A stretch of DNA of 64,000 nucleotides, from the sequence record OR670491. One strand, given 5' to 3'. Positions 1-64,000 of this stretch are shown here, piece by piece. Below the pieces are notes generated by a model. That model was not told where the DNA came from and did no database searches. It saw nothing but the letters and a program-made list of their open reading frames with translations. This DNA comes from Escherichia phage vB_EcoM_JNE01. A program made the translations under genes and the position numbers. How positions within the stretch are numbered: position 1 is the first letter of the stretch; every line of letters begins with the position of its first letter.

Positions 1-3000
1 TTTGTTCATATATTGAATACGGTCATCGTATGCAGTACTGAATTCTTTAGTGATATATGAAATTTCATCTAAAGAAACTGGGCCAATGTCTGGTAATTGA
101 ATATTCTCACTTCTTCCACTACGCATAGGGAATGAGAATTTACCATTTGGACGTGTAACCCAACGTGGGTCTGCACCTTGTTCACCAAAGTAAACGATGT
201 TATTACCGTTTCCATTTGATGTTGCATGAATATCAAAAGAAACTAGTTGTGGTTGTTGTTTAAACTGATCATTGATTAGTTTAAATTGTAGGTTTTTCTT
301 ACCATCTACGTTACCGTAAGTACCGATTTTAAACGCCCATTCTTGAAGTGCTTTATACTCTTCAGTATCGTAAGACTTAGATACGCGTAATACTTTCTCT
401 AGTACTTGATTCGAACCTTTATCATGAATAAAACCTTTATAGAAATCTACACGGTTAGCATCGCTACCAATCATACGTTGTAGATAATCACGGGTTTGAT
501 ATCCAATAAGGTGGTTCGATAGTTCTTGTAATTGAATATCACTAACAGGAGTTTCGCTGTTGTAATACAATTCAAAATCAGTAACTAATTTTTCAAAGGA
601 AGGTAATGTACCAGCTTCTAGAATGATGAATCCAGGAGCTTGTAGTCTACCAGTCCATGAACCAGTAATGTAACCATACATTTTAATTAGTTCTTGTACG
701 GAACCGAATGTTGGTTGATAGATATAATCACCGAAGATAGTCTGGTCATCGAAAATAACAGCATGTTCATATGAGCATAGACTCAAACGGATTAGTGCCA
801 TACGTTTATCCGAATCATCAGTTGTTCTTACAGTGAAGACGTTACCAATGCGAGATGTTTCAATCTCATATTGACGAATACCTTGGTTTTGATCATCAAG
901 TAGTGACCATACACCACCGCTATTCTGTGCAATTGATTGTACTGAACCAAAATCTGCACCAAATTTAGCATTTGCTGAACTTGGAGTACAAGAAATGTAT
1001 TCACCACTCACAAGAGTACTTTGACTCCATGTTACGAAATCTTTAGCAATAGTATTCCAGTCTTGTTGAGCACCAGAATCGTTTACATCTTCAAAAATCC
1101 AACCATGTTCTTTTAGATACTCACCATAACCACAAATGAAAGTATATACTTCCTGATAAGTGTTGAATACTTTACCATATTCAATTTCACTTTCATTTTT
1201 CCATTCATTGTAATGAGCAACATTACGGGTTCCAATTTTTAGTGATACTTTCTTGCCGTTCTTAACTGGTAATTTATATTTGAATTTAGCACCAACCAAA
1301 TCATAACCATCAATTTGGTATGCACTACCAGTCCATGTAATTTTCACTGCACTAATTACTTCGTCACGAATATTACTGGAACGAACTAGTCCGATAGTTT
1401 GGTTTTCTTGTGAAATCAGACCAAAAGATTTTGCTGTAAATGTTAGTTGGTCAGCTTTAGTGAAGCCACCAATTTTATGTCCCACGTTAACGTAAGAAGA
1501 ACGAACAACATCACCATATTTTGTAGTAATATTTTTATTTTGATAAGCCAAATAGTCACTAACAAACATTTGATAGCCAACGGTTCTGGTATTATTTTCA
1601 CCATGAACTACTGTAGCACTGTCAAAGTTAATTCGTTTACGGGTTTCACCATAAAGGAACTGTGGTTGACCAGTATATACAGAATTTAGACTGTTATTAC
1701 GGGTATCCCAGTAATAGTTTGCGAACTGTGCTGGTTTAGCTTTATACAATAGAAGCATTTGGTCGTAAGCGAACATAGCAGTGTTCATGTAAGTGAATTC
1801 CATGTCACCCATGTCACCATATGACCACGGTTCAGCACGATGATTCAATGAACCACTAACTAGACCTAGAACTTCAGGAGCGATGTACTCAATCTCACAA
1901 ATATCGATACCAGTGCTTGTCTTAGAGCCTGTTTTTGTAATTTTGAACGGTTGTACACCGAAACGTTTGTATTTGTCGTATTGACCTTTACGTGCACCAT
2001 ATAGGATTGTACCAGTACTGCTATCACCAATGGTTCCGTCAACTGACCATAGGCCACTTGGAACATAATCACCATTTTCGTTTAGTACTAGAGCTTCATA
2101 TACAGCAACTGTATCACTTTCACGTTCACCAACCTGTACATATGTTGGTTCATACTCTTGGTTCCACCATGATGGACGTTGAGAGAATCCTAGCATTTCC
2201 CACGGATGGGTTGCTGGACGATATGTACCGTACTGATCAGTGTAAATTGCACGCCATGAACCACGAGCAGGAATATCAGATACATGACCATCAACTACAT
2301 AATTGGTTCCAGTATAGTTCCATGTTTTCCAGTTACTTTGGACATATGCATTAGTACTGTTACTAATACCGTTGGTAGCAGTAAAGTTAATGTATCCACG
2401 CAATAGTAGAGTTTGTTTCTCTGCCATCGTATAATCAGTTGTCTGGAAATACGGGGTTGGGAATAAATCTTCACTACTTAGTACTGGTTGATAATCTACA
2501 TCTTTGAATACGTTATCAATACTATCAAAAATACGAGATTCCAATTCAAACACAACATCATCCATTTTATCAACACCGTTAATTGCACGATATGATTTGG
2601 AAATAATACCAGTGTGGCTGATATTATAGAAGCTTGATTTGCTACCTGGATTTAGGTATGTAGCTTTTTGTGGTGCATAAGCTTGTAGAATACCTAAGAA
2701 TTGTGGTGTTGGTGGAACAAATGTACGAATAAAACCAGAAGTGCTTGCTACGTTGTCATAATAGAATGGGAATGAACTATCACGTCCCATGTTAATAGCA
2801 CTAAAAATTGCATCTACAATATTAGAAGCACTATTAGCAACAAAGCCACTTGGATCTTCGTCATACATACGAATCATTTGTGTATTGAATTTGTTAATGA
2901 AGCGGAAGTATTCTGCTTGCATAAACATGATAGCTTCAAACAAATCGATATCTTCGTTTGCAGTGTGAGCCATCAATGGAAGCATTGAAGCTTCGTTTTG

Positions 3001-4998
3001 AATAATGTGAGTACCGACACCATTATCAACCAACCCAGCAGCTAGACGTTCTTCGTAATCGTTGAAGTCATCAGATGAACCACTTGTAATATTCTTTTGA
3101 ATAATATCCTTGAAATGTAGGGTGTACATTCCTTGGTTGATATAAATGATATTACCGTTGTATGGGTTATTTTGTAAGTTGATTGGAATTTCATATGCAC
3201 CAAGATTCTTATCAGGAGTAATAGTACTGCTATAAGTTCTGATTTGAATAACTGAATCTTCATCTAGTGCAACAGTACTATCGATTGTAATACTTTGAAC
3301 TTGATTTTTGGACACGGTTTTGCTGAAGCTGTTGGTAACTACACCATCAACTGTTAGCTCAATAATGTCATCAGAATTATCAAGTACTTTCTGTGCCAAT
3401 TCAAATGTATGATTGTATTTTACACTTTGAACACCGTCGCCAGTGATAACGTGCCAATCAAGATATGTTTCTTTTTCTGCTTTGTAATATTGGTAAGTGC
3501 GATCCACTTCGATTACATAAGCATACATTCCATCAACTGGTGAACGGAAACTTTCTAGATCGTAAACAGTACTGAATACACGATACATGTCAGTACGGGT
3601 AACTTCTAGAGTTTGTTTAACGAACTGTTTGGAATATTCAGCAGAACGAACCCAGTCAGTTTTTAGGTGCATAGAATTGTCTTCACCGATGACGTTAAAA
3701 TAATACAAACCGTCAATCTCAACTTCTTCACCTAAATGATCATATGTATAACGTTCGGACTGTAGAAAGTTCTCATATGTATAATAGTTGTAATCACCTA
3801 ATTCGATGTTATAACCATATACACCATCAGTTGGATAGTTGTAGTTGATTTTAAATCCAAATAGAGAAGAACCTTTGAAAGTACTGGATGGATAAACGGC
3901 ACTATCGTTTAGTTTATTACCATTGCGATCATATAATTGGAATTGTGGGAAAAAGTTAACTGTAGGTTTGGCTTGTGCTTGAACCCAATGTGCACCATCC
4001 CAATACATTGAACTATTACCATAGGTATTACCTTTAGTAATTAGAACCACGTCACCTTTAATTGGTTCACCACTTGGACGGTCTTCAGTTTCTTCTTCAG
4101 GATCTAATGCTAGACCATATACGCGTGTACCATCTTGTAATTTTTTAATGTATACTTTATAAATTCGGTTATTCTCACCACTGTTACCAATACTGGTGAA
4201 GAGAATGCGTTGACCATCTTGTGGGATAATCCCGTCAATACGAATACCGGAGTTCACATCTTTTTGAACCATATCTTCTGGTTTGATGGTATCAGAGTAC
4301 AAATCAACTGTACCACGGAATTTAGTACCGTAGTTTAGAAGTTCGATATCTTTATTGAACTCGATAATAGGTGCTTTAGCACGAACGAAACGCTCATCCT
4401 GCATTAGATCTTGGGTTAGTACTGTACCATCCCCTAATGTTTCACCTAGAGTGTACCAGAAGTTTTGTAGGGACCATGTGTTGCCGTTAGTAGCATTACG
4501 TTCCATTACAACATAGTCTGGAGTTTGAATATTGTATTCGTTTTGTGTATCCCAAAGATATGAACTGTAGTTGTTCATTTTGTTTGGGTTAATAGCAGGT
4601 GTCCATGCGTAAAACTTACCAGCAAATAGGCGACTTTCATTATCAGTTAGTGCACCGTAATGATTCATGTAGCCAACGAGGTCATCATAAAATTGAATTG
4701 AACGAATACTGCGGTCATCATTTCTTGAGACGTAAGCAGTGGATAACTGATACAGTTGACGTGCAACTGTTGATTCAGCTAGGAAGATGTTACCTTCAGC
4801 GGCGGGAGAACCCATATCACCAATATAGCCGTCAACCAATTCGTTTTCAGCCGGATTAAACCATTGTTGAATGACATCATCACTTACCTTCTGAATGTCT
4901 TCTAGACCTTGCATCCATTCAGGTAATCTTTTGATGAAAAGTTTTTTCTGTACTGCTTCAGCCGTTTGTGTAGGTTGAAACTTAAAATTATTAGTCAT
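1..4998 (-). CDS. Very large virion structural protein (baseplate wedge / tail-fibre module), 3-prime truncated by window edge; more than 1660 codons in window
   Basis: Manual translation of minus strand from ATG at 4998-4996 (GGAG about 9 nt upstream) gives MTNNFKFQPTQTAEAVQKK... with no stop over the several hundred codons I translated; absent from ORF track because stop lies outside window; same operon and orientation as gp6/J-like gene. Confidence 0.6.
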   Translation of the reverse strand, partial: MTNNFKFQPTQTAEAVQKKLFIKRLPEWMQGLEDIQKVSDDVIQQWFNPAENELVDGYIGDMGSPAAEGNIFLAESTVARQLYQLSTAYVSRNDDRSIRSIQFYDDLVGYMNHYGALTDNESRLFAGKFYAWTPAINPNKMNNYSSYLWDTQNEYNIQTPDYVVMERNATNGNTWSLQNFWYTLGETLGDGTVLTQDLMQDERFVRAKAPIIEFNKDIELLNYGTKFRGTVDLYSDTIKPEDMVQKDVNSGIRIDGIIPQDGQRILFTSIGNSGENNRIYKVYIKKLQDGTRVYGLALDPEEETEDRPSGEPIKGDVVLITKGNTYGNSSMYWDGAHWVQAQAKPTVNFFPQFQLYDRNGNKLNDSAVYPSSTFKGSSLFGFKINYNYPTDGVYGYNIELGDYNYYTYENFLQSERYTYDHLGEEVEIDGLYYFNVIGEDNSMHLKTDWVRSAEYSKQFVKQTLEVTRTDMYRVFSTVYDLESFRSPVDGMYAYVIEVDRTYQYYKAEKETYLDWHVITGDGVQSVKYNHTFELAQKVLDNSDDIIELTVDGVVTNSFSKTVSKNQVQSITIDSTVALDEDSVIQIRTYSSTITPDKNLGAYEIPINLQNNPYNGNIIYINQGMYTLHFKDIIQKNITSGSSDDFNDYEERLAAGLVDNGVGTHIIQNEASMLPLMAHTANEDIDLFEAIMFMQAEYFRFINKFNTQMIRMYDEDPSGFVANSASNIVDAIFSAINMGRDSSFPFYYDNVASTSGFIRTFVPPTPQFLGILQAYAPQKATYLNPGSKSSFYNISHTGIISKSYRAINGVDKMDDVVFELESRIFDSIDNVFKDVDYQPVLSSEDLFPTPYFQTTDYTMAEKQTLLLRGYINFTATNGISNSTNAYVQSNWKTWNYTGTNYVVDGHVSDIPARGSWRAIYTDQYGTYRPATHPWEMLGFSQRPSWWNQEYEPTYVQVGERESDTVAVYEALVLNENGDYVPSGLWSVDGTIGDSSTGTILYGARKGQYDKYKRFGVQPFKITKTGSKTSTGIDICEIEYIAPEVLGLVSGSLNHRAEPWSYGDMGDMEFTYMNTAMFAYDQMLLLYKAKPAQFANYYWDTRNNSLNSVYTGQPQFLYGETRKRINFDSATVVHGENNTRTVGYQMFVSDYLAYQNKNITTKYGDVVRSSYVNVGHKIGGFTKADQLTFTAKSFGLISQENQTIGLVRSSNIRDEVISAVKITWTGSAYQIDGYDLVGAKFKYKLPVKNGKKVSLKIGTRNVAHYNEWKNESEIEYGKVFNTYQEVYTFICGYGEYLKEHGWIFEDVNDSGAQQDWNTIAKDFVTWSQSTLVSGEYISCTPSSANAKFGADFGSVQSIAQNSGGVWSLLDDQNQGIRQYEIETSRIGNVFTVRTTDDSDKRMALIRLSLCSYEHAVIFDDQTIFGDYIYQPTFGSVQELIKMYGYITGSWTGRLQAPGFIILEAGTLPSFEKLVTDFELYYNSETPVSDIQLQELSNHLIGYQTRDYLQRMIGSDANRVDFYKGFIHDKGSNQVLEKVLRVSKSYDTEEYKALQEWAFKIGTYGNVDGKKNLQFKLINDQFKQQPQLVSFDIHATSNGNGNNIVYFGEQGADPRWVTRPNGKFSFPMRSGRSENIQLPDIGPVSLDEISYITKEFSTAYDDRIQYMNK

Positions 4999-5045
4999 TG
5001 TTGGACTCCATATAATTCGTTCATTCATTTGATTTATTTATGATA

Positions 5046-5070
5046 TAAAAAAGACGTTCCGAAGAACGCC
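5046..5070 (-). terminator. Rho-independent terminator (minus strand) between gp6-like gene and giant structural gene
   Basis: Minus-strand reading GGCGTTC-TTCG-GAACGTC followed by TTTTTT; UUCG tetraloop. Confidence 0.6.
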
Positions 5071-5079
5071 TTAAATGTA

Positions 5080-8000
5080 TTAAGAACCGATATTAATATT
5101 ACTCTTCGCCAAAGAGTTAACAATTTGTACGTTATCAACGGATGCAGTACTTAGGAAGATTTGGTCAGACCTTGAAGGAATTTCAAAGAGTGAACCAAAT
5201 TTGGAGTTAGGGTTTTTAGCCACAATAACGATAGTACTGATATGTCGTCCCAATTGGGAGTGAATGTAAGTACATAAATCCGTATAATAGAAGCTTTCAC
5301 CGAAATCCCAGTTATCAACGTTAAAGTATTCATTAGTTAATGATATTACATTCTGACGTACTTCATCATCACTCATTGTACTGTTAGGTAATTTGACAAC
5401 TTTAAAGTCTGCTTGATAATCTTCAACAGCACTATTTCCGAATAGTGGTAGATACTCCGCACTATGCCAGATGATACTATCGCTGATTACAATCTTCTCT
5501 TCAACTTCTTTGAAGATATCCTTCAACTCAACAGAGGTTGGTGGCTTAGGTAGGCTACTGGTAGCTCCATTCTTCAACCATACATCAACTTCAGTTTTGT
5601 ATGAGTTGGTTAAAACATACATATCGATTAAGTTCGTTCTACTTGGGTCAATACGGTTATCATCTGGTGCATAGTGCTTCCAATGGAAGTCAACGCTAGT
5701 TCTTGCATCAGTTTTTACTGTGTATTGAGACGTTACATCTATATATCCATAGTAATCTAATTTTTGGTCATCATCAACCGCAGTTCCCATGTTATTTAAT
5801 GCACGATAAAACGCAACTTCAGGTGAAACAGCACTGGCATCATCGCTGGTTGTCATATTGGAAATTAATTGGTTCAAACGGTCGTTATTATTACCAACAG
5901 TTTGTTCAATAAAGTAATATTTACCATCTACTTTAAAAGCAACCAAGAATCCTGAACCTTTACTATACAAACCACTTAGTGTAGTTGAACGAATTTCATT
6001 GTTACGCTGGAATTCATGACGCTTATAAGAGTTAGTTTCTAGAAGTGCCTGATCTACTGTGTAAGCCCATGAAGTATCAAGTAAAGTGAAAGTATCATTT
6101 GGTAATGACAGTACTGAAATGGTAAAATCATCGTTTTCTTGGAAAACTAAGATACCACCGTATTTTAATGCATCTTCACCAGTCCATGTAGGTACGATTT
6201 CATTGAACTTATTGGGTTCCAATGGAATACCATTACTATCAACTGTTTTAGATGTAATTACAACACGAGAGCCATCCAAATACCCATTTTCTTGTTGAAT
6301 TGTATCATAGATTTGGAAATCAATGTTACTAGACAACCCAGCATTGCTGGAACTGGTTGTATTTGAAGAAAGAATCTCAATTTTATCACTTTGAACTGTA
6401 CCACTACTAATATCAGTGATTTTCTTAGATGAAACAAAGTAAAAACGAACCTTATCACCACCAACAAAGATATATTCAACGCCGTTAGCATTAAATTCCC
6501 ATGTTTCAGCAGTATATTTCACATTTACTACAACTTGTGTTGTTACACCATTGTATTGTACGGTTTCTTCATTAGTACTAATCTCGATTGGAACCCATGA
6601 AGTTGTTGCGTTATCATGGATTATAACAAAATCCGTTTTCTTGTCAAGCATTGATGCAATCGCCTGTACTTCTACACTGTTAAAACGTGTACGGTACGGA
6701 AGAATGTAAGATTGTGCTTGCATTGTAGATGAAATCGATGTACTTAGAACATAATAACCATTATCAAGTACGTTTACGATACTAGCCCATACAGTTATAC
6801 CAGTATTTGCAAACTTAATCAAGGTTCCCACTTCATAATTTCCATAAACTGTACCAGATGCACCCAAAATACGACCATATGTGTTGGTTGCGTAGTTGGA
6901 ATTGTATTCAGGTGACCATTTTTGTTGAACTTCGATACCAACAGTGTTAGCTGGATATGCCTGATAACGTTGAATCACAGCATTTTCACCAATTAGTGGC
7001 TGGATGTTATCAACTGCGATACTTGCATTGGTTTTTGTAGTCGGTAAAAGTAATGAAGTGTTGAAAGTATTGTTTTCTTTATACATTGAACCGTCATCAC
7101 TAAACACATCAGTGTTTTGGTACTTACCAGTTGGGTCATTAATGTCAATAAAGCGTGATTGACCACTGTAAATTCGGTTAATTGCTTTTGATTTTAGAAC
7201 AGTGTTACCTAAACTCAATGGAGCAATGTTATAGTCTTCGCCGTTAACGAAACGGTTTTGAGTATAGTACATTTGTGGTGCACGAGCTTTAATTTGTTCA
7301 ATAGTTTCTGCACTTTGTGCTCGGTCTGATTCGTACTGAAGTGTAAATCTAACATCGAGAGTACTGGATTCGTAATTGGATTGTGATTTAGTACGATAAT
7401 TATATTTTACACTCTTATTTTGAATTTCAGAGGTTTTGATATTATATGTTTCACCATTACTAACACGATACCAAACGCGGAATGTACCACGAGGAACTAC
7501 ACCACTACGAGAGTCAGGGAACTTAATAGTAATCTGATCATTATCACGAGTAGTTATTGCAAAGATAGTTTTAAGTTGACGGTCAACGCTGTTGTATGCA
7601 ATACTTTCCATTGAAGGAACTTTAGTCCATTTAGTACGGACAATACCATCTTCGTTAATTTCTTGAACCCAAACGTCAATTTCGTTAATGTTATCTACGT
7701 TAACGTCTTGAATTCGGTTTTCTTCTCTGACATTATACTGATAATCTTGATAAGTCAATGTACCTTGTACAAAATAAACAAAGAAACCAGTGTTTGGTGA
7801 ACTAAAACCATTACCATCGTTCTGATAAACAATGTATTTTTGTTCTTGTGGCTCTGGATGACGTTCTTCAACACCAACTGATGTAATATCAGGGTTAACA
7901 ACTTCAAACGTCATTGATTCACCGTTGACAGTTGCAGAGAATGGCATACTAGGAGCAGTCATTGGTAATGTGTTCATGCGATACAATTGGCGAGATACAC

Positions 8001-8541
8001 CATTGATATCAATACGCTTAACTGGGTTACCAAATTGGTTAGTACTGACGAATGAGCTATTCATTACAAGAATAAAGTTCTCATACCAGTTTGAGTCCAT
8101 TGGGTCATTCCAACGGATGATTTTATCTTTTAATGATTCGTTAAAACTGTTACGTACATCTTGGTTAGTTTTGATTTCAGTTAGTTTTGCTGTTGCACGA
8201 CCTGGATATGAACGGCGTGGAGAATAAGAAATCATTTTAGCAAGTTTTAGTACGGATGCACGACGAGTTGCAGTGTCTAGGAAGTTTTCACGTGTATTAA
8301 GATCCATACGAAACGCTAAGTTCTGCCCCAGCATAGATATTGTATCTAGAATAAAAATAAACTGGTCGTTCTCAATCCAGTCGTTGAAAGAATCTGGATA
8401 TGTAGTACGGAGATAGTCTATCATACTTTGACGAATGGTATCGTAATCAAATGCCGTGAGATTAATTTTATAGAAACTTTCATACACTTGAGTCCAATCC
8501 TCACCACTATATAAATTAGACTGTCTTTTTTGTTGTGACAT
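5080..8541 (-). CDS. Baseplate wedge protein, T4 gp6 / P2 gpJ-like (extended, 1153 aa)
   Basis: N-terminal region (FDYD...RRASVLKLAKMISYSPRR) resembles gp6/J-family N-domain pattern; position directly after gp25/W-like gene as in conserved W-J-I baseplate order. Confidence 0.5.
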   Translation of the reverse strand: MSQQKRQSNLYSGEDWTQVYESFYKINLTAFDYDTIRQSMIDYLRTTYPDSFNDWIENDQFIFILDTISMLGQNLAFRMDLNTRENFLDTATRRASVLKLAKMISYSPRRSYPGRATAKLTEIKTNQDVRNSFNESLKDKIIRWNDPMDSNWYENFILVMNSSFVSTNQFGNPVKRIDINGVSRQLYRMNTLPMTAPSMPFSATVNGESMTFEVVNPDITSVGVEERHPEPQEQKYIVYQNDGNGFSSPNTGFFVYFVQGTLTYQDYQYNVREENRIQDVNVDNINEIDVWVQEINEDGIVRTKWTKVPSMESIAYNSVDRQLKTIFAITTRDNDQITIKFPDSRSGVVPRGTFRVWYRVSNGETYNIKTSEIQNKSVKYNYRTKSQSNYESSTLDVRFTLQYESDRAQSAETIEQIKARAPQMYYTQNRFVNGEDYNIAPLSLGNTVLKSKAINRIYSGQSRFIDINDPTGKYQNTDVFSDDGSMYKENNTFNTSLLLPTTKTNASIAVDNIQPLIGENAVIQRYQAYPANTVGIEVQQKWSPEYNSNYATNTYGRILGASGTVYGNYEVGTLIKFANTGITVWASIVNVLDNGYYVLSTSISSTMQAQSYILPYRTRFNSVEVQAIASMLDKKTDFVIIHDNATTSWVPIEISTNEETVQYNGVTTQVVVNVKYTAETWEFNANGVEYIFVGGDKVRFYFVSSKKITDISSGTVQSDKIEILSSNTTSSSNAGLSSNIDFQIYDTIQQENGYLDGSRVVITSKTVDSNGIPLEPNKFNEIVPTWTGEDALKYGGILVFQENDDFTISVLSLPNDTFTLLDTSWAYTVDQALLETNSYKRHEFQRNNEIRSTTLSGLYSKGSGFLVAFKVDGKYYFIEQTVGNNNDRLNQLISNMTTSDDASAVSPEVAFYRALNNMGTAVDDDQKLDYYGYIDVTSQYTVKTDARTSVDFHWKHYAPDDNRIDPSRTNLIDMYVLTNSYKTEVDVWLKNGATSSLPKPPTSVELKDIFKEVEEKIVISDSIIWHSAEYLPLFGNSAVEDYQADFKVVKLPNSTMSDDEVRQNVISLTNEYFNVDNWDFGESFYYTDLCTYIHSQLGRHISTIVIVAKNPNSKFGSLFEIPSRSDQIFLSTASVDNVQIVNSLAKSNINIGS

Positions 8542-8545
8542 TGTA

Positions 8546-9310
8546 TTAATCCTTTAATATTATGTTAAAATTATCATAAAAGTACCTTTTTAGTACTGAG
8601 ATATGATCCTCATTGTATTTTATACGAAGCAAGTTAATATCATGTTCAGTACAGTACGCGTTTTTAATTTTATCATTGTGTTGAGTTTGTTTTAGTGATT
8701 CATCTCCACCCCAATGTTCTGAACATTGAAAATGCTGTTCACCATCATATTCAATACACAAATTCAAATCTTCAATATAAAAATCAAATGGTAAAGTGAA
8801 TACGTTTCGACAATCAGAAAAACGCTTTTCTTTTACATACTTCATAAAAGATAACATTTTTTCTATATCTGTTACAGCTTTTGATTGAGTTGATTCCATC
8901 ATACACTGCTCACAACCATGCCTACTAGCCAAATGATTATCAGGTCTTTGTAAAAATGACCCATGTATGGGGCATATTATGGATATATGTGTTTTGTTGT
9001 TAATATACTCCGCAGTATTGTAATCAAATTTGTTTTTAAACTTCAAATTAGCTTTTTCACGAAAATTTATAAAGTTTTTTGGACTTTTTTGACGGTTTGC
9101 ATTATATTCTTTTGAACATTTCATGCAACCTTTACCACTAGTATGATCGTTTGGTCTTTGAAGAAAAAAACCATGCTTTTCACACCCAATCCATACCTTT
9201 GTTTTTGCATTATGGTATTTAACCATACTATAATCATATCTAATTCCATGAACTCGTATTGCATTGGTCACAAATTTGTCTTTCGTTGATCTTGTGGTTG
9301 CATATTTCAT
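8546..9310 (-). CDS. Free-standing homing-endonuclease-like protein: two Zn-ribbon modules plus Vsr/DUF559-like PD-(D/E)xK nuclease domain
   Basis: Repeated C-x-x-H-G-x-F-x(7-9)-H-x(4-5)-G-C-x-x-C modules (CEKHGFF...GCMKC; CPIHGSF...GCEQC); C-terminal FDFYIED...IEYDGEQH motif typical of DUF559/Vsr-like endonuclease fold; inserted between gp25-like and gp6-like genes. Confidence 0.5.
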   Translation of the reverse strand: MKYATTRSTKDKFVTNAIRVHGIRYDYSMVKYHNAKTKVWIGCEKHGFFLQRPNDHTSGKGCMKCSKEYNANRQKSPKNFINFREKANLKFKNKFDYNTAEYINNKTHISIICPIHGSFLQRPDNHLASRHGCEQCMMESTQSKAVTDIEKMLSFMKYVKEKRFSDCRNVFTLPFDFYIEDLNLCIEYDGEQHFQCSEHWGGDESLKQTQHNDKIKNAYCTEHDINLLRIKYNEDHISVLKRYFYDNFNIILKD

Positions 9311-9354
9311 ATATCACTCCATGAATTATATAGAAATATTTATCCAAAAAGAAA

Positions 9355-9374
9355 AGCACTCATGAGAGTGCTTT
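9355..9374. terminator. Hairpin with flanking A/T runs between gp25-like gene and endonuclease-like gene (better terminator in minus orientation)
   Basis: GCACTC-atga-GAGTGC stem-loop; minus-strand reading is followed by TTTTCTTTTT. Confidence 0.4.
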
Positions 9375-9379
9375 TGATA

Positions 9380-9775
9380 TTATACAGAAGATACTGAATA
9401 AGTAGCCATTCTATTATTACTTCTAGCATCAAACACAATAGTTAGTTCTTCCAATGTTTCCAGAACCACATAACCAAGTAAAATGCTCATCTGATATCCA
9501 TACTCAATTCTGGAAATTTGAAGTTCTTTTAATTCAAGACGTGGATCTAATCCAATTATTCTTCGGGCATCAGCTTCAAGAAGGTTGATTGTATTGTAAC
9601 CATCCAGTTCGAATAGTAAATCCCATGCAATAAACCCGTAGTCAGCATCAAATGCCCTTTCGCCTTTCTTTGTATTAAAATGATTAATAAGGTCTTGACG
9701 TACCAATTCACTATCGTATAATGTTTGTGTTTTCCCTACTACTGGAGTAGAGAATCCTTTAAAAACTATAGCCAT
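9380..9775 (-). CDS. Baseplate wedge protein gp25 / gpW-like
   Basis: RAFDADYGFIAWDLLFE region parallels T4 gp25 RPFDPEFGCDLSDQLFE; size 131 aa; genomic context. Confidence 0.65.
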   Translation of the reverse strand: MAIVFKGFSTPVVGKTQTLYDSELVRQDLINHFNTKKGERAFDADYGFIAWDLLFELDGYNTINLLEADARRIIGLDPRLELKELQISRIEYGYQMSILLGYVVLETLEELTIVFDARSNNRMATYSVSSV

Positions 9776-9788
9776 AGTGATTCCTTAA

Positions 9789-10277
9789 TTAGACGGACTC
9801 GACAATACGTGCCATTTGTTCCGCTCTGGATGTGGTTTGCTTATACCATGTACTATCACGCATTTCTTTACCAGCAGTTTTATAATCACCACGACCGAGA
9901 GCAGCCATAGCTTTTTTGAAGTTTAAAACTTTTGATTTGCCCATTTGGAAAACCATCAACCACAATACACGTTGTACTTTAACTGGTGCGGTCATACCGA
10001 ATTGGTCATAAATTGATTTAGCGTCATTGTACGCGGATTGAGCATCTTTAATTAATAGAGCATCAGCTTCTGCTTCGGTTAGACCAGATTTGAAATTTTC
10101 ACCAGGACGAACCAAGTGACCATAACCAATTGTATCTAAACCGAGGCTGTCTTTATACACCCAAAATTTGTCATTCTTAAAATAACCCAATTTCTTTTGA
10201 TAAGCAATTGTACCTTCAAATTCTTTAACTTCTTTGAAAAATTGCTCGTCTGTGTTTTTAATTTCCCATTTACTCAT
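9789..10277 (-). CDS. T4-type lysozyme (GH24 muramidase), probable endolysin
   Basis: Motifs TIGYGHL, MVFQMG, WYKQT..RAE match T4 lysozyme catalytic core; 162 aa; own late-type promoter and RBS AGAGGA upstream. Confidence 0.85.
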   Translation of the reverse strand: MSKWEIKNTDEQFFKEVKEFEGTIAYQKKLGYFKNDKFWVYKDSLGLDTIGYGHLVRPGENFKSGLTEAEADALLIKDAQSAYNDAKSIYDQFGMTAPVKVQRVLWLMVFQMGKSKVLNFKKAMAALGRGDYKTAGKEMRDSTWYKQTTSRAEQMARIVESV

Positions 10278-10294
10278 AAAGATTTCCTCTTAAT

Positions 10295-10302
10295 TATTTA
10301 TA
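10295..10302 (-). promoter_or_regulatory. T4-type late promoter element TATAAATA (minus strand) upstream of lysozyme gene
   Basis: Minus-strand TATAAATA about 17 nt upstream of ATG, followed by RBS AGAGGA. Confidence 0.5.
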
Positions 10303-10315
10303 GAAGTAAAAATAT

Positions 10316-12979
10316 TTATTGGCAAGCCTCAATTCGACGTGCCATTAATTCTGCACGACGTGTGGTTTGTCTGTACCAAGCAGAGTTACGGATTTGTGCA
10401 GCAGCTTGCTTGTAATCACCTTTAGCTAGACAACTAAGCATAGTTTTAAATTTAAGAACACCACCTTTACCCATCTGGAATACCATTTGACATAGAACTT
10501 GCTGTGCCATATATGGCGTTTTCATGTTATAAGATGCATAAATTGATTTAGCATCATTAATCGCTTTAGTACTGTCCCTTACAAGCATATCGTTTGCTTC
10601 TTGTTCAGTAATGCCGCCGCTGAAATTTTCACCGCTGATAATCAAGTGTCCATAACCTATAGTTGGGAATCCACGACTATCTATATATCTCCAGAATTTA
10701 CCATTACGGAAATATCCTTTCGCTGCTTGATATTGTTGAGTACCTTCATATTCTTTCAATTCAGATGTAAATTGAGCATCACCAGGTACAACTTTCCAAT
10801 CAATTGCCGTTTTATCAACGGTTCCAACATTATATGATTCTTGCTGTGATGCAGCAGGAGCAGAAGTAGTTCGTTGTGTTCTTCTACGTCTAGGAACATG
10901 ACGAGAACCACGTTGTGAATAACCCGTACCGATAGTTTTGATTTTAGTTGATACAACCAATTCATCACTATCAACTGAAGGTTGAACTACTGCTTTTGGT
11001 GCGGCTTGGTTTGTTGCCTGACCTGCAATTAAGGTTTTATTTGCTGCATCAGAACCAGTACCAGTTTGTGAAGCATAGAATAACCCTGGGTCAACAGAAC
11101 CACTGAAACCGTACACACTTGATGATGTAACACGAATCTCAAACATAATGACACCATTTGCTGTACCGATTTTTTGTCCTTTTTGTACAACATCTTTATT
11201 CATCAAATCAGATTTGATATTAAAGAATACAGATTTGTATCCAGACTTATGCTGAATCAACAGTCCACCATTGGTTGCTGCGACAACACCGCCATCAGGG
11301 GCAACAATATCACCTCTGCATTGGATTTCCCAACCACTACTATCAACTTTACCACCACCTGCGACTGGTACGTTTTTACCCCAGTAACCATTCTGACGAA
11401 TAGTACCGCTACATGGCATAAACATATGCAAACCTTCATATGTAATCGTATATCCGGTCATACCAGGATCAGAAGTCATTAAATCTTCGGATTGAACTGA
11501 TTCTGTTTCTTGTGTATAGTTAATAAATTGTACTGCTTCTGTATCTTGTGCTTCTGCTAGTTCAGGAGCTACGTCATTAGCTGGTTGTGGCTGTACTGGT
11601 GCAGTAGTTGATGATCTACCACCACCTTGATATGGAGGCTCAACAGTACTTCCATGATTTTCTGCATCAACCCAGTTAGAAATGTTATGAATATGGTCAT
11701 TTAATCCAGCAGAAGGTGTTTTAAAATCAGGAGCAGAGAACATTGCAGTACCAGTATTACCTGCACTATCAACAGTTAAGTTCTGACCACCACCACTGAT
11801 GTTTACAGATGAACCACCTATTACGTTTGCACTGCTTGAACCTTTAATAGATGCAGATGAGCCAGCAGTGATATCAGTACTGCTACCACTTTGTAAACGT
11901 AGAGAAGCGGCTGTTACTAGACGTAAATCTGCACCAGAGTTCAATACAATTTGACCACCTACTTTTGCATCCAAATTACCAATTAAATCTAATTTAGTTT
12001 TACCACCAATTCGGGCATTTAGGTCTTGTCCACTCTCTATATTATAAGAACGTCCTGCAACCATGTTAATATCTTGACCAGCACGAATGTTAATGTTCTT
12101 ATCACAGTGCATGTCAATATCACCGTCACCTGAGAATCTAATACGTGCAGTACCGTCACGGTTAATCAATAGAACGTCTCCAGTGGCTTCAGAAAGCAAC
12201 AATTGAGCACCACTGCGTGTCTTTATGACTACACCTTCATTCTTACGAGAACCAACTCTGGTGTCGTTTACGGGGTTATTAAATTGTGTATCCTGGTAAC
12301 CATCTGGATCATCATCCCAAGATGGAGCAGTTAATTCTTCTTCAGTGTATCCATCATCAATAATAAAACTATTCCCGCGTGGTGATGACATACCATAGAC
12401 AGTACTGGTAGTTTGTCGAGTACTGCTGCGGTTTGCTACGCCTGCTTCTTCATCATATAGCAAGTTTTGCTTTTTAAGACCTGCGATGATAGGCACGTTT
12501 GCATATTTTTCTTGTGTAGTTGATGAAAGTGTGTTACGGTCATAGTCAGTTACTGGTAATGGCATATCAGTACCACCATAGTTACTTACTTCGGTAGCCA
12601 TACCAGGAACCATAGTGTTCATTCGTTGATCATAAACACACCCAATCCAGTATGCTTGGAATGTACGAGCCTGTGCAAATATAACAACCACAGTACAACC
12701 AACATCTGGAGGTACAGCCCAAAAACCATACCCTTTAGGGAACTGACCATAAGCTTCCGCACTTGGAATGCCTGGTGTTTTCCCTGCGAATGGAGACATG
12801 TAAGATGCTTCAATCCATGACTCCTTCGAGTTCTTGTCACTTTGTGAACCCTGAATCCATACTTTCAGTTTTCCTGATTTGGTAGGGTCACGGTTATCCA
12901 TTACTGTTGCCAGTTGTGGATAAGAAGGGTCGAAACGACCCAACTGTTGTTGTGCATACTTCTTACTAGTATCTGCCAT
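10316..12979 (-). CDS. Baseplate central spike gp5-like protein with beta-helix, degenerate M23/LytM-like region and C-terminal T4-type lysozyme domain
   Basis: N-terminus DNRDPTKSGKLKVWIQG resembles gp5 OB domain (DPTLKGRVKVRVHG); Gly/Ser-rich beta-helix-like repeats mid-protein; C-terminal 160 aa carry TIGYGHL / MVFQMG / WYRQT lysozyme motifs and are paralogous to the adjacent 162-aa lysozyme. Confidence 0.75.
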   Translation of the reverse strand: MADTSKKYAQQQLGRFDPSYPQLATVMDNRDPTKSGKLKVWIQGSQSDKNSKESWIEASYMSPFAGKTPGIPSAEAYGQFPKGYGFWAVPPDVGCTVVVIFAQARTFQAYWIGCVYDQRMNTMVPGMATEVSNYGGTDMPLPVTDYDRNTLSSTTQEKYANVPIIAGLKKQNLLYDEEAGVANRSSTRQTTSTVYGMSSPRGNSFIIDDGYTEEELTAPSWDDDPDGYQDTQFNNPVNDTRVGSRKNEGVVIKTRSGAQLLLSEATGDVLLINRDGTARIRFSGDGDIDMHCDKNINIRAGQDINMVAGRSYNIESGQDLNARIGGKTKLDLIGNLDAKVGGQIVLNSGADLRLVTAASLRLQSGSSTDITAGSSASIKGSSSANVIGGSSVNISGGGQNLTVDSAGNTGTAMFSAPDFKTPSAGLNDHIHNISNWVDAENHGSTVEPPYQGGGRSSTTAPVQPQPANDVAPELAEAQDTEAVQFINYTQETESVQSEDLMTSDPGMTGYTITYEGLHMFMPCSGTIRQNGYWGKNVPVAGGGKVDSSGWEIQCRGDIVAPDGGVVAATNGGLLIQHKSGYKSVFFNIKSDLMNKDVVQKGQKIGTANGVIMFEIRVTSSSVYGFSGSVDPGLFYASQTGTGSDAANKTLIAGQATNQAAPKAVVQPSVDSDELVVSTKIKTIGTGYSQRGSRHVPRRRRTQRTTSAPAASQQESYNVGTVDKTAIDWKVVPGDAQFTSELKEYEGTQQYQAAKGYFRNGKFWRYIDSRGFPTIGYGHLIISGENFSGGITEQEANDMLVRDSTKAINDAKSIYASYNMKTPYMAQQVLCQMVFQMGKGGVLKFKTMLSCLAKGDYKQAAAQIRNSAWYRQTTRRAELMARRIEACQ

Positions 12980-12990
12980 TTTAAATTTCC

Positions 12991-15129
12991 TTATTCGATT
13001 ATACTATCATGTCGCTTCAATGCACGAATAACGATAGCGGCTTGTATTTGTTGTGTGAAAGAGCCACCTGCACCAAAATCATGAACAATCTTATTAATTC
13101 GATAGATAGTTTGGTTAAATGTAGTTGGAGTTGTGATATCCAATACACCAGTATTATCATTGATAGATACAACTGGTTGCAATTTCAATAAAAGATAAGC
13201 TTCGGATGTTATATAGTTTGCAACGTGGTAATCTTCTGGATTTATTTCCATATCTTCACCATTGATAACTTGTTCAAGATATTGGAGATAAGAATAGTCA
13301 CTCCAGCCAATCCAGAATGGGTCACCAACAACTTTCATATCTAATTTACACAAGAATGGTCTATTATAATAGTTGTCACGTATTTTACGTCTATCCATTT
13401 CATATGTGCTACTGTTATCGTTAAGAGATGCAGATAGTGTTGTTTCATTATTCGTTGCTTCGGTTGGCATAGTGAATATTTCACCATTTCTGTGACCAAT
13501 ACCATCAGTACCGGAGTCACTTGAATCATATGTAGTTACATAGTCTTCAATATAATCAGGTAATACGTTAACTTGATAGTTATTAAGTCTGTCTTGTTCA
13601 TCAGATGCACCAACTTGCATGATATTCTTAGCTGCGTTCTCAACTTTATCCAATAATTCCTGCTGTGCTTGTGTAATCATACCACCAACACTCTTAGTTG
13701 CACGAATATCCTTTGTTGCAGCCCATGCTTCGGGTATACTATTGTACTGAACACCTTGAATATTCAATTCTTGTGATGCGTGAGTGCCCTGATGGTTCGC
13801 TACATCTTGGATTGGGCCTGGGTTGCGAGTAGTTGCAACAAAAAATTGCTGATCGAACTTCAAGTCCAAATCCAATACTTCTGTGTTTAAACCAGAGAAT
13901 TGATAATTATAAGTTTTCATGTTTATTTTTGGTTTATTGTCATTTGGGTCAACATATTTCTCTGCGTTCTCAAAAAAGTACTCAAATGTGAAGTTTTCTG
14001 GTTGCAAATCGTTCTCATGAACGACATCACCAATTTTAAATCTCACAATATAGAAAACGACCTTATAAACTGATGTGTTACGATAATTATCGAACCCTAC
14101 ATATTGTTTAACCGGAATAATGTTAACAAATTGACGTACACTGGTACTTTCATCAGCCCTTACTGTGCATGTATCAATAACATCATCGATAATACGAGAT
14201 ATTGGTGTACTTGGGTTCCATGAGAAGTTTTTAGAACCCTGACTTCCACTCTTTGTCGCACCAGTTTCTGCCATTTGCTTTGAATCATAGTTAATTATCA
14301 AATCTTGTAGGTCTGGTGCGACTTTAAACTCAAAGAACTTACCTTCAGATAGTTCACTGAATTTATAACGCAAGTAACCGTATTGCTGATCAGCCATTTG
14401 ATTCAATTTGTCTTCAATATCAAAACAAAAATCACCAAAGTTCTCTGCTACACAGGTGAATGGTTCTTTTAAAGTCCATTCCACGTTATCTACAAGGGCC
14501 GCACGGTTGTGTACTAACGATAATGTGTACAGCATAGTACTTCCACTCTCAGATGCACTTGCTGCAACACTGTTAATCTTAACAGACCATTTACGGGTAG
14601 TGTCTGGAATTACTTCTGGACGACCATCAGCATTAAAACCTATAAATTTCAATTCTAATATCAAAGGTAAGTCCATAAATTTATGGTAACGTAATTTATT
14701 ACTTAAAGAAATTAGTTCATCATACAAACTCATACTATTGTTTTCAGATATCTTCATTACTGCGGTGTTGAAGCAGTAGTTAGTAGTCATGCCAGGTGTT
14801 GATGGTCCTGCTTGCGTCATCTGAACACTTGTGATATTATACTTACCAGTTACACCACTTTCCGATATAACATGACGTTGAACTTCAGCATTTGGCAAGA
14901 GCCAGAAGTTTTTGAAGTCATCTTTATCAAGTGCAAACAAAGAAAAGTGCCATGTTGGGTTGTCATACTTAAGAAGCTTGTTCTCATAAGGTATAACGAA
15001 CTCCGACAAGTCCAAATCTTCATACACTTGGTCAACACTAGTGTTTTGTTTAGGAAGTGATTGCAAATTACTTACTTGTGCTTTATAATTGTTCTTAAGG
15101 TTTGATGCCATACCTTTAATGTCTGCCAT
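12991..15129 (-). CDS. Baseplate structural protein (hub candidate, gp27/gpD position)
   Basis: 712-aa ORF directly upstream of gp5-like spike in same operon; no motif-level match verified. Confidence 0.35.
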   Translation of the reverse strand: MADIKGMASNLKNNYKAQVSNLQSLPKQNTSVDQVYEDLDLSEFVIPYENKLLKYDNPTWHFSLFALDKDDFKNFWLLPNAEVQRHVISESGVTGKYNITSVQMTQAGPSTPGMTTNYCFNTAVMKISENNSMSLYDELISLSNKLRYHKFMDLPLILELKFIGFNADGRPEVIPDTTRKWSVKINSVAASASESGSTMLYTLSLVHNRAALVDNVEWTLKEPFTCVAENFGDFCFDIEDKLNQMADQQYGYLRYKFSELSEGKFFEFKVAPDLQDLIINYDSKQMAETGATKSGSQGSKNFSWNPSTPISRIIDDVIDTCTVRADESTSVRQFVNIIPVKQYVGFDNYRNTSVYKVVFYIVRFKIGDVVHENDLQPENFTFEYFFENAEKYVDPNDNKPKINMKTYNYQFSGLNTEVLDLDLKFDQQFFVATTRNPGPIQDVANHQGTHASQELNIQGVQYNSIPEAWAATKDIRATKSVGGMITQAQQELLDKVENAAKNIMQVGASDEQDRLNNYQVNVLPDYIEDYVTTYDSSDSGTDGIGHRNGEIFTMPTEATNNETTLSASLNDNSSTYEMDRRKIRDNYYNRPFLCKLDMKVVGDPFWIGWSDYSYLQYLEQVINGEDMEINPEDYHVANYITSEAYLLLKLQPVVSINDNTGVLDITTPTTFNQTIYRINKIVHDFGAGGSFTQQIQAAIVIRALKRHDSIIE

Positions 15130-15140
15130 AATTTACTCCG

Positions 15141-15455
15141 TTAACCTACGTTACGTGTACCATTTAAGAATGTTTGTACACGCTGACTTGATGGGATGCG
15201 AATTGATACTCCACTTTTGAAGTTGTAGATTGGGTCAGAACCCAAAATGTTGGGATTCAAAAGGGCAAAAACATAGTACAGGCGTTCGTTACCATACATT
15301 TCATATGCTAAACGCCAAGGTTGAAATTCATACTTAGGGGGAATTTCATAGATATCATCGGTATCTGCTGGAACAATATCTCGTGGTAGATTGTACCCTA
15401 GATACCAGGTTTGTTTCACCTTAGCATAAGGTGAATATTGACTATATGTTGACAT
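15141..15455 (-). CDS. LysM-like small tail/baseplate protein (P2 gpX-like)
   Basis: C-terminal LAYEMYGNERLYYVFALLNPNILGSDPIYNFKSGVSIRIP fits LysM pattern; typical position upstream of hub gene. Confidence 0.4.
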   Translation of the reverse strand: MSTYSQYSPYAKVKQTWYLGYNLPRDIVPADTDDIYEIPPKYEFQPWRLAYEMYGNERLYYVFALLNPNILGSDPIYNFKSGVSIRIPSSQRVQTFLNGTRNVG

Positions 15456-16186
15456 TAAATAAATCCTCCATTGCGTAATAGTTCACCACGTTTAAATGAA
15501 TTCAAGTTGAATTTCTTCGTCATGAAATCAGACGTGGGTTGTTCTTCCAACTGAATAACAACTGAAATCTTTTGAGGAACCCATACTTCATCTTGTGGAT
15601 TCATATAGCCAGTACTTCTAAGTTGGTTGAAGAACTCACGACTATCTTTATCAGCTAAGTTGAAAGTACTGTTACTACTATCTAGTGGTACTTGAATATA
15701 CGATACATCGTTTGGGTATGTAAAGTTATAAGATTTCATAATTACAGGAATATCATTATATGTATAACGACCATAACCACTTAAAAGTAAAATTGGTGGT
15801 GGAGCACCAGGTATCGCCAGTTCAGGGTTGTTGGCGGCAGCAGCCTGACGACCAAAATCCATCAACGATACTGAACGGATGAAGTGCATACATGCTAGTG
15901 TATAAAGTGCTTCAGCCGCAGTATTTGCATAGAATTCACCTTGGATAGTGAAGACTGTGTTTGTTGTGTTTTTGTAGTTGTTATAGTTACTGTTTGTGTG
16001 TATAGGCGACTGTGTTTCATATTGCACAGATCTTTGTTCGGAAATTGTAGGTGTTACAGTCCAGACAAGACCATTAGTTGGACGCAGAAACGACAGTAAT
16101 GTAGGTTCAGCACTATTGCCAAAATCACCATATACGTAATTAGCACCTGCGGTTTTAGGTCTTAATCGAATTCTACGATCAATCAT
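15455..16186 (-). CDS. Tail/baseplate-associated structural protein (function unassigned)
   Basis: 243-aa ORF, first gene of minus-strand baseplate operon; start overlaps next gene (ATGTTGA-type coupling). Confidence 0.35.
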   Translation of the reverse strand: MIDRRIRLRPKTAGANYVYGDFGNSAEPTLLSFLRPTNGLVWTVTPTISEQRSVQYETQSPIHTNSNYNNYKNTTNTVFTIQGEFYANTAAEALYTLACMHFIRSVSLMDFGRQAAAANNPELAIPGAPPPILLLSGYGRYTYNDIPVIMKSYNFTYPNDVSYIQVPLDSSNSTFNLADKDSREFFNQLRSTGYMNPQDEVWVPQKISVVIQLEEQPTSDFMTKKFNLNSFKRGELLRNGGFI

Positions 16187-16248
16187 TTTGATTCTCCATT
16201 ATAAGGGAACATTTGATGTATTTATACGTGGAACAAAGTTGATTTTGG

Positions 16249-16257
16249 TGCTATAAT
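16249..16257 (+). promoter_or_regulatory. Extended -10 promoter element TGCTATAAT upstream of gp55-like gene
   Basis: TGnTATAAT match in divergent intergenic region about 55 nt upstream of ATG 16313. Confidence 0.4.
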
Positions 16258-16312
16258 AACATTGATGGTACAAGGATTGTGCCAATTGGTTTCAAAACAT
16301 GGAGAGTTAATA

Positions 16313-17152
16313 ATGTCAATTAAACCCAAGCGTAAAAAGTATCTCAACAATGCTGATTTGCTTAGAGAAATTCAGAAAAGTAAAATGTCATATTGCTGGT
16401 TGTTAGACAAAAGCTACAGTATGTACGATTACATTGTTTTTGATGAATCTGAAATTACAGCAGAAATGTTGGATAAAGCTAAAGCTGCTCGTATCAAACG
16501 TCTTAACAATGAGATGCTTGATGCAGTACGTGAAAAAGAGGGTATGAGTGCTAAGAAAGCGAAGGAATACGCAGAAGCAAACAATTTAGTACTCACTGAT
16601 GTAGCCATTGATGAAGTTGTTATTCGTGTCATCACTGATGAACATATCCAACCGGATACACGAGTGAATTTTGAACCTTTTAAACATTACATTGTTGATG
16701 AAGAAGGTATCCTGTATGAAGTTGCTCGCTCTCACTGGAAAGGTGATTTAGAAGAAGGTGAGTTCTGCTTGACACATGGCAAAATCACAAATGAACTAGG
16801 TAAGATGTTCATCAAACTAGCAGAAGAAATCTCTCACAAATCAAACTATCGTAACTATACGTATCTTGATGAAATGATGGGTGATGCTAGAATACAATTA
16901 GTTAAAAACGCACTACTCTTTAAAGAGAGTATTCTTTATAAGAAAGATAAACCAGCAGTACAGTTGAATCCTTTCTCATATTATACTTCGTTTGTCAACA
17001 ACAGTTTCAGGTCAATCCTGAACAGTGAGAAGAATGTACGTAACATCCGTGATGATCTTCTTGAGATGCATGGTTTTACACCTTCCCATACACGACAAAT
17101 TGAAATTGAAATGAATATGATTGAAAGGAAGAACGAAGATGGCTCTATTTGA
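16313..17152 (+). CDS. Late-transcription sigma factor, T4 gp55-like
   Basis: N-terminus MSIKPKRKKYLNNADLLREIQ parallels T4 gp55 KPKYNYVNNKELLQAI; RBS GGAGAG 7 nt upstream; ORF-track ORF starts further upstream at 16262. Confidence 0.6.
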   Translation: MSIKPKRKKYLNNADLLREIQKSKMSYCWLLDKSYSMYDYIVFDESEITAEMLDKAKAARIKRLNNEMLDAVREKEGMSAKKAKEYAEANNLVLTDVAIDEVVIRVITDEHIQPDTRVNFEPFKHYIVDEEGILYEVARSHWKGDLEEGEFCLTHGKITNELGKMFIKLAEEISHKSNYRNYTYLDEMMGDARIQLVKNALLFKESILYKKDKPAVQLNPFSYYTSFVNNSFRSILNSEKNVRNIRDDLLEMHGFTPSHTRQIEIEMNMIERKNEDGSI

Positions 17153-18170
17153 TAAACTGATTACATTTACTGACATTCATCTAGGATTGAAGAATAACAG
17201 TAAGCAACACAATGAAGATTGTTTAAACTTTATCCGCTTCATGATAAAGATTGCCAAAGAAAAGGGCATTACTAAATGTGCCTTTCTTGGTGATTACTTC
17301 CATAACAGAAGTAACATTAACATTCAAACATTGAACTATGGTTTAGAAATTCTACAATTACTAAATGACAACTTTGAAAAAACATATTTCTTAGTTGGGA
17401 ACCACGATATGTATCATAAAAATAAACGTGACATTACGAGTATCAATATGGCACAGGTTTATGAGAACATCGAGTTCATTAATGAGATTACTACAATCGA
17501 TGATTGTACTTTCATTCCATTTATGATTGAAGATGAATACAAACTACTACCACAACTTAAAAGTAAGTATGTTTTCGGACACCTTGAGTTGCCTGGATAC
17601 ATGCTTAACAAGATGGTTGAAATGCCAGATCATGGCAAAGAGACAGAAGGTTCATTTAGTGGGTGTGAATATGTTTTTAGTGGACACTTTCATAAGCGTC
17701 AATCTAAAATCACCCCTAAAGGTACTCGCGTAATTTATACTGGTAACTGTTTTCCGCATAATTTCTCTGACACTTGGGATGATGCTAGAGGTGTGATGAT
17801 TTTAGAACACGGAATGGAACCAATTTTCCAAACGTGGTCTGAAGCACCTAAGTATAGAACATTTACTCTTTCAGAATTACTAACCGACCCTAGTTTCTAT
17901 CTTCAAGATAATACTATTTCAAAGATTCAGGTTGATATCCAAATCACTACTGATGAGATTAGTTTTATCCGTGATACTTTTACTAAACTGTATAACATTC
18001 GTGAGTTTAACGTTGTTACCAGTAAGCAAAGTATTAAGGAATTACTTGAAGAAGGTGAAAGTTTTGAAAGTACTGAATCAGTTGATGATATTGTTATGCA
18101 ACAAATCATGGAAATTGATTCACCTATGTTCGATAAAAATCTCCTAATTCAAATTTATAGATCATTATAA
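17139..18170 (+). CDS. Recombination nuclease subunit gp47 (Mre11/SbcD-like phosphoesterase)
   Basis: Calcineurin-like phosphoesterase motifs: DIHLG, GDYFH, GNHD, SGHFH; strong similarity in pattern to T4 gp47; start alternatives 17121/17139. Confidence 0.85.
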   Translation: MALFDKLITFTDIHLGLKNNSKQHNEDCLNFIRFMIKIAKEKGITKCAFLGDYFHNRSNINIQTLNYGLEILQLLNDNFEKTYFLVGNHDMYHKNKRDITSINMAQVYENIEFINEITTIDDCTFIPFMIEDEYKLLPQLKSKYVFGHLELPGYMLNKMVEMPDHGKETEGSFSGCEYVFSGHFHKRQSKITPKGTRVIYTGNCFPHNFSDTWDDARGVMILEHGMEPIFQTWSEAPKYRTFTLSELLTDPSFYLQDNTISKIQVDIQITTDEISFIRDTFTKLYNIREFNVVTSKQSIKELLEEGESFESTESVDDIVMQQIMEIDSPMFDKNLLIQIYRSL

Positions 18171-18179
18171 GGAAATTCT

Positions 18180-20327
18180 GTGCTAAACATTACAAGTATA
18201 TCGATGAGAAACTTCTTCTCCTTTGGGAATGCACCACAAGTTATTGAAATGAATGGTGCTGATATCTCCCTAGTGCTAGGACAAAACAACGATGCAGTTA
18301 TTGAAGGTGGCGACAGTTCTGGTCGCCGTAATGGTGTAGGTAAAAGTGCCATTATACAAGGTTTAGTATATGGTTTGTTTGGCAAAAGTATTGGTAATGA
18401 TATTAAAATTCCAAACTTAGTTAATAAAACTAATGCTAAGAACTGTGAAGTAATCGTTGAGTTCGAAAAGGATGGGGTAAATTATAGAGTTGAACGTGGT
18501 AGAAGTCCTACTTACTTTAACTTTATTACTGTAGGAACTGATAATACAGTTACAGACGAATCAAGGGGTGAAAAGAAAGATACCCAAGAAGATCTAAATG
18601 AGATTTTGGGTATTTCTCAACTCCTGTTCGAACATATTGTAGTACTGAATGCTAACGTAGAACCATTTTTGGCATTAGGTGCTCAACGTCAACGTGATAT
18701 GATCGAAGAACTCCTTGGGATTACACAATTGACTGAAAAAGCTGAACTACTTAAGGATATGAACAAAGAATCCAAGCGTTTAGCAGAACAAGAGAAGTTT
18801 AAGAACGAAACAGTTGCTGCTAGTAATGAACGTATACAGAAAAGTATCGAATCATTGCAGGAACAAGCAAATAACTTCGAAATCGAGAAGTCAAAACGTG
18901 TTGAAAGTCTGGAAAGTGAGATTAGTTTGTATAGTACTGTTAACTTTGAGGATTTGTACAAAGCTGCTGCTCTTAATGAAGAAGCAATTGCTCATAACCT
19001 TAATATTGACAATCTATCCATCCGAGTACAAGATCTGGCTTCTAAATTTGAGACATACAATGCCGATTTAGAACGTAACAAAAGTATTCTTGCTCAAAAT
19101 ATCGATAATCTAAAGAACATTGATATTAATGCGGAGTTAAAGAGTCATGAAGAACTGGAAATGTGGAAACAATTAGATACTATTCTAAAAGAGAACAATA
19201 ACCAAAAGCGTTTCAAAGAACAGAAGTTAAATTCATTGAAAGCTAACCTTCAAACTTATAAAACTTCGTTTAGTGCAGAAGATAACAAACGTATTGAGTT
19301 GGAAAAGAGTAAATGTCCAACGTGTTTGACTACACTTGAACATAATGAACACACAATGTCATTGAAAGCTAAAATTCAAGAGACTATTGATTCATTACAT
19401 CTGAAAATTGATGAATGTACTCGTGAAATTGAGCAAGTAGAAGGTGAAATTGGTGCTATTGAGATCTTCGATATGCCACCTAAACCTATTACTCATTACA
19501 ATACGTTGACTGAAGCACAAATGCATGAACATAAGCTTCAAGAGTTGCAGAAAAAGTATGATGAGGTTCCAATTAATATCTATCAAGAAGAGTTGATGAA
19601 CTCCTATGATACTTTGAACTCATTAGTTCGTAAAGAAGTATCCGAGTCATTGACTCAATCAGAAGTAAGAGAGATTGAATTGGCTTATAACTCATTAAAA
19701 CAACAACTGGAACGTGAATTAGCAACGACTAATACTTTTATTAGTCAAATTAACACGCTTACTCAAGATTCACTTGTTGCAATCGATTATTCCGATTATA
19801 ATAACTTAGATAAGTTGGCTAATCACCAAGATTTCTTAGTTAAGCTGCTTCTCAATAAAGATTCATATGTTCGTAAACGTATCATTGAACAAAATATCTC
19901 ATATCTGAACAACCGTCTTCAGTACTACATCGAAATGTGTGGTTCAGAGCATAGCGTTGTGTTCCTTAACGATCTAAGCGTTGAGATTGAGAAAAGTGGT
20001 CAATACTTTGACTATAAACAATTAAGTCGTGGGGAAAGAACAAGGGTTAACATTGCGTTATCTTGTGCATTCCGTGATACTTATGAGTCTCTATATCAAA
20101 GTATTAACATTCTGATTATCGATGAGATGATTGACCAAGGTCTAGATTCAAGTGGTGTTCTTCGTGTGTGGTCTATCTTCCAAGATATGTCTGCTGTACG
20201 TGGTAAAAACGTATATGCAATTTCACACAGAGAAGAGTTGCTTTCTAAGACTGAAAAAATCCTTAAAGTAGTAAAAGAATACGGTTTCAGTACTGTTGAA
20301 TATACTACTCTGGATGATGTATTCTAA
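18180..20327 (+). CDS. Recombination ATPase gp46 (Rad50/SbcC-like)
   Basis: Walker A GRRNGVGKS, long central coiled coil, C-terminal signature/Walker B (LSRGERTRVNIAL... ILIIDE); follows gp47 as in T4; GTG start at 18180 or ATG at 18204. Confidence 0.85.
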   Translation: MLNITSISMRNFFSFGNAPQVIEMNGADISLVLGQNNDAVIEGGDSSGRRNGVGKSAIIQGLVYGLFGKSIGNDIKIPNLVNKTNAKNCEVIVEFEKDGVNYRVERGRSPTYFNFITVGTDNTVTDESRGEKKDTQEDLNEILGISQLLFEHIVVLNANVEPFLALGAQRQRDMIEELLGITQLTEKAELLKDMNKESKRLAEQEKFKNETVAASNERIQKSIESLQEQANNFEIEKSKRVESLESEISLYSTVNFEDLYKAAALNEEAIAHNLNIDNLSIRVQDLASKFETYNADLERNKSILAQNIDNLKNIDINAELKSHEELEMWKQLDTILKENNNQKRFKEQKLNSLKANLQTYKTSFSAEDNKRIELEKSKCPTCLTTLEHNEHTMSLKAKIQETIDSLHLKIDECTREIEQVEGEIGAIEIFDMPPKPITHYNTLTEAQMHEHKLQELQKKYDEVPINIYQEELMNSYDTLNSLVRKEVSESLTQSEVREIELAYNSLKQQLERELATTNTFISQINTLTQDSLVAIDYSDYNNLDKLANHQDFLVKLLLNKDSYVRKRIIEQNISYLNNRLQYYIEMCGSEHSVVFLNDLSVEIEKSGQYFDYKQLSRGERTRVNIALSCAFRDTYESLYQSINILIIDEMIDQGLDSSGVLRVWSIFQDMSAVRGKNVYAISHREELLSKTEKILKVVKEYGFSTVEYTTLDDVF

Positions 20328-20333
20328 TAACAC

Positions 20334-20359
20334 AAAAGGGAGCCTTAGCTCCCTTTTTT
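20334..20359. terminator. Bidirectional rho-independent terminator between convergent genes
   Basis: AAAA-GGGAGC-CTTA-GCTCCC-TTTTTT. Confidence 0.7.
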
Positions 20360-20836
20360 CACATGCAACATATTTAATTTACCTTCCTTGATAAGCTTCC
20401 TAGCTTGCTTTACACGAGCAGCATTGTTAGCACCAGGGATGATATCGTACTCTTCCAGAATAGCGTTCTGTTGGGCTGCTGGGAGCCTTTTAAACTTACC
20501 TACATCAACTGCTAAAGCAGTGTGGTGTATAATCTGTTCCTCTTCAGGGATGCTATTATTTTTCTCTAAATAGTCTGCAAGATTACGCAGTACTTCGTAT
20601 AGGGGTTTATCAGTTAAGTGCTTCATATAGCGATTAAAGCTGTTCTGAACCTTTCCTTCCCATGCGTTCACTTCATTCTGGAGTACTTCACGACAGTGTT
20701 GATTCTCGAAGTGATAGTGATCCAGTACTGGTTTAGTGATAGTTTCTTTGATGATAGGATCTATACCTTTTTGTTTTTTAAGTAATTCATTTCGATAGTT
20801 TGCAGCGTCTTTACTATCTTTCAATCTTCGTTTCAT
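20345..20836 (-). CDS. Hypothetical protein (163 aa)
   Basis: ORF with plausible length and context; no recognisable motif. Confidence 0.5.
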   Translation of the reverse strand: MKRRLKDSKDAANYRNELLKKQKGIDPIIKETITKPVLDHYHFENQHCREVLQNEVNAWEGKVQNSFNRYMKHLTDKPLYEVLRNLADYLEKNNSIPEEEQIIHHTALAVDVGKFKRLPAAQQNAILEEYDIIPGANNAARVKQARKLIKEGKLNMLHVKKGS

Positions 20837-20949
20837 AAATCCCCTCTTAACTAATTCCTATTGAAATATTTATGCGTTAGTTTTCAGTGCAGGAACTAAG
20901 TACTTTTTCATAAAAAAATCACATAATACTGAGACACTTTTAAAAAATG

Positions 20950-20958
20950 TGCTATAAT
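20950..20958 (+). promoter_or_regulatory. Extended -10 promoter TGCTATAAT reading into ORF-free region
   Basis: TGnTATAAT match; no protein gene downstream on plus strand. Confidence 0.4.
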
Positions 20959-20959
20959 G

Positions 20960-21413
20960 TTTATTGTAGTAATGACAATCCTGTTGAATGCAGAAATGCA
21001 TATAAATTAGAACCTGATCCTATCGAAAACGTAGATGGCAGATGAGCAGTTCAACAGTGCGATGAGCAAAAGAAACCCGTCAGATGTGGGCATAGTTTGA
21101 ACCCCTCACGGCAATGCGGCTCAATAAAGAACTCCGATAAGATACAGAGAGTTCCTCGATAGACATATAAGGTAAATTCCTTACCAGATTATCTAAGGGA
21201 GTTTTTGATTTATTTCAAAAACAGCTTGAAGTTTGATTGTATAGACTTTCAAGTGAGTGTCAGGATGTTTAAGACTGACGACCGTTGCATATGACTGCGA
21301 TAGAGAGAAACAGAGCAACCCGCTTTCGTTCTTAATTAATTAAGAAATTCGCAATACAATAATTCCGATGCCATCAGCGTCAAGATTAAGAGACTTCATT
21401 GTCTCTTTTTTAT
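20960..21413 (+). ncRNA. Candidate noncoding transcription unit (about 450 nt) bounded by promoter and terminator; function unknown
   Basis: No ORF with RBS; upstream extended -10; internal hairpins (e.g. ATGCA-GAAA-TGCAT around 20990-21005); ends at AGAGAC-ttcatt-GTCTCT-TTTTT terminator 21389-21411; local GC visibly higher than flanks. Confidence 0.3.
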
Positions 21414-21613
21414 TATCTTCATTCCCCTGCGGGGGGATGAAATATCCTCAACAAATCCCGTCAAGTATTAAATCATTTAAAGTTCTTTATAATTATATTA
21501 AAATGAATATGAGTTACGTCAGTAACGAATATTCTTCAGCTAACGAATGAAATGAGTTAGATGAGTTCAATATAATCCTTCTAGTATAATTCAAATCATC
21601 ATAATTTAGATAC

Positions 21614-21638
21614 AAAAAAAACCAGCAATAGATGCTGG
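21614..21638 (-). terminator. Rho-independent terminator (minus strand) after minus-strand operon 22696-21651
   Basis: Minus-strand reading CCAGCA-tctat-TGCTGG-TTTTTTTT. Confidence 0.65.
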
Positions 21639-21650
21639 CTTAGTAGTGAG

Positions 21651-21863
21651 TTACTGCTTCCCGTTGAGTTTTTTAATTTTCTTATTAAATGACTTAACTA
21701 ATAAATTCCTGTCAATTACTGGCATATTAAGGAGTGTTCCGTAGTCAATATTTTCCATATTCACAGCACACTCCATAAGTGCTTCTTTGATCTCTTTTTT
21801 ATTCAGTTCTATTTCCTTCAAAAATTCTTGAATTTCTTCTGGAGTTGACTGGAGAAGCGTCAT
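21651..21863 (-). CDS. Hypothetical small protein (70 aa)
   Basis: ORF translationally coupled (4-nt overlap) to upstream gene 21860-22696. Confidence 0.45.
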   Translation of the reverse strand: MTLLQSTPEEIQEFLKEIELNKKEIKEALMECAVNMENIDYGTLLNMPVIDRNLLVKSFNKKIKKLNGKQ

Positions 21864-22696
21864 GCGAAAAAATGACTAGGGTCATACTTGAGTCCTTCAA
21901 TTTCCCATTGATGAGAACACTCACTGCATTCAACTTCCATAGTATGAGAAATACCTACTTCAAGTACTTCATCCATTTTTTCTTTGATTACTTTAATAAC
22001 TGCTTTGGATTGTTGTCCTAACCATTCTACAATGAATTCCTTTTCAGTTACTTCATCCCCGTCAGGAGTAATAATTTTGTTAATGACTCCAGCGATCATA
22101 TCGAAGTTCAACTGTGCCATCTTTTCAAAGATCTCACCAAATAGTTTAATTTTCTCTTCTTCTTCAATACCAGCACCTTCTAAGTACTTACTTTTCTGCT
22201 GTTCTGCGAACATACGTTCAGCAAAGTCAGAGTATTCCTTCCAAGTCAAAGGACGAAACTCCAAAGTAAGTCCGTTATCTAGGTTGACAGTCGGTACTTC
22301 TTCGAATACACTAGCAGTCTCAAGTAGGAAACTTAAGTCACGTTCAAAACGTCCTTCTTTGTGACATTCAGGACATTCAACGTTGACATCATAAGTAGTT
22401 TCTTTAGATGCTACTTTAATTGCGATAAGAAGTTGCTCAATGTCGTTGACATACAATCCATCTGCATCTATAATGTTTGGTACGCAGTTCTCGATAACAC
22501 GGGATACAGATTCACCACTCAAAAGCATGTCAGGGGTGTTAAGTGTCATCTCATCACGAGCACTACGAGCACAAATGCCACATTTTACGCTTTTACTACC
22601 GAGAACACCTTCACTGTAAGGGATCACGGCATTACTGATTAGTTTAGTACTAAGTTCTTCAATTTTAGTGTATTTTGCTAATGGGTTCATAGCCAT
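21860..22696 (-). CDS. Hypothetical protein with paired Cys-x-x-Cys/His zinc-ribbon-like motifs
   Basis: VKCGICARS, VECPECH, VECSECSH motifs; acidic coiled-coil-like middle. Confidence 0.5.
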   Translation of the reverse strand: MAMNPLAKYTKIEELSTKLISNAVIPYSEGVLGSKSVKCGICARSARDEMTLNTPDMLLSGESVSRVIENCVPNIIDADGLYVNDIEQLLIAIKVASKETTYDVNVECPECHKEGRFERDLSFLLETASVFEEVPTVNLDNGLTLEFRPLTWKEYSDFAERMFAEQQKSKYLEGAGIEEEEKIKLFGEIFEKMAQLNFDMIAGVINKIITPDGDEVTEKEFIVEWLGQQSKAVIKVIKEKMDEVLEVGISHTMEVECSECSHQWEIEGLKYDPSHFFA

Positions 22697-22771
22697 TTTA
22701 GTTTCTCCATGTAATTCAAAAAATGTGTTTATAGTATTTATCCTGATAAATTATCCAAAATGAGGTAAATT

Positions 22772-23308
22772 ATGTTAAAAGATTTTTATAAAAAATATTC
22801 CGAGCGTGTTAAAGCATTCTTTGGGATCTCATTCCTGTGCTTAGTGTTCGCAGCAGGGTTCTTTAGCTATGATTCATATAAAACTGATGAACCACCAGCT
22901 AACCATGCTCTTGAGAAGCTTAAAAGCAAACTACATGAACGTGAGTTGAGTGCGGGTACTCATATGCTACGTGGTAAAGCATACCGCTTTGATTACAGTA
23001 CTAATGAATTTGATAAGAAAGTTTGGGTAATCCTGAACGTGAAGTTCAAAGAAGACAAGGTGTACTTAGGAGACACTTACTCTATTGTACTGACATATAT
23101 CGGAACTGATGCAGATGGTCTTGACTATTATTACAAAGCTCATCATTACATCAAGGGTATCCCTGAATTACAAAAAGAAGGATATTACCTAGATTATCTG
23201 GTTATTCATGACCCAGCACGTAAGGCAGTATCAGTTAATACTACCCCAAGTGGGAACCAAACTGGTGTACCAGACACATTTATCGGAACGCTAGACCCAG
23301 TATTCTAA
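22772..23308 (+). CDS. Membrane-anchored protein (N-terminal transmembrane segment), function unknown
   Basis: Hydrophobic stretch FFGISFLCLVFAAGFF near N-terminus; RBS GAGG upstream; followed by strong terminator. Confidence 0.55.
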   Translation: MLKDFYKKYSERVKAFFGISFLCLVFAAGFFSYDSYKTDEPPANHALEKLKSKLHERELSAGTHMLRGKAYRFDYSTNEFDKKVWVILNVKFKEDKVYLGDTYSIVLTYIGTDADGLDYYYKAHHYIKGIPELQKEGYYLDYLVIHDPARKAVSVNTTPSGNQTGVPDTFIGTLDPVF

Positions 23309-23330
23309 AATAATATAACTAAATCCACTA

Positions 23331-23367
23331 AGCCCAAGGGTATATTCTACTCTTGGGCTTTTTTTAT
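23331..23367 (+). terminator. Rho-independent terminator
   Basis: AGCCCAAG-loop-CTTGGGCT followed by TTTTTTTAT. Confidence 0.7.
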
Positions 23368-23419
23368 TCAAAAAATGTCATAAATATCTTTATACTACAA
23401 TTTATTAAAAGGGATTGTT

Positions 23420-25651
23420 ATGGCTATCAATACGAGTGATTACCTTCTTCAGCAGTTGGTTAATCAGAATAAAGATAATAACGATAGTTTAACTGCAATA
23501 AGAGAACTATTGGCTGACAACTTAAAACAGAATTCTAAGAAAAAGACAGGCTCCAGTAGTCCAGGTTCCCCAAGACCAGGTGGTTCCGGTGGACGTGGTG
23601 GTTCAGGAAGCGGTTCCGGTAACAAAAACACTTTCGGAAAAATGTTTAAATCACTATCATCTGAAGTTTCTAACGTAAGTAAAACAATGATGAACAGTAG
23701 TGCGAACGTAAGCACTGTAGTGAACTCATTAGGTATGAGTGCATCATCAGCAGCCGGAGCATTAACAATGATTCCTGGCCCGATTGGTGTAGCTGCAACT
23801 GCATTTAAAATGGTAGCTGACGTAGGAATGGCAGTATACAACGTCCTGAACGCACAATTAGAAGTCTACACTAAAATTAACAGTGCAGGTGTTGCATTGG
23901 CTGAAGGTTATGGTTCAGTACTGAAAGGTGCTGGTGCGTCAATGATGAGTGTTGACAACTTTGCTGCGGCATTACAAACACACAGTGCTGTTGTTGCACA
24001 GTTGGATGGGGTTTATGGGGATGGTGTATCATCATTTGGTAAATTATTGGGAAGTGTTCAATTGGCACAAAACCAATTAGGCTTATATGGTGTATCACAA
24101 CAAACTCTAACTGATTTAACTGCACGTAATATTAAATTCCAAAAACAATACGGTGGGGCTGAAATGATTCGTAATATGAATCAGGCTCAAAGTAGTGAAC
24201 AGTTTATTACTACATTAACTAAATTCAGTAAAAGTATAGGTGAATCAGTAGATTCATTATTGAATAAAACAAAGAACTTGGATAAATCTATTGATACTCG
24301 TTCTATGATCATTGCACTTAAAAACTATTCTCATTTACCAAAAGAAACTGCTGCTCTTACATCAAAAGCTTTTAACGAAGCTGCATCTTCAATGGGTGAT
24401 ATGGGCAGTGATTATTTGCGTTTGATTTCTCATAGACTATCAATTGGTGGTATTCCTGATGACCTATTTTCTCCAGTACTGAATGAGGTTGCGGATCTTG
24501 GTGAGTATATGGTTAAGTCTGGGATTACAGATGCTAATGTAATTCGCCAGAAACAAATCGAGTACGTTCGTGCTAACCGTGAAACAATTGAACAAGATAT
24601 TCTTTATCAACGTAGTATCGGTAATGAACAAGCTGCCCTATTTGAAAGTCAATTACTAGACCTAGAAGCAGCAGCGAATGACCCTAAAAATAGCCCAGCA
24701 GATAAACTAACACAATTCACAAACCGCTTTAATATGTGGATTAGTAAAACATTCTCTGAACCATTTAATAAACTCTATGCTGATACACAGAATTCAGTAG
24801 TTGATTACCTTTCTGGTATTGCAGATAGAACTGATGGTGCATGGGAATTCCTATGGGAATTTGCTAAGGATGGTTTCGGATTAATCCCAATTGCTAAAGA
24901 TGCAATAGAATATGTTGATGGCCTAGGTGCAGAATTCTCAACTTGGTTGGATAATTTGGGTTCCGATTTAATGGGTGGCTCATATGATAAGATTTCTAAT
25001 GCGTTTAACTCTTTCATTGATAACCTAGTTGATTTGCCTGGTAAACTTTGGGATTCAGTTTCTGGTTGGTTTGGTGGCGGTGAAAAAGAAAAACCTAAAA
25101 CACAAGAACCATCTGTGGATGTTACCAATAAGTCCCAGTATATAACCACCGAACAGACAACACTAAATAAGATTACAGATTCAGTTATGGGGTTGTTTGA
25201 TTCGATATATACACCATTCAAACAGTGGAATGACGCAAGAACATGGACACCACCTAAGCCAACAGATAAAGAAGCAATGTGGCGTATGGGTGATCTAATC
25301 TCTAGTAATAATGGTAAAAAACCAATATCTACTCCACGTATTGAGAAAACCGAAAACGTGGTTCCAGATGTAGTACTGGAAAGAAAAATGTTTGATAAAT
25401 CAGCTTGGAAGCCCGGTGAAGCACCTTATCAAGCCGAAAAGCCAATTGATTTTGAGTCATTTGTCAATGATCGCAAAGACCTAAATATAACAAACAGGGC
25501 AGACGTACCGCAACTACAAGCTATGGATGAACAGTCAGAGATTTTGAAACGCTTGGCTGATGCATCAGAAGCATCACTGTCAGCCATTCAACAAACAAAT
25601 AACTTCTTGAGAACTATCTCTGAGAACACTCAAGGTGAAAGAAACAGTTAA
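23420..25651 (+). CDS. Large virion-associated protein (743 aa), possibly tape-measure-like or internal/ejected protein
   Basis: Gly/Ser-rich N-terminal low-complexity tract, Ala/Gly-rich helical body; immediately upstream of portal gene; function not verified. Confidence 0.5.
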   Translation: MAINTSDYLLQQLVNQNKDNNDSLTAIRELLADNLKQNSKKKTGSSSPGSPRPGGSGGRGGSGSGSGNKNTFGKMFKSLSSEVSNVSKTMMNSSANVSTVVNSLGMSASSAAGALTMIPGPIGVAATAFKMVADVGMAVYNVLNAQLEVYTKINSAGVALAEGYGSVLKGAGASMMSVDNFAAALQTHSAVVAQLDGVYGDGVSSFGKLLGSVQLAQNQLGLYGVSQQTLTDLTARNIKFQKQYGGAEMIRNMNQAQSSEQFITTLTKFSKSIGESVDSLLNKTKNLDKSIDTRSMIIALKNYSHLPKETAALTSKAFNEAASSMGDMGSDYLRLISHRLSIGGIPDDLFSPVLNEVADLGEYMVKSGITDANVIRQKQIEYVRANRETIEQDILYQRSIGNEQAALFESQLLDLEAAANDPKNSPADKLTQFTNRFNMWISKTFSEPFNKLYADTQNSVVDYLSGIADRTDGAWEFLWEFAKDGFGLIPIAKDAIEYVDGLGAEFSTWLDNLGSDLMGGSYDKISNAFNSFIDNLVDLPGKLWDSVSGWFGGGEKEKPKTQEPSVDVTNKSQYITTEQTTLNKITDSVMGLFDSIYTPFKQWNDARTWTPPKPTDKEAMWRMGDLISSNNGKKPISTPRIEKTENVVPDVVLERKMFDKSAWKPGEAPYQAEKPIDFESFVNDRKDLNITNRADVPQLQAMDEQSEILKRLADASEASLSAIQQTNNFLRTISENTQGERNS

Positions 25652-25661
25652 GGACATAATA

Positions 25662-27398
25662 ATGAGTTGGAAACGACATATGACAGTTGGGAGATCGAAA
25701 CTTTCGAAAACCCCAAATCAGTCCAGTAATAGCAATAAAACTACAGGTTCAAAGTCAAATTTCGCTTCGTACCTACCAATAGTTTATAATGGTCTGGCTA
25801 ACCGTACTGATCGTTATAGTCAGTACGACCAAATGGACCAAGATCCTGAAATTAGAACTGCTCTAAACATTATAGCAGACTTCTGTACACAAAGTACTGA
25901 GGATTTTGGTCTACCTTACAAAATTAAATATAAAGACGATATCGGTGATACCGAAGTCACTACCATTGAAGACCGTCTTGATGCTTGGACAGAACAAAAC
26001 GACTTCAAAACCAGAATGTATGAAATTGTTCGTGGCCTTTTAAAATACGGCGACCAATTCTTTATTCGTGACCCTGAAACATATGACTGGTACTGGGTAA
26101 GCCCACAAAACGTTGAACAAGTATTTGTCAACGAGGCAACAGGCAAAACCCCAGTTATCTATTATATTCGTGACGTATCATTGAATCTAAAAGATAAAGT
26201 CTTTAGTAACCTTCAAGTTGGTTTTGACAAAACAGCATATCCTGGTGGCATCCCATCTACTCTAGGTGGCGGCGGTGCAGTAGCAGCAGGTGGTGCTTCC
26301 GGCTTCACTAACCAAGGAAATACCTCCGACCCATTCAGTACTAACGGTCGTATGGATGTTATCCCAGTTGGTGCAGAACACGTCATTCACCTAACACTAA
26401 ATACAGGACAAGATGGCGTTTGGCCTTTTGGTTCTAGTATACTCGAAGATGTCTTTAAAGTATATAAACAAAAAGAGCTACTCGAAGATAGTATCATTAT
26501 CTATCGTGTTCAGCGTGCTCCAGAACGTCGCGTATTTAAAATTGACTGCGGTGATATGCAAACACACCAAGCTATGGCTTATGTAGAACGCTTCAAAAAT
26601 GAAATACACCAACGCCGTATACCTTCTAATAAAGGTGGCAGTACTTCACTAATGGATGCAGCATATAACCCACTAAGTATTCTAGAAGATTACTTTTTCC
26701 CACAAACTTCAGAAGGTCGTGGTTCAGATGTTCAAACCCTACCTGGTGGTGATAACTTAGGTCAGATTGATGACTTACGTTACTTTAATAATAAATTAGT
26801 TCGTGGCCTACAAATCCCAGCATCATACCTTCCACAAGGTCCAGATGATGGCGGTGTTTCAATGTTTGGTGACGGTGCAACACAAGCAATGGCAAGTGAA
26901 CTTCGTTTTAATAACCAATGTATGCGTTATCAACGTTTAGTACAAAAAGTATTTGATAGTGAATTTAAACGTTTTATGGTTAAAAATGGATACAACATTA
27001 GTACTTCTTCTTTTGAAGTAATTATGAATCCACCAATGAACCTAGCATCTTACCGTAAAGCAGAACTAGATGCAAAACTAATTAACACTTACATGCCATT
27101 GAATGATCTACCTTATATGTCTAAACAGACTATTCTTAAGAAAATGGGCTTCTCCCAAGCTGATATTGTTGAAAACGAACAATTGTGGCTACAAGAAAAC
27201 CCTCAAGACGGTAGTAATCAACCGACTTCAGAAGACGATGCAGCAGGTTTACAATCAGTTGGTATCGACGCTCCAAATGACCCAGGAATGGATTTAGGGT
27301 TGGATGACGAAGGAAACTTGGAAAGTGCTGATGCAGAATACCAAGAACAACAAGGAAGTGCCTCTTTTGACCCGAATAATTTAGGCGATTCTTTTTAA
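25662..27398 (+). CDS. Portal protein, T4 gp20-like
   Basis: IYRVQRAPERRVFKID and TLPGGDNLGQIDDLRYF regions parallel T4 gp20 IYRITRAPDRRVWYVD / TLPGADNTGNMEDIRWF; ATG 25662 has RBS AAGGA; track ORF begins 25635. Confidence 0.85.
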   Translation: MSWKRHMTVGRSKLSKTPNQSSNSNKTTGSKSNFASYLPIVYNGLANRTDRYSQYDQMDQDPEIRTALNIIADFCTQSTEDFGLPYKIKYKDDIGDTEVTTIEDRLDAWTEQNDFKTRMYEIVRGLLKYGDQFFIRDPETYDWYWVSPQNVEQVFVNEATGKTPVIYYIRDVSLNLKDKVFSNLQVGFDKTAYPGGIPSTLGGGGAVAAGGASGFTNQGNTSDPFSTNGRMDVIPVGAEHVIHLTLNTGQDGVWPFGSSILEDVFKVYKQKELLEDSIIIYRVQRAPERRVFKIDCGDMQTHQAMAYVERFKNEIHQRRIPSNKGGSTSLMDAAYNPLSILEDYFFPQTSEGRGSDVQTLPGGDNLGQIDDLRYFNNKLVRGLQIPASYLPQGPDDGGVSMFGDGATQAMASELRFNNQCMRYQRLVQKVFDSEFKRFMVKNGYNISTSSFEVIMNPPMNLASYRKAELDAKLINTYMPLNDLPYMSKQTILKKMGFSQADIVENEQLWLQENPQDGSNQPTSEDDAAGLQSVGIDAPNDPGMDLGLDDEGNLESADAEYQEQQGSASFDPNNLGDSF

Positions 27399-27472
27399 TA
27401 ATAAATAACAATGTATAAAAATGAGGGTGATTAATTCATCCTCATTATAATGCATTATTCAAAGGAGACGAA

Positions 27473-27700
27473 ATGTTAAAGGACATCTTTGAATCTAGCA
27501 GTGATTCTATGTACGACCCTGAAGATGATCAGAACGTTTATAAAATTACTGATTCTCGTAAACCAAAATTAACATTACAAGTACTGAACAATTTAAGAAA
27601 GTACCGTGAGTTTAAGGCACATGAAGAACAACGACGCAAAGCAGTTGTTGCAGTTGTTTATGCCCCAGCACCCGCTGGAGATGGTTCTGGATTAATGTAA
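27473..27700 (+). CDS. Small head-module protein (75 aa), function unknown
   Basis: ORF between portal and prohead core genes with RBS AGGAG. Confidence 0.45.
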   Translation: MLKDIFESSSDSMYDPEDDQNVYKITDSRKPKLTLQVLNNLRKYREFKAHEEQRRKAVVAVVYAPAPAGDGSGLM

Positions 27701-27751
27701 ACAAAAATCGCACTTTTTAAAGCGTTTAAAAATGGCGAAATTTTTCAGTAC

Positions 27752-27763
27752 TAAATAATATCA
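27752..27763 (+). promoter_or_regulatory. Late-promoter-like motif TAAATAATATCA
   Basis: Same 12-mer occurs upstream of major capsid gene and twice (minus strand) upstream of the 41948-43240 paralog pair. Confidence 0.4.
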
Positions 27764-27800
27764 TACTTTATACGAATATAATATATCTATGGAGGATATA

Positions 27801-28643
27801 ATGGCGAATTTAAAACTACTACAAGAAGCAATTGAAGCTTTCGCAAACGGCGAGCAAGATGTTGCAGATAAAAAAATGCGTAAGTACTTTGTTGAGCAAG
27901 CTCAAGAAATTAACAAAGAACTAGAAGAAAGCATGGAAGACGAAGAAGAAATTGAAGTCAAGGATGAAGAAAAACTTGATGAAGATTTCGATGTACAACC
28001 TGATGCTGGCCTAAACTCTGAAATCGAATTCGCTCTAGGTGAAGAAGATGAAAGTGCCGAAGCTGAAGTCGAAGAATTTGGTTCTGAAGACGATGGCGAA
28101 GTTGAAGTTGGTGCTGAAGAAGAAGTTGAAGGTGATGCTGGTGTTCCTTCCGAAGATCAATGGGAATCCATTCAAGATGCTTTCCGTGGCCTACAAGACA
28201 TGTTTGATGAAATCGGTGGCGATGTAGACGTTGACCTAGACTCTGAAGAAGAAGTTGAAGGTGATGTTGAAGAATTTGGTGCTGATGGTGAAGAAGCAGA
28301 AGACGAATTTAGTGATGTTCAATTCGGTGATGAAAAAGTTGGTGAATCTTTCAAACTAAAACCAGTAGCTGGTGTTGATAAGAAAGAAAAAGCTGGTGCT
28401 AACACCAAGTCCCCAGTGGCTGGTCAAGCAAAATCTCCAGTAGCTGGCGTAGAACCAGTTAAATTCGCTAAAGCAACCGAAACTCAAGTTGATGACGATT
28501 TCGAAACCGCTGACACCCTATCTGCTAAGAAAGAAGATATGGCTAAAAATGCTCGTGGTGAAATGAAAGACGTTAAAGCACCTAAAGTTGCCGCTGCTGC
28601 GAAAAGTCGCTCAGTACTACCAAAATCTCAACCAAAAATCTAA
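27801..28643 (+). CDS. Highly acidic, repeat-containing prohead core / internal head protein
   Basis: Asp/Glu-rich with internal repeats (EEEVEGD..., KSPVAG x2); position between portal and prohead protease as for T4 core proteins. Confidence 0.55.
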   Translation: MANLKLLQEAIEAFANGEQDVADKKMRKYFVEQAQEINKELEESMEDEEEIEVKDEEKLDEDFDVQPDAGLNSEIEFALGEEDESAEAEVEEFGSEDDGEVEVGAEEEVEGDAGVPSEDQWESIQDAFRGLQDMFDEIGGDVDVDLDSEEEVEGDVEEFGADGEEAEDEFSDVQFGDEKVGESFKLKPVAGVDKKEKAGANTKSPVAGQAKSPVAGVEPVKFAKATETQVDDDFETADTLSAKKEDMAKNARGEMKDVKAPKVAAAAKSRSVLPKSQPKI

Positions 28644-28674
28644 CAATAAATAAAAGAAAGAAGGAGATCATTAT

Positions 28675-29295
28675 ATGAGTATGATTCGTGAATGGTCTTC
28701 ATTCAATGATTCTAATATTGTTCTGGAACATCGTGATAACGGATTTGGCGGTCGTGATTGCTACCTACGTGGTATTGCAATTCAGGCCGACCAAAGAAAC
28801 TTGAACGAGAGAATTTACCCTTTATCTGAAATTACGAAGGCCGTAAATAATATGGGTCAACGTTTAGCTAAAGGGGAAAGCATTCTAGTAGAATGTGACC
28901 ATCCAGAAACATTAACCATTAACCTAGACCGTGTAGCTGCAATGATTACCAAAGTCTGGATGGAAGGTGCTAATGGTATGGCAGAAATCAAATTGCTTGA
29001 TACTGCTCATGGTCAAAATATTCGTAAAATGCTAGAGGCTGGCGTAAAACTTGGTGTCAGTTCACGCGGTTCCGGTAACGTAGATTATAATGGAATAGTT
29101 TCTGATTTTGAAATTATCACTATCGATATTGTTGCTCAACCTAGTGCTCCAGAGGCATACCCAACTGCGGTATTTGAATCTCTAATGAGCAAGTACGGAT
29201 CACCTTGTAATAGTCCTAAAAAAATCAATGAATCTAAAACAGTAAATAATGTAGATTCTGAAATTTACGATTTTTTCAAGAAATTAAAAGGTTAA
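28675..29295 (+). CDS. Prohead core protease, T4 gp21-like
   Basis: LNERIYPLSE, GESILVECDHPE, VWMEGANGMAEIKLLDT, GVKLGVSSRGSGN closely parallel T4 gp21 motifs. Confidence 0.85.
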   Translation: MSMIREWSSFNDSNIVLEHRDNGFGGRDCYLRGIAIQADQRNLNERIYPLSEITKAVNNMGQRLAKGESILVECDHPETLTINLDRVAAMITKVWMEGANGMAEIKLLDTAHGQNIRKMLEAGVKLGVSSRGSGNVDYNGIVSDFEIITIDIVAQPSAPEAYPTAVFESLMSKYGSPCNSPKKINESKTVNNVDSEIYDFFKKLKG

Positions 29296-29311
29296 CATTT
29301 TAAAAATATAA

Positions 29312-29337
29312 ATATCTGTATGTTGAAGTACAGATAT
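29312..29337 (+). promoter_or_regulatory. Perfect 9-bp stem hairpin between protease and scaffold genes (attenuator/processing candidate)
   Basis: ATATCTGTA-tgttgaag-TACAGATAT; weak T-run after. Confidence 0.35.
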
Positions 29338-29362
29338 TTCAGTACTTAAAGGAGAGAACAGG

Positions 29363-30478
29363 ATGTCTAAATTAGAAAAGCTTCTAAAAGAATCATCACT
29401 TTCTGATGAGGCAAAACAGCTAATTCAGGAAGCATGGAATGAAGAAAAGAATACACTTGCCGCAGAAATGCGTGAAGAAATGAAAGGTCGATACAAACAA
29501 GATTTGTCCGAGCTAACCGAAGGTCTAAATACTATGGTTACTCAAGTTATCGCTGAAGAAATGGGTGCAGTATATGATGAGAAAAAACGTCTTGTAGAAG
29601 ACCGTGTAACTCTTCGTAAAACCCTAGGTAATTTCTCTCAGTTCGCAAACTCTGTATTGGCTGAAGAAGTCAAACAACTACGTAAAGAACGTAAACATCT
29701 AAGAGAAAGTATGAGCAAATTTGTTAATTTCTCAAACGGTATCTTAGCTGAAGAACTAAAAGAATTCCACGTGGAAAAACGTCAACTAGTAGAAACTCGC
29801 GTTAAACTACTTGCTGAAGGTTCCCGTCAAATTGCTGAAGCACGTAACAACTTCATCAAACGTACCTCTGAAAGTGCTGCTAAATACATTGCAGAAACAA
29901 CTCAGAAGAACCTATACGCTTTGAAACAAGATCTTGTTGAAGCAAAACAAAATATGTTTGGTCGTAAAATTTTCGAAGCATTTGCTCAAGAATTCCATAT
30001 CAAACAATTTAACGAGAATTCACTTCTACGTTCCCTAACTGAATCAGTTAAGTCTAAAGAAGACGAAATTGCTCAAGTTAAATCTGAACTAAATGAATCT
30101 GTTGCTGCTGTTAAAGCTGCGAAAACCAAACTCCGTATTATGGAAGATACTCAAACCCGTAATGCAATTATGTCCGAGTTGGTGAAGCCACTAAATACTC
30201 AGCAAAAACAAATTATGGAATCCCTTCTAGCTACTTCTCCTACAGAAAAGCTTAAAGACGATTTCAGCAAGTACCATAAGTCAGTACTTAACGGTACTAA
30301 AGTAAATGAATCTGCTACCTCTCGTCAAGCAGTTCAGTCTTCAGCTAAGAAAACTCTTGCCGAAGGTAAAGTAATCACTGGCAACCGTCAGGCTATTGTT
30401 GAAAGCGAAGAAATGACCGCTGACGATATGGCATTCCTAAAAGAACTCGATGTTCTTTCTGGTATCAATAAAAAATAA
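29363..30478 (+). CDS. Scaffolding (prohead core) protein, gp22-like
   Basis: Coiled-coil-rich, charged 371-aa protein between protease and major capsid genes. Confidence 0.6.
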   Translation: MSKLEKLLKESSLSDEAKQLIQEAWNEEKNTLAAEMREEMKGRYKQDLSELTEGLNTMVTQVIAEEMGAVYDEKKRLVEDRVTLRKTLGNFSQFANSVLAEEVKQLRKERKHLRESMSKFVNFSNGILAEELKEFHVEKRQLVETRVKLLAEGSRQIAEARNNFIKRTSESAAKYIAETTQKNLYALKQDLVEAKQNMFGRKIFEAFAQEFHIKQFNENSLLRSLTESVKSKEDEIAQVKSELNESVAAVKAAKTKLRIMEDTQTRNAIMSELVKPLNTQQKQIMESLLATSPTEKLKDDFSKYHKSVLNGTKVNESATSRQAVQSSAKKTLAEGKVITGNRQAIVESEEMTADDMAFLKELDVLSGINKK

Positions 30479-30516
30479 ACATTTTAAAGCATTTTAATAA
30501 TCAATCTTTTCAGTTC

Positions 30517-30524
30517 TATAAATA
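30517..30524 (+). promoter_or_regulatory. T4-type late promoter TATAAATA upstream of major capsid gene
   Basis: CTATAAATAATATCATACTG about 45 nt upstream of ATG 30570. Confidence 0.55.
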
Positions 30525-30569
30525 ATATCATACTGAAAAACGAATATAACATCTTTAAGGAGATATACA

Positions 30570-31745
30570 ATGTCACAACTACTAAATGAATCCAAATGGG
30601 TAGCAGTTAAAGAGAAACTAGTTGAAGGTCTACAAGGTACTCGTAAGTCCGTAATGGAAACCGTACTTGATAACCATCGTAAACTAATGCTTAACGAATC
30701 TGCTACTTCTGGTGCAACCACCGCTGGTAACATCGCTACTCTAAACAAAGTGATTCTACCAATTATGCGTCGTGTAATGCCTACCGTAATCGCTAACGAA
30801 ATCATCGGTGTTCAGCCAATGACTGGCCCAGTTGGTCAGATCCACACCCTACGTGTTCAATATGCTGACAACGCTCCTGGTGTTATCGCTGGTGAAGAAA
30901 TGCTTTCTCCATACAAAATCGCTAAAGCGTATTCTGGTGAACTAAACGCTGACAACAGCAACCCACAAGCTGCTCCTACTAGCCAACTAGAAGGTACTAT
31001 GGGTCGTCGCGTTAACATCCGTATCCTACGTGAAACTGTTGAAGCGAAATCTCGTCGTCTATCTGCACGTTGGACTGTTGAATCTGCACAAGATGCTCAA
31101 TCCCAACATGGTATCGATGTTGAAGCTGAACTAATGGCTGCTATCGCTCAAGAAGTTACCGTTGAAATCGACCAAGAGCTACTAAGCCGTCTACGTGCAC
31201 TACCTGGTGCTGCTGCTGTAACTTATGACCAATCTAAAGTTACTGGTGTTGCTACCTTCGTTGGTGACGAACACGCCGCTCTAGCTACTCTAATCAACCG
31301 TCAAGCGAACGAAGTTGCTCGTCGTACCAAACGTGGTGCTGCGAACTGGGCTGTTGTTTCTCCAACCGCTCTAACCATTCTACAGTCTGCAACTACTTCT
31401 AGTTTTGCACGTACTACTGAAGGTACTTTCGAAGCTCCAACTAACGTTAAATTTGTTGGTACTCTAAACAGTACTATGCGTATTTTTGTAGACACTTACG
31501 CCAGCGATGTCGAGGACATTTTGATTGGTTATAAAGGTAATGCAGAAACTGATGCTGGTGTATTCTACTGCCCATACATCCCACTAATGGCATCTGGTAC
31601 TGTAATGGACCCTAACACTGGAGAACTCGTTACGACCTTCTTGACACGTTATGGTTACGTTCAACTAACTGACTCAACCAGTTCTTTAGGTAATGCTGCG
31701 GATTACTACAGCAAAATCGCTATCAAAAACGTTACTTTCATGTAA
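30570..31745 (+). CDS. Major capsid protein, T4 gp23-like (compact form)
   Basis: IIGVQPMTGPVGQIHTLRVQY, VEAKSRRLSARWTVESAQD, GYKGNAETDAGVFYCPYIPL parallel T4 gp23 segments; strong RBS AAGGAG. Confidence 0.9.
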   Translation: MSQLLNESKWVAVKEKLVEGLQGTRKSVMETVLDNHRKLMLNESATSGATTAGNIATLNKVILPIMRRVMPTVIANEIIGVQPMTGPVGQIHTLRVQYADNAPGVIAGEEMLSPYKIAKAYSGELNADNSNPQAAPTSQLEGTMGRRVNIRILRETVEAKSRRLSARWTVESAQDAQSQHGIDVEAELMAAIAQEVTVEIDQELLSRLRALPGAAAVTYDQSKVTGVATFVGDEHAALATLINRQANEVARRTKRGAANWAVVSPTALTILQSATTSSFARTTEGTFEAPTNVKFVGTLNSTMRIFVDTYASDVEDILIGYKGNAETDAGVFYCPYIPLMASGTVMDPNTGELVTTFLTRYGYVQLTDSTSSLGNAADYYSKIAIKNVTFM

Positions 31746-31789
31746 TTGTAAACGATTTAAAAGATTTAATCAAGAATTTAAAAACAATA

Positions 31790-31816
31790 GGGACTCTTCG
31801 GAGTCCCTTTTCTTTT
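31790..31816 (+). terminator. Rho-independent terminator after major capsid gene
   Basis: GGGACTC-TTCG-GAGTCCC followed by TTTTCTTTT. Confidence 0.75.
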
Positions 31817-31889
31817 GTAAATACACTTGCACTACATACGTAATCGTGATATTATATTTTTATGGTAAACACAAGGATTTTCTTAAATT

Positions 31890-32888
31890 ATGGCTAGTAA
31901 ATTTAATGAACAATATTATGTTGATAAAATTGAAGGTATCATCAAACGTAATAACTTGAACATGAAATTCATAAAAATCATAAACTTCAAAAATGCTAAA
32001 AGTAATTTTTGTTATACATGTTGGGATTGTAAGTCTTCAGTACTGGAAACTAATATAGATAATTTTTCAACCCGCAAAAAATGTCAACACTGTGGTATTA
32101 TGAAACAACAGCACGGTACTAGTGTTCCAAAAACTGAAAGTCAATATAGACATGAATGTTTAAAACGTATTAAGCAAGAGAAAAAACCGTGGGAATATAT
32201 TAAAACCATTAGCTATAATGACAAGAAAAACTCTAGAGTGGAATTCCACTGTAAAAAGCATGAGCGTAATTTCATTGTTACATTTGATGATTTCTTGGGT
32301 AACAAAAGTGGTTGCGTGGACTGTGGAATAGAACGCACTAGTGAGTCCAAAAGAAAAGACCTCAAAACAATGAAATCCCAGTTGATAGGAATTCATGGTG
32401 AAAAGTACACCTATGATGATTTTCAATATGATGAAAGTTATGATTATCACAGTACTGAATGTGTATTTGGATGTCCCATACACAAAGACGTGAAGATTTA
32501 TAAAACTGTACCAAACTTTAGAAAAACTGATAGAGAACATTGTCCTGTGTGCAACGAACGTGAAGGAACAATGCGTGAACCATCAACACTATACGTCCAA
32601 CGTATAACACACCCAAGTAAAGGTGTATTTTATAAGTTAGGTGTAACTAACGATATAAGCCGTAGGATTAGTCAACAAAAACATTATGCAAACACTGAAC
32701 ATGAAGTATTGTTGATTGAAGATTTTGAAACTCGTAGAGAAGCACAAGACTTAGAACAGAAAATAAAAGGTACTATAACTAACAAGGTAGTTGATAAAGA
32801 AGATTTCCCTGATGGATACACTGAAACTTTCAATGAATCTGATTTAGACTTAGTACTATCCATGATTAAAGAATGGAAAGCTATGTAA
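31890..32888 (+). CDS. Homing-endonuclease-like protein: three Zn-ribbon modules plus C-terminal T5orf172/GIY-YIG-like domain
   Basis: Zn-ribbon modules like those in 8546-9310 gene (FHCKKHE...GCVDCG; CPIHKD...HCPVCN); C-terminal LYVQRI...GVFYKLGVTNDISRR...EHEVLLIEDF pattern of T5orf172 (GIY-YIG-like) domain. Confidence 0.5.
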   Translation: MASKFNEQYYVDKIEGIIKRNNLNMKFIKIINFKNAKSNFCYTCWDCKSSVLETNIDNFSTRKKCQHCGIMKQQHGTSVPKTESQYRHECLKRIKQEKKPWEYIKTISYNDKKNSRVEFHCKKHERNFIVTFDDFLGNKSGCVDCGIERTSESKRKDLKTMKSQLIGIHGEKYTYDDFQYDESYDYHSTECVFGCPIHKDVKIYKTVPNFRKTDREHCPVCNEREGTMREPSTLYVQRITHPSKGVFYKLGVTNDISRRISQQKHYANTEHEVLLIEDFETRREAQDLEQKIKGTITNKVVDKEDFPDGYTETFNESDLDLVLSMIKEWKAM

Positions 32889-32912
32889 CTAAACTAAAAG
32901 GAGTTGACAAGG

Positions 32913-33263
32913 ATGTTAACTGTATACTTATTTCGCAAAGAAGAGTACTTAATGAGTCAGTACTCAAACATTGAGATTAATGTTCCATACGGCACGTATG
33001 TTGCTTATGATGAAGAAAGTGAAACATTGCATTACTATGATGACAAATTAGATTATAGTACTGAAAAGTTTATTGAAGATGTACTAACCTGTAGTACTGA
33101 AGAAATGGTGTATGAAATCTATCTCCAGAAGTACAGAGAACGTATGTCCAAGGTACATGCAGACGCACCAGTACTGAACATTAACCAGACTCCCTCCGAA
33201 TTCCAACCTTCCAACCCATTCCAGCGTTTAATAGATGCTGGGGTAAATTTCCGAATTAGTTAG
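32913..33263 (+). CDS. Hypothetical protein
   Basis: ORF with RBS AAAGGAG upstream of ATG 32913 (track uses TTG at 32904). Confidence 0.45.
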   Translation: MLTVYLFRKEEYLMSQYSNIEINVPYGTYVAYDEESETLHYYDDKLDYSTEKFIEDVLTCSTEEMVYEIYLQKYRERMSKVHADAPVLNINQTPSEFQPSNPFQRLIDAGVNFRIS

Positions 33264-33301
33264 ATGATAAATATCTTCATAATAAAATGGAGATATTTTC
33301 T

Positions 33302-33610
33302 ATGTCACAAATATGTTATGTAATAACTAATGCTGCTTGGCCTGAGTATGTAAAGATTGGATTTACATCCAAATCAGAGATGACAGAAAGATTACGAACA
33401 TACCAAACTGCGACCCCATTCCGTGATTTTGAAGTGTATCATGAGGTTAAGTTCCCTGATGCTAGGGTTGCAGAGAAAGAGATTCATAAAAGACTAAAGC
33501 AGATGAATGCGACACGTCAGCCTAATACTGAGTGGTTCAAGATGCCTAAGAAGCTGGCAGCTAATATAGTTGACTCTGTACTTGACGATATGGAGAACGA
33601 TTTACTTTAG
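33302..33610 (+). CDS. Stand-alone T5orf172/GIY-YIG-like domain protein
   Basis: CYVITNAAWPEYVKIGFTSKS...RLRTY...FEVYHEV...EKEIHKRLK...EWFKM matches T5orf172 pattern; RBS GGAG. Confidence 0.5.
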   Translation: MSQICYVITNAAWPEYVKIGFTSKSEMTERLRTYQTATPFRDFEVYHEVKFPDARVAEKEIHKRLKQMNATRQPNTEWFKMPKKLAANIVDSVLDDMENDLL

Positions 33611-33650
33611 TAATAAATATAGTATATATTAATCATAAAGGGATTTATAC

Positions 33651-35324
33651 ATGAGCATAAGTTTTAATAACCCATTAGATACTATGACCAGTACTGGTGG
33701 TAACGGGTCATTGGAACTAATAGTGCTTGGTGGTACACCAACTAACCCAAGACCTATCCGTTTCAATTCATCATCAGTCATCATTCCAGTACAGACTTTA
33801 CCAGCGGGTGAAGCGGGTGCATTAGTATTTGACCGAGCGGAAGCAGTACTGAAATATCATAACGGTACTAGCTGGATTGCAGTATATGACACTGATACAA
33901 TTCTTGAACCAATTCGTTTATCTTTAGAAGAAGTAAACAGAAAATTAAATTTAAAAGTAGAAACTGTTTCTTATAGTAGTGGTTCTGTGCCGACTGCAAG
34001 TATCAGTGGTACTAACCTGAATATCGTATTCCCACTTCCTTCATCTTCTGGTGGTACTGGTCCAACTGGTCTATACACTTCAATGAAGCCTGGGGCAATT
34101 ACACAATATTCCTTGACTTCTGGACAATCTGTTAGTAGTATACGTGAACAGATGTCGGGTACTAGCGGTGGACAGAGTGGTAGAAACGGTACACAGAGTT
34201 CACCTTGGAAAACTTCCGATGGTTGGTGTTTTGCTGACGGAATGTGGTGGACATGGGCTGGTGATAGTGGTACAGTAACCAAACAAGTACCGAACCTTAA
34301 CCAGAACGCTTACTTGAAAGGTATGACCACAAGTGGTGTAACCAAAACTGATTCAACTATCAGTGGTAGTGGTTCTATCAGCAGTACTACATTGTCTATT
34401 GCACAGATACCTGCGATGCAATTTAGTTTTAGTGGAACAACTGGTGGTGGTGGTCGTCACAGTCATAGTCAAGCACTAAAAGGTATGGATAGAAGCGGTC
34501 TGAACGCATTGACATCAAGTAATGATAATGGTATACCTACAGTCATTAGTAACATTAACGAAGCTCCTGACCACGTTCACAGCTTCAGTGGTGTGACAAA
34601 CTGGCAAGGTGGTGGTCAAGGCCATACTCATGGACTTTCAGGTGTTGACGTAGACCACTTTAATGTGGCATACTTATACAACATTGCAGAATCCAACGTA
34701 GCATTAAGTGAAACAGTAGCTAACACTCGTTATGTACTGAAAACTGGTGATACAATGTCTGGTGCGTTGTCTATTGCGAACAGTGTTACAGTTCGTTCTA
34801 ATGATACATCATTAGTGTTCTATTTTAGAAATACTTCTGGTGGGGAACGTGCCGCAATTTATCATAGTTCTTCAAACAACACACTACGTTTAAGAAGTGC
34901 AGGTGGTACAGAAGTTTCTATCAACACAAGTGGTGGTTTATCTGCATCATCTCTATCAGCATCTTCTGCTACTATTAGTGGAACAGCAACAGCTAACGCA
35001 GTTTCATCTGCATCATTAACTGTATCTGGTCAATCTGCTGTAGTCGGTGGTAAAAACGTTGTTCGTTCAATCAACAACACGACTGCTGATAGTAATGGTA
35101 ACGTTACATTGACACTAGGTTCTGTGCAGGGTTTCCGTTTGGGTGCTAGAGTACAAAGTGGTAAACTATCAGCATCATCATGGAACTATGCACCAGATGG
35201 ATCAGTATTAGATGGTATATGGTTATCAGGTAATGGTAGTACTGGTACACACGTGGACAACTTTAGTTATCGCCAAATGGAAGTTCTCGTTAATGGAGTT
35301 TGGAAAATGGTAGATGTACTATAA
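33651..35324 (+). CDS. Tail fibre protein with His-x-His metal-binding motifs
   Basis: Ser/Thr/Gly-rich beta-type sequence; HxH motifs (RHSHSQ, DHVHSF, GHTHGL) as in T4 gp37/gp12 fibre tips; followed by chaperone-like gene. Confidence 0.6.
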   Translation: MSISFNNPLDTMTSTGGNGSLELIVLGGTPTNPRPIRFNSSSVIIPVQTLPAGEAGALVFDRAEAVLKYHNGTSWIAVYDTDTILEPIRLSLEEVNRKLNLKVETVSYSSGSVPTASISGTNLNIVFPLPSSSGGTGPTGLYTSMKPGAITQYSLTSGQSVSSIREQMSGTSGGQSGRNGTQSSPWKTSDGWCFADGMWWTWAGDSGTVTKQVPNLNQNAYLKGMTTSGVTKTDSTISGSGSISSTTLSIAQIPAMQFSFSGTTGGGGRHSHSQALKGMDRSGLNALTSSNDNGIPTVISNINEAPDHVHSFSGVTNWQGGGQGHTHGLSGVDVDHFNVAYLYNIAESNVALSETVANTRYVLKTGDTMSGALSIANSVTVRSNDTSLVFYFRNTSGGERAAIYHSSSNNTLRLRSAGGTEVSINTSGGLSASSLSASSATISGTATANAVSSASLTVSGQSAVVGGKNVVRSINNTTADSNGNVTLTLGSVQGFRLGARVQSGKLSASSWNYAPDGSVLDGIWLSGNGSTGTHVDNFSYRQMEVLVNGVWKMVDVL

Positions 35325-35839
35325 TGATGAACTTAAAAAACTTTAAGAAGTATAAAAAGTACTCTGAGCCTGATGGGTTCTTATATTTGATATGTGATGA
35401 GGGCATCGATTGGTATGATGCCCGACCATTATTTCAGAAAGACAGTACTAAATTTATGTATGACTCGAAAACTGGTATTATTGTATCAGCGTCACGTGAC
35501 GTAAATGATATAACACCAATGAATTTCTGTGTTTCTGAAGTTGAATATAACGGTGACGTGAATAACTTGTATGGTATGGTTTTTGATGGAGTAAACATAT
35601 CTCCTTATATAGAAACTGAACAGGAACGTGTATCAAGAATAAAAAATGAGTTGACACATATCAAACGAAGTGTTATCATTGAAATGAATCATCTTAAAAT
35701 GACAATTGACTGTGGAGTTGCAACTGATGATGAAATTAAACAGTTTGAAAAATTTCAGAGTTATGTAGTCGAGTTGTCAAAAATCACTGATGATGAAATT
35801 TTGAATGAATCATTCGTGATTCCACATAAACCTGAATAA
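35324..35839 (+). CDS. Tail fibre assembly chaperone candidate
   Basis: About 170-aa protein immediately downstream of, and overlapping, the fibre gene; assignment by context only. Confidence 0.35.
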   Translation: MMNLKNFKKYKKYSEPDGFLYLICDEGIDWYDARPLFQKDSTKFMYDSKTGIIVSASRDVNDITPMNFCVSEVEYNGDVNNLYGMVFDGVNISPYIETEQERVSRIKNELTHIKRSVIIEMNHLKMTIDCGVATDDEIKQFEKFQSYVVELSKITDDEILNESFVIPHKPE

Positions 35840-35875
35840 AACTTTGGAACAAACCTCAAAGCAGTGATACAATAA

Positions 35876-35910
35876 AGACAACCTCATAATAACGGGTTGT
35901 CTTATTTTTT
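35876..35910 (+). terminator. Rho-independent terminator
   Basis: AGACAACC-loop-GGTTGTCT followed by TATTTTTT. Confidence 0.65.
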
Positions 35911-35937
35911 CTAAAAACAAAATGGAGATATACACAA

Positions 35938-36237
35938 ATGGCTAAAGCAAATAAAGAAGTTAAAGTTGAAATCCGTGACCTAAACGACGAACAACGTAAA
36001 CGTCTAGGTGATGCACTGTCTAACGCAGTAGTTCAACTTACTTACATTGATGATCTACGTGCATCATTCACTGATTTCATCAAATCAACTTCTGATGAAC
36101 TAGGCATTGACGCAGCAGATATCAAACAAGCTGCACAACGTATCTATAAAGGCGACTACTTCGATAAGCAAAACAAGCTAGACAATATCGAAACTATTCT
36201 AAGTGTAACCAACAACCTACCACAAGCTGACGATTAA
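35938..36237 (+). CDS. Hypothetical protein (99 aa), monocistronic unit flanked by terminators
   Basis: RBS GGAG; terminators on both sides. Confidence 0.55.
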   Translation: MAKANKEVKVEIRDLNDEQRKRLGDALSNAVVQLTYIDDLRASFTDFIKSTSDELGIDAADIKQAAQRIYKGDYFDKQNKLDNIETILSVTNNLPQADD

Positions 36238-36260
36238 TAAGTACTACAAACTATTCTTTT

Positions 36261-36288
36261 AGCCTCCAATGACGGAGGCTTTATTTTT
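36261..36288 (+). terminator. Rho-independent terminator
   Basis: AGCCTCC-aatgac-GGAGGCT followed by TTATTTTT. Confidence 0.7.
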
Positions 36289-36318
36289 AACTTAATACAA
36301 TGTAAAGGAATACGAACG

Positions 36319-39300
36319 ATGTATATCGATGCTTATATGGAACGTAAACGTACTGGTGATATCTTACACGTAGCAGAGCGTAAGAAAGGCAAACGCATTC
36401 TGCGTGAGGTTGACCCAGTATATGAGTATTTTGTAGAGTCGCCACTAGGTACTCATAAAACCGTCTATGGTACAATGGCACAACAACTTGAGTTCAGTTC
36501 TCAATCGCAGATGAACAAGAGTGTTGAGCAGCATAAACTTGAAGGTCTACGTATCTTTGAGAGTGATTGTAACATTACGTTTAAAACCTTGGCTAAAGAG
36601 TACATGGGTAAAGAATCGCCAGAACTTAATATTATGTTCTTCGATATCGAGACGGATTTTCATAAGAAGTTTGGTTATGCACCTCCGTCTGACCCATTCA
36701 ACCGTGTAACTGCTATTTCTTTGTATCAATCATGGACTGGTAAGGATTATGTACTGACTCTACCACCTGCTGATATGGAATTAGTTGAAGCACAAGATAT
36801 TGTAACTCGTTTGAACCAAGAAACTGATGATCCAAACAGCATTGTAATTCTCTATACTGACGAGAAAGAAATGTTCATGGAATTCTTCAGTCTAATGGAT
36901 GATGCCGATGTAATCTCTGGCTGGAACAGTGAGTTCTTTGATATTCCATACATGATTAACCGTACTCGTAAAATCTTCAATGAAGCGATGACGGCTCGTT
37001 GGTGCTTGTGGAATAAGAAACCATCCCAGCGTGAAGCAGATAACTTTGGTAAAACTGTAATCACATATGATTTGGTTGGTCGTGTTCACCTTGACTATCT
37101 CGCACTGTACAAGAAACACGCAGGACAAGTTGAGCAATCTTACAAGCTAGATGATATTGCTGAAAAAGTAACTAAAGAGAAGAAAGTAGCATATGAAGGT
37201 TCATTGGATAAATTATATCGTGAAGACTACATTACTTTCTTACGTTATTCTAAACAGGATAGTATCTTACTTAAAAAGATTGATGCTAAACAGGACTATA
37301 TCAACCTTCATAACCGACTGGCCCACAAAGAGTGTGTACTGATTAGTACTACAATGGGTTCTGTAGCACTGATTGATACTGCTATTATCAACCTAGCACA
37401 CAGTCGTGGTGAAGTAGTTTTCAACAAAGCACCTAAAGAAGACTTTGAAGTAGATCCAGAAATGGAGTACTATGAAGATGAAGAAGACGAAGAAGGTGAT
37501 GAAAAGATTAGTGCAAAAGCTGCTGGTGCATGGGTACAAGATCCAGTACTGGGTATTGTGGATTGGTTAGGATGTACTGACTTTAACTCCCTATATCCAA
37601 CCGTATTGCGTACACTCGGCATGAGTACTGAATGTATTATCGGTCAGTTGCGTCAGGATTATACTGAAGCGTATTTGGCTGCTAAGGTACAAGAGCAGAA
37701 AGCAAAATCTAAATCTAAATCTTTTGAACCTGACTGGACGGCAGCATGGCATGGTCTATTTGCAGCAGTTGAGTTTACAATGGTGCATGAAAAATCCGAA
37801 GAAAACATTATTGTTGATTTGGAAGATGGTAGTTCGTTCAATGCTACTGGTAAAGAACTATATGACATTATCTTTGCAGAAGACAGTACTATTGTACTAA
37901 GTGCAAACGGAACACTATTTGATAAGACAAAGTATGGTGTAATTCCAGAAATTCTAACTCAATGGTATTCTGAACGTAAAGCACAGCAGAAAATGGTAAT
38001 CGATTATAAGCATATGTATACTGATGGTTGGGAACTTCCACAACCAGCGACAGTTGAAGAACTTCTAAAGAACTTCACTCCTGGAACTATGCATCGTACT
38101 AACCTACATGAAGATGATCCAATTTACCTATTACGTCTTGCAATTGTTGCGGAAGAATGGGATAATGTTGCGAAGCTTATTGTAGAGAATGGAATTGAAT
38201 TGAAAGATGGTCGTATCTTCTGTTCTAAAGGGGATAAATCATACTTCAAACAACAAAGTGCATTCTGGAAACAGAACCAGCAGATTCGTAAGATTCTTCT
38301 AAACAGTCTGTATGGTGCACTACTGAACAAAGGCTCACGTTTCTTTGATAAGCGTTTAGGTCAGTCTGTAACATTGACTGGTCGTTCCATGACTAAACAC
38401 ATGGCAAGCCGTATCAATGAAATCACAACTGGTGTTTACAATCACCAAGGTGGTGTGGTAATATATGGTGATACTGACTCCGTATATTTCAGTGTAGCTC
38501 ATTACTTCAAAGAACAAAACATTCCATTCGACTTGACTAAAGAAGAAGTCGTTGATATGTACGTTAAAATTGGTGATGAAGTTGGTGAATCATTCCCTGA
38601 GTTCATGGACGAGAAATTTAACACTGGTATTGAGAAAGGACGCATTGTTGGTGCAGACCTTGAGATGGTCGGTTCCCGTGGTCTATTCTTGAAGAAAAAG
38701 CGTTATGCTATTCTTAAGTACTGGGAAGATGGTTTCCGTAAAGACATTGATGGACAGCCTGGTGAGATTAAGGCGATGGGTCTTGAAATTAAACGTTCAG
38801 ACACACCAAAATACATCCAGAACTTCCTACAGGAGACGCTAATTGCGTTGCTGGTGGGTGAGGATGAAGTCCAGCTAAAACAGCGTGTACGTGACTTTAA
38901 GAGCGTATTTAAAGACATGCCAGTACACCTTAAGGGTTCACCGAGAACCGTTAAGAACTACACTAACCTAGAAGCAGAATATGCAACTACTGGTAAGTGT
39001 AAAGTTGGACACGTACTAGCGGGTATCCAATGGAACCGTCTACGTGATGCATTCGAAGACAAGTCTGTACCGGAAGTAACTGATGGTACGAAAGTTATCG
39101 TATGTAACTTGAAAGATAACCCAATGGGTATTAAAGCAGTTGGTTATCCAATCGATTGTGCTGAGTATCTTCCAGAATGGTTCTTAGAACTACCATTCGA
39201 TGAAGAGAAAATGGAAGAAATCGTTCTAACTAAAAAGTTAGATAACATTTTTGGCATTCTTGATATGGATATTGGTATTCACGAGAAGAGTACTGCTGCA

Positions 39301-39327
39301 TTGAACAACGGATTTTTCACATGGTAA
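36319..39327 (+). CDS. DNA polymerase, family B (T4 gp43-like)
   Basis: Exo motif FFDIETD, polymerase motifs incl. YGDTDS (VIYGDTDSVYF) and KILLNSLYG; about 1000 aa. Confidence 0.9.
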   Translation: MYIDAYMERKRTGDILHVAERKKGKRILREVDPVYEYFVESPLGTHKTVYGTMAQQLEFSSQSQMNKSVEQHKLEGLRIFESDCNITFKTLAKEYMGKESPELNIMFFDIETDFHKKFGYAPPSDPFNRVTAISLYQSWTGKDYVLTLPPADMELVEAQDIVTRLNQETDDPNSIVILYTDEKEMFMEFFSLMDDADVISGWNSEFFDIPYMINRTRKIFNEAMTARWCLWNKKPSQREADNFGKTVITYDLVGRVHLDYLALYKKHAGQVEQSYKLDDIAEKVTKEKKVAYEGSLDKLYREDYITFLRYSKQDSILLKKIDAKQDYINLHNRLAHKECVLISTTMGSVALIDTAIINLAHSRGEVVFNKAPKEDFEVDPEMEYYEDEEDEEGDEKISAKAAGAWVQDPVLGIVDWLGCTDFNSLYPTVLRTLGMSTECIIGQLRQDYTEAYLAAKVQEQKAKSKSKSFEPDWTAAWHGLFAAVEFTMVHEKSEENIIVDLEDGSSFNATGKELYDIIFAEDSTIVLSANGTLFDKTKYGVIPEILTQWYSERKAQQKMVIDYKHMYTDGWELPQPATVEELLKNFTPGTMHRTNLHEDDPIYLLRLAIVAEEWDNVAKLIVENGIELKDGRIFCSKGDKSYFKQQSAFWKQNQQIRKILLNSLYGALLNKGSRFFDKRLGQSVTLTGRSMTKHMASRINEITTGVYNHQGGVVIYGDTDSVYFSVAHYFKEQNIPFDLTKEEVVDMYVKIGDEVGESFPEFMDEKFNTGIEKGRIVGADLEMVGSRGLFLKKKRYAILKYWEDGFRKDIDGQPGEIKAMGLEIKRSDTPKYIQNFLQETLIALLVGEDEVQLKQRVRDFKSVFKDMPVHLKGSPRTVKNYTNLEAEYATTGKCKVGHVLAGIQWNRLRDAFEDKSVPEVTDGTKVIVCNLKDNPMGIKAVGYPIDCAEYLPEWFLELPFDEEKMEEIVLTKKLDNIFGILDMDIGIHEKSTAALNNGFFTW

Positions 39328-39479
39328 GGAGTTGTACAGATGGTAAATCACGATATTGAAATGATCTTAGATGAAGTAAACGATACATTCTTCAATGTAA
39401 CTTTAGAGTTCACAGAAGAGGGTTTAGAAGACGCTTGGGCTGCTTATGTTGAATATGCAGCAACATATGGGGACAACCA

Positions 39480-39785
39480 ATGAAAAACATTTACACACGT
39501 ATTGGTGAAGTACTGGATAACATTTCAGTTGATTCAGTACTGGCATACAACAATGACGAAGAAGAAGTTCTAAAAGGTGCGGGTTTTACCCGTACTGGTT
39601 CAGTTACAATCGATGATGAAATCGTTGATGTGTACAAACGTATTGAAAAACGTAATATTGTCGTTATTGATGATAAAGGCTGGACATTAAAAGACCTAGA
39701 AAACTTCCGAATTGAGCATCATATTGGTTTAGGTTCCGGTGATGATAACTTTGCTTATCTTGAAAAATGGAACACTAAATTCTAA
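39480..39785 (+). CDS. Hypothetical protein (101 aa)
   Basis: ORF; start overlaps preceding small unannotated ORF (39340-39483). Confidence 0.45.
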   Translation: MKNIYTRIGEVLDNISVDSVLAYNNDEEEVLKGAGFTRTGSVTIDDEIVDVYKRIEKRNIVVIDDKGWTLKDLENFRIEHHIGLGSGDDNFAYLEKWNTKF

Positions 39786-39790
39786 AAAAA

Positions 39791-39829
39791 TGAGACAAGC
39801 ACCAACAACCTGATATAATGGTGCTTGTC
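39791..39829 (+). promoter_or_regulatory. Sigma70-type early promoter (TGAGAC-17-TGATATAAT) embedded in a 10-bp perfect inverted repeat
   Basis: -35 TGAGAC 39791-39796, extended -10 TGATATAAT 39811-39819; IR GACAAGCACC (39794-39803) / GGTGCTTGTC (39820-39829). Confidence 0.5.
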
Positions 39830-39881
39830 GTTATCTGACACAGAAACAAATCTTTCAAAAACAAATAATGGAGAATATATA

Positions 39882-40613
39882 ATGGATCTACGCAATGTAC
39901 TACGTGACCTCGTAAACACTACTAGCGGCATCGACTTTACCTGTATCGCAATGAGTAGTGAAGACCGTGGTGATGGACAGCGTGTTTACATGGAATCATA
40001 CACTGAAGACCGTACCTTAGTTATGCGTGCATACACTAAAGAGAATGCTCCTGAAGTTCAAGGTCGTTTTGGTCTTGGTAACTTAGGTCTTCTACAGGGT
40101 CTAATGTCTCTAAAAACTTACAGTACTGAAAGCACCACTATCACACCTAATGTTAAAGACGGCGTTATCAAAAGTCTTGTATTTAAGTCTGATGATGCAA
40201 ACACTACCTTTATGGTACAAGCTGAAAAACTAATCCCAGCCCAGCCACGTTTCCATGAACAACCATATGACGTACAGGTTACACCTAGTGCAGCAAAGGT
40301 TCAGGAACTAAAAAGCTTCTCTGGTGTGTTTAAATCTTTCAGTTCACTAGTTACTCCTTACACTGAAGGTGATACACTTTACTTCCACGTTGGTGAGAAA
40401 AACAAAAGCAACCACGTTGGTGCTCTAGCATTCTCTAAAACTGACGGTGAGCTTGGTCTAGGGTTTGGTTATAGTATTGACCGTGTTCTACAAGCACTAG
40501 CCCGTGTTGCTAACTCCGAATCTGTATCTCTTGGTATTACCAAAACTGGTATGCTAAATGTACAAATTGACACTGGTATCGCAGTGTACAAATTCTACGT
40601 AAATGGTTGCTAA
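39882..40613 (+). CDS. Hypothetical protein (sliding-clamp position candidate, unverified)
   Basis: ORF with RBS GGAG before ATG 39882; located between DNA polymerase and RNase H; no motif-level support for clamp identity. Confidence 0.45.
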   Translation: MDLRNVLRDLVNTTSGIDFTCIAMSSEDRGDGQRVYMESYTEDRTLVMRAYTKENAPEVQGRFGLGNLGLLQGLMSLKTYSTESTTITPNVKDGVIKSLVFKSDDANTTFMVQAEKLIPAQPRFHEQPYDVQVTPSAAKVQELKSFSGVFKSFSSLVTPYTEGDTLYFHVGEKNKSNHVGALAFSKTDGELGLGFGYSIDRVLQALARVANSESVSLGITKTGMLNVQIDTGIAVYKFYVNGC

Positions 40614-40623
40614 TATAAATAAC

Positions 40624-40652
40624 GGGGAACATGGAGTTCCCCATAATTTTTT
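40624..40652 (+). terminator. Rho-independent terminator
   Basis: GGGGAAC-atgga-GTTCCCC followed by ATAATTTTTT. Confidence 0.7.
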
Positions 40653-40676
40653 GAATAATAAGTAAAGGAAGACAAA

Positions 40677-40883
40677 ATGCCACTATATACATATCGTTGT
40701 GAAAAAGAAGAATGCAAACATAGCATGGAAAAAATTGTGAAAATTGCCAATCGTGAGACACCGCATGATTGTCCAAAATGTAGTGGTGAACAAACAATGA
40801 AACTTGAAGTCTTTACACCAGGTGATAAAGGTGCTAACTTATATTTCCGTGGTAAATGGTTTGCAAACACTGGAGGTTACTGA
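40677..40883 (+). CDS. FmdB-family zinc-ribbon protein
   Basis: MPLYTYRCEKEEC...HDCPKCSG matches FmdB-type Zn-ribbon start (MP-x-Y-x-Y-x-C ... C-x-x-C). Confidence 0.5.
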   Translation: MPLYTYRCEKEECKHSMEKIVKIANRETPHDCPKCSGEQTMKLEVFTPGDKGANLYFRGKWFANTGGY

Positions 40884-40884
40884 T

Positions 40885-41184
40885 ATGAAAATTAAAATGC
40901 AGAATGATTATGTACTGGTTCGTCAGATTGAAGCACAGAACAAAAGTAATGGCGGTATTATCCTCGGTAACGTTGAACCACCTTGTGTTGGTATGGTAAT
41001 CTCCGTTGGGCCAGGTAAAGTACTACCAAATGGTCAAATTGCAGAACACAACATTAACGTTGGTGACATGATTGTTTTTGGTCGTTCATCTCTAAATACT
41101 CCGATCACCGAAGATTTAGGTGGTGGTGAAGATACGTATTACGTAATGAAAATTGAAGAGATTTTTGGTAAGAAACATGGCTAA
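40885..41184 (+). CDS. GroES-like co-chaperonin (Hsp10 family; functional analogue of T4 gp31)
   Basis: MKIKMQNDYVLVRQIE...SNGGIILG...GMVISVGPGK...VGDMIVFGR mirrors GroES (MNIRPLHDRVIVKR...SAGGIVL...GEVLAVGNGR...VGDIVIF); RBS GGAGG before ATG 40885. Confidence 0.7.
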   Translation: MKIKMQNDYVLVRQIEAQNKSNGGIILGNVEPPCVGMVISVGPGKVLPNGQIAEHNINVGDMIVFGRSSLNTPITEDLGGGEDTYYVMKIEEIFGKKHG

Positions 41185-41902
41185 AAAAAGATACTTGCCT
41201 TTCTGTCTAGTCCCTGCTCATTGGGGACTTTCAGGGAAAGCAAAAGAGATTGCAAAAGCATACTATTACAACGATGATTATGAAGCAGATATTATAGTTG
41301 CAGAACTTACATATCTTACTCCATATGAAGTTGAAAAGGCTCAATTAGATATCAAGAAGAAGTATGGAGTTATCTCCGATGAACTTGAGTATCTAATTGC
41401 ACTTGCTGATTTAGATTTAAAATACTCAAAGATTACTCGTGATGAATATAATGTAAAGATACTTGATGCAAAATTAAGTACTGAAGCAATCACTAAACAA
41501 GAGTATGATCTTGAGATTATAGAACTAATGCCCGATAGTGATGATAAGTTATTAAAAACTATTGAGTACGCATATAGTTATGGTGAAATTACTCAACAAG
41601 AGTATTCTAAGGAAATCTTTACTTTACGTAAAGAACCTTGGATTGATTTGGATGTAATTCTAAACGATTCAAATGAAGTAGAATTTATATTTGATTATAA
41701 TGAATACTTCGTTAAGAAACTAAAAGATGAAGGTCATCCAGGAAATGATGAAGAAGAACTAATTGATAACTTCATTCGTGACTTGGGTCGCAAATTAGCA
41801 ACTGACGAGTTTAGTGATAACTATGACGTAAAGCTAGTAGCCGAGAACGAGGGGATCGAGAACCTACCTGGTTTACCTGACGGCTTTAAAAGATACAAAT
41901 AA
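41177..41902 (+). CDS. Hypothetical protein with short internal repeats
   Basis: ORF overlapping GroES-like stop; repeated I-T-x-x-E-Y segments. Confidence 0.45.
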   Translation: MAKKRYLPFCLVPAHWGLSGKAKEIAKAYYYNDDYEADIIVAELTYLTPYEVEKAQLDIKKKYGVISDELEYLIALADLDLKYSKITRDEYNVKILDAKLSTEAITKQEYDLEIIELMPDSDDKLLKTIEYAYSYGEITQQEYSKEIFTLRKEPWIDLDVILNDSNEVEFIFDYNEYFVKKLKDEGHPGNDEEELIDNFIRDLGRKLATDEFSDNYDVKLVAENEGIENLPGLPDGFKRYK

Positions 41903-41933
41903 AAAAAAGGAGAGCAAAAATGCTCTCCTTTTC
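41901..41933. terminator. Bidirectional rho-independent terminator between convergent genes
   Basis: AAAAAAAA-GGAGAGCA-aaaa-TGCTCTCC-TTTTCTT. Confidence 0.7.
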
Positions 41934-41947
41934 TTGTATATAAATTA

Positions 41948-42625
41948 TTAAACCATAGGTGGGATAAATTTGAATAGTTTGATACCGAAATCACCAGCAG
42001 CATCAGCAGCTTTGGAATTCAGAACAACTTCAGTTACGCCATCTTTAGCTAGTAGTGGAACCATAGTTAGATCGTCAATTAGTAGACGGCCTTCTTCGAT
42101 ATCAGTACTTGGAACGCCTTGGAAAGATTGAATATCTTTATCAAACACGTTAGCACGTTCAACTAGGAAAGTAACTACGGAAGCACTAGGAATTGAAACA
42201 GCACCAACATTCATCACACCATCAGCAGCGTTGGTAAAATCAGTAACTGCTAGGTCTGCACCGATTTGGGAAGTAGCAATGATTACAGCACGTTGTTGAA
42301 CAACATCAACGATACGTTTAACGTTGGTTTGTGCAGCATAAGAAGCATTATAATCAGCTTCTAGGGTTGCAACTTCAAATGGAGTACCATCGATACGGAT
42401 GATACCTTTTTCGTTTAGGTAAACAACGATATCTTCAGCGATATCAGAGTTTAGGAAACGTTGTAGCCCAGCGAAAGAAGCAACTGCACCAGTAACTAGT
42501 ACGTTAACATCACCTAGTTTACTAACAGCGATGGATGCTAGGGCGTTTTTACCACAGAAGTAACCTAGAACGCTTTCATAGGAAAAACCATTGATACGTT
42601 CAAAAGTAGTATTAGTATTAGACAT
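41948..42625 (-). CDS. Late-expressed protein, paralog B of tandem pair (probable virion component)
   Basis: Shares blocks with upstream paralog (QQRAVIIATS vs QQRAVLVTTS; FLVERANVFDKD vs FICERQDVFDKQ); Ala/Val/Thr/Gly-rich; strong RBS. Confidence 0.55.
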   Translation of the reverse strand: MSNTNTTFERINGFSYESVLGYFCGKNALASIAVSKLGDVNVLVTGAVASFAGLQRFLNSDIAEDIVVYLNEKGIIRIDGTPFEVATLEADYNASYAAQTNVKRIVDVVQQRAVIIATSQIGADLAVTDFTNAADGVMNVGAVSIPSASVVTFLVERANVFDKDIQSFQGVPSTDIEEGRLLIDDLTMVPLLAKDGVTEVVLNSKAADAAGDFGIKLFKFIPPMV

Positions 42626-42640
42626 AGTAATGTTCTCCTA

Positions 42641-43240
42641 TTATAGTTGTACTGGAAGTGCAGCACGTACTTTAATAGCAACAGCAGTAGAAGCAGCCGC
42701 ATCACCAACACCATCAGTACCAACTGCTTGGTAAGTTTTGGTACGGAAGAATTTAGCTTGAGCAATAGACTTAGCTAGTTCTACGGTTGGGTCAACTGGA
42801 ACAGAGTAAGCAGCACCAGGACGAACTTCTTGCTTGTCAAATACGTCTTGACGTTCACAAATGAAGGTTAGAGCAACAGAGTTAGCACCACCAGTAACAT
42901 CAGCACCACTAGTACCGAATGCGATTACGTTACCACCAACGGTTTTGAAATCACTAGGAATAACAACTTCAGTATCTAGAGCTAGAACAGAAGTGGTAAC
43001 TAGAACAGCACGTTGTTGTAGTAGTTGGGTGATCATGAATTGGTTGTATTGAGCATTACTGATTGCAGTTTGTAGTGCTTCGTCTTGAACATCAGAACCA
43101 TCGGAAGTAACTTTAGTAGTACCAACTTCAACGTCAGTTGGAAGATTTACAACGATAGTTACGAAACCGTTGTTACCACCCCAGTACTCACGACCAGTAG
43201 CAGACATACCATAGTTACGGTTAAAAGAATTAAGACTCAT
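42641..43240 (-). CDS. Late-expressed protein, paralog A of tandem pair (probable virion component)
   Basis: See paralog B; preceded on minus strand by two copies of TAAATAATATCA late-type motif. Confidence 0.55.
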   Translation of the reverse strand: MSLNSFNRNYGMSATGREYWGGNNGFVTIVVNLPTDVEVGTTKVTSDGSDVQDEALQTAISNAQYNQFMITQLLQQRAVLVTTSVLALDTEVVIPSDFKTVGGNVIAFGTSGADVTGGANSVALTFICERQDVFDKQEVRPGAAYSVPVDPTVELAKSIAQAKFFRTKTYQAVGTDGVGDAAASTAVAIKVRAALPVQL

Positions 43241-43281
43241 AAAAATCTCCTTGTCAAATTTTGTGCAGGATTCTCCTGCTT

Positions 43282-43296
43282 GATATTATTTATCAA
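43282..43296 (-). promoter_or_regulatory. Late-promoter-like motif (minus-strand TGATAAATAATATCA), proximal copy
   Basis: Motif shared with capsid-gene upstream region. Confidence 0.4.
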
Positions 43297-43344
43297 AAAT
43301 TATCCAGTGGCATTTAAAAATAACTGAATTACCCTTGACTCTAT

Positions 43345-43359
43345 GATATTATTTATCAT
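43345..43359 (-). promoter_or_regulatory. Late-promoter-like motif (minus-strand TGATAAATAATATCA), distal copy
   Basis: Second exact copy about 63 bp from the first. Confidence 0.4.
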
Positions 43360-43465
43360 TTCTGGGACAGCAGCTAAAGATGTGCTACAATTATTAACGA
43401 AATACAAAGAAAACGGAGATTTCATATGCATTACCATTAAACATAAATGGCGACCTGAATGGTAA

Positions 43466-49683
<6,218 letters not shown>

Positions 49684-49734
49684 GTAGTTTGTCGGAGGAA
49701 TAAAAACCCTCCGACAAATTTTCGAAAAAATATT

Positions 49735-49764
49735 TTGGAACGCTTTAAAAACCAATGATATAAT
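49735..49764 (+). promoter_or_regulatory. Sigma70-type early promoter P2 (TTGGAA-18-TGATATAAT)
   Basis: Second copy of the repeated promoter unit. Confidence 0.5.
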
Positions 49765-49811
49765 GAAGTTTGTAAGACGATACATGGTGTTGAATCTTAC
49801 GAAAAAAATCC

Positions 49812-49840
49812 TGAACGAATCAAGTTCAGGTGATATAATG
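49812..49840 (+). promoter_or_regulatory. Sigma70-type early promoter P3 (CTGAAC-17-TGATATAAT)
   Basis: Third copy; its -35 lies inside hairpin CCTGAAC-gaatcaa-GTTCAGG. Confidence 0.5.
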
Positions 49841-49936
49841 AAGTATGTGATTGTATGATTGCATAAGTCATGGAAGATAATCTAACAAAGAAGCTCAATA
49901 ACTTTTTGACAAAGAAACTATAAAGGAATATATAAT

Positions 49937-51004
49937 ATGCAAACTCTAGCTGAAATTCGTGCAAAACTAAAAGCGGAACAAGAAAAAGCAGAAGCTCAAA
50001 AGAATGGTACTTTTACTGGTGAACGTAAAGCCGATTCTTTCCTAGCTTTCTGGAACGTTCCTTATAACGAACCACTAAACCTACGTTTTCTTCCAGATGC
50101 AGATGAAAGCAACCCTTTCTTCTGGCGTGAACGTGATATGATTAACCTGACTTTCCAAGGTGTAGTAGGTCTTCACACTGATAAAGTTACCGTACAAGTA
50201 CCTTGTAACGAAATGTGGGTTCCTAAATCATGTCCAGTACTGAAAGAAGTTCGTCAATGGTTCCAAAGTGCGAATGAATCTGGTGATGAAGAACTGAAAG
50301 CTATGGCTGGTCGTTACTGGAAAAAGAAAACCTATCTAATGCAATGTTTCATCGCTCCTGATAGTGTTGCAGTAAAAGATGACATGGCTCCAGAAAACCC
50401 AATTCGTCGTATTCTAGCTAACAAAGATATTTTCGATAAAGTAAAATCTATTCTACTGAATCCTGGTATCAAAGAACTACCAACTCACTACACTCATGGT
50501 CGTGACTTCGGTATTGTTAAGACTAAGAACGGCGGCGGTTACAACAGCTACGATATGTCTCAATTCTCCATGTCCGAGCGTGAACTAAACGCAGACGAAA
50601 TGGCAGCTATTGAAAAATATGGTCTATACAATCTAAATGATTTTATGCCTAAACAACCAACTCCAGAAGAACTAACAGCAATCGCTGAAATGTTCGAAGC
50701 TTCTGTAAATGGTGAAGCATATGATCCAGCACGTTGGGCTTTCGCATACCGTCCAGCAGGTGTTCAAAAACCTGTAACTGGTGGTTCTGCTCCAGCAGCA
50801 CAACCTGCTCCACAAGCTCCAGCAACACCACAACCTGCTCCACAGGCAGCGGTACAGGAATCTACTCCTGTTACTCCAACTGCTCCTGTTACCCCAGCAG
50901 CACAACCTGCTCCAACTGCTCCAGCATCAACTGGTACTGAAGCACCAAAAGAACAACTATCTGCATCTGCTCTAGTTGCTCGTTTGAAGCAACAAAGCAA
51001 GTAA
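49937..51004 (+). CDS. Single-stranded DNA-binding protein, T4 gp32-like, with atypical Pro/Ala/Gln/Thr-rich C-terminal region
   Basis: LNLRFLPDADESNPFFW parallels T4 gp32 IRFLPSKNDEQAPFA; Cys/His-containing core; upstream of uvsX. Confidence 0.65.
   Translation: MQTLAEIRAKLKAEQEKAEAQKNGTFTGERKADSFLAFWNVPYNEPLNLRFLPDADESNPFFWRERDMINLTFQGVVGLHTDKVTVQVPCNEMWVPKSCPVLKEVRQWFQSANESGDEELKAMAGRYWKKKTYLMQCFIAPDSVAVKDDMAPENPIRRILANKDIFDKVKSILLNPGIKELPTHYTHGRDFGIVKTKNGGGYNSYDMSQFSMSERELNADEMAAIEKYGLYNLNDFMPKQPTPEELTAIAEMFEASVNGEAYDPARWAFAYRPAGVQKPVTGGSAPAAQPAPQAPATPQPAPQAAVQESTPVTPTAPVTPAAQPAPTAPASTGTEAPKEQLSASALVARLKQQSK
50765..50935. repeat. Low-complexity nucleotide/peptide repeat inside SSB gene (CAACCTGCTCCA-type units; PAPQ/TPVTP)
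   Basis: Repeated CACAACCTGCTCCAC units; generates multiple spurious overlapping ORFs in other frames. Confidence 0.6.
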
Positions 51005-51029
51005 TAATTTAGATACAAAAAAAGATATA

Positions 51030-51058
51030 GGGGCAACGGAGTTGCCCCATTTTATTTC
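51030..51058 (+). terminator. Rho-independent terminator after SSB gene
   Basis: GGGGCAAC-ggag-GTTGCCCC followed by ATTTTATTT. Confidence 0.7.
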
Positions 51059-51079
51059 ATAAAATTCAAGGAGTGAATT

Positions 51080-52192
51080 ATGAAAATGACAAGTGGTTTT
51101 GCAAACATTCTAAAAAATAGTACTGGCAGCGTTAAGAAAAATACTGGTGTTAGCGTAGGTTTTCATGATCCTGATACTTGGATTAGTACTGGTAACTTTG
51201 CTTTGAACTACCGTATTAGTGGTTACTTTGACCGTGGTATTCCACTTGGTAAAGTAACAATGTTTGCTGGTGAATCCGGTTCTGGTAAATCCTTTATCGT
51301 GTCTGGTAACATTGCACGTGAAGCACAACAGCAAGGAATCTTTGTTGTGATGATTGACTCCGAGAACGCATTGGATTCAGATTGGTTGCAAGCTCTAGGT
51401 GTGGATACATCTGAAGAGAAACTACTTAAAGTTAACATGGGTATGATTGGTGACGTAGCTAAATTTACTTATGAGTTCATCGAAGGTTATCGTAAAGAAT
51501 ACGAAAACACCCCGAAAGAAGAACGTCAGAAAGTACTATTCATCATCGACTCAATTGGTATGCTTAATACTGAAGTTGCTAATGACCAGATGAAAGCTGG
51601 TAACCTAAAAGGTGACATGGGTCATAAACCTAAGCAACTTAAAGCGTACATTACTAACTGTGTAAACTCCATTGGTTCTTTGAACATTGGTATGGTTTGT
51701 GTAAACCACAGTTATGAATCTCAAGACATGTTCAACCCTGATCCTAAAGTATCTGGTGGTAGCGGTCTGATTTATGCATCATCTATGGTGATTGCAATGG
51801 GTAAACTAAAACTTAAAGAAGATGAAGATGGTAATAAAACATCTGATGTAAGTGGTATCCGTTCAAAATGTAAAGTGATGAAAACTCGTTACAACAAACC
51901 ATTTGAAGATGTAGAGATTAAAATTCCTTGGGATAAAGGTATGGACCCACGCAGTGGCCTACTTGATATGTTCGAGAAATATGAACTAATCACCAAATCT
52001 GGTAACCGTCTAATGTATGTTGACATTGATACTGGTGAACAAATTCTGAAATATCGTAAAGAATGGATGCGTAATGAAGATTCTTGCTTAGACTTAGTAA
52101 TGAATCAATTCAAACGTCACCCAATGATTGAAGATGTTAAAGAAGAAGAGAAAGGTGATGAATCATTTGGTACTGACATTAGTGAGGAATAA
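51080..52192 (+). CDS. uvsX: Recombinase UvsX (RecA/Rad51 family)
   Basis: Walker A GESGSGKS; VCVNHSYESQDMF and DPRSGLLDM closely parallel T4 UvsX IAINHTYETQEMF and DPYSGLLDM. Confidence 0.85.
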   Translation: MKMTSGFANILKNSTGSVKKNTGVSVGFHDPDTWISTGNFALNYRISGYFDRGIPLGKVTMFAGESGSGKSFIVSGNIAREAQQQGIFVVMIDSENALDSDWLQALGVDTSEEKLLKVNMGMIGDVAKFTYEFIEGYRKEYENTPKEERQKVLFIIDSIGMLNTEVANDQMKAGNLKGDMGHKPKQLKAYITNCVNSIGSLNIGMVCVNHSYESQDMFNPDPKVSGGSGLIYASSMVIAMGKLKLKEDEDGNKTSDVSGIRSKCKVMKTRYNKPFEDVEIKIPWDKGMDPRSGLLDMFEKYELITKSGNRLMYVDIDTGEQILKYRKEWMRNEDSCLDLVMNQFKRHPMIEDVKEEEKGDESFGTDISEE

Positions 52193-52653
52193 TGAAACCT
52201 TGGCATTGGATTATCAAAGATGACAAATCTAAACTTCTTGAAATGATTGAATTTTTCGATAAAGAAATCGAAGAAGCACGTAAAGAAGTTAAAAAGATAG
52301 GTATCATTGAAAAGATTGCTCAAGAGATTCCAGGCTGGCATGAGACACGTCTTAGCCAGCTTCAAGAACTCGAAGCAGTACTTGAGATGTTAGAAATAGA
52401 AATGCGTCAGCTTCAAGGTGAGAAGTTCCAGTACTACCTAGAAGCGTACCGTCGTGCGTTATCATCGTCTGACTGTAAAAAGTATGTAGAAGGTGATAAA
52501 GAGGTATGTGAATTATATGAACTTATTAATGAAGTATCATATATTCGAAATACATTTACAAGCATTGTTAAATCCTTAGAGATGAAAGCTTTTCAGTTAA
52601 ACAATATTGTAAGACTACGTGCTGCTGGTATTGAAGATGCTCGTTTAGAATAA
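52192..52653 (+). CDS. UvsY-like recombination mediator candidate
   Basis: Size (153 aa), position directly after uvsX, loose pattern similarity to T4 UvsY (YY...R segment; C-terminal ...RAAG). Confidence 0.35.
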   Translation: MKPWHWIIKDDKSKLLEMIEFFDKEIEEARKEVKKIGIIEKIAQEIPGWHETRLSQLQELEAVLEMLEIEMRQLQGEKFQYYLEAYRRALSSSDCKKYVEGDKEVCELYELINEVSYIRNTFTSIVKSLEMKAFQLNNIVRLRAAGIEDARLE

Positions 52654-52663
52654 ACTAATAATA

Positions 52664-52688
52664 AGGACGCACTTCGCGTCCTTTTTCT
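52664..52688 (+). terminator. Rho-independent terminator
   Basis: AGGACGC-acttc-GCGTCCT followed by TTTTCT. Confidence 0.7.
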
Positions 52689-52700
52689 ATGTAGGTACAT

Positions 52701-53519
52701 ATGTCAAATAAATTAGATTTCGTTAAAAAGATTTCAGTACTGGATACTGAAACCACTGGTGTTGAAAGTGATGATGATATTATTGAATTTAGTATTTCAT
52801 TTCCATGTAAAGTAACAGAAGATATTGATGGAATTGATAACTACACTTTACGTTACAAACCATTAAAAGATATTCCACCTGAAGCATCGGCAGTGCACTT
52901 TATCAGTACTGAAGATGTAGCAAACTGCCTGAACTACAGCGATGATTTGGAGAATATTGATGCTCTAATGGGTTGTCGTGATTATTTCGTTGGTCATAAT
53001 GTTCAGTTTGACCGTCGAATGATGGTAGATAACGAATATAAATATCGTAACTCTGTATCACAGTATCTATTGGATGAAGAACGTTGGATTTGTACTCTAC
53101 GTTTTGCCAAGAAGATGTTTGCAGAAGATGTTGAATTCAAGAACTTGACACTGAGTTATTTGTGGTATAAATTTGGATGTTACCGTGAAGTACATCGTCA
53201 TGTAAATGCTCACGCAGCAAAAGATGATGTATTCATGTGTTATCAAGTACTAATGAAGTTGATTGATATTGCCATTGAGCGTGGACACATTGACGAGTCC
53301 GGTGATATTGGAGCACAAATCGTAGACTTCTGTAACAAACCTATGCTTTATTCTTGTATGCCATTTGGTAAACACAAAGGTATGAAGATGAGTGAAGTAC
53401 CACTTAACTACATTGAGTGGATGATTACGAATAGTGATATTCTGGATACAAGTAATCCAAACTGTGATAAAGATTTAGTATATACATTCGAGTACGAGTA
53501 TAGTAGTCGTACTAACTAA
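52701..53519 (+). CDS. DnaQ-like 3-prime-5-prime exonuclease (DEDD family; DexA-like)
   Basis: Exo I VLDTETTG, Exo II VGHNVQFD, Exo III-like H-x4-D (HVNAHAAKDD). Confidence 0.6.
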   Translation: MSNKLDFVKKISVLDTETTGVESDDDIIEFSISFPCKVTEDIDGIDNYTLRYKPLKDIPPEASAVHFISTEDVANCLNYSDDLENIDALMGCRDYFVGHNVQFDRRMMVDNEYKYRNSVSQYLLDEERWICTLRFAKKMFAEDVEFKNLTLSYLWYKFGCYREVHRHVNAHAAKDDVFMCYQVLMKLIDIAIERGHIDESGDIGAQIVDFCNKPMLYSCMPFGKHKGMKMSEVPLNYIEWMITNSDILDTSNPNCDKDLVYTFEYEYSSRTN

Positions 53520-53536
53520 GAAAAAGGCATTCATGG

Positions 53537-55021
53537 ATGAAAACTTGTAAACTAACCTTACTGGACGAGGTTAACTGTAAATTTGAGGGTCTTGAACCCT
53601 CTATTCGTCAAAAGATGATTCGTGCAACTGAATATGTTTTACCATATGCAAAGTTCACACCAGCAGGTCGTATTGGTCGTTGGGATGGTAAAGTTCAGTT
53701 CATGAATCTTGGTGGCTCAACTTATTATCATATGTTGGATAAGTTGCTTCCTATTCTTGATGAAGCGAAAATTGATATTGAATTAGAAGATCACCGAGTA
53801 AATTATGGTTTCGATTTCGAACCAATTGATGAGAATATCTTTGCTGATGTAGTCTTTGGTGCAGGACACCACATGGAAGGTAAATCAATTAAACTCCGTG
53901 AGCATCAGGTAGAAGCTGTAAACGCGTGTCTGGCTAATCAACATGGTTTACTATTGGCAGCAACAGGTGCAGGTAAAACACTCATCACAGCAGCATTATC
54001 CAAGAAGGTAGAGCAGTATGGTCGCTCTGTTATCATCGTTCCTAGTACTGATTTAGTACAACAAACGTATGATGACTATGTGATGTGTGGTTTAGACACT
54101 GGTATGTTCTATGGTGCACAGAAAGACTTTGGTCATCAGCATACAATCACCACATGGCAATCCTTCAATTCTTTGTGGAAGAAAACAAAGAAAGGTGAAA
54201 TTGAACTAACTGAACAAGACGTTCATGACTTTATTGACGGTGTTGTTTGTGTTATAGTTGATGAGTGTCAAGGTGCTGGTGGTGATGCACTTGTACAAGT
54301 ACTATCTAAAGTAATGAACAACGTCCCGCTTCGTTGGGGTTTGACTGGTACTATTCCTAAAGATAAAGTGGTAGCAGCAAAGATTCGTTGTAACATTGGC
54401 GATGTGATATTCAAAATCACTGCTAAAGAATTACAAGATAAACAAATTCTAAGTACATGTAACGTGAACTGTATTAAACTTAAAAGTAATATGAAATTTG
54501 CATCATATGCTGAAGAGTTGAAGTACTTAGTTACTGACCGTGACCGAATGGCTTACATTGCGTCATTGATTGGTGCGTTGTCTGAATCGGGAAATACATT
54601 AGTACTGGTGGACCGACTGGAGGCAGGAGAACTTCTATGTGAGTATCTCGGTATTCCTAAGTCCGAATTTGTTCGTGGTGAAACTAAGAAGAAAGACCGT
54701 GAATCATCTTATGGTGAGATCCGTTGGGCTGATAACAAAATCTTGATTGCAACCTACGGTGTTGCGAGTACTGGTATCAGTATTTCACGTTTATACAATG
54801 TTGTTCTTCTTGAGCCAGGCAAAAGCTTTGTGCGTACAATTCAGTCCATTGGTCGTGGATTGCGTCGTGCCGAAGACAAAGACCACGTTGAAATCTATGA
54901 TATCAGTGGTTCAAACAAATACAGTGCAAAACACTTACGCGAGCGTATTGCATTCTATAAAGAAGCACAGTATCCACACAGTATCATTGATGTAAAAGAT
55001 TGGGAAAACACAGCGGGATAA
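53537..55021 (+). CDS. uvsW: SF2 DNA helicase, UvsW-like
   Basis: Walker A ATGAGKT, DExx box IVDECQ, helicase C-terminal motifs (TYGVASTGISI, QSIGRGLRR). Confidence 0.75.
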   Translation: MKTCKLTLLDEVNCKFEGLEPSIRQKMIRATEYVLPYAKFTPAGRIGRWDGKVQFMNLGGSTYYHMLDKLLPILDEAKIDIELEDHRVNYGFDFEPIDENIFADVVFGAGHHMEGKSIKLREHQVEAVNACLANQHGLLLAATGAGKTLITAALSKKVEQYGRSVIIVPSTDLVQQTYDDYVMCGLDTGMFYGAQKDFGHQHTITTWQSFNSLWKKTKKGEIELTEQDVHDFIDGVVCVIVDECQGAGGDALVQVLSKVMNNVPLRWGLTGTIPKDKVVAAKIRCNIGDVIFKITAKELQDKQILSTCNVNCIKLKSNMKFASYAEELKYLVTDRDRMAYIASLIGALSESGNTLVLVDRLEAGELLCEYLGIPKSEFVRGETKKKDRESSYGEIRWADNKILIATYGVASTGISISRLYNVVLLEPGKSFVRTIQSIGRGLRRAEDKDHVEIYDISGSNKYSAKHLRERIAFYKEAQYPHSIIDVKDWENTAG

Positions 55022-55028
55022 CCCCGCT

Positions 55029-55042
55029 GTTCGTGATATAAT
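55029..55042 (+). promoter_or_regulatory. Early promoter-like element GTTCGTGATATAAT with conserved downstream GTTGT/GTGAATA leader
   Basis: Near-identical block recurs at 59914-59940. Confidence 0.45.
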
Positions 55043-55093
55043 GGGTTGTATGTGAATACAACGACAAAAATAATACAAGGAAGTATAATAAAA

Positions 55094-55534
55094 ATGGAAC
55101 TAAGATCTAGTATTGCATTTATCTGTGACCAAGAAACATTGGATATTATTGATGTGTTTTTGAATGATGATGGTATTATGGATGACATGGTATCTTCACT
55201 TGATTACATTGCCGAATTAGAAACTGATGATACTAATGTATGGCGTTGTAATATTGATAGTGATTCATGGATTAATATCTATGAACTTCAAACACGCATT
55301 GATGATAAGAAAATAGATAAAAAACTAACATATGATATTATCTATGCAAGTACTGATTCTAAAACATTCATTGATGTGGTTAGTCTAAGTGGTAATTTTG
55401 ATTCATATCTAGACACTGACGTTGATAAGATTCAAGAACTATGTGAAACCTACGGTCTTGAGTTCTATGGAACTAATGATGAAGATGATGATATTGATGA
55501 TGAAGATTACAACAACGAAGAATCATATTACTAA
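55094..55534 (+). CDS. Strongly acidic small protein (DNA-mimic / anti-restriction-type candidate)
   Basis: Very high Asp/Glu content with C-terminal DEDDDIDDEDYNNEESYY tail; RBS AAGGA; early promoter upstream. Confidence 0.5.
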   Translation: MELRSSIAFICDQETLDIIDVFLNDDGIMDDMVSSLDYIAELETDDTNVWRCNIDSDSWINIYELQTRIDDKKIDKKLTYDIIYASTDSKTFIDVVSLSGNFDSYLDTDVDKIQELCETYGLEFYGTNDEDDDIDDEDYNNEESYY

Positions 55535-55546
55535 AGGTGAAAAACA

Positions 55547-56044
55547 ATGAATGTATTAACCCCTGAAAACATCACATTTGACATGGACTTAGTTACTGAA
55601 CACATCCCTGAAGAGATGTATTGTGTTCTAGACTTAAGCCCAACTGGTGAATCCGATTTCTACTTCAGACATATTCTAAACACTGTATCCTTTAACAGTA
55701 TTAGTGCTGACCTTCAAATCGGTGAAAAGATCATTCAAGTCCCACTTGGATGGCAAATTATGCTTGGTGATGAAGAGACTGGTATGGTTGAGATGTGCAC
55801 TATCGAAAACATCTTGAATATGAAAGAACCAAAAGCTTTTGTTTACAATCCAATCCGTTCAATGTATCCTAAGTTTGAACCAGTAAAAGTACTGCGAGTA
55901 TTCGCATTAACTACTAAGTGGCAAATCCCAATGCTACCGAAGAAAAACTTATTGTGTGTTCCATTGGCAAATGGTGACAATCCACCATGTGTGTACTTTG
56001 CCGATGAGAATGAGAAAATCCAAGATCTGTACTTAGGAGTATAA
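55547..56044 (+). CDS. Hypothetical protein (165 aa)
   Basis: ORF with RBS AGGTG. Confidence 0.45.
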   Translation: MNVLTPENITFDMDLVTEHIPEEMYCVLDLSPTGESDFYFRHILNTVSFNSISADLQIGEKIIQVPLGWQIMLGDEETGMVEMCTIENILNMKEPKAFVYNPIRSMYPKFEPVKVLRVFALTTKWQIPMLPKKNLLCVPLANGDNPPCVYFADENEKIQDLYLGV

Positions 56045-56046
56045 TA

Positions 56047-56892
56047 GTGTTTGATTTCAGTAATGTTAAAAATAAATCAGTTGAAGACGAAAGTAAACCA
56101 ACACAACATTCTTTTGGTATTACTGATATTCTTCAACAGATTGACCGAGCCAACTACAACTATTACAATGAAATGACTGAGAAAGAGCGTAAAGACTTTA
56201 CGCCTTATACTGTTCTACGCTGGGTAAGTTCCTTAGATGATTCTCTACAGGTAACTTATCCAAGTTCTAAAGTGGAAAGTGTATTTGGTAAATGGAAAAA
56301 TGGTGGCAAAGAAGCACTATCTGAACTCGTTGAAGAGATGAAGAAATCTGGTATCAATGTATCATCAGTTACAAAGTACTGTCATGGTGATTACGATTGG
56401 CGTATCAAATTCGCAGTTCAAGGTCAAGGTGATGCTGCAACTCTAATCAGCAACATGACTGAATTTAACATTACTGGATCACAAATCATTTCCTTAGTGG
56501 ACAGTGATGTGGTAAAATACCAACTAATCATGCTGAATGATATGGTGAACGATGGGTTTTGGGATATGAAAGACCACCCTGAGCTTGTATACCAATTGAT
56601 GTGTTCAGTGCATGATATGCTTGGTGGTAAAGAACTACAAAGAAACTGGTTGAACTTCTCTAAAAGTTTCAAACATTCTAATAACGAATTGTTTGCTTTA
56701 CTAAAGAGTACTCAACCAGATAGCATTTCAGCACAAATGAATGAAGACGAATACAAGATTGTTCTCATGCAGTATGATAAGAAATCTTTTGAGGTATTAC
56801 TAAACAGTATGGGATACCAAGACAAAGATGCTAAATCCATGATGAAACTATTCAAAGAAGAATGTAAAAAATATGGCAAAGAAATCAAGTAG
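56047..56892 (+). CDS. Hypothetical protein (281 aa)
   Basis: ORF (GTG start in track), tightly packed with neighbours. Confidence 0.45.
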   Translation: MFDFSNVKNKSVEDESKPTQHSFGITDILQQIDRANYNYYNEMTEKERKDFTPYTVLRWVSSLDDSLQVTYPSSKVESVFGKWKNGGKEALSELVEEMKKSGINVSSVTKYCHGDYDWRIKFAVQGQGDAATLISNMTEFNITGSQIISLVDSDVVKYQLIMLNDMVNDGFWDMKDHPELVYQLMCSVHDMLGGKELQRNWLNFSKSFKHSNNELFALLKSTQPDSISAQMNEDEYKIVLMQYDKKSFEVLLNSMGYQDKDAKSMMKLFKEECKKYGKEIK

Positions 56893-57583
56893 TCCAGTTT
56901 TTCAATGCAAATTTTGTGATCGTGAATTCAAACGTGAAGATACCGTAAACACTCATAAATGTGTTAAGCGTGATCGTTACGACGACAGAGAGAGCCGCCC
57001 GATGAGGGAGGCTTTTCGTCTTTATATGCAATTCATGGAAATCAATAAGTTTCCTTTCAAGAAAGGAGTGGAACCTTTCATTGGTTTCATTAAGTCAAAG
57101 TACTTTAATGATTTCTATGACTTCGCAACATACTATTTAAATAATCGTGATATTTTACGTATTGATGAATTCACAGAACATTTAATGCGTACTGGTACTC
57201 CAATTACAATGTGGAGTACATACAAAGAGAAAGACAGTTGGGTACTGAGTTGTATCCGTTCAGAACTGCCAAGAGATGGTGTAGTTCGAAGCATCAACGC
57301 ATTAGTTGAGTGGGGAGAAACCGTACACAAAGAATGGAATACTTTCTTCCAGAACGTGAGTTCAGCCCGTGCAATCTCGTGGATTGAGAGTGGTAAGATC
57401 TCACCTTGGATTCTATGGTTATCTCCAAGAGAAAGTGTTAACAATTTCATGTCAAACTTCTCACATTCAGAATTAGAATATATACTTAAATACATTGACT
57501 ATAGTTACTTTGAGATTAAAACAATCAAGTACCGTAGTGATTGTGATAATATACGAGCTATGCTCAAGGAAGCAGGATTATGA
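56873..57583 (+). CDS. Hypothetical protein with N-terminal C2H2-like zinc finger
   Basis: FQCKFCDREFKREDTVNTHKC motif. Confidence 0.5.
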   Translation: MAKKSSSPVFQCKFCDREFKREDTVNTHKCVKRDRYDDRESRPMREAFRLYMQFMEINKFPFKKGVEPFIGFIKSKYFNDFYDFATYYLNNRDILRIDEFTEHLMRTGTPITMWSTYKEKDSWVLSCIRSELPRDGVVRSINALVEWGETVHKEWNTFFQNVSSARAISWIESGKISPWILWLSPRESVNNFMSNFSHSELEYILKYIDYSYFEIKTIKYRSDCDNIRAMLKEAGL

Positions 57584-57909
57584 ATAATAAAAGTATATAC
57601 AATAAAATACCTGAAGGGTATGTGCCAACCCCAAAGGTTGACAAGAGTAGAGAGATTAGTTTATTAAGGCAGGGTTCTATTACTGAGATTACACTTGATG
57701 GGTCAACCTTTCAAGTATCTGATCCAGTACGAATTGAAAAGATAATTAAACTTGTTGAAAGACACGATGAACGATTGTATAATATGAATCAGGAATTATT
57801 ACAATACAAGCGTGCTTGTGCACAGTTGGAACAGAAAGTCAACAAACTTTCCATAACTGTGAATAAATTACAGGAGCAGATTAAGAATGCAGGACTCGAC
57901 AGGTTCTAA
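57580..57909 (+). CDS. Hypothetical protein with C-terminal coiled coil
   Basis: ATGA overlap coupling; heptad-like C-terminus. Confidence 0.45.
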   Translation: MNNKSIYNKIPEGYVPTPKVDKSREISLLRQGSITEITLDGSTFQVSDPVRIEKIIKLVERHDERLYNMNQELLQYKRACAQLEQKVNKLSITVNKLQEQIKNAGLDRF

Positions 57910-58525
57910 TCATTACAGAAAAGCAAGGACTGATATTGACATTGACTTCAAAGATAGTAAGTCAGTGATTGCAATGTTACCTTGCATTAGAAGTACTGAA
58001 AAAATTACCGAAGATGGATTGATTGCACACAATAGTGGTGTTCATTTTGATAACATCCCAGTTGACCCAATCTCCGGTCTAGCAAGCATTCAATACAAAG
58101 AAGCCGAAAGATTGGGATACCAAAAGGTTGATATCCTGTCACAATCGGCTTATATGTACGTGCGTGACAGAAAACATCTAAAGGAACTTATGAATCGTGA
58201 ACCAGATTGGAGTCACTTATTAGTACCGGAAATTGTTGACAATCTATCACAAATTAAAAAACACATAACGTTACTTAACGTTTGGAAACCGCAAACTATC
58301 GACCAACTAGCTATGTTTATCGCTATGATTCGACCGGGTAAACGCGAATGCCAAAGTATGAACACATGGTCTGAAGTTGAGGCTGTTATTTGGGATTACA
58401 GCACTATCGGTACAGATCAGAGTGGGAACAAGCTACGTTACTTCAAAAAGCCACATGCTTATGCATATAGCTTAATGATTGTCGTGCAACTTAATGCACT
58501 GGTTGAACATCTTACTTCTTCTTAA
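57887..58525 (+). CDS. Hypothetical protein (212 aa)
   Basis: ORF overlapping upstream gene. Confidence 0.45.
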   Translation: MQDSTGSNHYRKARTDIDIDFKDSKSVIAMLPCIRSTEKITEDGLIAHNSGVHFDNIPVDPISGLASIQYKEAERLGYQKVDILSQSAYMYVRDRKHLKELMNREPDWSHLLVPEIVDNLSQIKKHITLLNVWKPQTIDQLAMFIAMIRPGKRECQSMNTWSEVEAVIWDYSTIGTDQSGNKLRYFKKPHAYAYSLMIVVQLNALVEHLTSS

Positions 58526-58925
58526 GTGCCACGTTGCGACGTTTAATACGCTTCTGTGGCAAATCACTTAAAGACACAGTTGGGCCACATACGAAATTCA
58601 CCGCTGGGGTATCGAATCTCTGTGTGTAAGGCTCAAATTTTTCCATTTCTTCTTGAAAAAATAAACATACTGGGATGTTTCTGTTGCTTTGCCACCACCA
58701 GTCATGTGCTATGCTAAGTAATTCGTCTTGCATTGGCTCATTCATATCATCAAAGGAGTAAAGAGTAGTGTACTGTTTACTTTTGATTTTGATAATACCA
58801 ATGTAAGTTTTGCCATCACACTGCACAACAGTAATGAATGGTGGAATAGTATTATATTGATTCATATGAGTTCCATAAATATTAGTATAAATGTTATACC
58901 TATTATTTATGGAAGGAAAAATCAT
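58512..58925 (-). CDS. Hypothetical protein (137 aa), lone minus-strand gene in plus-strand block
   Basis: ORF on opposite strand, convergent with 57887-58525. Confidence 0.4.
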   Translation of the reverse strand: MIFPSINNRYNIYTNIYGTHMNQYNTIPPFITVVQCDGKTYIGIIKIKSKQYTTLYSFDDMNEPMQDELLSIAHDWWWQSNRNIPVCLFFQEEMEKFEPYTQRFDTPAVNFVCGPTVSLSDLPQKRIKRRNVALKKK

Positions 58926-59901
58926 GGCTCATCACGGTGTCTTTATGTACCCTTATAATCAGGAAGTCTCGTTGGGCAATTTTAATATGCCATATAGCAA
59001 CGAGAAGCTTACTATATATCGAGGTGCAAATAATACTTTATCTTTTACAGTACATAATGCTGATGGAAAATATACTCTTTTAAAAGATAATGAATATCTT
59101 ACTTTTATGATATTCGATGCACGTAATAATACTAAACTAATTGATATAGTACTTGAAAAAGTTAAACCAAGTTGGCTATCAGAAAGTGGTCAAGCACGTC
59201 AAACACTTGGTAATAGTAAGAAAGTTTACTATGGATGTATAGTTCCAGCAGGTGTTATCCAAGATACAAGTCCTGGTTCTAAGTATCGCTGGAGTATTAC
59301 AAAAGTTACAATGGACGGTTCTCTAATTGAACCTACGCAGTACTTGTATACGGGTCATGACTATGAAGCATGTGGTGATTTGATTATATCTGATCAAGCT
59401 GCTCCTGTATTTGTACCAAGTGTTGAAGTGTCAAGAAATAAGAATCCAGCATGGACTTCTATTATGCGTTTGTATCATGAACCGATTGCAATGGGAATGA
59501 CTGGTGAATTTGATATTCTTGCTTCTTCCCCTCTACCTGCACAGATGCAGTACGGATTGGTAGATGGTTTGAGTACTCTCGCTATGTATTTTGATAACTT
59601 CATTGGACGTATCCAATTACAAGGGTGTTTATGTAACAACGTACCTACAGATAATGAAAACTATAAATGGTTTATCATTAAATTGGATGGTAAAGATTAT
59701 ATAGAAAATGGTATTGATGCTAATGGTTTTGCTAAACCACTAGACGACATACAAGCTTTTAACTTTAAAGGTAACTATATGTGGTTGCGTTTGGTTGTAT
59801 GTATACATCCAAAGGTTGAACCTGTCCCTTATGACTATGCAGCAGTTAGAAAGATCTACGATCCTCTATTAACTGTTCCAAAAATTTTGATTCGCAGATG
59901 A
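58924..59901 (+). CDS. Hypothetical protein (late-type upstream motif)
   Basis: ATG 58924 with RBS GGAAGG; TATAAAT-like element upstream. Confidence 0.5.
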   Translation: MAHHGVFMYPYNQEVSLGNFNMPYSNEKLTIYRGANNTLSFTVHNADGKYTLLKDNEYLTFMIFDARNNTKLIDIVLEKVKPSWLSESGQARQTLGNSKKVYYGCIVPAGVIQDTSPGSKYRWSITKVTMDGSLIEPTQYLYTGHDYEACGDLIISDQAAPVFVPSVEVSRNKNPAWTSIMRLYHEPIAMGMTGEFDILASSPLPAQMQYGLVDGLSTLAMYFDNFIGRIQLQGCLCNNVPTDNENYKWFIIKLDGKDYIENGIDANGFAKPLDDIQAFNFKGNYMWLRLVVCIHPKVEPVPYDYAAVRKIYDPLLTVPKILIRR

Positions 59902-59927
59902 GACAACACTGATGTTCGTGATATAAT
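59899..59927 (+). promoter_or_regulatory. Sigma70-type early promoter (TGAGAC-17-TGATATAAT) upstream of primase gene
   Basis: -35 TGAGAC 59899-59904; GTTCGTGATATAAT block 59914-59927. Confidence 0.5.
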
Positions 59928-59956
59928 CGTTTGTGAATAAGAATGAGGAATATATC

Positions 59957-61006
59957 ATGAACGCAGTACAAAACATAATGGCACAAATCATGAATGACCC
60001 AGTGCCAGGTATTGGTATGTGGACACATCACAATTGTCCAGTGTGTGTGTTCCGTGGTCATTCCCGTCCCGACACAAAGGGTCGTGGTAATCATATGTTC
60101 AACGCTGATGGTTCAGTGTCGTACAACTGCTTCAACTGTAGTTTAAAAACTGGTTGGCAACCAGGAAAATATATGAGCAAAGATATGGAGTCTTTGCTCA
60201 TTTCTTTTGGAGCACAGGATAAAGAAATAGAATTAGCCAAATTCTATATTAAAGAAATGGTTGAAAGTGGTGAGTTTGGTGAAATCGAAACCACAGCAAC
60301 TAAGTTGTACCAAAGGGTAACTGTACGTGATCTTCCTCCAACTGCTAAGAAATTAACAGAGTGGGTCGCAGAAGATAATATCCCAAATGAGTTTTATAGT
60401 GTTCTAAACCATATCAACGAACGTAATCCATATTTGTTAGATTTGGATTTGTATTGGAGTCCTTCAAAGGAACATAAGATGTATGATCGTTTTATCATCC
60501 CTTATGTTATGAATGGTAAAATTGTCGGTTACACAGCTAGACATAAGTTGAAAGACCCAGGAGCAACATATCGTTTTATCAATCAGGTCAGTACTAATAT
60601 TTTATATAACTATGATTTATTACAAGATGACAGAATAAAGACAATTCTAGTTTGTGAAGGTCCATTAGATGCAGCATTAATGGGTGGAGTATCAGCAAAC
60701 AACTTTAAACTATCATCAGTACAGATTGATGTACTCAAAGCTGCACAGGCTAAGGGTAAGAAGATAGTAGTAGTTCCAGACCGTGATAAGGATGGATTGG
60801 TAACAATCGAGCAAGCCCTTGAGAATGAATTTTCAGTATCATTTCCAGATTTTGGAACAGTAAGGGAAGGTAGCAATATCCGTCATATTAAAGATTTCGA
60901 AGAAGCGTGTGCTCGTTTTGGTAGATTATTTTGTTTACAACTGATACATGAAAGTACAGTTGACGAACCTTTCTATATTAAAGCACAAACGGATAAGTGG
61001 ATGTAA
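59957..61006 (+). CDS. DNA primase (T4 gp61-like; zinc ribbon + TOPRIM)
   Basis: Zn ribbon CPVCVF...NCFNC; TOPRIM-like VCEGPLDA and VVPDRDKDG. Confidence 0.8.
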   Translation: MNAVQNIMAQIMNDPVPGIGMWTHHNCPVCVFRGHSRPDTKGRGNHMFNADGSVSYNCFNCSLKTGWQPGKYMSKDMESLLISFGAQDKEIELAKFYIKEMVESGEFGEIETTATKLYQRVTVRDLPPTAKKLTEWVAEDNIPNEFYSVLNHINERNPYLLDLDLYWSPSKEHKMYDRFIIPYVMNGKIVGYTARHKLKDPGATYRFINQVSTNILYNYDLLQDDRIKTILVCEGPLDAALMGGVSANNFKLSSVQIDVLKAAQAKGKKIVVVPDRDKDGLVTIEQALENEFSVSFPDFGTVREGSNIRHIKDFEEACARFGRLFCLQLIHESTVDEPFYIKAQTDKWM

Positions 61007-61027
61007 AATGTAAATGAGGGAACATAA

Positions 61028-62545
61028 ATGAACCAAAACACAGTGGACGTGAAACAATATGGGATTAACGCACAACAGTACCTATTGTCGCAGGTTTTCA
61101 GCAATCCAGATTTGTATGTTCGTTGTAAGAACATTCTAAAGCCAGAATACTTTGATAATACATTCCGTGAAAGTATTAAGTTTGTTCACGATTATAGTGC
61201 AAAGTATAGTGCATCACCTACACTAAAAGATATTGAAGTGAAAGGTGGTTATCAGTATGATGTATATGAAGTAACAGAACTTCACAAGCAATCAGTACTG
61301 GATACATGCAGTGAATTTTGCCGTCACAAAGCACTTGCATTAGCAGTTGAAAAAGGTATGGAATTAGTACACCAGAAAAAATATGGTGGTATTGAAGAAC
61401 TAATTCGTGAAGCGATGTTGGTATCAGTACAGAACGAGTTAGGTCTGGATGTATTTGAAAATCCAGAAGATACCATTCGTTCATTGAGTACTATGCAAGG
61501 TTCCTTTAAGAGTGGTTGGGAAACTCTTGATTATAAATTATTTGGTGGTTTTGGTCGTCGTGAACTTGAAATTTTCGCTGCTGCTTCCGGTGGTGGTAAG
61601 TCAGTTGTTCTACAAAACCTAGCAGTAAACTTTGCTAAAGCTGGTTTGAATGGAGCATACATTTCACTAGAACTAGCAGAAGAGTTGGTTGCAGTACGTA
61701 TCTATGGTATGATGACTGAATCTAAACTAAGTAACGTAAAACAAGATGCAACTAACATTGGGTTGCAAGTGCAGGTTGAAGGTAAAAACAGTGGTGTACT
61801 ACGTATCAAGCGTTTACCAGAATCTGTTACAACTACCGATGATATTGAAAGCTATCTTCGTGAACTACAAATTAAGCTTGAGATTAAGCTTGACTATGTT
61901 TGCGTGGACTACCTTGACTTGTTAACATCAAACCGTTTGGGTTCAAATGACCAATCGAACGCATTCGTAAAAGATAAGTTTGTATCTGAAGAATTACGTG
62001 CACTTGCAACTAAACTTGACCTAACTGTATTCACTGCATCACAGTTTAACCGTGGTGGTATTAGTGAAGATAAGAAAAGTCAAAGTCAGATTGCTGGTGG
62101 TATTTCTAAGATCTATACCGCAGATAACGTAATTTACATTGAAGCACGTAAAGAACTAGGTGAGATGTGGTTTGACTTCCAGAAAACACGTAACAGTAGT
62201 GCAGTAGGTTCTCGTTTGCGTATGTCTTATGATATGGACTCACTACGAGTTCTAGATCATGCAACTACAGTACAGCAAATGGAAATGGAAGGAAGCGGCT
62301 TTAAACACAGCGGTAACTGCCGTGTTGGTGGTGGGATGGTGTCACCCCCTAATGCTATGCAAACATTGCGTCATCAGCTTTCTAATGCGTCTAATACTAC
62401 ATCAGAAACTATTCCTGCAACCACAACACTAAATAGTGTTAGTGAGCAAGTTTCCACCAATGTGTCGGAAACTGTGAAACCACAAGAACACTCAGGTAAT
62501 GACCGTGTTAATGCTATGAAGCAATGGTTGAATCAAAGGAAATAA
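61028..62545 (+). CDS. Replicative DNA helicase, DnaB family (T4 gp41-like)
   Basis: Walker A AAASGGGKS, DnaB-type C-terminal RecA-like fold motifs (DYLDLL, FTASQFNRGG). Confidence 0.85.
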   Translation: MNQNTVDVKQYGINAQQYLLSQVFSNPDLYVRCKNILKPEYFDNTFRESIKFVHDYSAKYSASPTLKDIEVKGGYQYDVYEVTELHKQSVLDTCSEFCRHKALALAVEKGMELVHQKKYGGIEELIREAMLVSVQNELGLDVFENPEDTIRSLSTMQGSFKSGWETLDYKLFGGFGRRELEIFAAASGGGKSVVLQNLAVNFAKAGLNGAYISLELAEELVAVRIYGMMTESKLSNVKQDATNIGLQVQVEGKNSGVLRIKRLPESVTTTDDIESYLRELQIKLEIKLDYVCVDYLDLLTSNRLGSNDQSNAFVKDKFVSEELRALATKLDLTVFTASQFNRGGISEDKKSQSQIAGGISKIYTADNVIYIEARKELGEMWFDFQKTRNSSAVGSRLRMSYDMDSLRVLDHATTVQQMEMEGSGFKHSGNCRVGGGMVSPPNAMQTLRHQLSNASNTTSETIPATTTLNSVSEQVSTNVSETVKPQEHSGNDRVNAMKQWLNQRK

Positions 62546-62820
62546 TGATGGCGAATGAATCCAGTAAAAATAATCTACTTGATAGTATAGTAAACTATAC
62601 ACCAGAGAAGAATACATTACAGAGTTTTGGCAATCGTGCAGATCATGCCATTAACTCTGTCATTCATTTATTGGAAAGTATAGAAAATGAGTTCAACAAT
62701 GCAGATGCCGAAGATCTCAAGAAGCGTTTGTTTCTTAGTATTAAGAATCGTGATTACAAGAAGTTTCAAAAGGGTTTAGAAAACATTGCTCTTGATGAAA
62801 AACGTAATAAAGGTAATTGA
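62545..62820 (+). CDS. Hypothetical small protein
   Basis: ORF with RBS AAGGAAA; overlaps helicase stop. Confidence 0.4.
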   Translation: MMANESSKNNLLDSIVNYTPEKNTLQSFGNRADHAINSVIHLLESIENEFNNADAEDLKKRLFLSIKNRDYKKFQKGLENIALDEKRNKGN

Positions 62821-62821
62821 T

Positions 62822-62986
62822 ATGAAAAAGAAAATTAAAGAGAACGCTTCTGCCGGAGCTACATCTGCTGGTGCTGTTGCATCAGTAAGCACTGGACTTA
62901 ATTATCCATTACTTCGCAGAATGCCACCAACCAACTTCTTTGGATATAAAGAATACAAAGTCAAAAATCAGAAAGGTGATGAATGA
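62822..62986 (+). CDS. Hypothetical small protein
   Basis: Short ORF coupled to neighbours. Confidence 0.3.
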   Translation: MKKKIKENASAGATSAGAVASVSTGLNYPLLRRMPPTNFFGYKEYKVKNQKGDE

Positions 62987-63375
62987 AACCATACACGTTC
63001 TACACAATTAATACAGTTGTAGATATTGGTGATGGTAGCACTCCAACAATCATTGATTCTAAGTTCACTGGAGCTATGAATCTATCAAGGTTGTTGGAGT
63101 GTGTTATGGAGTATGATTATCCTATGATGGTAAGTGTAGTAAAGACTGAAGTGAATCTGTGTGATGAAAACAATTCTTCTTTCTATAACTTACCTTCTAC
63201 ATGGGGAAAATGTATAGTCAGTACTTTTAAATTTGCTATCCCAATGGATGTAGAATTACGTATTAATGGAATACCATTAGTACTTCCAACTGTAGTTAAT
63301 AATAATCGAATTACAAAATTCGCAATTACAGGTAAAGAATCAAATATAAGCATCAGCAAACAGACCTTTTCTTAA
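62983..63375 (+). CDS. Hypothetical protein (130 aa)
   Basis: ATGA overlap with upstream ORF. Confidence 0.45.
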   Translation: MKPYTFYTINTVVDIGDGSTPTIIDSKFTGAMNLSRLLECVMEYDYPMMVSVVKTEVNLCDENNSSFYNLPSTWGKCIVSTFKFAIPMDVELRINGIPLVLPTVVNNNRITKFAITGKESNISISKQTFS

Positions 63376-63431
63376 TTGTGATAAATATCATAAAGCAAGA
63401 CAAAGGTCTTTTTATTTTATTTGGAGAAAAC

Positions 63432-64000
63432 ATGAACATTGACCAAACAGCAAGCGAACTTCAGAAATTCGCTGATGCACATAATCTAAATATGGATGTT
63501 TCCGTAGTATTGGATAACATGGATGCAGGTGACTTCATTACACTAAACGCAGCTATTGATAATTCAGATAATCGTGAAATCTTCCAATTGCTTCAGAAAT
63601 ACAAAGCACAAATGAGTGAAAGCTACAAACTATTCAGTACTCGTAACATTTCTCGTCATATCAATGAAAGCAGCGAAACTGTAGCTAAAGTTGAAAACAT
63701 GACAGCTAAAGAATTAAATGAAGCATATGCTAAACAATATACTTATGCCGATACTACTAAACTTAGCCTACAAGAACTAAAAACTATTGTATATGAAGAT
63801 ATTACTCAAATGCAATCTAATCAACTTGCTAAGATGAATGTATCCCAACAACAGCAACAAGTTAACCCACAAACCCAAGCGAAACTTAAACAAGCAGAAC
63901 TTCAACGTAATGCTAATAACATGAAAGTAAGTGTTCCTGGGAATCAAAGCGGTACAGATGCTATTGAACCAGTTGTTGGTGTAGACCCAGGCCAGAACCC
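63432..64000 (+). CDS. Hypothetical protein, 3-prime truncated by window edge
   Basis: Manual translation MNIDQTASELQKFADAHNL... remains open to window end; RBS GGAG upstream. Confidence 0.5.
   Translation, partial: MNIDQTASELQKFADAHNLNMDVSVVLDNMDAGDFITLNAAIDNSDNREIFQLLQKYKAQMSESYKLFSTRNISRHINESSETVAKVENMTAKELNEAYAKQYTYADTTKLSLQELKTIVYEDITQMQSNQLAKMNVSQQQQQVNPQTQAKLKQAELQRNANNMKVSVPGNQSGTDAIEPVVGVDPGQN

What the first reader, a model, noticed from the sequence alone, without database searches (positions are those of the whole stretch)
41948..43359. Tandem paralogous late genes driven by duplicated late-type promoters
Two adjacent genes of about 200 aa share clear sequence blocks and are rich in Ala/Val/Thr/Gly. 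They lie on the minus strand inside an otherwise plus-strand replication block and are preceded by two exact copies of TGATAAATAATATCA, the motif also found upstream of the capsid gene. They are likely abundant virion proteins (decoration, tube or fibre-type) of unknown role.
Basis: partly seen in the sequence, partly recalled or inferred. Interest (0 to 1): 0.45.

Follow-up and report, generated by a model that had tools for sequence, protein, structure and literature searches.

The report
Abundant jumbo-phage virion protein pair
Two neighbouring, related genes of a giant E. coli phage encode two of its most abundant particle proteins, already detected by proteomics in sister phages; they sit behind a conserved pair of late promoters, and their exact place in the particle is still unknown.

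Summary
The window is a RaK2/121Q-type jumbo myophage, 99.5% identical to phage Turkey5. Two minus-strand genes, pA (43240..42641, 199 aa) and pB (42625..41948, 225 aa), are full-length paralogues. They form a two-gene operon with Shine-Dalgarno sites and a terminator.

Upstream lie two exact copies of TGATAAATAATATCA. Each contains ATAAATA, the late-promoter core already published for this phage group. In the window, 16 of 22 ATAAATA sites lie 8-70 nt upstream of a co-oriented gene. A gp55-like late sigma factor is encoded at 16262.

New here:
- The two-promoter arrangement (63-68 nt apart) is conserved in 13 phages of at least four named genera.
- A hairpin follows the proximal promoter, with compensatory changes.
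- pA and pB have the strongest codon bias in the window.

Orthologues were found by mass spectrometry in phAPEC6, CBB and RaK2 virions. The RaK2 paper of 2013 already called them distantly related, abundant and unprocessed, and suggested a tail-tube role. I disfavour that: real tube homologues sit next to the sheath gene, and the predicted fold is not tube-like.

The fold matches no solved structure. The best guess is capsid decoration or cement protein. The finding is largely already known, and the interest is modest.

The parts
42641..43240 (-). pA: 199-aa virion protein, 21.0 kDa, pI 4.7. Orthologue of phAPEC6 gp210, RaK2 gp107w and CBB_271.
   Evidence: ORF; phrog_9326 at 3e-84; 83% identical to the PBECO4, phAPEC6 and 121Q orthologues; effective number of codons 30.8, second lowest of 50 genes; AF2 model pLDDT 80, pTM 0.75.
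41948..42625 (-). pB: 225-aa paralogue, 23.9 kDa, pI 4.4. Orthologue of phAPEC6 gp211, RaK2 gp106w and CBB_270. It has a two-helix insertion relative to pA.
   Evidence: ORF; phrog_9326 at 1.2e-76; hhalign against the pA family gives 99% probability; effective number of codons 28.9, the lowest in the window; AF2 model pLDDT 82, pTM 0.77.
43281..43295 (-). Proximal late promoter, TGATAAATAATATCA. The core ATAAATA is at 43293..43287 and ends 46 nt before the pA ATG.
   Evidence: An ATAAATA at the equivalent position (45-53 nt before the ATG) is present in 13 of 13 related phages compared.
43344..43358 (-). Distal late promoter, an identical 15-mer. The core is at 43356..43350, 63 nt upstream of the proximal one. 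It also lies at about -40 to -54 of the divergent plus-strand promoter.
   Evidence: A second ATAAATA 63-68 nt upstream of the proximal one, in the same orientation, is present in 13 of 13 phages from Asteriusvirus, Alcyoneusvirus, Mimasvirus, Eneladusvirus and unclassified relatives.
43265..43279 (-). Conserved stem-loop GCAGGA-GAA-TCCTGC, starting 7 nt after the proximal ATAAATA. It is predicted to lie at or near the 5' end of the proximal late transcript.
   Evidence: The RNA fold contains it (whole 55-nt leader -13.9 kcal/mol, z=-2.7). The stem is kept in all phages while the loop varies from 3 to 17 nt. Compensatory changes occur in RaK2 (GTAAG/CTTAC) and the Vibrio phage (GCCAG/CTGGC).
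43247..43250 (-). Shine-Dalgarno GGAG of pA, within AAGGAGA, 6 nt before the ATG.
   Evidence: Read from the sequence; conserved in all relatives.
42635..42638 (-). Shine-Dalgarno GGAG of pB, inside the 15-nt pA-pB spacer. There is no promoter or terminator between the two genes, so they form one operon.
   Evidence: Read from the sequence. No ATAAATA lies between the genes.
41902..41935 (.). Bidirectional intrinsic terminator, AAAAGGAGAGCA-loop-TGCTCTCCTTTTTTTT. It lies between pB and the convergent 249-aa gene.
   Evidence: Terminator scan hits on both strands with 12-15 pairs. G17 annotates a terminator at the same place.
43364..43391 (+). Context: divergent sigma-70-type promoter, GGGACA-16-TACAAT with an upstream TG, for the 5'-3' exonuclease (rnh) operon whose gene starts at 43499.
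   Evidence: Promoter scan. The TGnTA(T/C)AAT element is conserved in the relatives when the pA-sense alignments are read on the other strand.
16262..17152 (+). Context, acting in trans: gp55-like late sigma factor, presumed to read ATAAATA.
   Evidence: phrog_12791 'sigma factor for late transcription' at 1.2e-150 and phrog_234 at 1.2e-16.

Best explanation
pA and pB are a late, very highly expressed two-gene operon encoding two paralogous, acidic proteins of about 21 and 24 kDa. These are among the most abundant components of the jumbo-phage particle.

How it is expressed (inferred from sequence). Host RNA polymerase carrying the phage gp55-like late sigma factor starts at two ATAAATA promoters placed 63 nt apart. 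The transcript from the proximal promoter begins at or next to a conserved stem-loop, which probably protects its 5' end. Both genes have good Shine-Dalgarno sites and extreme codon bias. A strong bidirectional terminator ends the operon.

What the proteins do (inference only). They are most likely the still-unassigned outer capsid decoration or cement proteins of the T=28 head. The conserved N-terminal arm, which is disordered in the monomer model, would dock onto the capsid lattice.

My probabilities: late abundant virion proteins about 0.9; capsid-surface role about 0.45.
For: Shown in the sequence:
- Paralogy.
- Operon layout, Shine-Dalgarno sites and terminator.
- ATAAATA sites sit upstream of co-oriented structural genes, p=1.5e-19.
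- A late sigma gene lies in the window.
- The promoter pair is conserved 63-68 nt apart in 13 phages.
- The hairpin shows compensatory changes.
- pB and pA have the lowest effective number of codons of 50 genes (28.9 and 30.8, against 32.5 for the major capsid protein). Leu is CTA in 16/17 and 9/12 codons, as in the capsid gene.

From the literature on orthologues:
- phAPEC6 gp210 and gp211 were found in virions at 69.8% and 69.9% coverage, against 74.9% for the capsid protein and 68.0% for the sheath (PMC7247149).
- CBB_270 had 91.3% coverage, matching the top of the 4.1-91.3% range reported for that proteome, and CBB_271 had 56.4% (PMC5259590).
- RaK2 gp106w and gp107w are abundant gel bands that migrate at their predicted size (PMC3622015).
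- ATAAATA was published as the late motif of CBB and GAP32.

For a capsid role specifically:
- The phAPEC6 and 121Q maps show an elongated outer protein in as many copies as the capsid protein, plus hexamer-centre and penton proteins. None has been assigned to a gene.
- pA and pB are among the few small proteins abundant enough to fill that role.
- They are acidic, Ala/Val/Thr/Gly-rich and poor in Lys/Arg.
- The N-arm is almost invariant yet predicted disordered.
Against: - No experiment places these proteins on the capsid.
- Peptide coverage is only a rough proxy for copy number.
- phAPEC6 lists other small, well-covered proteins that could equally be the decoration proteins: gp347, gp306c, gp315c and gp253.
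- Late timing is inferred from the motif, not measured.
- The transcription start relative to the hairpin is assumed from T4 geometry.
Confidence: 0.5

Rival explanations
1. One of the two proteins is the tail tube protein, as proposed for RaK2 gp106w/gp107w in 2013.
For: The size (21-24 kDa), abundance and beta-rich prediction were the original arguments (PMC3622015). No tube protein had been recognised in RaK2 at that time.
Against: - Three paralogous tube-type proteins lie immediately downstream of the sheath gene in phAPEC6. gp275c and gp274c match phrog_4542 'tail tube protein' at 5e-86 and 8e-80. gp273c matches phrog_13438 at 8.5e-227.
- The pA/pB profile shows no relation to them (hhalign probability 0.14%).
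- The pA/pB pair is not next to any tail gene in any relative.
Confidence: 0.04
2. pA and pB are internal head proteins that build the 'inner body' rod seen in 121Q and phAPEC6 heads. They would be packaged with the DNA.
For: A rod of 91 x 18 nm of unknown composition exists. It would need on the order of hundreds of copies of a 20-kDa protein (my estimate). In phiKZ-type phages several different proteins make up the inner body.
Against: - Both proteins are acidic (pI 4.4-4.7), with few Lys/Arg.
- RaK2 orthologues are not proteolytically processed. Internal proteins of T4- and phiKZ-type heads are usually cleaved by the prohead protease (established knowledge and PMC7247149 ref. 31).
- No similarity to phiKZ inner-body proteins was found for any phAPEC6 protein.
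Confidence: 0.15
3. pA and pB decorate the tail, as sheath-surface rings or anchors of the hair-like whiskers.
For: phAPEC6 tails carry unassigned decoration proteins at two levels and three rings of fibres. CBB and 121Q are also 'hairy'.
Against: - The pair is present in every relative, including GAP32, which was not reported to have whiskers.
- Tail-ring positions would need only tens of copies. That fits poorly with coverage comparable to the capsid protein and sheath, and with the strongest codon bias in the window.
Confidence: 0.12
4. The distal TGATAAATAATATCA is not a second late promoter. It would instead be the A+T-rich UP element of the divergent exonuclease promoter, or a palindromic binding site (TGATA-N5-TATCA) for a dimeric regulator.
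For: It lies at about -40 to -54 of the plus-strand promoter GGGACA-16-TACAAT. CBB RpoD-like promoters are reported to carry UP-like elements. The 15-mer is an imperfect palindrome (read from the sequence).
Against: - The exact heptamer ATAAATA, in the pA orientation and 63-68 nt from the proximal one, is kept in 13 of 13 phages while the flanks diverge. In RaK2, CBB, GAP32, XaC1 and the Erwinia phages the palindromic arms are lost but ATAAATA stays.
- The same extended motif precedes the capsid gene, where no divergent promoter exists.
Confidence: 0.2

Closest known systems
RaK2 gp107w/gp106w, phAPEC6 gp210/gp211, CBB_271/CBB_270, GAP32_265/264, 121Q gp618 (pA orthologue) and its neighbouring pB orthologue (PHROG family phrog_9326 'virion structural protein')
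   Same: Direct orthologues, 56-83% identical for pA. The gene order and position are the same: divergent from the rnh exonuclease gene and convergent with the GroES-like gene. The upstream promoter pair is the same. The orthologues are experimentally virion-associated.
   Different: Nothing essential differs. In this lineage the proximal promoter has drifted to full 15-nt identity with the distal one. A 77-aa plus-strand gene present in Turkey5 between the pair and rnh is deleted here.
Phage T4 late promoters (TATAAATA, read by gp55 with gp33 and the gp45 clamp)
   Same: The core is ATAAATA without a -35 element, placed shortly upstream of late and structural genes. A gp55-like sigma is encoded in the window. 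The resemblance was already noted for CBB and GAP32.
   Different: The first T of the T4 octamer is not conserved; here it is G, T, C or A. gp33 and gp45 homologues were not recognised in CBB. The putative clamp of this window matches only a PHROG of unknown function. A fixed promoter pair followed by a hairpin is not a described T4 feature, to my knowledge.
Capsid decoration or cement proteins (lambda gpD, T4 Soc and Hoc, T5 pb10, P74-26 Dec, phage L Dec)
   Same: Small, abundant, late-made proteins that are not cleaved. The terminal arm is conserved, which in gpD-type proteins inserts into the capsid lattice (my knowledge). The host capsid has unassigned decoration density at 1:1 with the capsid protein.
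   Different: The predicted fold is a ferredoxin-like alpha/beta sandwich with a 26-residue helix. None of those decoration proteins appears among the fold-search matches. Capsid binding is not shown.
5'-terminal stem-loops that stabilise bacterial and phage mRNAs (for example the ompA leader)
   Same: A short G+C-rich hairpin a few nucleotides from the expected transcript start of a very highly expressed gene. The stem is conserved and the loop is free to vary.
   Different: The transcript 5' end is not mapped and no stability data exist. The comparison is by analogy, from my own knowledge.

Membership tests
phrog_9326 / RaK2 gp106w-gp107w virion protein family | Significant full-length match to the family profile | tested here: met
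   pA 3e-84 over residues 1-199; pB 1.2e-76 over residues 4-224.
phrog_9326 / RaK2 gp106w-gp107w virion protein family | Conserved position as an adjacent pair between the rnh exonuclease and the GroES-like gene, on the opposite strand | tested here: met
   The layout is the same in PBECO4, G17, phAPEC6, CBB, RaK2, a Vibrio phage and a metagenomic contig.
phrog_9326 / RaK2 gp106w-gp107w virion protein family | Physical presence in purified virions | not testable with these tools
   Shown only for orthologues: phAPEC6, CBB and RaK2.
T4-type (gp55-dependent) late promoter | Core (T)ATAAATA about 10 bp upstream of the start, with no -35 element | tested here: met
   ATAAATA lies at 43287-43293 and 43350-43356 on the minus strand. 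It is identical to the published RaK2-group late motif.
T4-type (gp55-dependent) late promoter | The motif is concentrated upstream of, and co-oriented with, late or structural genes | tested here: met
   16 of 22 sites lie in the promoter zone, p=1.5e-19. Among the other 7-mers of the same composition the highest fraction is 41% (TAAATAA, which overlaps the motif) and most are 20% or less. The genes downstream are the capsid protein, protease, scaffold, baseplate hub, fibre and endonuclease VII.
T4-type (gp55-dependent) late promoter | A cognate late sigma factor is encoded by the phage | tested here: met
   Window 16262..17152 matches phrog_12791 at 1.2e-150 and phrog_234 at 1.2e-16.
T4-type (gp55-dependent) late promoter | Late, replication-coupled activity and a mapped start site | not testable with these tools
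   No transcriptome of this phage group was found in the papers searched.
Myophage tail tube protein (T4 gp19 / Hcp fold) | Tube-type beta-sandwich fold or sequence match to tube families | tested here: not met
Myophage tail tube protein (T4 gp19 / Hcp fold) | Gene adjacent to the sheath gene | tested here: not met
   The tube-type genes gp273c-275c follow the sheath gene gp277c in phAPEC6. pA and pB lie elsewhere.
Capsid decoration / cement proteins | Fold of a known decoration class (beta-tulip, Ig-like, OB, Soc) | tested here: not met
   The best matches are generic ferredoxin-like domains, Z no higher than 6.2. BFVD returns only family members and uncharacterised jumbo-phage proteins.
Capsid decoration / cement proteins | Binds the outside of the mature capsid at a defined stoichiometry | not testable with these tools
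   Unassigned outer densities exist in phAPEC6 and 121Q. No assignment has been made.
HK97-fold capsid or vertex protein | HK97 fold | tested here: not met
   There is only a marginal hit to phrog_1005, E=0.041. No HK97-type structure appears among the fold-search matches.
Haemagglutinin-repeat protein (the phAPEC6 gp211 annotation) | Match to a haemagglutinin repeat model | tested here: not met
   No Pfam family matches either protein at E<=1.

The most novel reading that the evidence does not exclude
pA and pB would be a previously unrecognised class of capsid cement protein with an orphan alpha/beta fold. As a paralogous pair, perhaps a heterodimer bridging local two-fold axes, they would form the hexagonal outer network that stabilises the T=28 head of RaK2/121Q-type jumbo phages. 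Their synthesis would be boosted by a conserved module of two late promoters plus a 5' hairpin.
Probability: 0.4. Interest if true: 0.5.

Novelty: already known. Interest (0 to 1): 0.3.

Why it matters
These two proteins are among the most abundant components of a widespread group of giant enterobacterial phages that are being considered for therapy. Yet their place in the particle is unassigned. The only published suggestion, tail tube, does not survive comparison with the real tube genes.

Assigning them would complete the capsid model of T=28 jumbo heads. It would also identify a high-copy, probably surface-exposed scaffold useful for display. The conserved promoter pair and hairpin is a compact, testable example of how a T4-like late system maximises output from one operon. 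None of this changes the main picture: the gene pair and the late motif are already in the literature.

Tried and rejected
- Pfam: no family for either protein at E<=1. The 'haemagglutinin repeat' label in phAPEC6 is therefore unsupported.
- PDB by sequence, single proteins and the family profile: only chance-level hits.
- Profile search of 1.84 billion representative proteins: only 42 clusters. The family is confined to this phage lineage, so no annotated distant relative is available.
- Context of a distant homologue (P0042): the same synteny, plus a third gene upstream. There is no new neighbour such as a capsid gene.
- Tail tube hypothesis: rejected.
- HK97-like reading of the long helix plus sheet: rejected for lack of any fold hit.
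- Rfam on the region and on the whole window: nothing at gathering score, and only E of about 0.5 noise near the terminator.
- tRNA scan, to explain the CTA-Leu preference: none in the window.
- The apparent lack of ORFs at 1-5 kb was checked. It is a giant minus-strand ORF that runs off the window end.
- A literature search for a high-resolution RaK2-group capsid found none.
Full report
**What the window is.** The 2-kb region is 99.5% identical to Escherichia phage Turkey5. It is about 80% identical to Asteriusvirus phages such as PBECO4, 121Q, phAPEC6 and G17. The window is therefore part of a RaK2/121Q-type jumbo myophage of about 350 kb. It also contains genes for the portal, prohead protease, scaffold, major capsid protein, DNA polymerase, GroES-like co-chaperonin, 5'-3' exonuclease, terminase, baseplate proteins and a gp55-like late sigma factor.

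**Checking the observation.** Two adjacent minus-strand ORFs exist, 42641..43240 (pA, 199 aa) and 41948..42625 (pB, 225 aa).
- They share 37% identity over 83 residues by BLASTP (E=2e-7).
- Orthologue profiles align over essentially the full length (hhalign probability 99%, E=8.9e-18, 176 columns). pB carries an insertion of about 30 residues after the first strand.
- Both match the same PHROG family, phrog_9326 'virion structural protein'.
- A+V+T+G makes up 43% of pA and 37% of pB.
- They are the only minus-strand genes within about 35 kb of plus-strand genes. That block mixes head, replication and packaging functions.
- TGATAAATAATATCA occurs exactly twice, 63 nt apart, upstream of pA.
- Its 13-mer ATAAATAATATCA recurs 45 nt before the capsid gene.

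**The promoters.** The 15-mer contains ATAAATA. Buttimer et al. reported ATAAATA as the putative late promoter of phages CBB and GAP32 and likened it to the T4 late promoter TATAAATA (PMC5259590).

In this window ATAAATA is no more frequent than chance, with 22 found and 26 expected. Its placement is far from random. Sixteen of 22 copies lie 8-70 nt upstream of a co-oriented gene start, a zone that covers 3.35% of strand positions (binomial p=1.5e-19). Among other 7-mers of the same composition, the highest fraction is 41% (TAAATAA, which overlaps the motif), and most are 20% or less. The genes served include the capsid protein, prohead protease, scaffold, several virion proteins, baseplate hub, a tail fibre and endonuclease VII. 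A gp55-like late sigma factor is encoded at 16262..17152. Late timing is therefore a well-founded inference, but it was not measured.

**The pair of promoters is old, not a recent duplication.** I compared the region upstream of pA in 13 phages: Asteriusvirus, RaK2 (Alcyoneusvirus), CBB and GAP32 (Mimasvirus), Eneladusvirus, Salmonella phage Munch, Xanthomonas phage XaC1 and Erwinia phage Kaldavass.
- All 13 have two ATAAATA copies in the pA orientation, 63-68 nt apart. The proximal one ends 45-53 nt before the ATG.
- The ancestral proximal site reads tttgATAAATAac(a/t)ttaag. Only in the Turkey5 lineage has it become identical to the distal site over 15 nt.
- The distal 15-mer is identical in the window, PBECO4, EC.P1, UE-S1 and the distant phage Munch. 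It differs elsewhere, while ATAAATA is always kept.
- The TGATA-N5-TATCA palindrome is thus not conserved, which argues against a dimeric-regulator site.

The distal motif also lies at about -40 to -54 of a divergent plus-strand promoter, GGGACA-16-TACAAT with an upstream TG. The TGnTATAAT element of that promoter is conserved in the relatives (read on the other strand). A secondary role for the distal motif as an UP-like element cannot be excluded.

**A conserved 5' hairpin.** Seven nucleotides after the proximal ATAAATA lies a stem-loop, GCAGGA-GAA-TCCTGC in the window (43279..43265).
- The stem is present in every phage, while the loop varies from 3 to 17 nt in length and in sequence.
- RaK2 has GTAAG/CTTAC, with two pairs changed on both sides. 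The Vibrio phage has GCCAG/CTGGC.
- RNA folding of the leaders always contains the stem-loop. The whole 55-nt window leader folds at -13.9 kcal/mol, z=-2.7.

With T4-like geometry the proximal transcript would start at or just before this hairpin. By analogy with known 5' stabilisers, it probably protects the mRNA. This step is inference.

The operon is completed by Shine-Dalgarno sites for both genes, a 15-nt spacer with no signals, and a strong bidirectional terminator at 41902-41935.

**Expression level.** pB and pA have the lowest effective number of codons of the 50 genes of at least 120 codons in the window, at 28.9 and 30.8. The capsid gene scores 32.5. They share the capsid gene's near-exclusive use of CTA for Leu, GGT for Gly and CGT for Arg. 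This fits very high expression.

**What is already known about the proteins.**
- The orthologues phAPEC6 gp210 and gp211 were detected in purified virions with 69.8% and 69.9% sequence coverage. That is comparable only to the capsid protein (74.9%), the sheath (68.0%) and a few small proteins (PMC7247149).
- CBB_270 had 91.3% coverage, matching the top of the 4.1-91.3% range reported for that proteome. CBB_271 had 56.4%.
- In RaK2, gp106w and gp107w are named gel bands. They were described as 'two distantly related proteins', abundant, and migrating at their predicted mass, hence unprocessed. One of them was proposed to be the tail tube (PMC3622015).

**Testing the tube proposal.** In phAPEC6 the three genes just downstream of the sheath gene are tube-type proteins. 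gp275c and gp274c match phrog_4542 at 5e-86 and 8e-80, and gp273c matches phrog_13438 at 8.5e-227. The pA/pB profile is unrelated to them (hhalign probability 0.14%). The predicted folds give no tube or Hcp match. I consider the tube role very unlikely.

**Fold and family.** The AF2 models are confident: pLDDT 80 and 82, pTM 0.75 and 0.77. Each has a disordered N-terminal arm of about 21 residues, a 26-residue helix and a mixed sheet. The arm is nevertheless the most conserved part. In pA, R8, N9, Y10, G11, E18, W20, G21, G22, N24 and G25 are invariant, and pB has the matching R-I-N-G motif. That suggests it becomes ordered on a partner.
- Foldseek finds nothing in the PDB.
- Sequence and profile searches of the PDB are empty.
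- Pfam has no match.
- BFVD returns family members and uncharacterised jumbo-phage proteins.

The family is tiny: 42 representative clusters among 1.84 billion proteins, and 73 phage records, all RaK2-like. Synteny is conserved even in marine relatives, which carry a third gene in the cassette. A 227-aa BFVD protein that I take to be the Vibrio phage's third gene matched the pA model (E=4e-5), so it is probably a third paralogue.

**Most likely role.** The 10-A maps of phAPEC6 and 121Q show several features that no gene has been assigned to:
- an elongated outer protein forming a hexagonal network, in as many copies as the capsid protein;
- a protein at each hexamer centre;
- a penton protein.

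pA and pB are small, unprocessed, acidic and extremely abundant, and they are made from the most codon-optimised late operon in the window. That makes them the best candidates, so I put a capsid-surface role at about 0.45.

Alternatives are the inner-body rod (about 0.15; argued against by the acidity and the lack of processing), tail decoration (about 0.12; argued against by the abundance and by presence in GAP32) and the tube (about 0.04). The remainder is unassigned. No tool here can place the proteins.

**Verdict.** New points from this analysis are the deep conservation of the two-promoter spacing, the covarying 5' hairpin, the extreme codon bias, the orphan fold, and the bioinformatic rejection of the tube hypothesis. 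Interest is modest at 0.3. It would rise if the proteins prove to be a new class of capsid cement.

Noticed in passing
window 45670..48330 (+): The terminase large subunit is 886 aa. It contains an intein-like insert with LAGLIDADG_3 (1.4e-10) and Hom_end domains at about residues 280-366, ahead of the Terminase_6N match. PBECO4 has a 1638-nt gene without the insert. In Turkey5 the gene is annotated in two pieces totalling about 1.6 kb. The RaK2 gene is 2670 nt and so probably also carries an insert.
   Followed up: partly
window 43392..43470 compared with L001 7728..7958: Turkey5 has a 77-aa plus-strand gene between the pA promoters and the exonuclease gene. In the window about 190 bp are deleted between short GTAAT repeats, leaving only ATG-CAT-TAC-CAT-TAA.
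   Followed up: partly
window 8546..9310 (-) and 31890..32888 (+): Two homing-endonuclease-type genes lie inside structural gene clusters. One is an HNH type (phrog_559, 1.2e-56) between baseplate genes, with its own ATAAATA 26 nt upstream. The other is an endonuclease (phrog_681, 2e-40) directly after the capsid gene.
   Followed up: no
window 9789..10277 (-): This 162-aa ORF matches only the C-terminal lysozyme part (profile positions 727-885) of the 887-aa baseplate hub/lysozyme protein encoded immediately upstream at 10316..12979. It looks like a separate copy of that domain. Two ATAAATA motifs 18 nt apart precede it.
   Followed up: no
window 27701..27791 and 30479..30572 (+): The regions upstream of the 284-aa virion protein gene (the gp228c-like protein) and of the capsid gene are similar over about 90 nt, well beyond the promoter core: TTTTAAAGC...TTTTCAGT.C.TAAATAATATCATACT...ACGAATATAA. 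This looks like a duplicated promoter-plus-leader cassette.
   Followed up: partly
window pA, pB, the capsid gene (30570..31745) and 27789..28643: The most highly biased late genes encode Leu almost only as CTA (75-94%). To my knowledge CTA is a rare codon in E. coli. No tRNA gene lies in the window. Whether the phage carries a matching tRNA-Leu elsewhere was not checked.
   Followed up: no
window 1..about 5040 (-): The apparent ORF desert is one giant minus-strand reading frame of at least 1679 codons that runs off the window's left end. It is presumably the orthologue of the 382-kDa phAPEC6 gp245 virion protein.
   Followed up: yes
L007 1135..3206 and L018 9068..11390: A Vibrio phage and a metagenomic relative carry three genes in the cassette instead of two. 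In the Vibrio phage the first two genes each have their own ATAAATA and hairpin, with a terminator-like hairpin between them.
   Followed up: partly

What the first reader, a model, noticed from the sequence alone, without database searches (positions are those of the whole stretch)
55094..55534. Strongly acidic early protein with poly-Asp/Glu tail: DNA-mimic or anti-restriction candidate
About a quarter of residues are Asp/Glu and the C-terminus is DEDDDIDDEDYNNEESYY. The gene is preceded by the conserved early promoter block (GTTCGTGATATAAT). Small acidic early phage proteins frequently act as DNA mimics that inhibit restriction enzymes or other host DNA-binding proteins.
Basis: inference. 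Interest (0 to 1): 0.5.

Follow-up and report, generated by a model that had tools for sequence, protein, structure and literature searches.

The report
Conserved acidic protein in jumbo-phage replication module
A small, extremely acidic protein with a disordered acid-plus-tyrosine tail is a fixed, fast-evolving member of the DNA replication/recombination gene block of Rak2-like jumbo phages; it more likely helps handle the phage's own DNA-binding proteins than blocks host restriction enzymes, but no function has been shown.

Summary
ORF 55094..55534 (+) encodes a 146-aa protein with 28% Asp/Glu, net charge -32 and the stated tail, behind a TGnTATAAT promoter-like block. The window is a Rak2/121Q-like jumbo coliphage (98.7% to phage Turkey5).

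The protein belongs to an orphan family (PHROG 16541, unknown function), found only in this phage lineage. Every member is strongly acidic (net -25 to -38). 80 of 83 have an aromatic residue in the last three positions.

In every locus examined the gene sits between the UvsW-type helicase and a conserved 165-aa gene, inside the block SSB-UvsX-UvsY-exonuclease-helicase ... primase-DnaB. It has no plasmid homologues. Published promoter analysis of phage CBB places this region among DNA-synthesis genes, not the presumed early host-takeover region.

The phage's gp32-type SSB lacks the usual acidic tail, whereas related phages without this protein carry an acidic patch in their SSB.

Best guess (about 0.35): a replication/recombination accessory whose tail mimics ssDNA or an SSB tail. 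Anti-restriction is not excluded but is disfavoured.

The parts
55094..55534 (+). CDS of the 146-aa acidic protein, stop codon included. It belongs to PHROG 16541 (unknown function).
55094..55468 (+). Folded domain, residues 1-125, with a predicted ferredoxin-like alpha/beta fold (b1-a1-b2-b3-a2-b4-b5-b6-a3) and net charge -21. Carboxylates at D81, D88, D94 and D103 are conserved across the whole family.
55469..55531 (+). Disordered acidic/aromatic C-terminal tail, residues 126-146 (GTNDEDDDIDDEDYNNEESYY). It has 11 D/E and no K/R, and pLDDT is below 50 for residues 128-146.
55034..55042 (+). Extended -10 promoter-like element TGATATAAT, inside the exact 14-mer GTTCGTGATATAAT (55029-55042) that recurs upstream of the primase gene. 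No recognisable -35 element here.
55010..55030 (+). Hairpin ACAGCGGG-ATAAC-CCCGCTGT. The helicase stop codon (55019-55021) lies in its loop and the hairpin abuts the promoter block. It looks like a terminator but has no T run.
   Evidence: -16.5 kcal/mol, z = -2.3; conserved in Turkey5 and fEgEco12
55077..55083 (+). Shine-Dalgarno sequence AAGGAAG, 10 nt upstream of the ATG.
   Evidence: read directly from the sequence
53537..55021 (+). Upstream neighbour: UvsW-type SF2 helicase (494 aa). It is always immediately upstream of the acidic gene. In two metagenomic relatives the gap is 13 nt or the two genes overlap.
55547..56044 (+). Downstream neighbour: a 165-aa protein of unknown function, 12 nt after the stop codon. 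It is always immediately downstream and is much better conserved than the acidic protein.
49937..51004 (+). gp32-type SSB of the same gene block. It has an acid-poor Pro/Ala/Gln linker and a conserved basic amphipathic C-terminal tip, and is the proposed (inferred) partner.

Best explanation
The protein is an accessory factor of the phage's own recombination/replication machinery.

It is made from the DNA-metabolism gene block, as the first gene of a transcription unit that starts just after the UvsW-type helicase gene. It folds into a small, very acidic ferredoxin-like domain, possibly a dimer as many such domains are.

It carries a flexible tail of Asp/Glu interspersed with Tyr/Trp/Phe that ends in an aromatic residue. 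Tails of this kind on E. coli SSB, T7 gp2.5 and T4 gp32 (and the small acidic protein DSS1) act as ssDNA look-alikes. They dock into basic ssDNA-binding clefts or pockets on partner proteins.

I infer that this protein does the same in trans. It would bind the DNA-binding surface of a phage DNA-metabolism protein and so regulate loading, unloading or hand-off on ssDNA. The most likely partner is the gp32-type SSB, which in this lineage has no acidic tail of its own. The neighbouring helicase, UvsX and UvsY are alternatives.

What is shown: the composition, the disorder of the tail, family-wide conservation of charge and of the terminal aromatic residue, the fixed gene position, and the SSB tail difference. 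What is inferred: any binding, the identity of the partner, and the effect on DNA transactions.
For: 1. Fixed position. The order helicase, acidic gene, 165-aa gene is found in all nine metagenomic loci that carry the gene (L002-L007, L009, L014, L015), at about 20-42% identity to the window protein, including a marine TARA contig. The full block (terminase, SSB, UvsX, UvsY, DnaQ-like exonuclease, UvsW-like helicase, acidic protein, 165-aa protein..., primase, DnaB) is seen wherever the contig is long enough, and also in the annotated phages Turkey5, fEgEco12 and CBB. In L007 and L014 the gene is 13 nt from the helicase gene or overlaps it.

2. The charge is selected, not the sequence. Net charge is -25 to -38 in 83 members, and the tail has about 12 D/E, about 0 K/R and about 4.7 aromatic residues. 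An aromatic residue lies in the last three positions in 80 of 83. Meanwhile identity falls to 27-42% in genomes where the flanking helicase stays at 57-72% and the 165-aa gene at 57-78%.

3. The tail is predicted disordered (pLDDT below 50), attached to a moderately confident fold (mean pLDDT 76, pTM 0.68).

4. The SSB of this block has no acidic tail. It has a Pro/Ala/Gln linker and a conserved basic tip (..LLA[R/K]LK..). T4 gp32, T7 gp2.5 and E. coli SSB have acidic tails that are needed for replisome assembly and that bind the protein's own ssDNA cleft (PMC11551737; abstracts of PMC10359462, PMC3936761 and PMC2965674).

5. Complementary distribution. Six SSBs from genomes that have the acidic protein have acid-poor linkers (at most 1-5 D/E per 15 residues, K/R exceeding D/E). 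Four related jumbo-phage SSBs have an acidic patch of 6-11 D/E per 15 residues just before the same tip. These are PA5oct, Atu_ph07, SCTP-2 and XacN1, with no detectable homologue of the acidic protein. PA5oct, for example, has IEDDNDDLPWEDT.

6. Rak2-like phages lack recognisable gp59, gp62, gp45 and gp33. Unassigned accessory roles therefore exist in this machinery (PMC3622015; PMC5259590).

7. The gene is not annotated as a virion protein in CBB, fEgEco12 or Turkey5, although two neighbouring genes are in CBB.
Against: - No interaction was tested.
- The complementary SSB pattern amounts to a single evolutionary transition (the Rak2-like clade against outgroups), so it is weak evidence.
- In the more distant relatives PA5oct and SCTP-2, the same slot holds unrelated proteins: an 83-aa non-acidic one and a 167-aa very basic one. 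The slot is therefore not a universal replisome component.
- The protein evolves faster than most of its neighbours, which would also fit an arms race with a host target.
- Four carboxylates (D81, D88, D94, D103) are conserved across the whole family and cluster in the b4-b6 region. They may point to a specific metal or ligand site rather than general mimicry.
- The promoter directly upstream could be recognised by unmodified host RNA polymerase, which would allow early expression.
Confidence: 0.35

Rival explanations
1. It is a classical anti-restriction DNA mimic of the Ocr, ArdA or Arn type. The acidic surface would imitate B-form DNA and block type I or other restriction enzymes, or systems such as BREX, early in infection.
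For: - The charge density (28% D/E, net -32 in 146 aa) is in the range I recall for Ocr and ArdA (my own knowledge; composition).
- The charge is conserved while the sequence drifts, and evolution is fast.
- A sigma-70-type extended -10 element lies directly upstream.
- The closest fold, Api92/DUF1281 (YubB in plasmid F), is encoded in plasmid leading regions next to anti-restriction genes.
Against: - No Pfam, NCBIfam or PDB sequence match to any anti-restriction or DNA-mimic family.
- Profile-profile comparison with DUF1281 gives a probability of 0.3%.
- The gene sits at a fixed position inside the recombination/replication block, not in a variable accessory island.
- It is confined to one phage lineage and absent from 72,556 plasmids.
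- In CBB this genome region is the DNA-synthesis region, while the presumed early host-takeover region is elsewhere (PMC5259590).
- It is not annotated as a virion, and hence injected, protein.
Confidence: 0.1
2. It is a mimic directed against another host DNA-binding protein or nuclease that threatens recombination-dependent replication. Candidates are RecBCD (as with lambda Gam or T7 gp5.9), host SSB partners, H-NS or HU, or RNA polymerase.
For: - The gene lies among recombination genes (UvsX, UvsY, exonuclease, UvsW-type helicase), where protecting DNA ends and intermediates matters.
- The acidic/aromatic tail resembles SSB tips, which many host enzymes recognise (abstract of PMC3936761).
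- Fast evolution could reflect adaptation to hosts. Cultured hosts range from Escherichia to Vibrio and Xanthomonas.
Against: - There is no similarity to Gam, gp5.9, Abc2 or other known inhibitors in any search.
- The target would have to be common to hosts as different as Enterobacterales, Vibrio and Xanthomonas.
- This reading does not explain the complementary SSB-tail pattern.
- Nothing was tested directly.
Confidence: 0.15
3. It is a small ligand- or metal-binding protein, or an enzyme, built on an RRM/ferredoxin-like fold. Alternatively it is a chaperone or assembly factor. In these readings the acidity is secondary.
For: - Four carboxylates (D81, D88, D94, D103) and S97 are conserved through the whole family and cluster on the b4-b5-b6 hairpin region.
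- The stretch IIYASTDS loosely recalls the YGDTDS hairpin of family B polymerase palm domains (sequence read directly; the motif is from my own knowledge).
- Two genes of the same operon encode virion proteins in CBB.
Against: - No catalytic family matches by sequence or fold.
- The domain is only about 125 aa.
- A net charge of -21 on the domain is unfavourable for a nucleic-acid substrate.
- The family-wide tail with a terminal aromatic residue has no obvious role in this reading.
Confidence: 0.12

Closest known systems
Acidic C-terminal tails of ssDNA-binding proteins (E. coli SSB-Ct, T7 gp2.5, T4 gp32 A-domain)
   Same: It is a disordered Asp/Glu-rich C-terminal segment with an aromatic residue at or next to the C-terminus, and it is encoded among replication/recombination genes. 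In the known cases such tails bind basic ssDNA clefts and recruit partner proteins.
   Different: Here the tail is attached to a very acidic ferredoxin-like domain, not to an OB-fold DNA-binding domain. The protein therefore cannot itself be an SSB, and the tail would have to act in trans.
DSS1/Sem1 (small acidic/aromatic partner of BRCA2 and RPA in eukaryotic recombination)
   Same: It is a small, very acidic protein rich in aromatic residues, in a recombination context, with a proposed ssDNA-mimic action on an SSB-type protein (abstract of PMC7641332; the RPA mechanism is from my own knowledge).
   Different: There is no homology. DSS1 is about 70 aa and fully disordered, whereas this protein has a folded domain of about 125 aa. 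The analogy is one of mechanism only and is untested.
Api92 / DUF1281 (YubB of plasmid F), PDB 2ijr
Ocr (T7 gp0.3), ArdA, Arn: anti-restriction DNA mimics
   Same: It is a small phage protein with a very high density of negative charge.
   Different: The predicted fold is different, and there are no sequence or profile matches. The gene is a fixed member of the replication/recombination block of one phage lineage, not an early, mobile accessory gene.
T4 UvsW.1 (the small gene that follows uvsW)
   Same: It occupies the same position, immediately downstream of the UvsW-type helicase gene.
   Different: UvsW.1 is described as a small trihelical protein (PMC7824862). This protein is twice as long, has a predicted alpha/beta fold and carries an acidic tail. 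Homology was not demonstrated.

Membership tests
Anti-restriction DNA mimics (Ocr, ArdA, ArdB/KlcA, Arn) | Sequence or profile match to the family models | tested here: not met
   The window protein has no Pfam or NCBIfam hit to any such family at E <= 0.1. Scanning 25 family members at E <= 10 gives none either. PDB sequence and profile searches are empty.
Anti-restriction DNA mimics (Ocr, ArdA, ArdB/KlcA, Arn) | Fold of a known mimic | tested here: not met
Anti-restriction DNA mimics (Ocr, ArdA, ArdB/KlcA, Arn) | Very high negative surface charge | tested here: met
   28% D/E and net charge -32, conserved in 83 members. The spatial, DNA-like arrangement of the charges could not be examined because no model coordinates were available.
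Anti-restriction DNA mimics (Ocr, ArdA, ArdB/KlcA, Arn) | Early-expressed or leading-region accessory gene, often spread among unrelated mobile elements | tested here: not met
   The gene holds a fixed position in the recombination/replication block in all nine metagenomic loci. It occurs in only one phage lineage and has no plasmid homologue. In CBB this region is the DNA-synthesis region, not the presumed early region. Expression timing itself was not measured.
Anti-restriction DNA mimics (Ocr, ArdA, ArdB/KlcA, Arn) | Binds and inhibits a restriction enzyme | not testable with these tools
   This needs plating and biochemical assays.
DUF1281 / Api92 / YubB ferredoxin-like proteins | Match to Pfam PF06924 or PF18406 | tested here: not met
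   No hit for the window protein or for any of 25 family members. F-plasmid YubB, used as a positive control, matches at 5e-33 and 1.5e-15.
DUF1281 / Api92 / YubB ferredoxin-like proteins | Profile-profile homology | tested here: not met
   hhalign of A2 against a 15-sequence DUF1281 alignment gives a probability of 0.3%. Against the single YubB sequence it gives 0.4%. The DUF1281 alignment has low diversity (at least 63% identity), so sensitivity was limited.
DUF1281 / Api92 / YubB ferredoxin-like proteins | Structural similarity to 2ijr | tested here: inconclusive
SSB-type acidic C-terminal tail (SSB-Ct, gp2.5, gp32 A-domain) | Disordered Asp/Glu-rich C-terminal segment | tested here: met
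   Residues 128-146 have pLDDT below 50. Residues 126-146 hold 11 D/E and no K/R. The same holds family-wide.
SSB-type acidic C-terminal tail (SSB-Ct, gp2.5, gp32 A-domain) | Aromatic or hydrophobic residue at or next to the C-terminus | tested here: met
   80 of 83 members have F, W or Y in the last three residues. 42 end in YY and 14 in QY.
SSB-type acidic C-terminal tail (SSB-Ct, gp2.5, gp32 A-domain) | Tail attached to an OB-fold ssDNA-binding domain | tested here: not met
   The domain is ferredoxin-like with net charge -21. It matches no SSB or gp32 model.
SSB-type acidic C-terminal tail (SSB-Ct, gp2.5, gp32 A-domain) | Tail binds replisome or recombination partners, or an ssDNA cleft | not testable with these tools
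T4 UvsW.1 | Small helical protein encoded directly after uvsW | tested here: not met
   The position matches. However, the model is alpha/beta, with six strands and three helices over 146 aa, whereas UvsW.1 is described as trihelical (PMC7824862). No UvsW.1 sequence was compared.

The most novel reading that the evidence does not exclude
Rak2-like jumbo phages run a 'split SSB'. The acidic, aromatic-tipped tail that T4 gp32, T7 gp2.5 and bacterial SSBs carry in cis has been moved onto a separate small acidic protein encoded four genes downstream. That protein would dock on the tail-less gp32-type SSB, either on its ssDNA cleft or on its conserved basic tip. It would then control SSB turnover and the hand-off to UvsX/UvsY, the helicases or the polymerase.
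Probability: 0.2. Interest if true: 0.6.

Novelty: new variant of a known kind. Interest (0 to 1): 0.38.

Why it matters
Rak2-like jumbo phages have a T4-type replisome in which several standard parts (gp45, gp62, gp59, gp33) cannot be found. The block between the UvsW-type helicase gene and the primase gene consists of conserved genes with no assigned function.

Assigning a role to the first of these genes would help reconstruct how these very large genomes are replicated. If the acidic tail really acts in trans on a tail-less gp32-type SSB, it would be a natural experiment that separates the regulatory tail of an SSB from its DNA-binding core. That would be useful for understanding how SSB tails gate access to ssDNA.

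If it instead proves to be a host-directed mimic, it would add a new fold to the known DNA-mimic proteins. Either outcome needs simple biochemistry. At present the finding is a well-defined orphan family with a testable hypothesis, not a demonstrated mechanism.

Tried and rejected
- **Database matches for the protein.** Pfam, NCBIfam and PHROGs gave only weak compositional hits (YihI, 5 of 25 members, E about 0.01-0.1), apart from the unannotated PHROG 16541.
- **PDB searches.** Sequence and profile searches found nothing.
- **AlphaFold database fold library.** It was not available.
- **The search for related loci with the family alignment.** It failed because no stretch was conserved enough. 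I used the look-up of encoding contigs instead.
- **PA5oct gp268.** This 83-aa protein in the same slot shares a local 'IISGDFD' motif, but hhalign gives a probability of 0.5%, so I do not count it as a homologue.
- **'Clamp-loader small subunit' label.** Turkey5 annotates the neighbouring 281-aa gene this way. No Pfam, NCBIfam or PDB sequence search supports it.
- **Literature.** Nothing on this protein or on Api92/DUF1281 function turned up.

Full report
**What the window is.** The region 53500-57600 is 98.7% identical to Escherichia phage Turkey5 and about 80% identical to 121Q, PBECO4 and other 350-kb coliphages. The window therefore comes from a Rak2/121Q-like jumbo myovirus.

**The observation.**
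- ORF 55094..55534 (+) encodes 146 aa with 41 Asp+Glu (28%) and 9 Lys+Arg, net charge -32 and pI about 4. It ends in DEDDDIDDEDYNNEESYY.
- It is the second most acidic of the 48 + strand ORFs of at least 80 aa.
- Both parts are acidic: residues 1-125 have 30 D/E against 9 K/R, and residues 126-146 have 11 D/E and no K/R.
- The ATG at 55094 is the true start. A longer TTG-initiated reading from 55046 is not supported: 33 of the 34 homologues aligned begin MEL(R/K)S (one begins MSLRSS), and AAGGAAG lies 10 nt upstream.

**The promoter block.**
- GTTCGTGATATAAT is exact at 55029-55042 and once more at 59914-59927, upstream of the primase gene.
- The part shared with other intergenic sites is an extended -10 element, TGnTATAAT.
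- Several of those sites, including three in tandem upstream of the SSB gene, also carry a -35 element of the type TGAGACA, TGGAACA or TTGAACA.
- At this gene the -35 position is occupied by a hairpin (55010-55030, -16.5 kcal/mol, z = -2.3). The helicase stop codon lies in its loop.
- The TGnTATAAT element is kept in fEgEco12, CBB and one metagenomic relative. In other relatives the gap to the helicase gene is 32 nt, 13 nt, or an overlap. The transcription-unit boundary therefore varies while the gene position does not.
- The CBB genome paper describes exactly this promoter class: a classic -10 with a divergent -35 consensus TGAAACG. It sits mainly upstream of DNA-synthesis genes CBB_258-329, and the homologue of this gene, CBB gp282, lies in that region.
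- The same paper places the presumed early host-takeover genes in CBB_390-546, behind canonical RpoD-like promoters with UP elements (PMC5259590).
- 'Early' is thus unverified, and a delayed-early or middle class is at least as likely.

**The family.**
- The protein matches PHROG 16541 (unknown function) end to end at E = 7e-70.
- A search of 5.8 billion proteins found 64 relatives, all 140-146 aa and all from Rak2-like phages or metagenomes.
- An exhaustive profile search of 1.84 billion cluster representatives found only 23 clusters. Twenty are full-length proteins of 128-156 aa, one is a 52-aa fragment and two are spurious repeat proteins.
- All 25 members of the diverse alignment hit PHROG 16541 and no annotated family.
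- tblastn finds the gene in 72 phage records: Escherichia, Klebsiella, Salmonella, Erwinia, Yersinia, Pectobacterium, Serratia, Cronobacter and Xanthomonas. A distant family member used as query also finds it in one 349-kb Vibrio phage. Every copy is annotated 'hypothetical protein'. It is in none of 72,556 plasmids.
- Across 83 members, D/E content is 22.5-31% and net charge is -25 to -38. The folded part alone carries -14 to -27.
- The last 22 residues average 11.8 D/E, 0.05 K/R and 4.7 aromatic residues. 80 of 83 have F, W or Y within the last three positions.
- Only D103 is invariant in the diverse alignment. D81, D88 and D94 are acidic in at least 96% of sequences.
- So what is conserved is the overall charge, the acid-plus-aromatic character of the tail, and a small carboxylate cluster on strands b4-b6. 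The rest of the sequence is not.

**Structure.**
- AlphaFold2 with a 35-sequence alignment gives mean pLDDT 75.9 and pTM 0.68. The topology is b1-a1-b2-b3-a2-b4-b5-b6-a3, and the tail is disordered (residues 128-146, pLDDT below 50).
- Foldseek against the PDB finds nothing significant.
- Among predicted viral structures the hits are the RaK2 orthologue, a 127-aa protein that may be the Vibrio-phage homologue, and weak 'YubB ferredoxin-like domain' proteins.
- I tested the DUF1281 lead directly. The frameshifted yubB of plasmid F matches DUF1281 and DUF1281_C strongly. Profile-profile comparison with the acidic family gives a probability of only 0.3-0.4%.
- The relation is therefore at most one of fold, and DUF1281 itself has no known function.
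- No known DNA mimic or anti-restriction protein appears in any list.

**Genomic context.**
- The gene order in the window is: large terminase, a 431-aa protein, gp32-type SSB, UvsX, UvsY, DnaQ-like exonuclease, UvsW-type helicase, the acidic protein, then proteins of 165, 281, 236 (zinc finger), 109 and 212 aa. A minus-strand gene, a 336-aa protein, primase and DnaB-type helicase follow.
- The triplet helicase, acidic gene, 165-aa gene is present in all nine metagenomic loci that carry a family member, down to about 20% identity and including a TARA ocean contig. The rest of the order is kept wherever the contig extends that far.
- Between the window and those loci the acidic protein keeps 27-42% identity, or is undetectable by tblastn. 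The helicase keeps 57-72%, the 165-aa protein 55-78% and UvsX 62-77%. It is thus a fixed but fast-evolving member of the block.
- Further out, the slot is not conserved. In Pseudomonas phage PA5oct it holds an 83-aa non-acidic protein, with no significant profile match. In Salicola phage SCTP-2 it holds a 167-aa very basic protein. In both, the helicase and the 165-aa gene remain.
- In CBB the homologues of the 109-aa and 336-aa genes are virion proteins, while the acidic protein is not annotated as one.

**An unexpected correlate.**
- The gp32-type SSB of this block has no acidic C-terminal tail (Pfam gp32, E = 3e-6). After the core comes a Pro/Ala/Gln-rich linker and a conserved basic amphipathic tip..A(S/D)LLA(R/K)LK...
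- In T4 the acidic C-terminus of gp32 is required for replisome assembly and is thought to occupy the protein's own ssDNA site (PMC11551737 and references listed there).
- T7 gp2.5 and E. coli SSB behave similarly (abstracts of PMC10359462, PMC3936761 and PMC2965674).
- I compared ten SSBs of this clade.
  - The six from genomes that carry the acidic protein have acid-poor linkers: at most 1-5 D/E in any 15 residues, with K/R exceeding D/E.
  - The other four have an acidic patch of 6-11 D/E per 15 residues right before the same basic tip. Examples are IEDDNDDLPWEDT in PA5oct and EEEDDEEEDIFEKLRAR in XacN1.
  - Those four come from related jumbo phages (PA5oct, Atu_ph07, SCTP-2, XacN1) with no detectable homologue of the acidic protein.
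- This fits the idea that the acidic module is supplied in trans in Rak2-like phages. It reflects a single split in the tree, so it is suggestive only.

**Interpretation.**
The specific anti-restriction reading is disfavoured for these reasons:
  - the fixed place in the recombination/replication block;
  - the restriction to one phage lineage;
  - the absence of any relation to known mimics;
  - the published promoter and region analysis of CBB.
- I consider it most likely (about 0.35) that the protein is an accessory of the phage's own DNA-metabolism machinery. Its acid/aromatic tail would act like an SSB tail or an ssDNA look-alike on a basic DNA-binding surface.
- The tail-less gp32-type SSB is the leading candidate partner. 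The adjacent helicase, UvsX and UvsY are alternatives.
- Rak2-like phages lack recognisable gp59, gp62, gp45 and gp33 (PMC3622015; PMC5259590), so unassigned accessory roles exist.
- The rivals are:
  - a classical anti-restriction mimic (0.10);
  - a mimic aimed at another host protein such as RecBCD (0.15);
  - a ligand- or metal-binding or assembly role suggested by the conserved carboxylate cluster (0.12).
- The remaining probability is 'none of these'.

**Limits.**
- No binding, timing or phenotype was tested.
- Complex prediction was not possible with the tools.

**Verdict.** The feature is real, and the family is conserved but uncharacterised. It is best filed as a new variant of the acidic-tail or mimic type of DNA-metabolism accessory protein. 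Interest is moderate.

Noticed in passing
window 49937-51004 (+): The gp32-type SSB has no acidic C-terminal tail. It carries a Pro/Ala/Gln-rich linker and a conserved basic amphipathic tip (..SALVARLKQQSK). The tip is conserved in ten SSBs of this jumbo-phage clade. Only relatives that lack the acidic protein (PA5oct, Atu_ph07, SCTP-2, XacN1) have an acidic patch before it.
   Followed up: partly
window 55547-56044 (+) and 57887-58525 (+): The 165-aa and 212-aa proteins have no family assignment, although some records label the 212-aa one 'DNA polymerase' or 'Pol III alpha'. They are the best-conserved genes of the block: 83% identity to CBB, 55-78% and 49-73% respectively to the more distant metagenomic relatives, and 34% to PA5oct for the 165-aa protein. 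That equals or exceeds the helicase against most relatives. They are candidates for the 'missing' replisome parts (gp45, gp62, gp59) of Rak2-like phages.
   Followed up: partly
window 56047-56892 (+): The 281-aa gene is annotated 'sliding-clamp-loader small subunit' in phage Turkey5. No Pfam, NCBIfam, PHROG-annotated or PDB sequence match supports that label. It starts with GTG and its end overlaps the next gene by 20 nt.
   Followed up: partly
window 49674-49683, 49755-49764, 49830-49839 (+): Three promoter-like TGnTATAAT elements lie in tandem about 80 nt apart, upstream of the SSB gene. The first two have TTGAACA / TTGGAACG -35 elements, and hairpins lie between them. This arrangement suggests very strong or staged expression of the SSB.
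   Followed up: no
window 27789-28643 (+): This 284-aa ORF is the most acidic in the window (30.6% D/E). It has long Glu/Asp-rich low-complexity stretches and a basic C-terminal end. It may be a scaffolding or internal head protein.
   Followed up: no
window 55010-55030 (+): A GC-rich hairpin has the helicase stop codon in its loop and directly abuts the -10 element of the next gene. It forms a compact terminator-like/promoter junction with no T run, and is conserved in Turkey5 and fEgEco12.
   Followed up: partly
L016 4739-4990 (PA5oct gp268) and L017 3366-3869 (SCTP-2 gene 144): In more distant jumbo phages, the slot between the UvsW-type helicase gene and the 165-aa gene holds unrelated small proteins. 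PA5oct has an 83-aa neutral protein with a local 'IISGDFD' resemblance. SCTP-2 has a 167-aa Lys/Asn-rich basic protein.
   Followed up: partly
window 55337-55360 (residues 82-89, IIYASTDS): This conserved b4-b5 hairpin motif (consensus h-h-[Y/H]-A-[S/L]-T-D) loosely resembles the YGDTDS motif C hairpin of family B DNA polymerases. Together with D81, D94 and D103 it forms the only carboxylate cluster conserved across the whole family. No polymerase palm domain appeared in the fold searches.
   Followed up: partly
L013 2811-3781 (plasmid F, NC_002483 52810-53780): The DUF1281/YubB gene of plasmid F is split by a frameshift into two ORFs of 183 and 145 aa. It is missing from the distributed gene table.
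   Followed up: no
L012 7499-7846 and 8857-9828 (CBB gp286, gp289); window 57580-57909 and 58891-59901: The homologues of the 109-aa and 336-aa genes of this 'replication' block are annotated as virion structural proteins in CBB. The PA5oct counterpart of the 336-aa gene, assigned by its position in the block, is also annotated structural from mass spectrometry. The PA5oct SSB homologue is labelled 'structural protein' on the same basis. The block therefore mixes DNA-metabolism proteins and proteins packaged in the virion.
   Followed up: no
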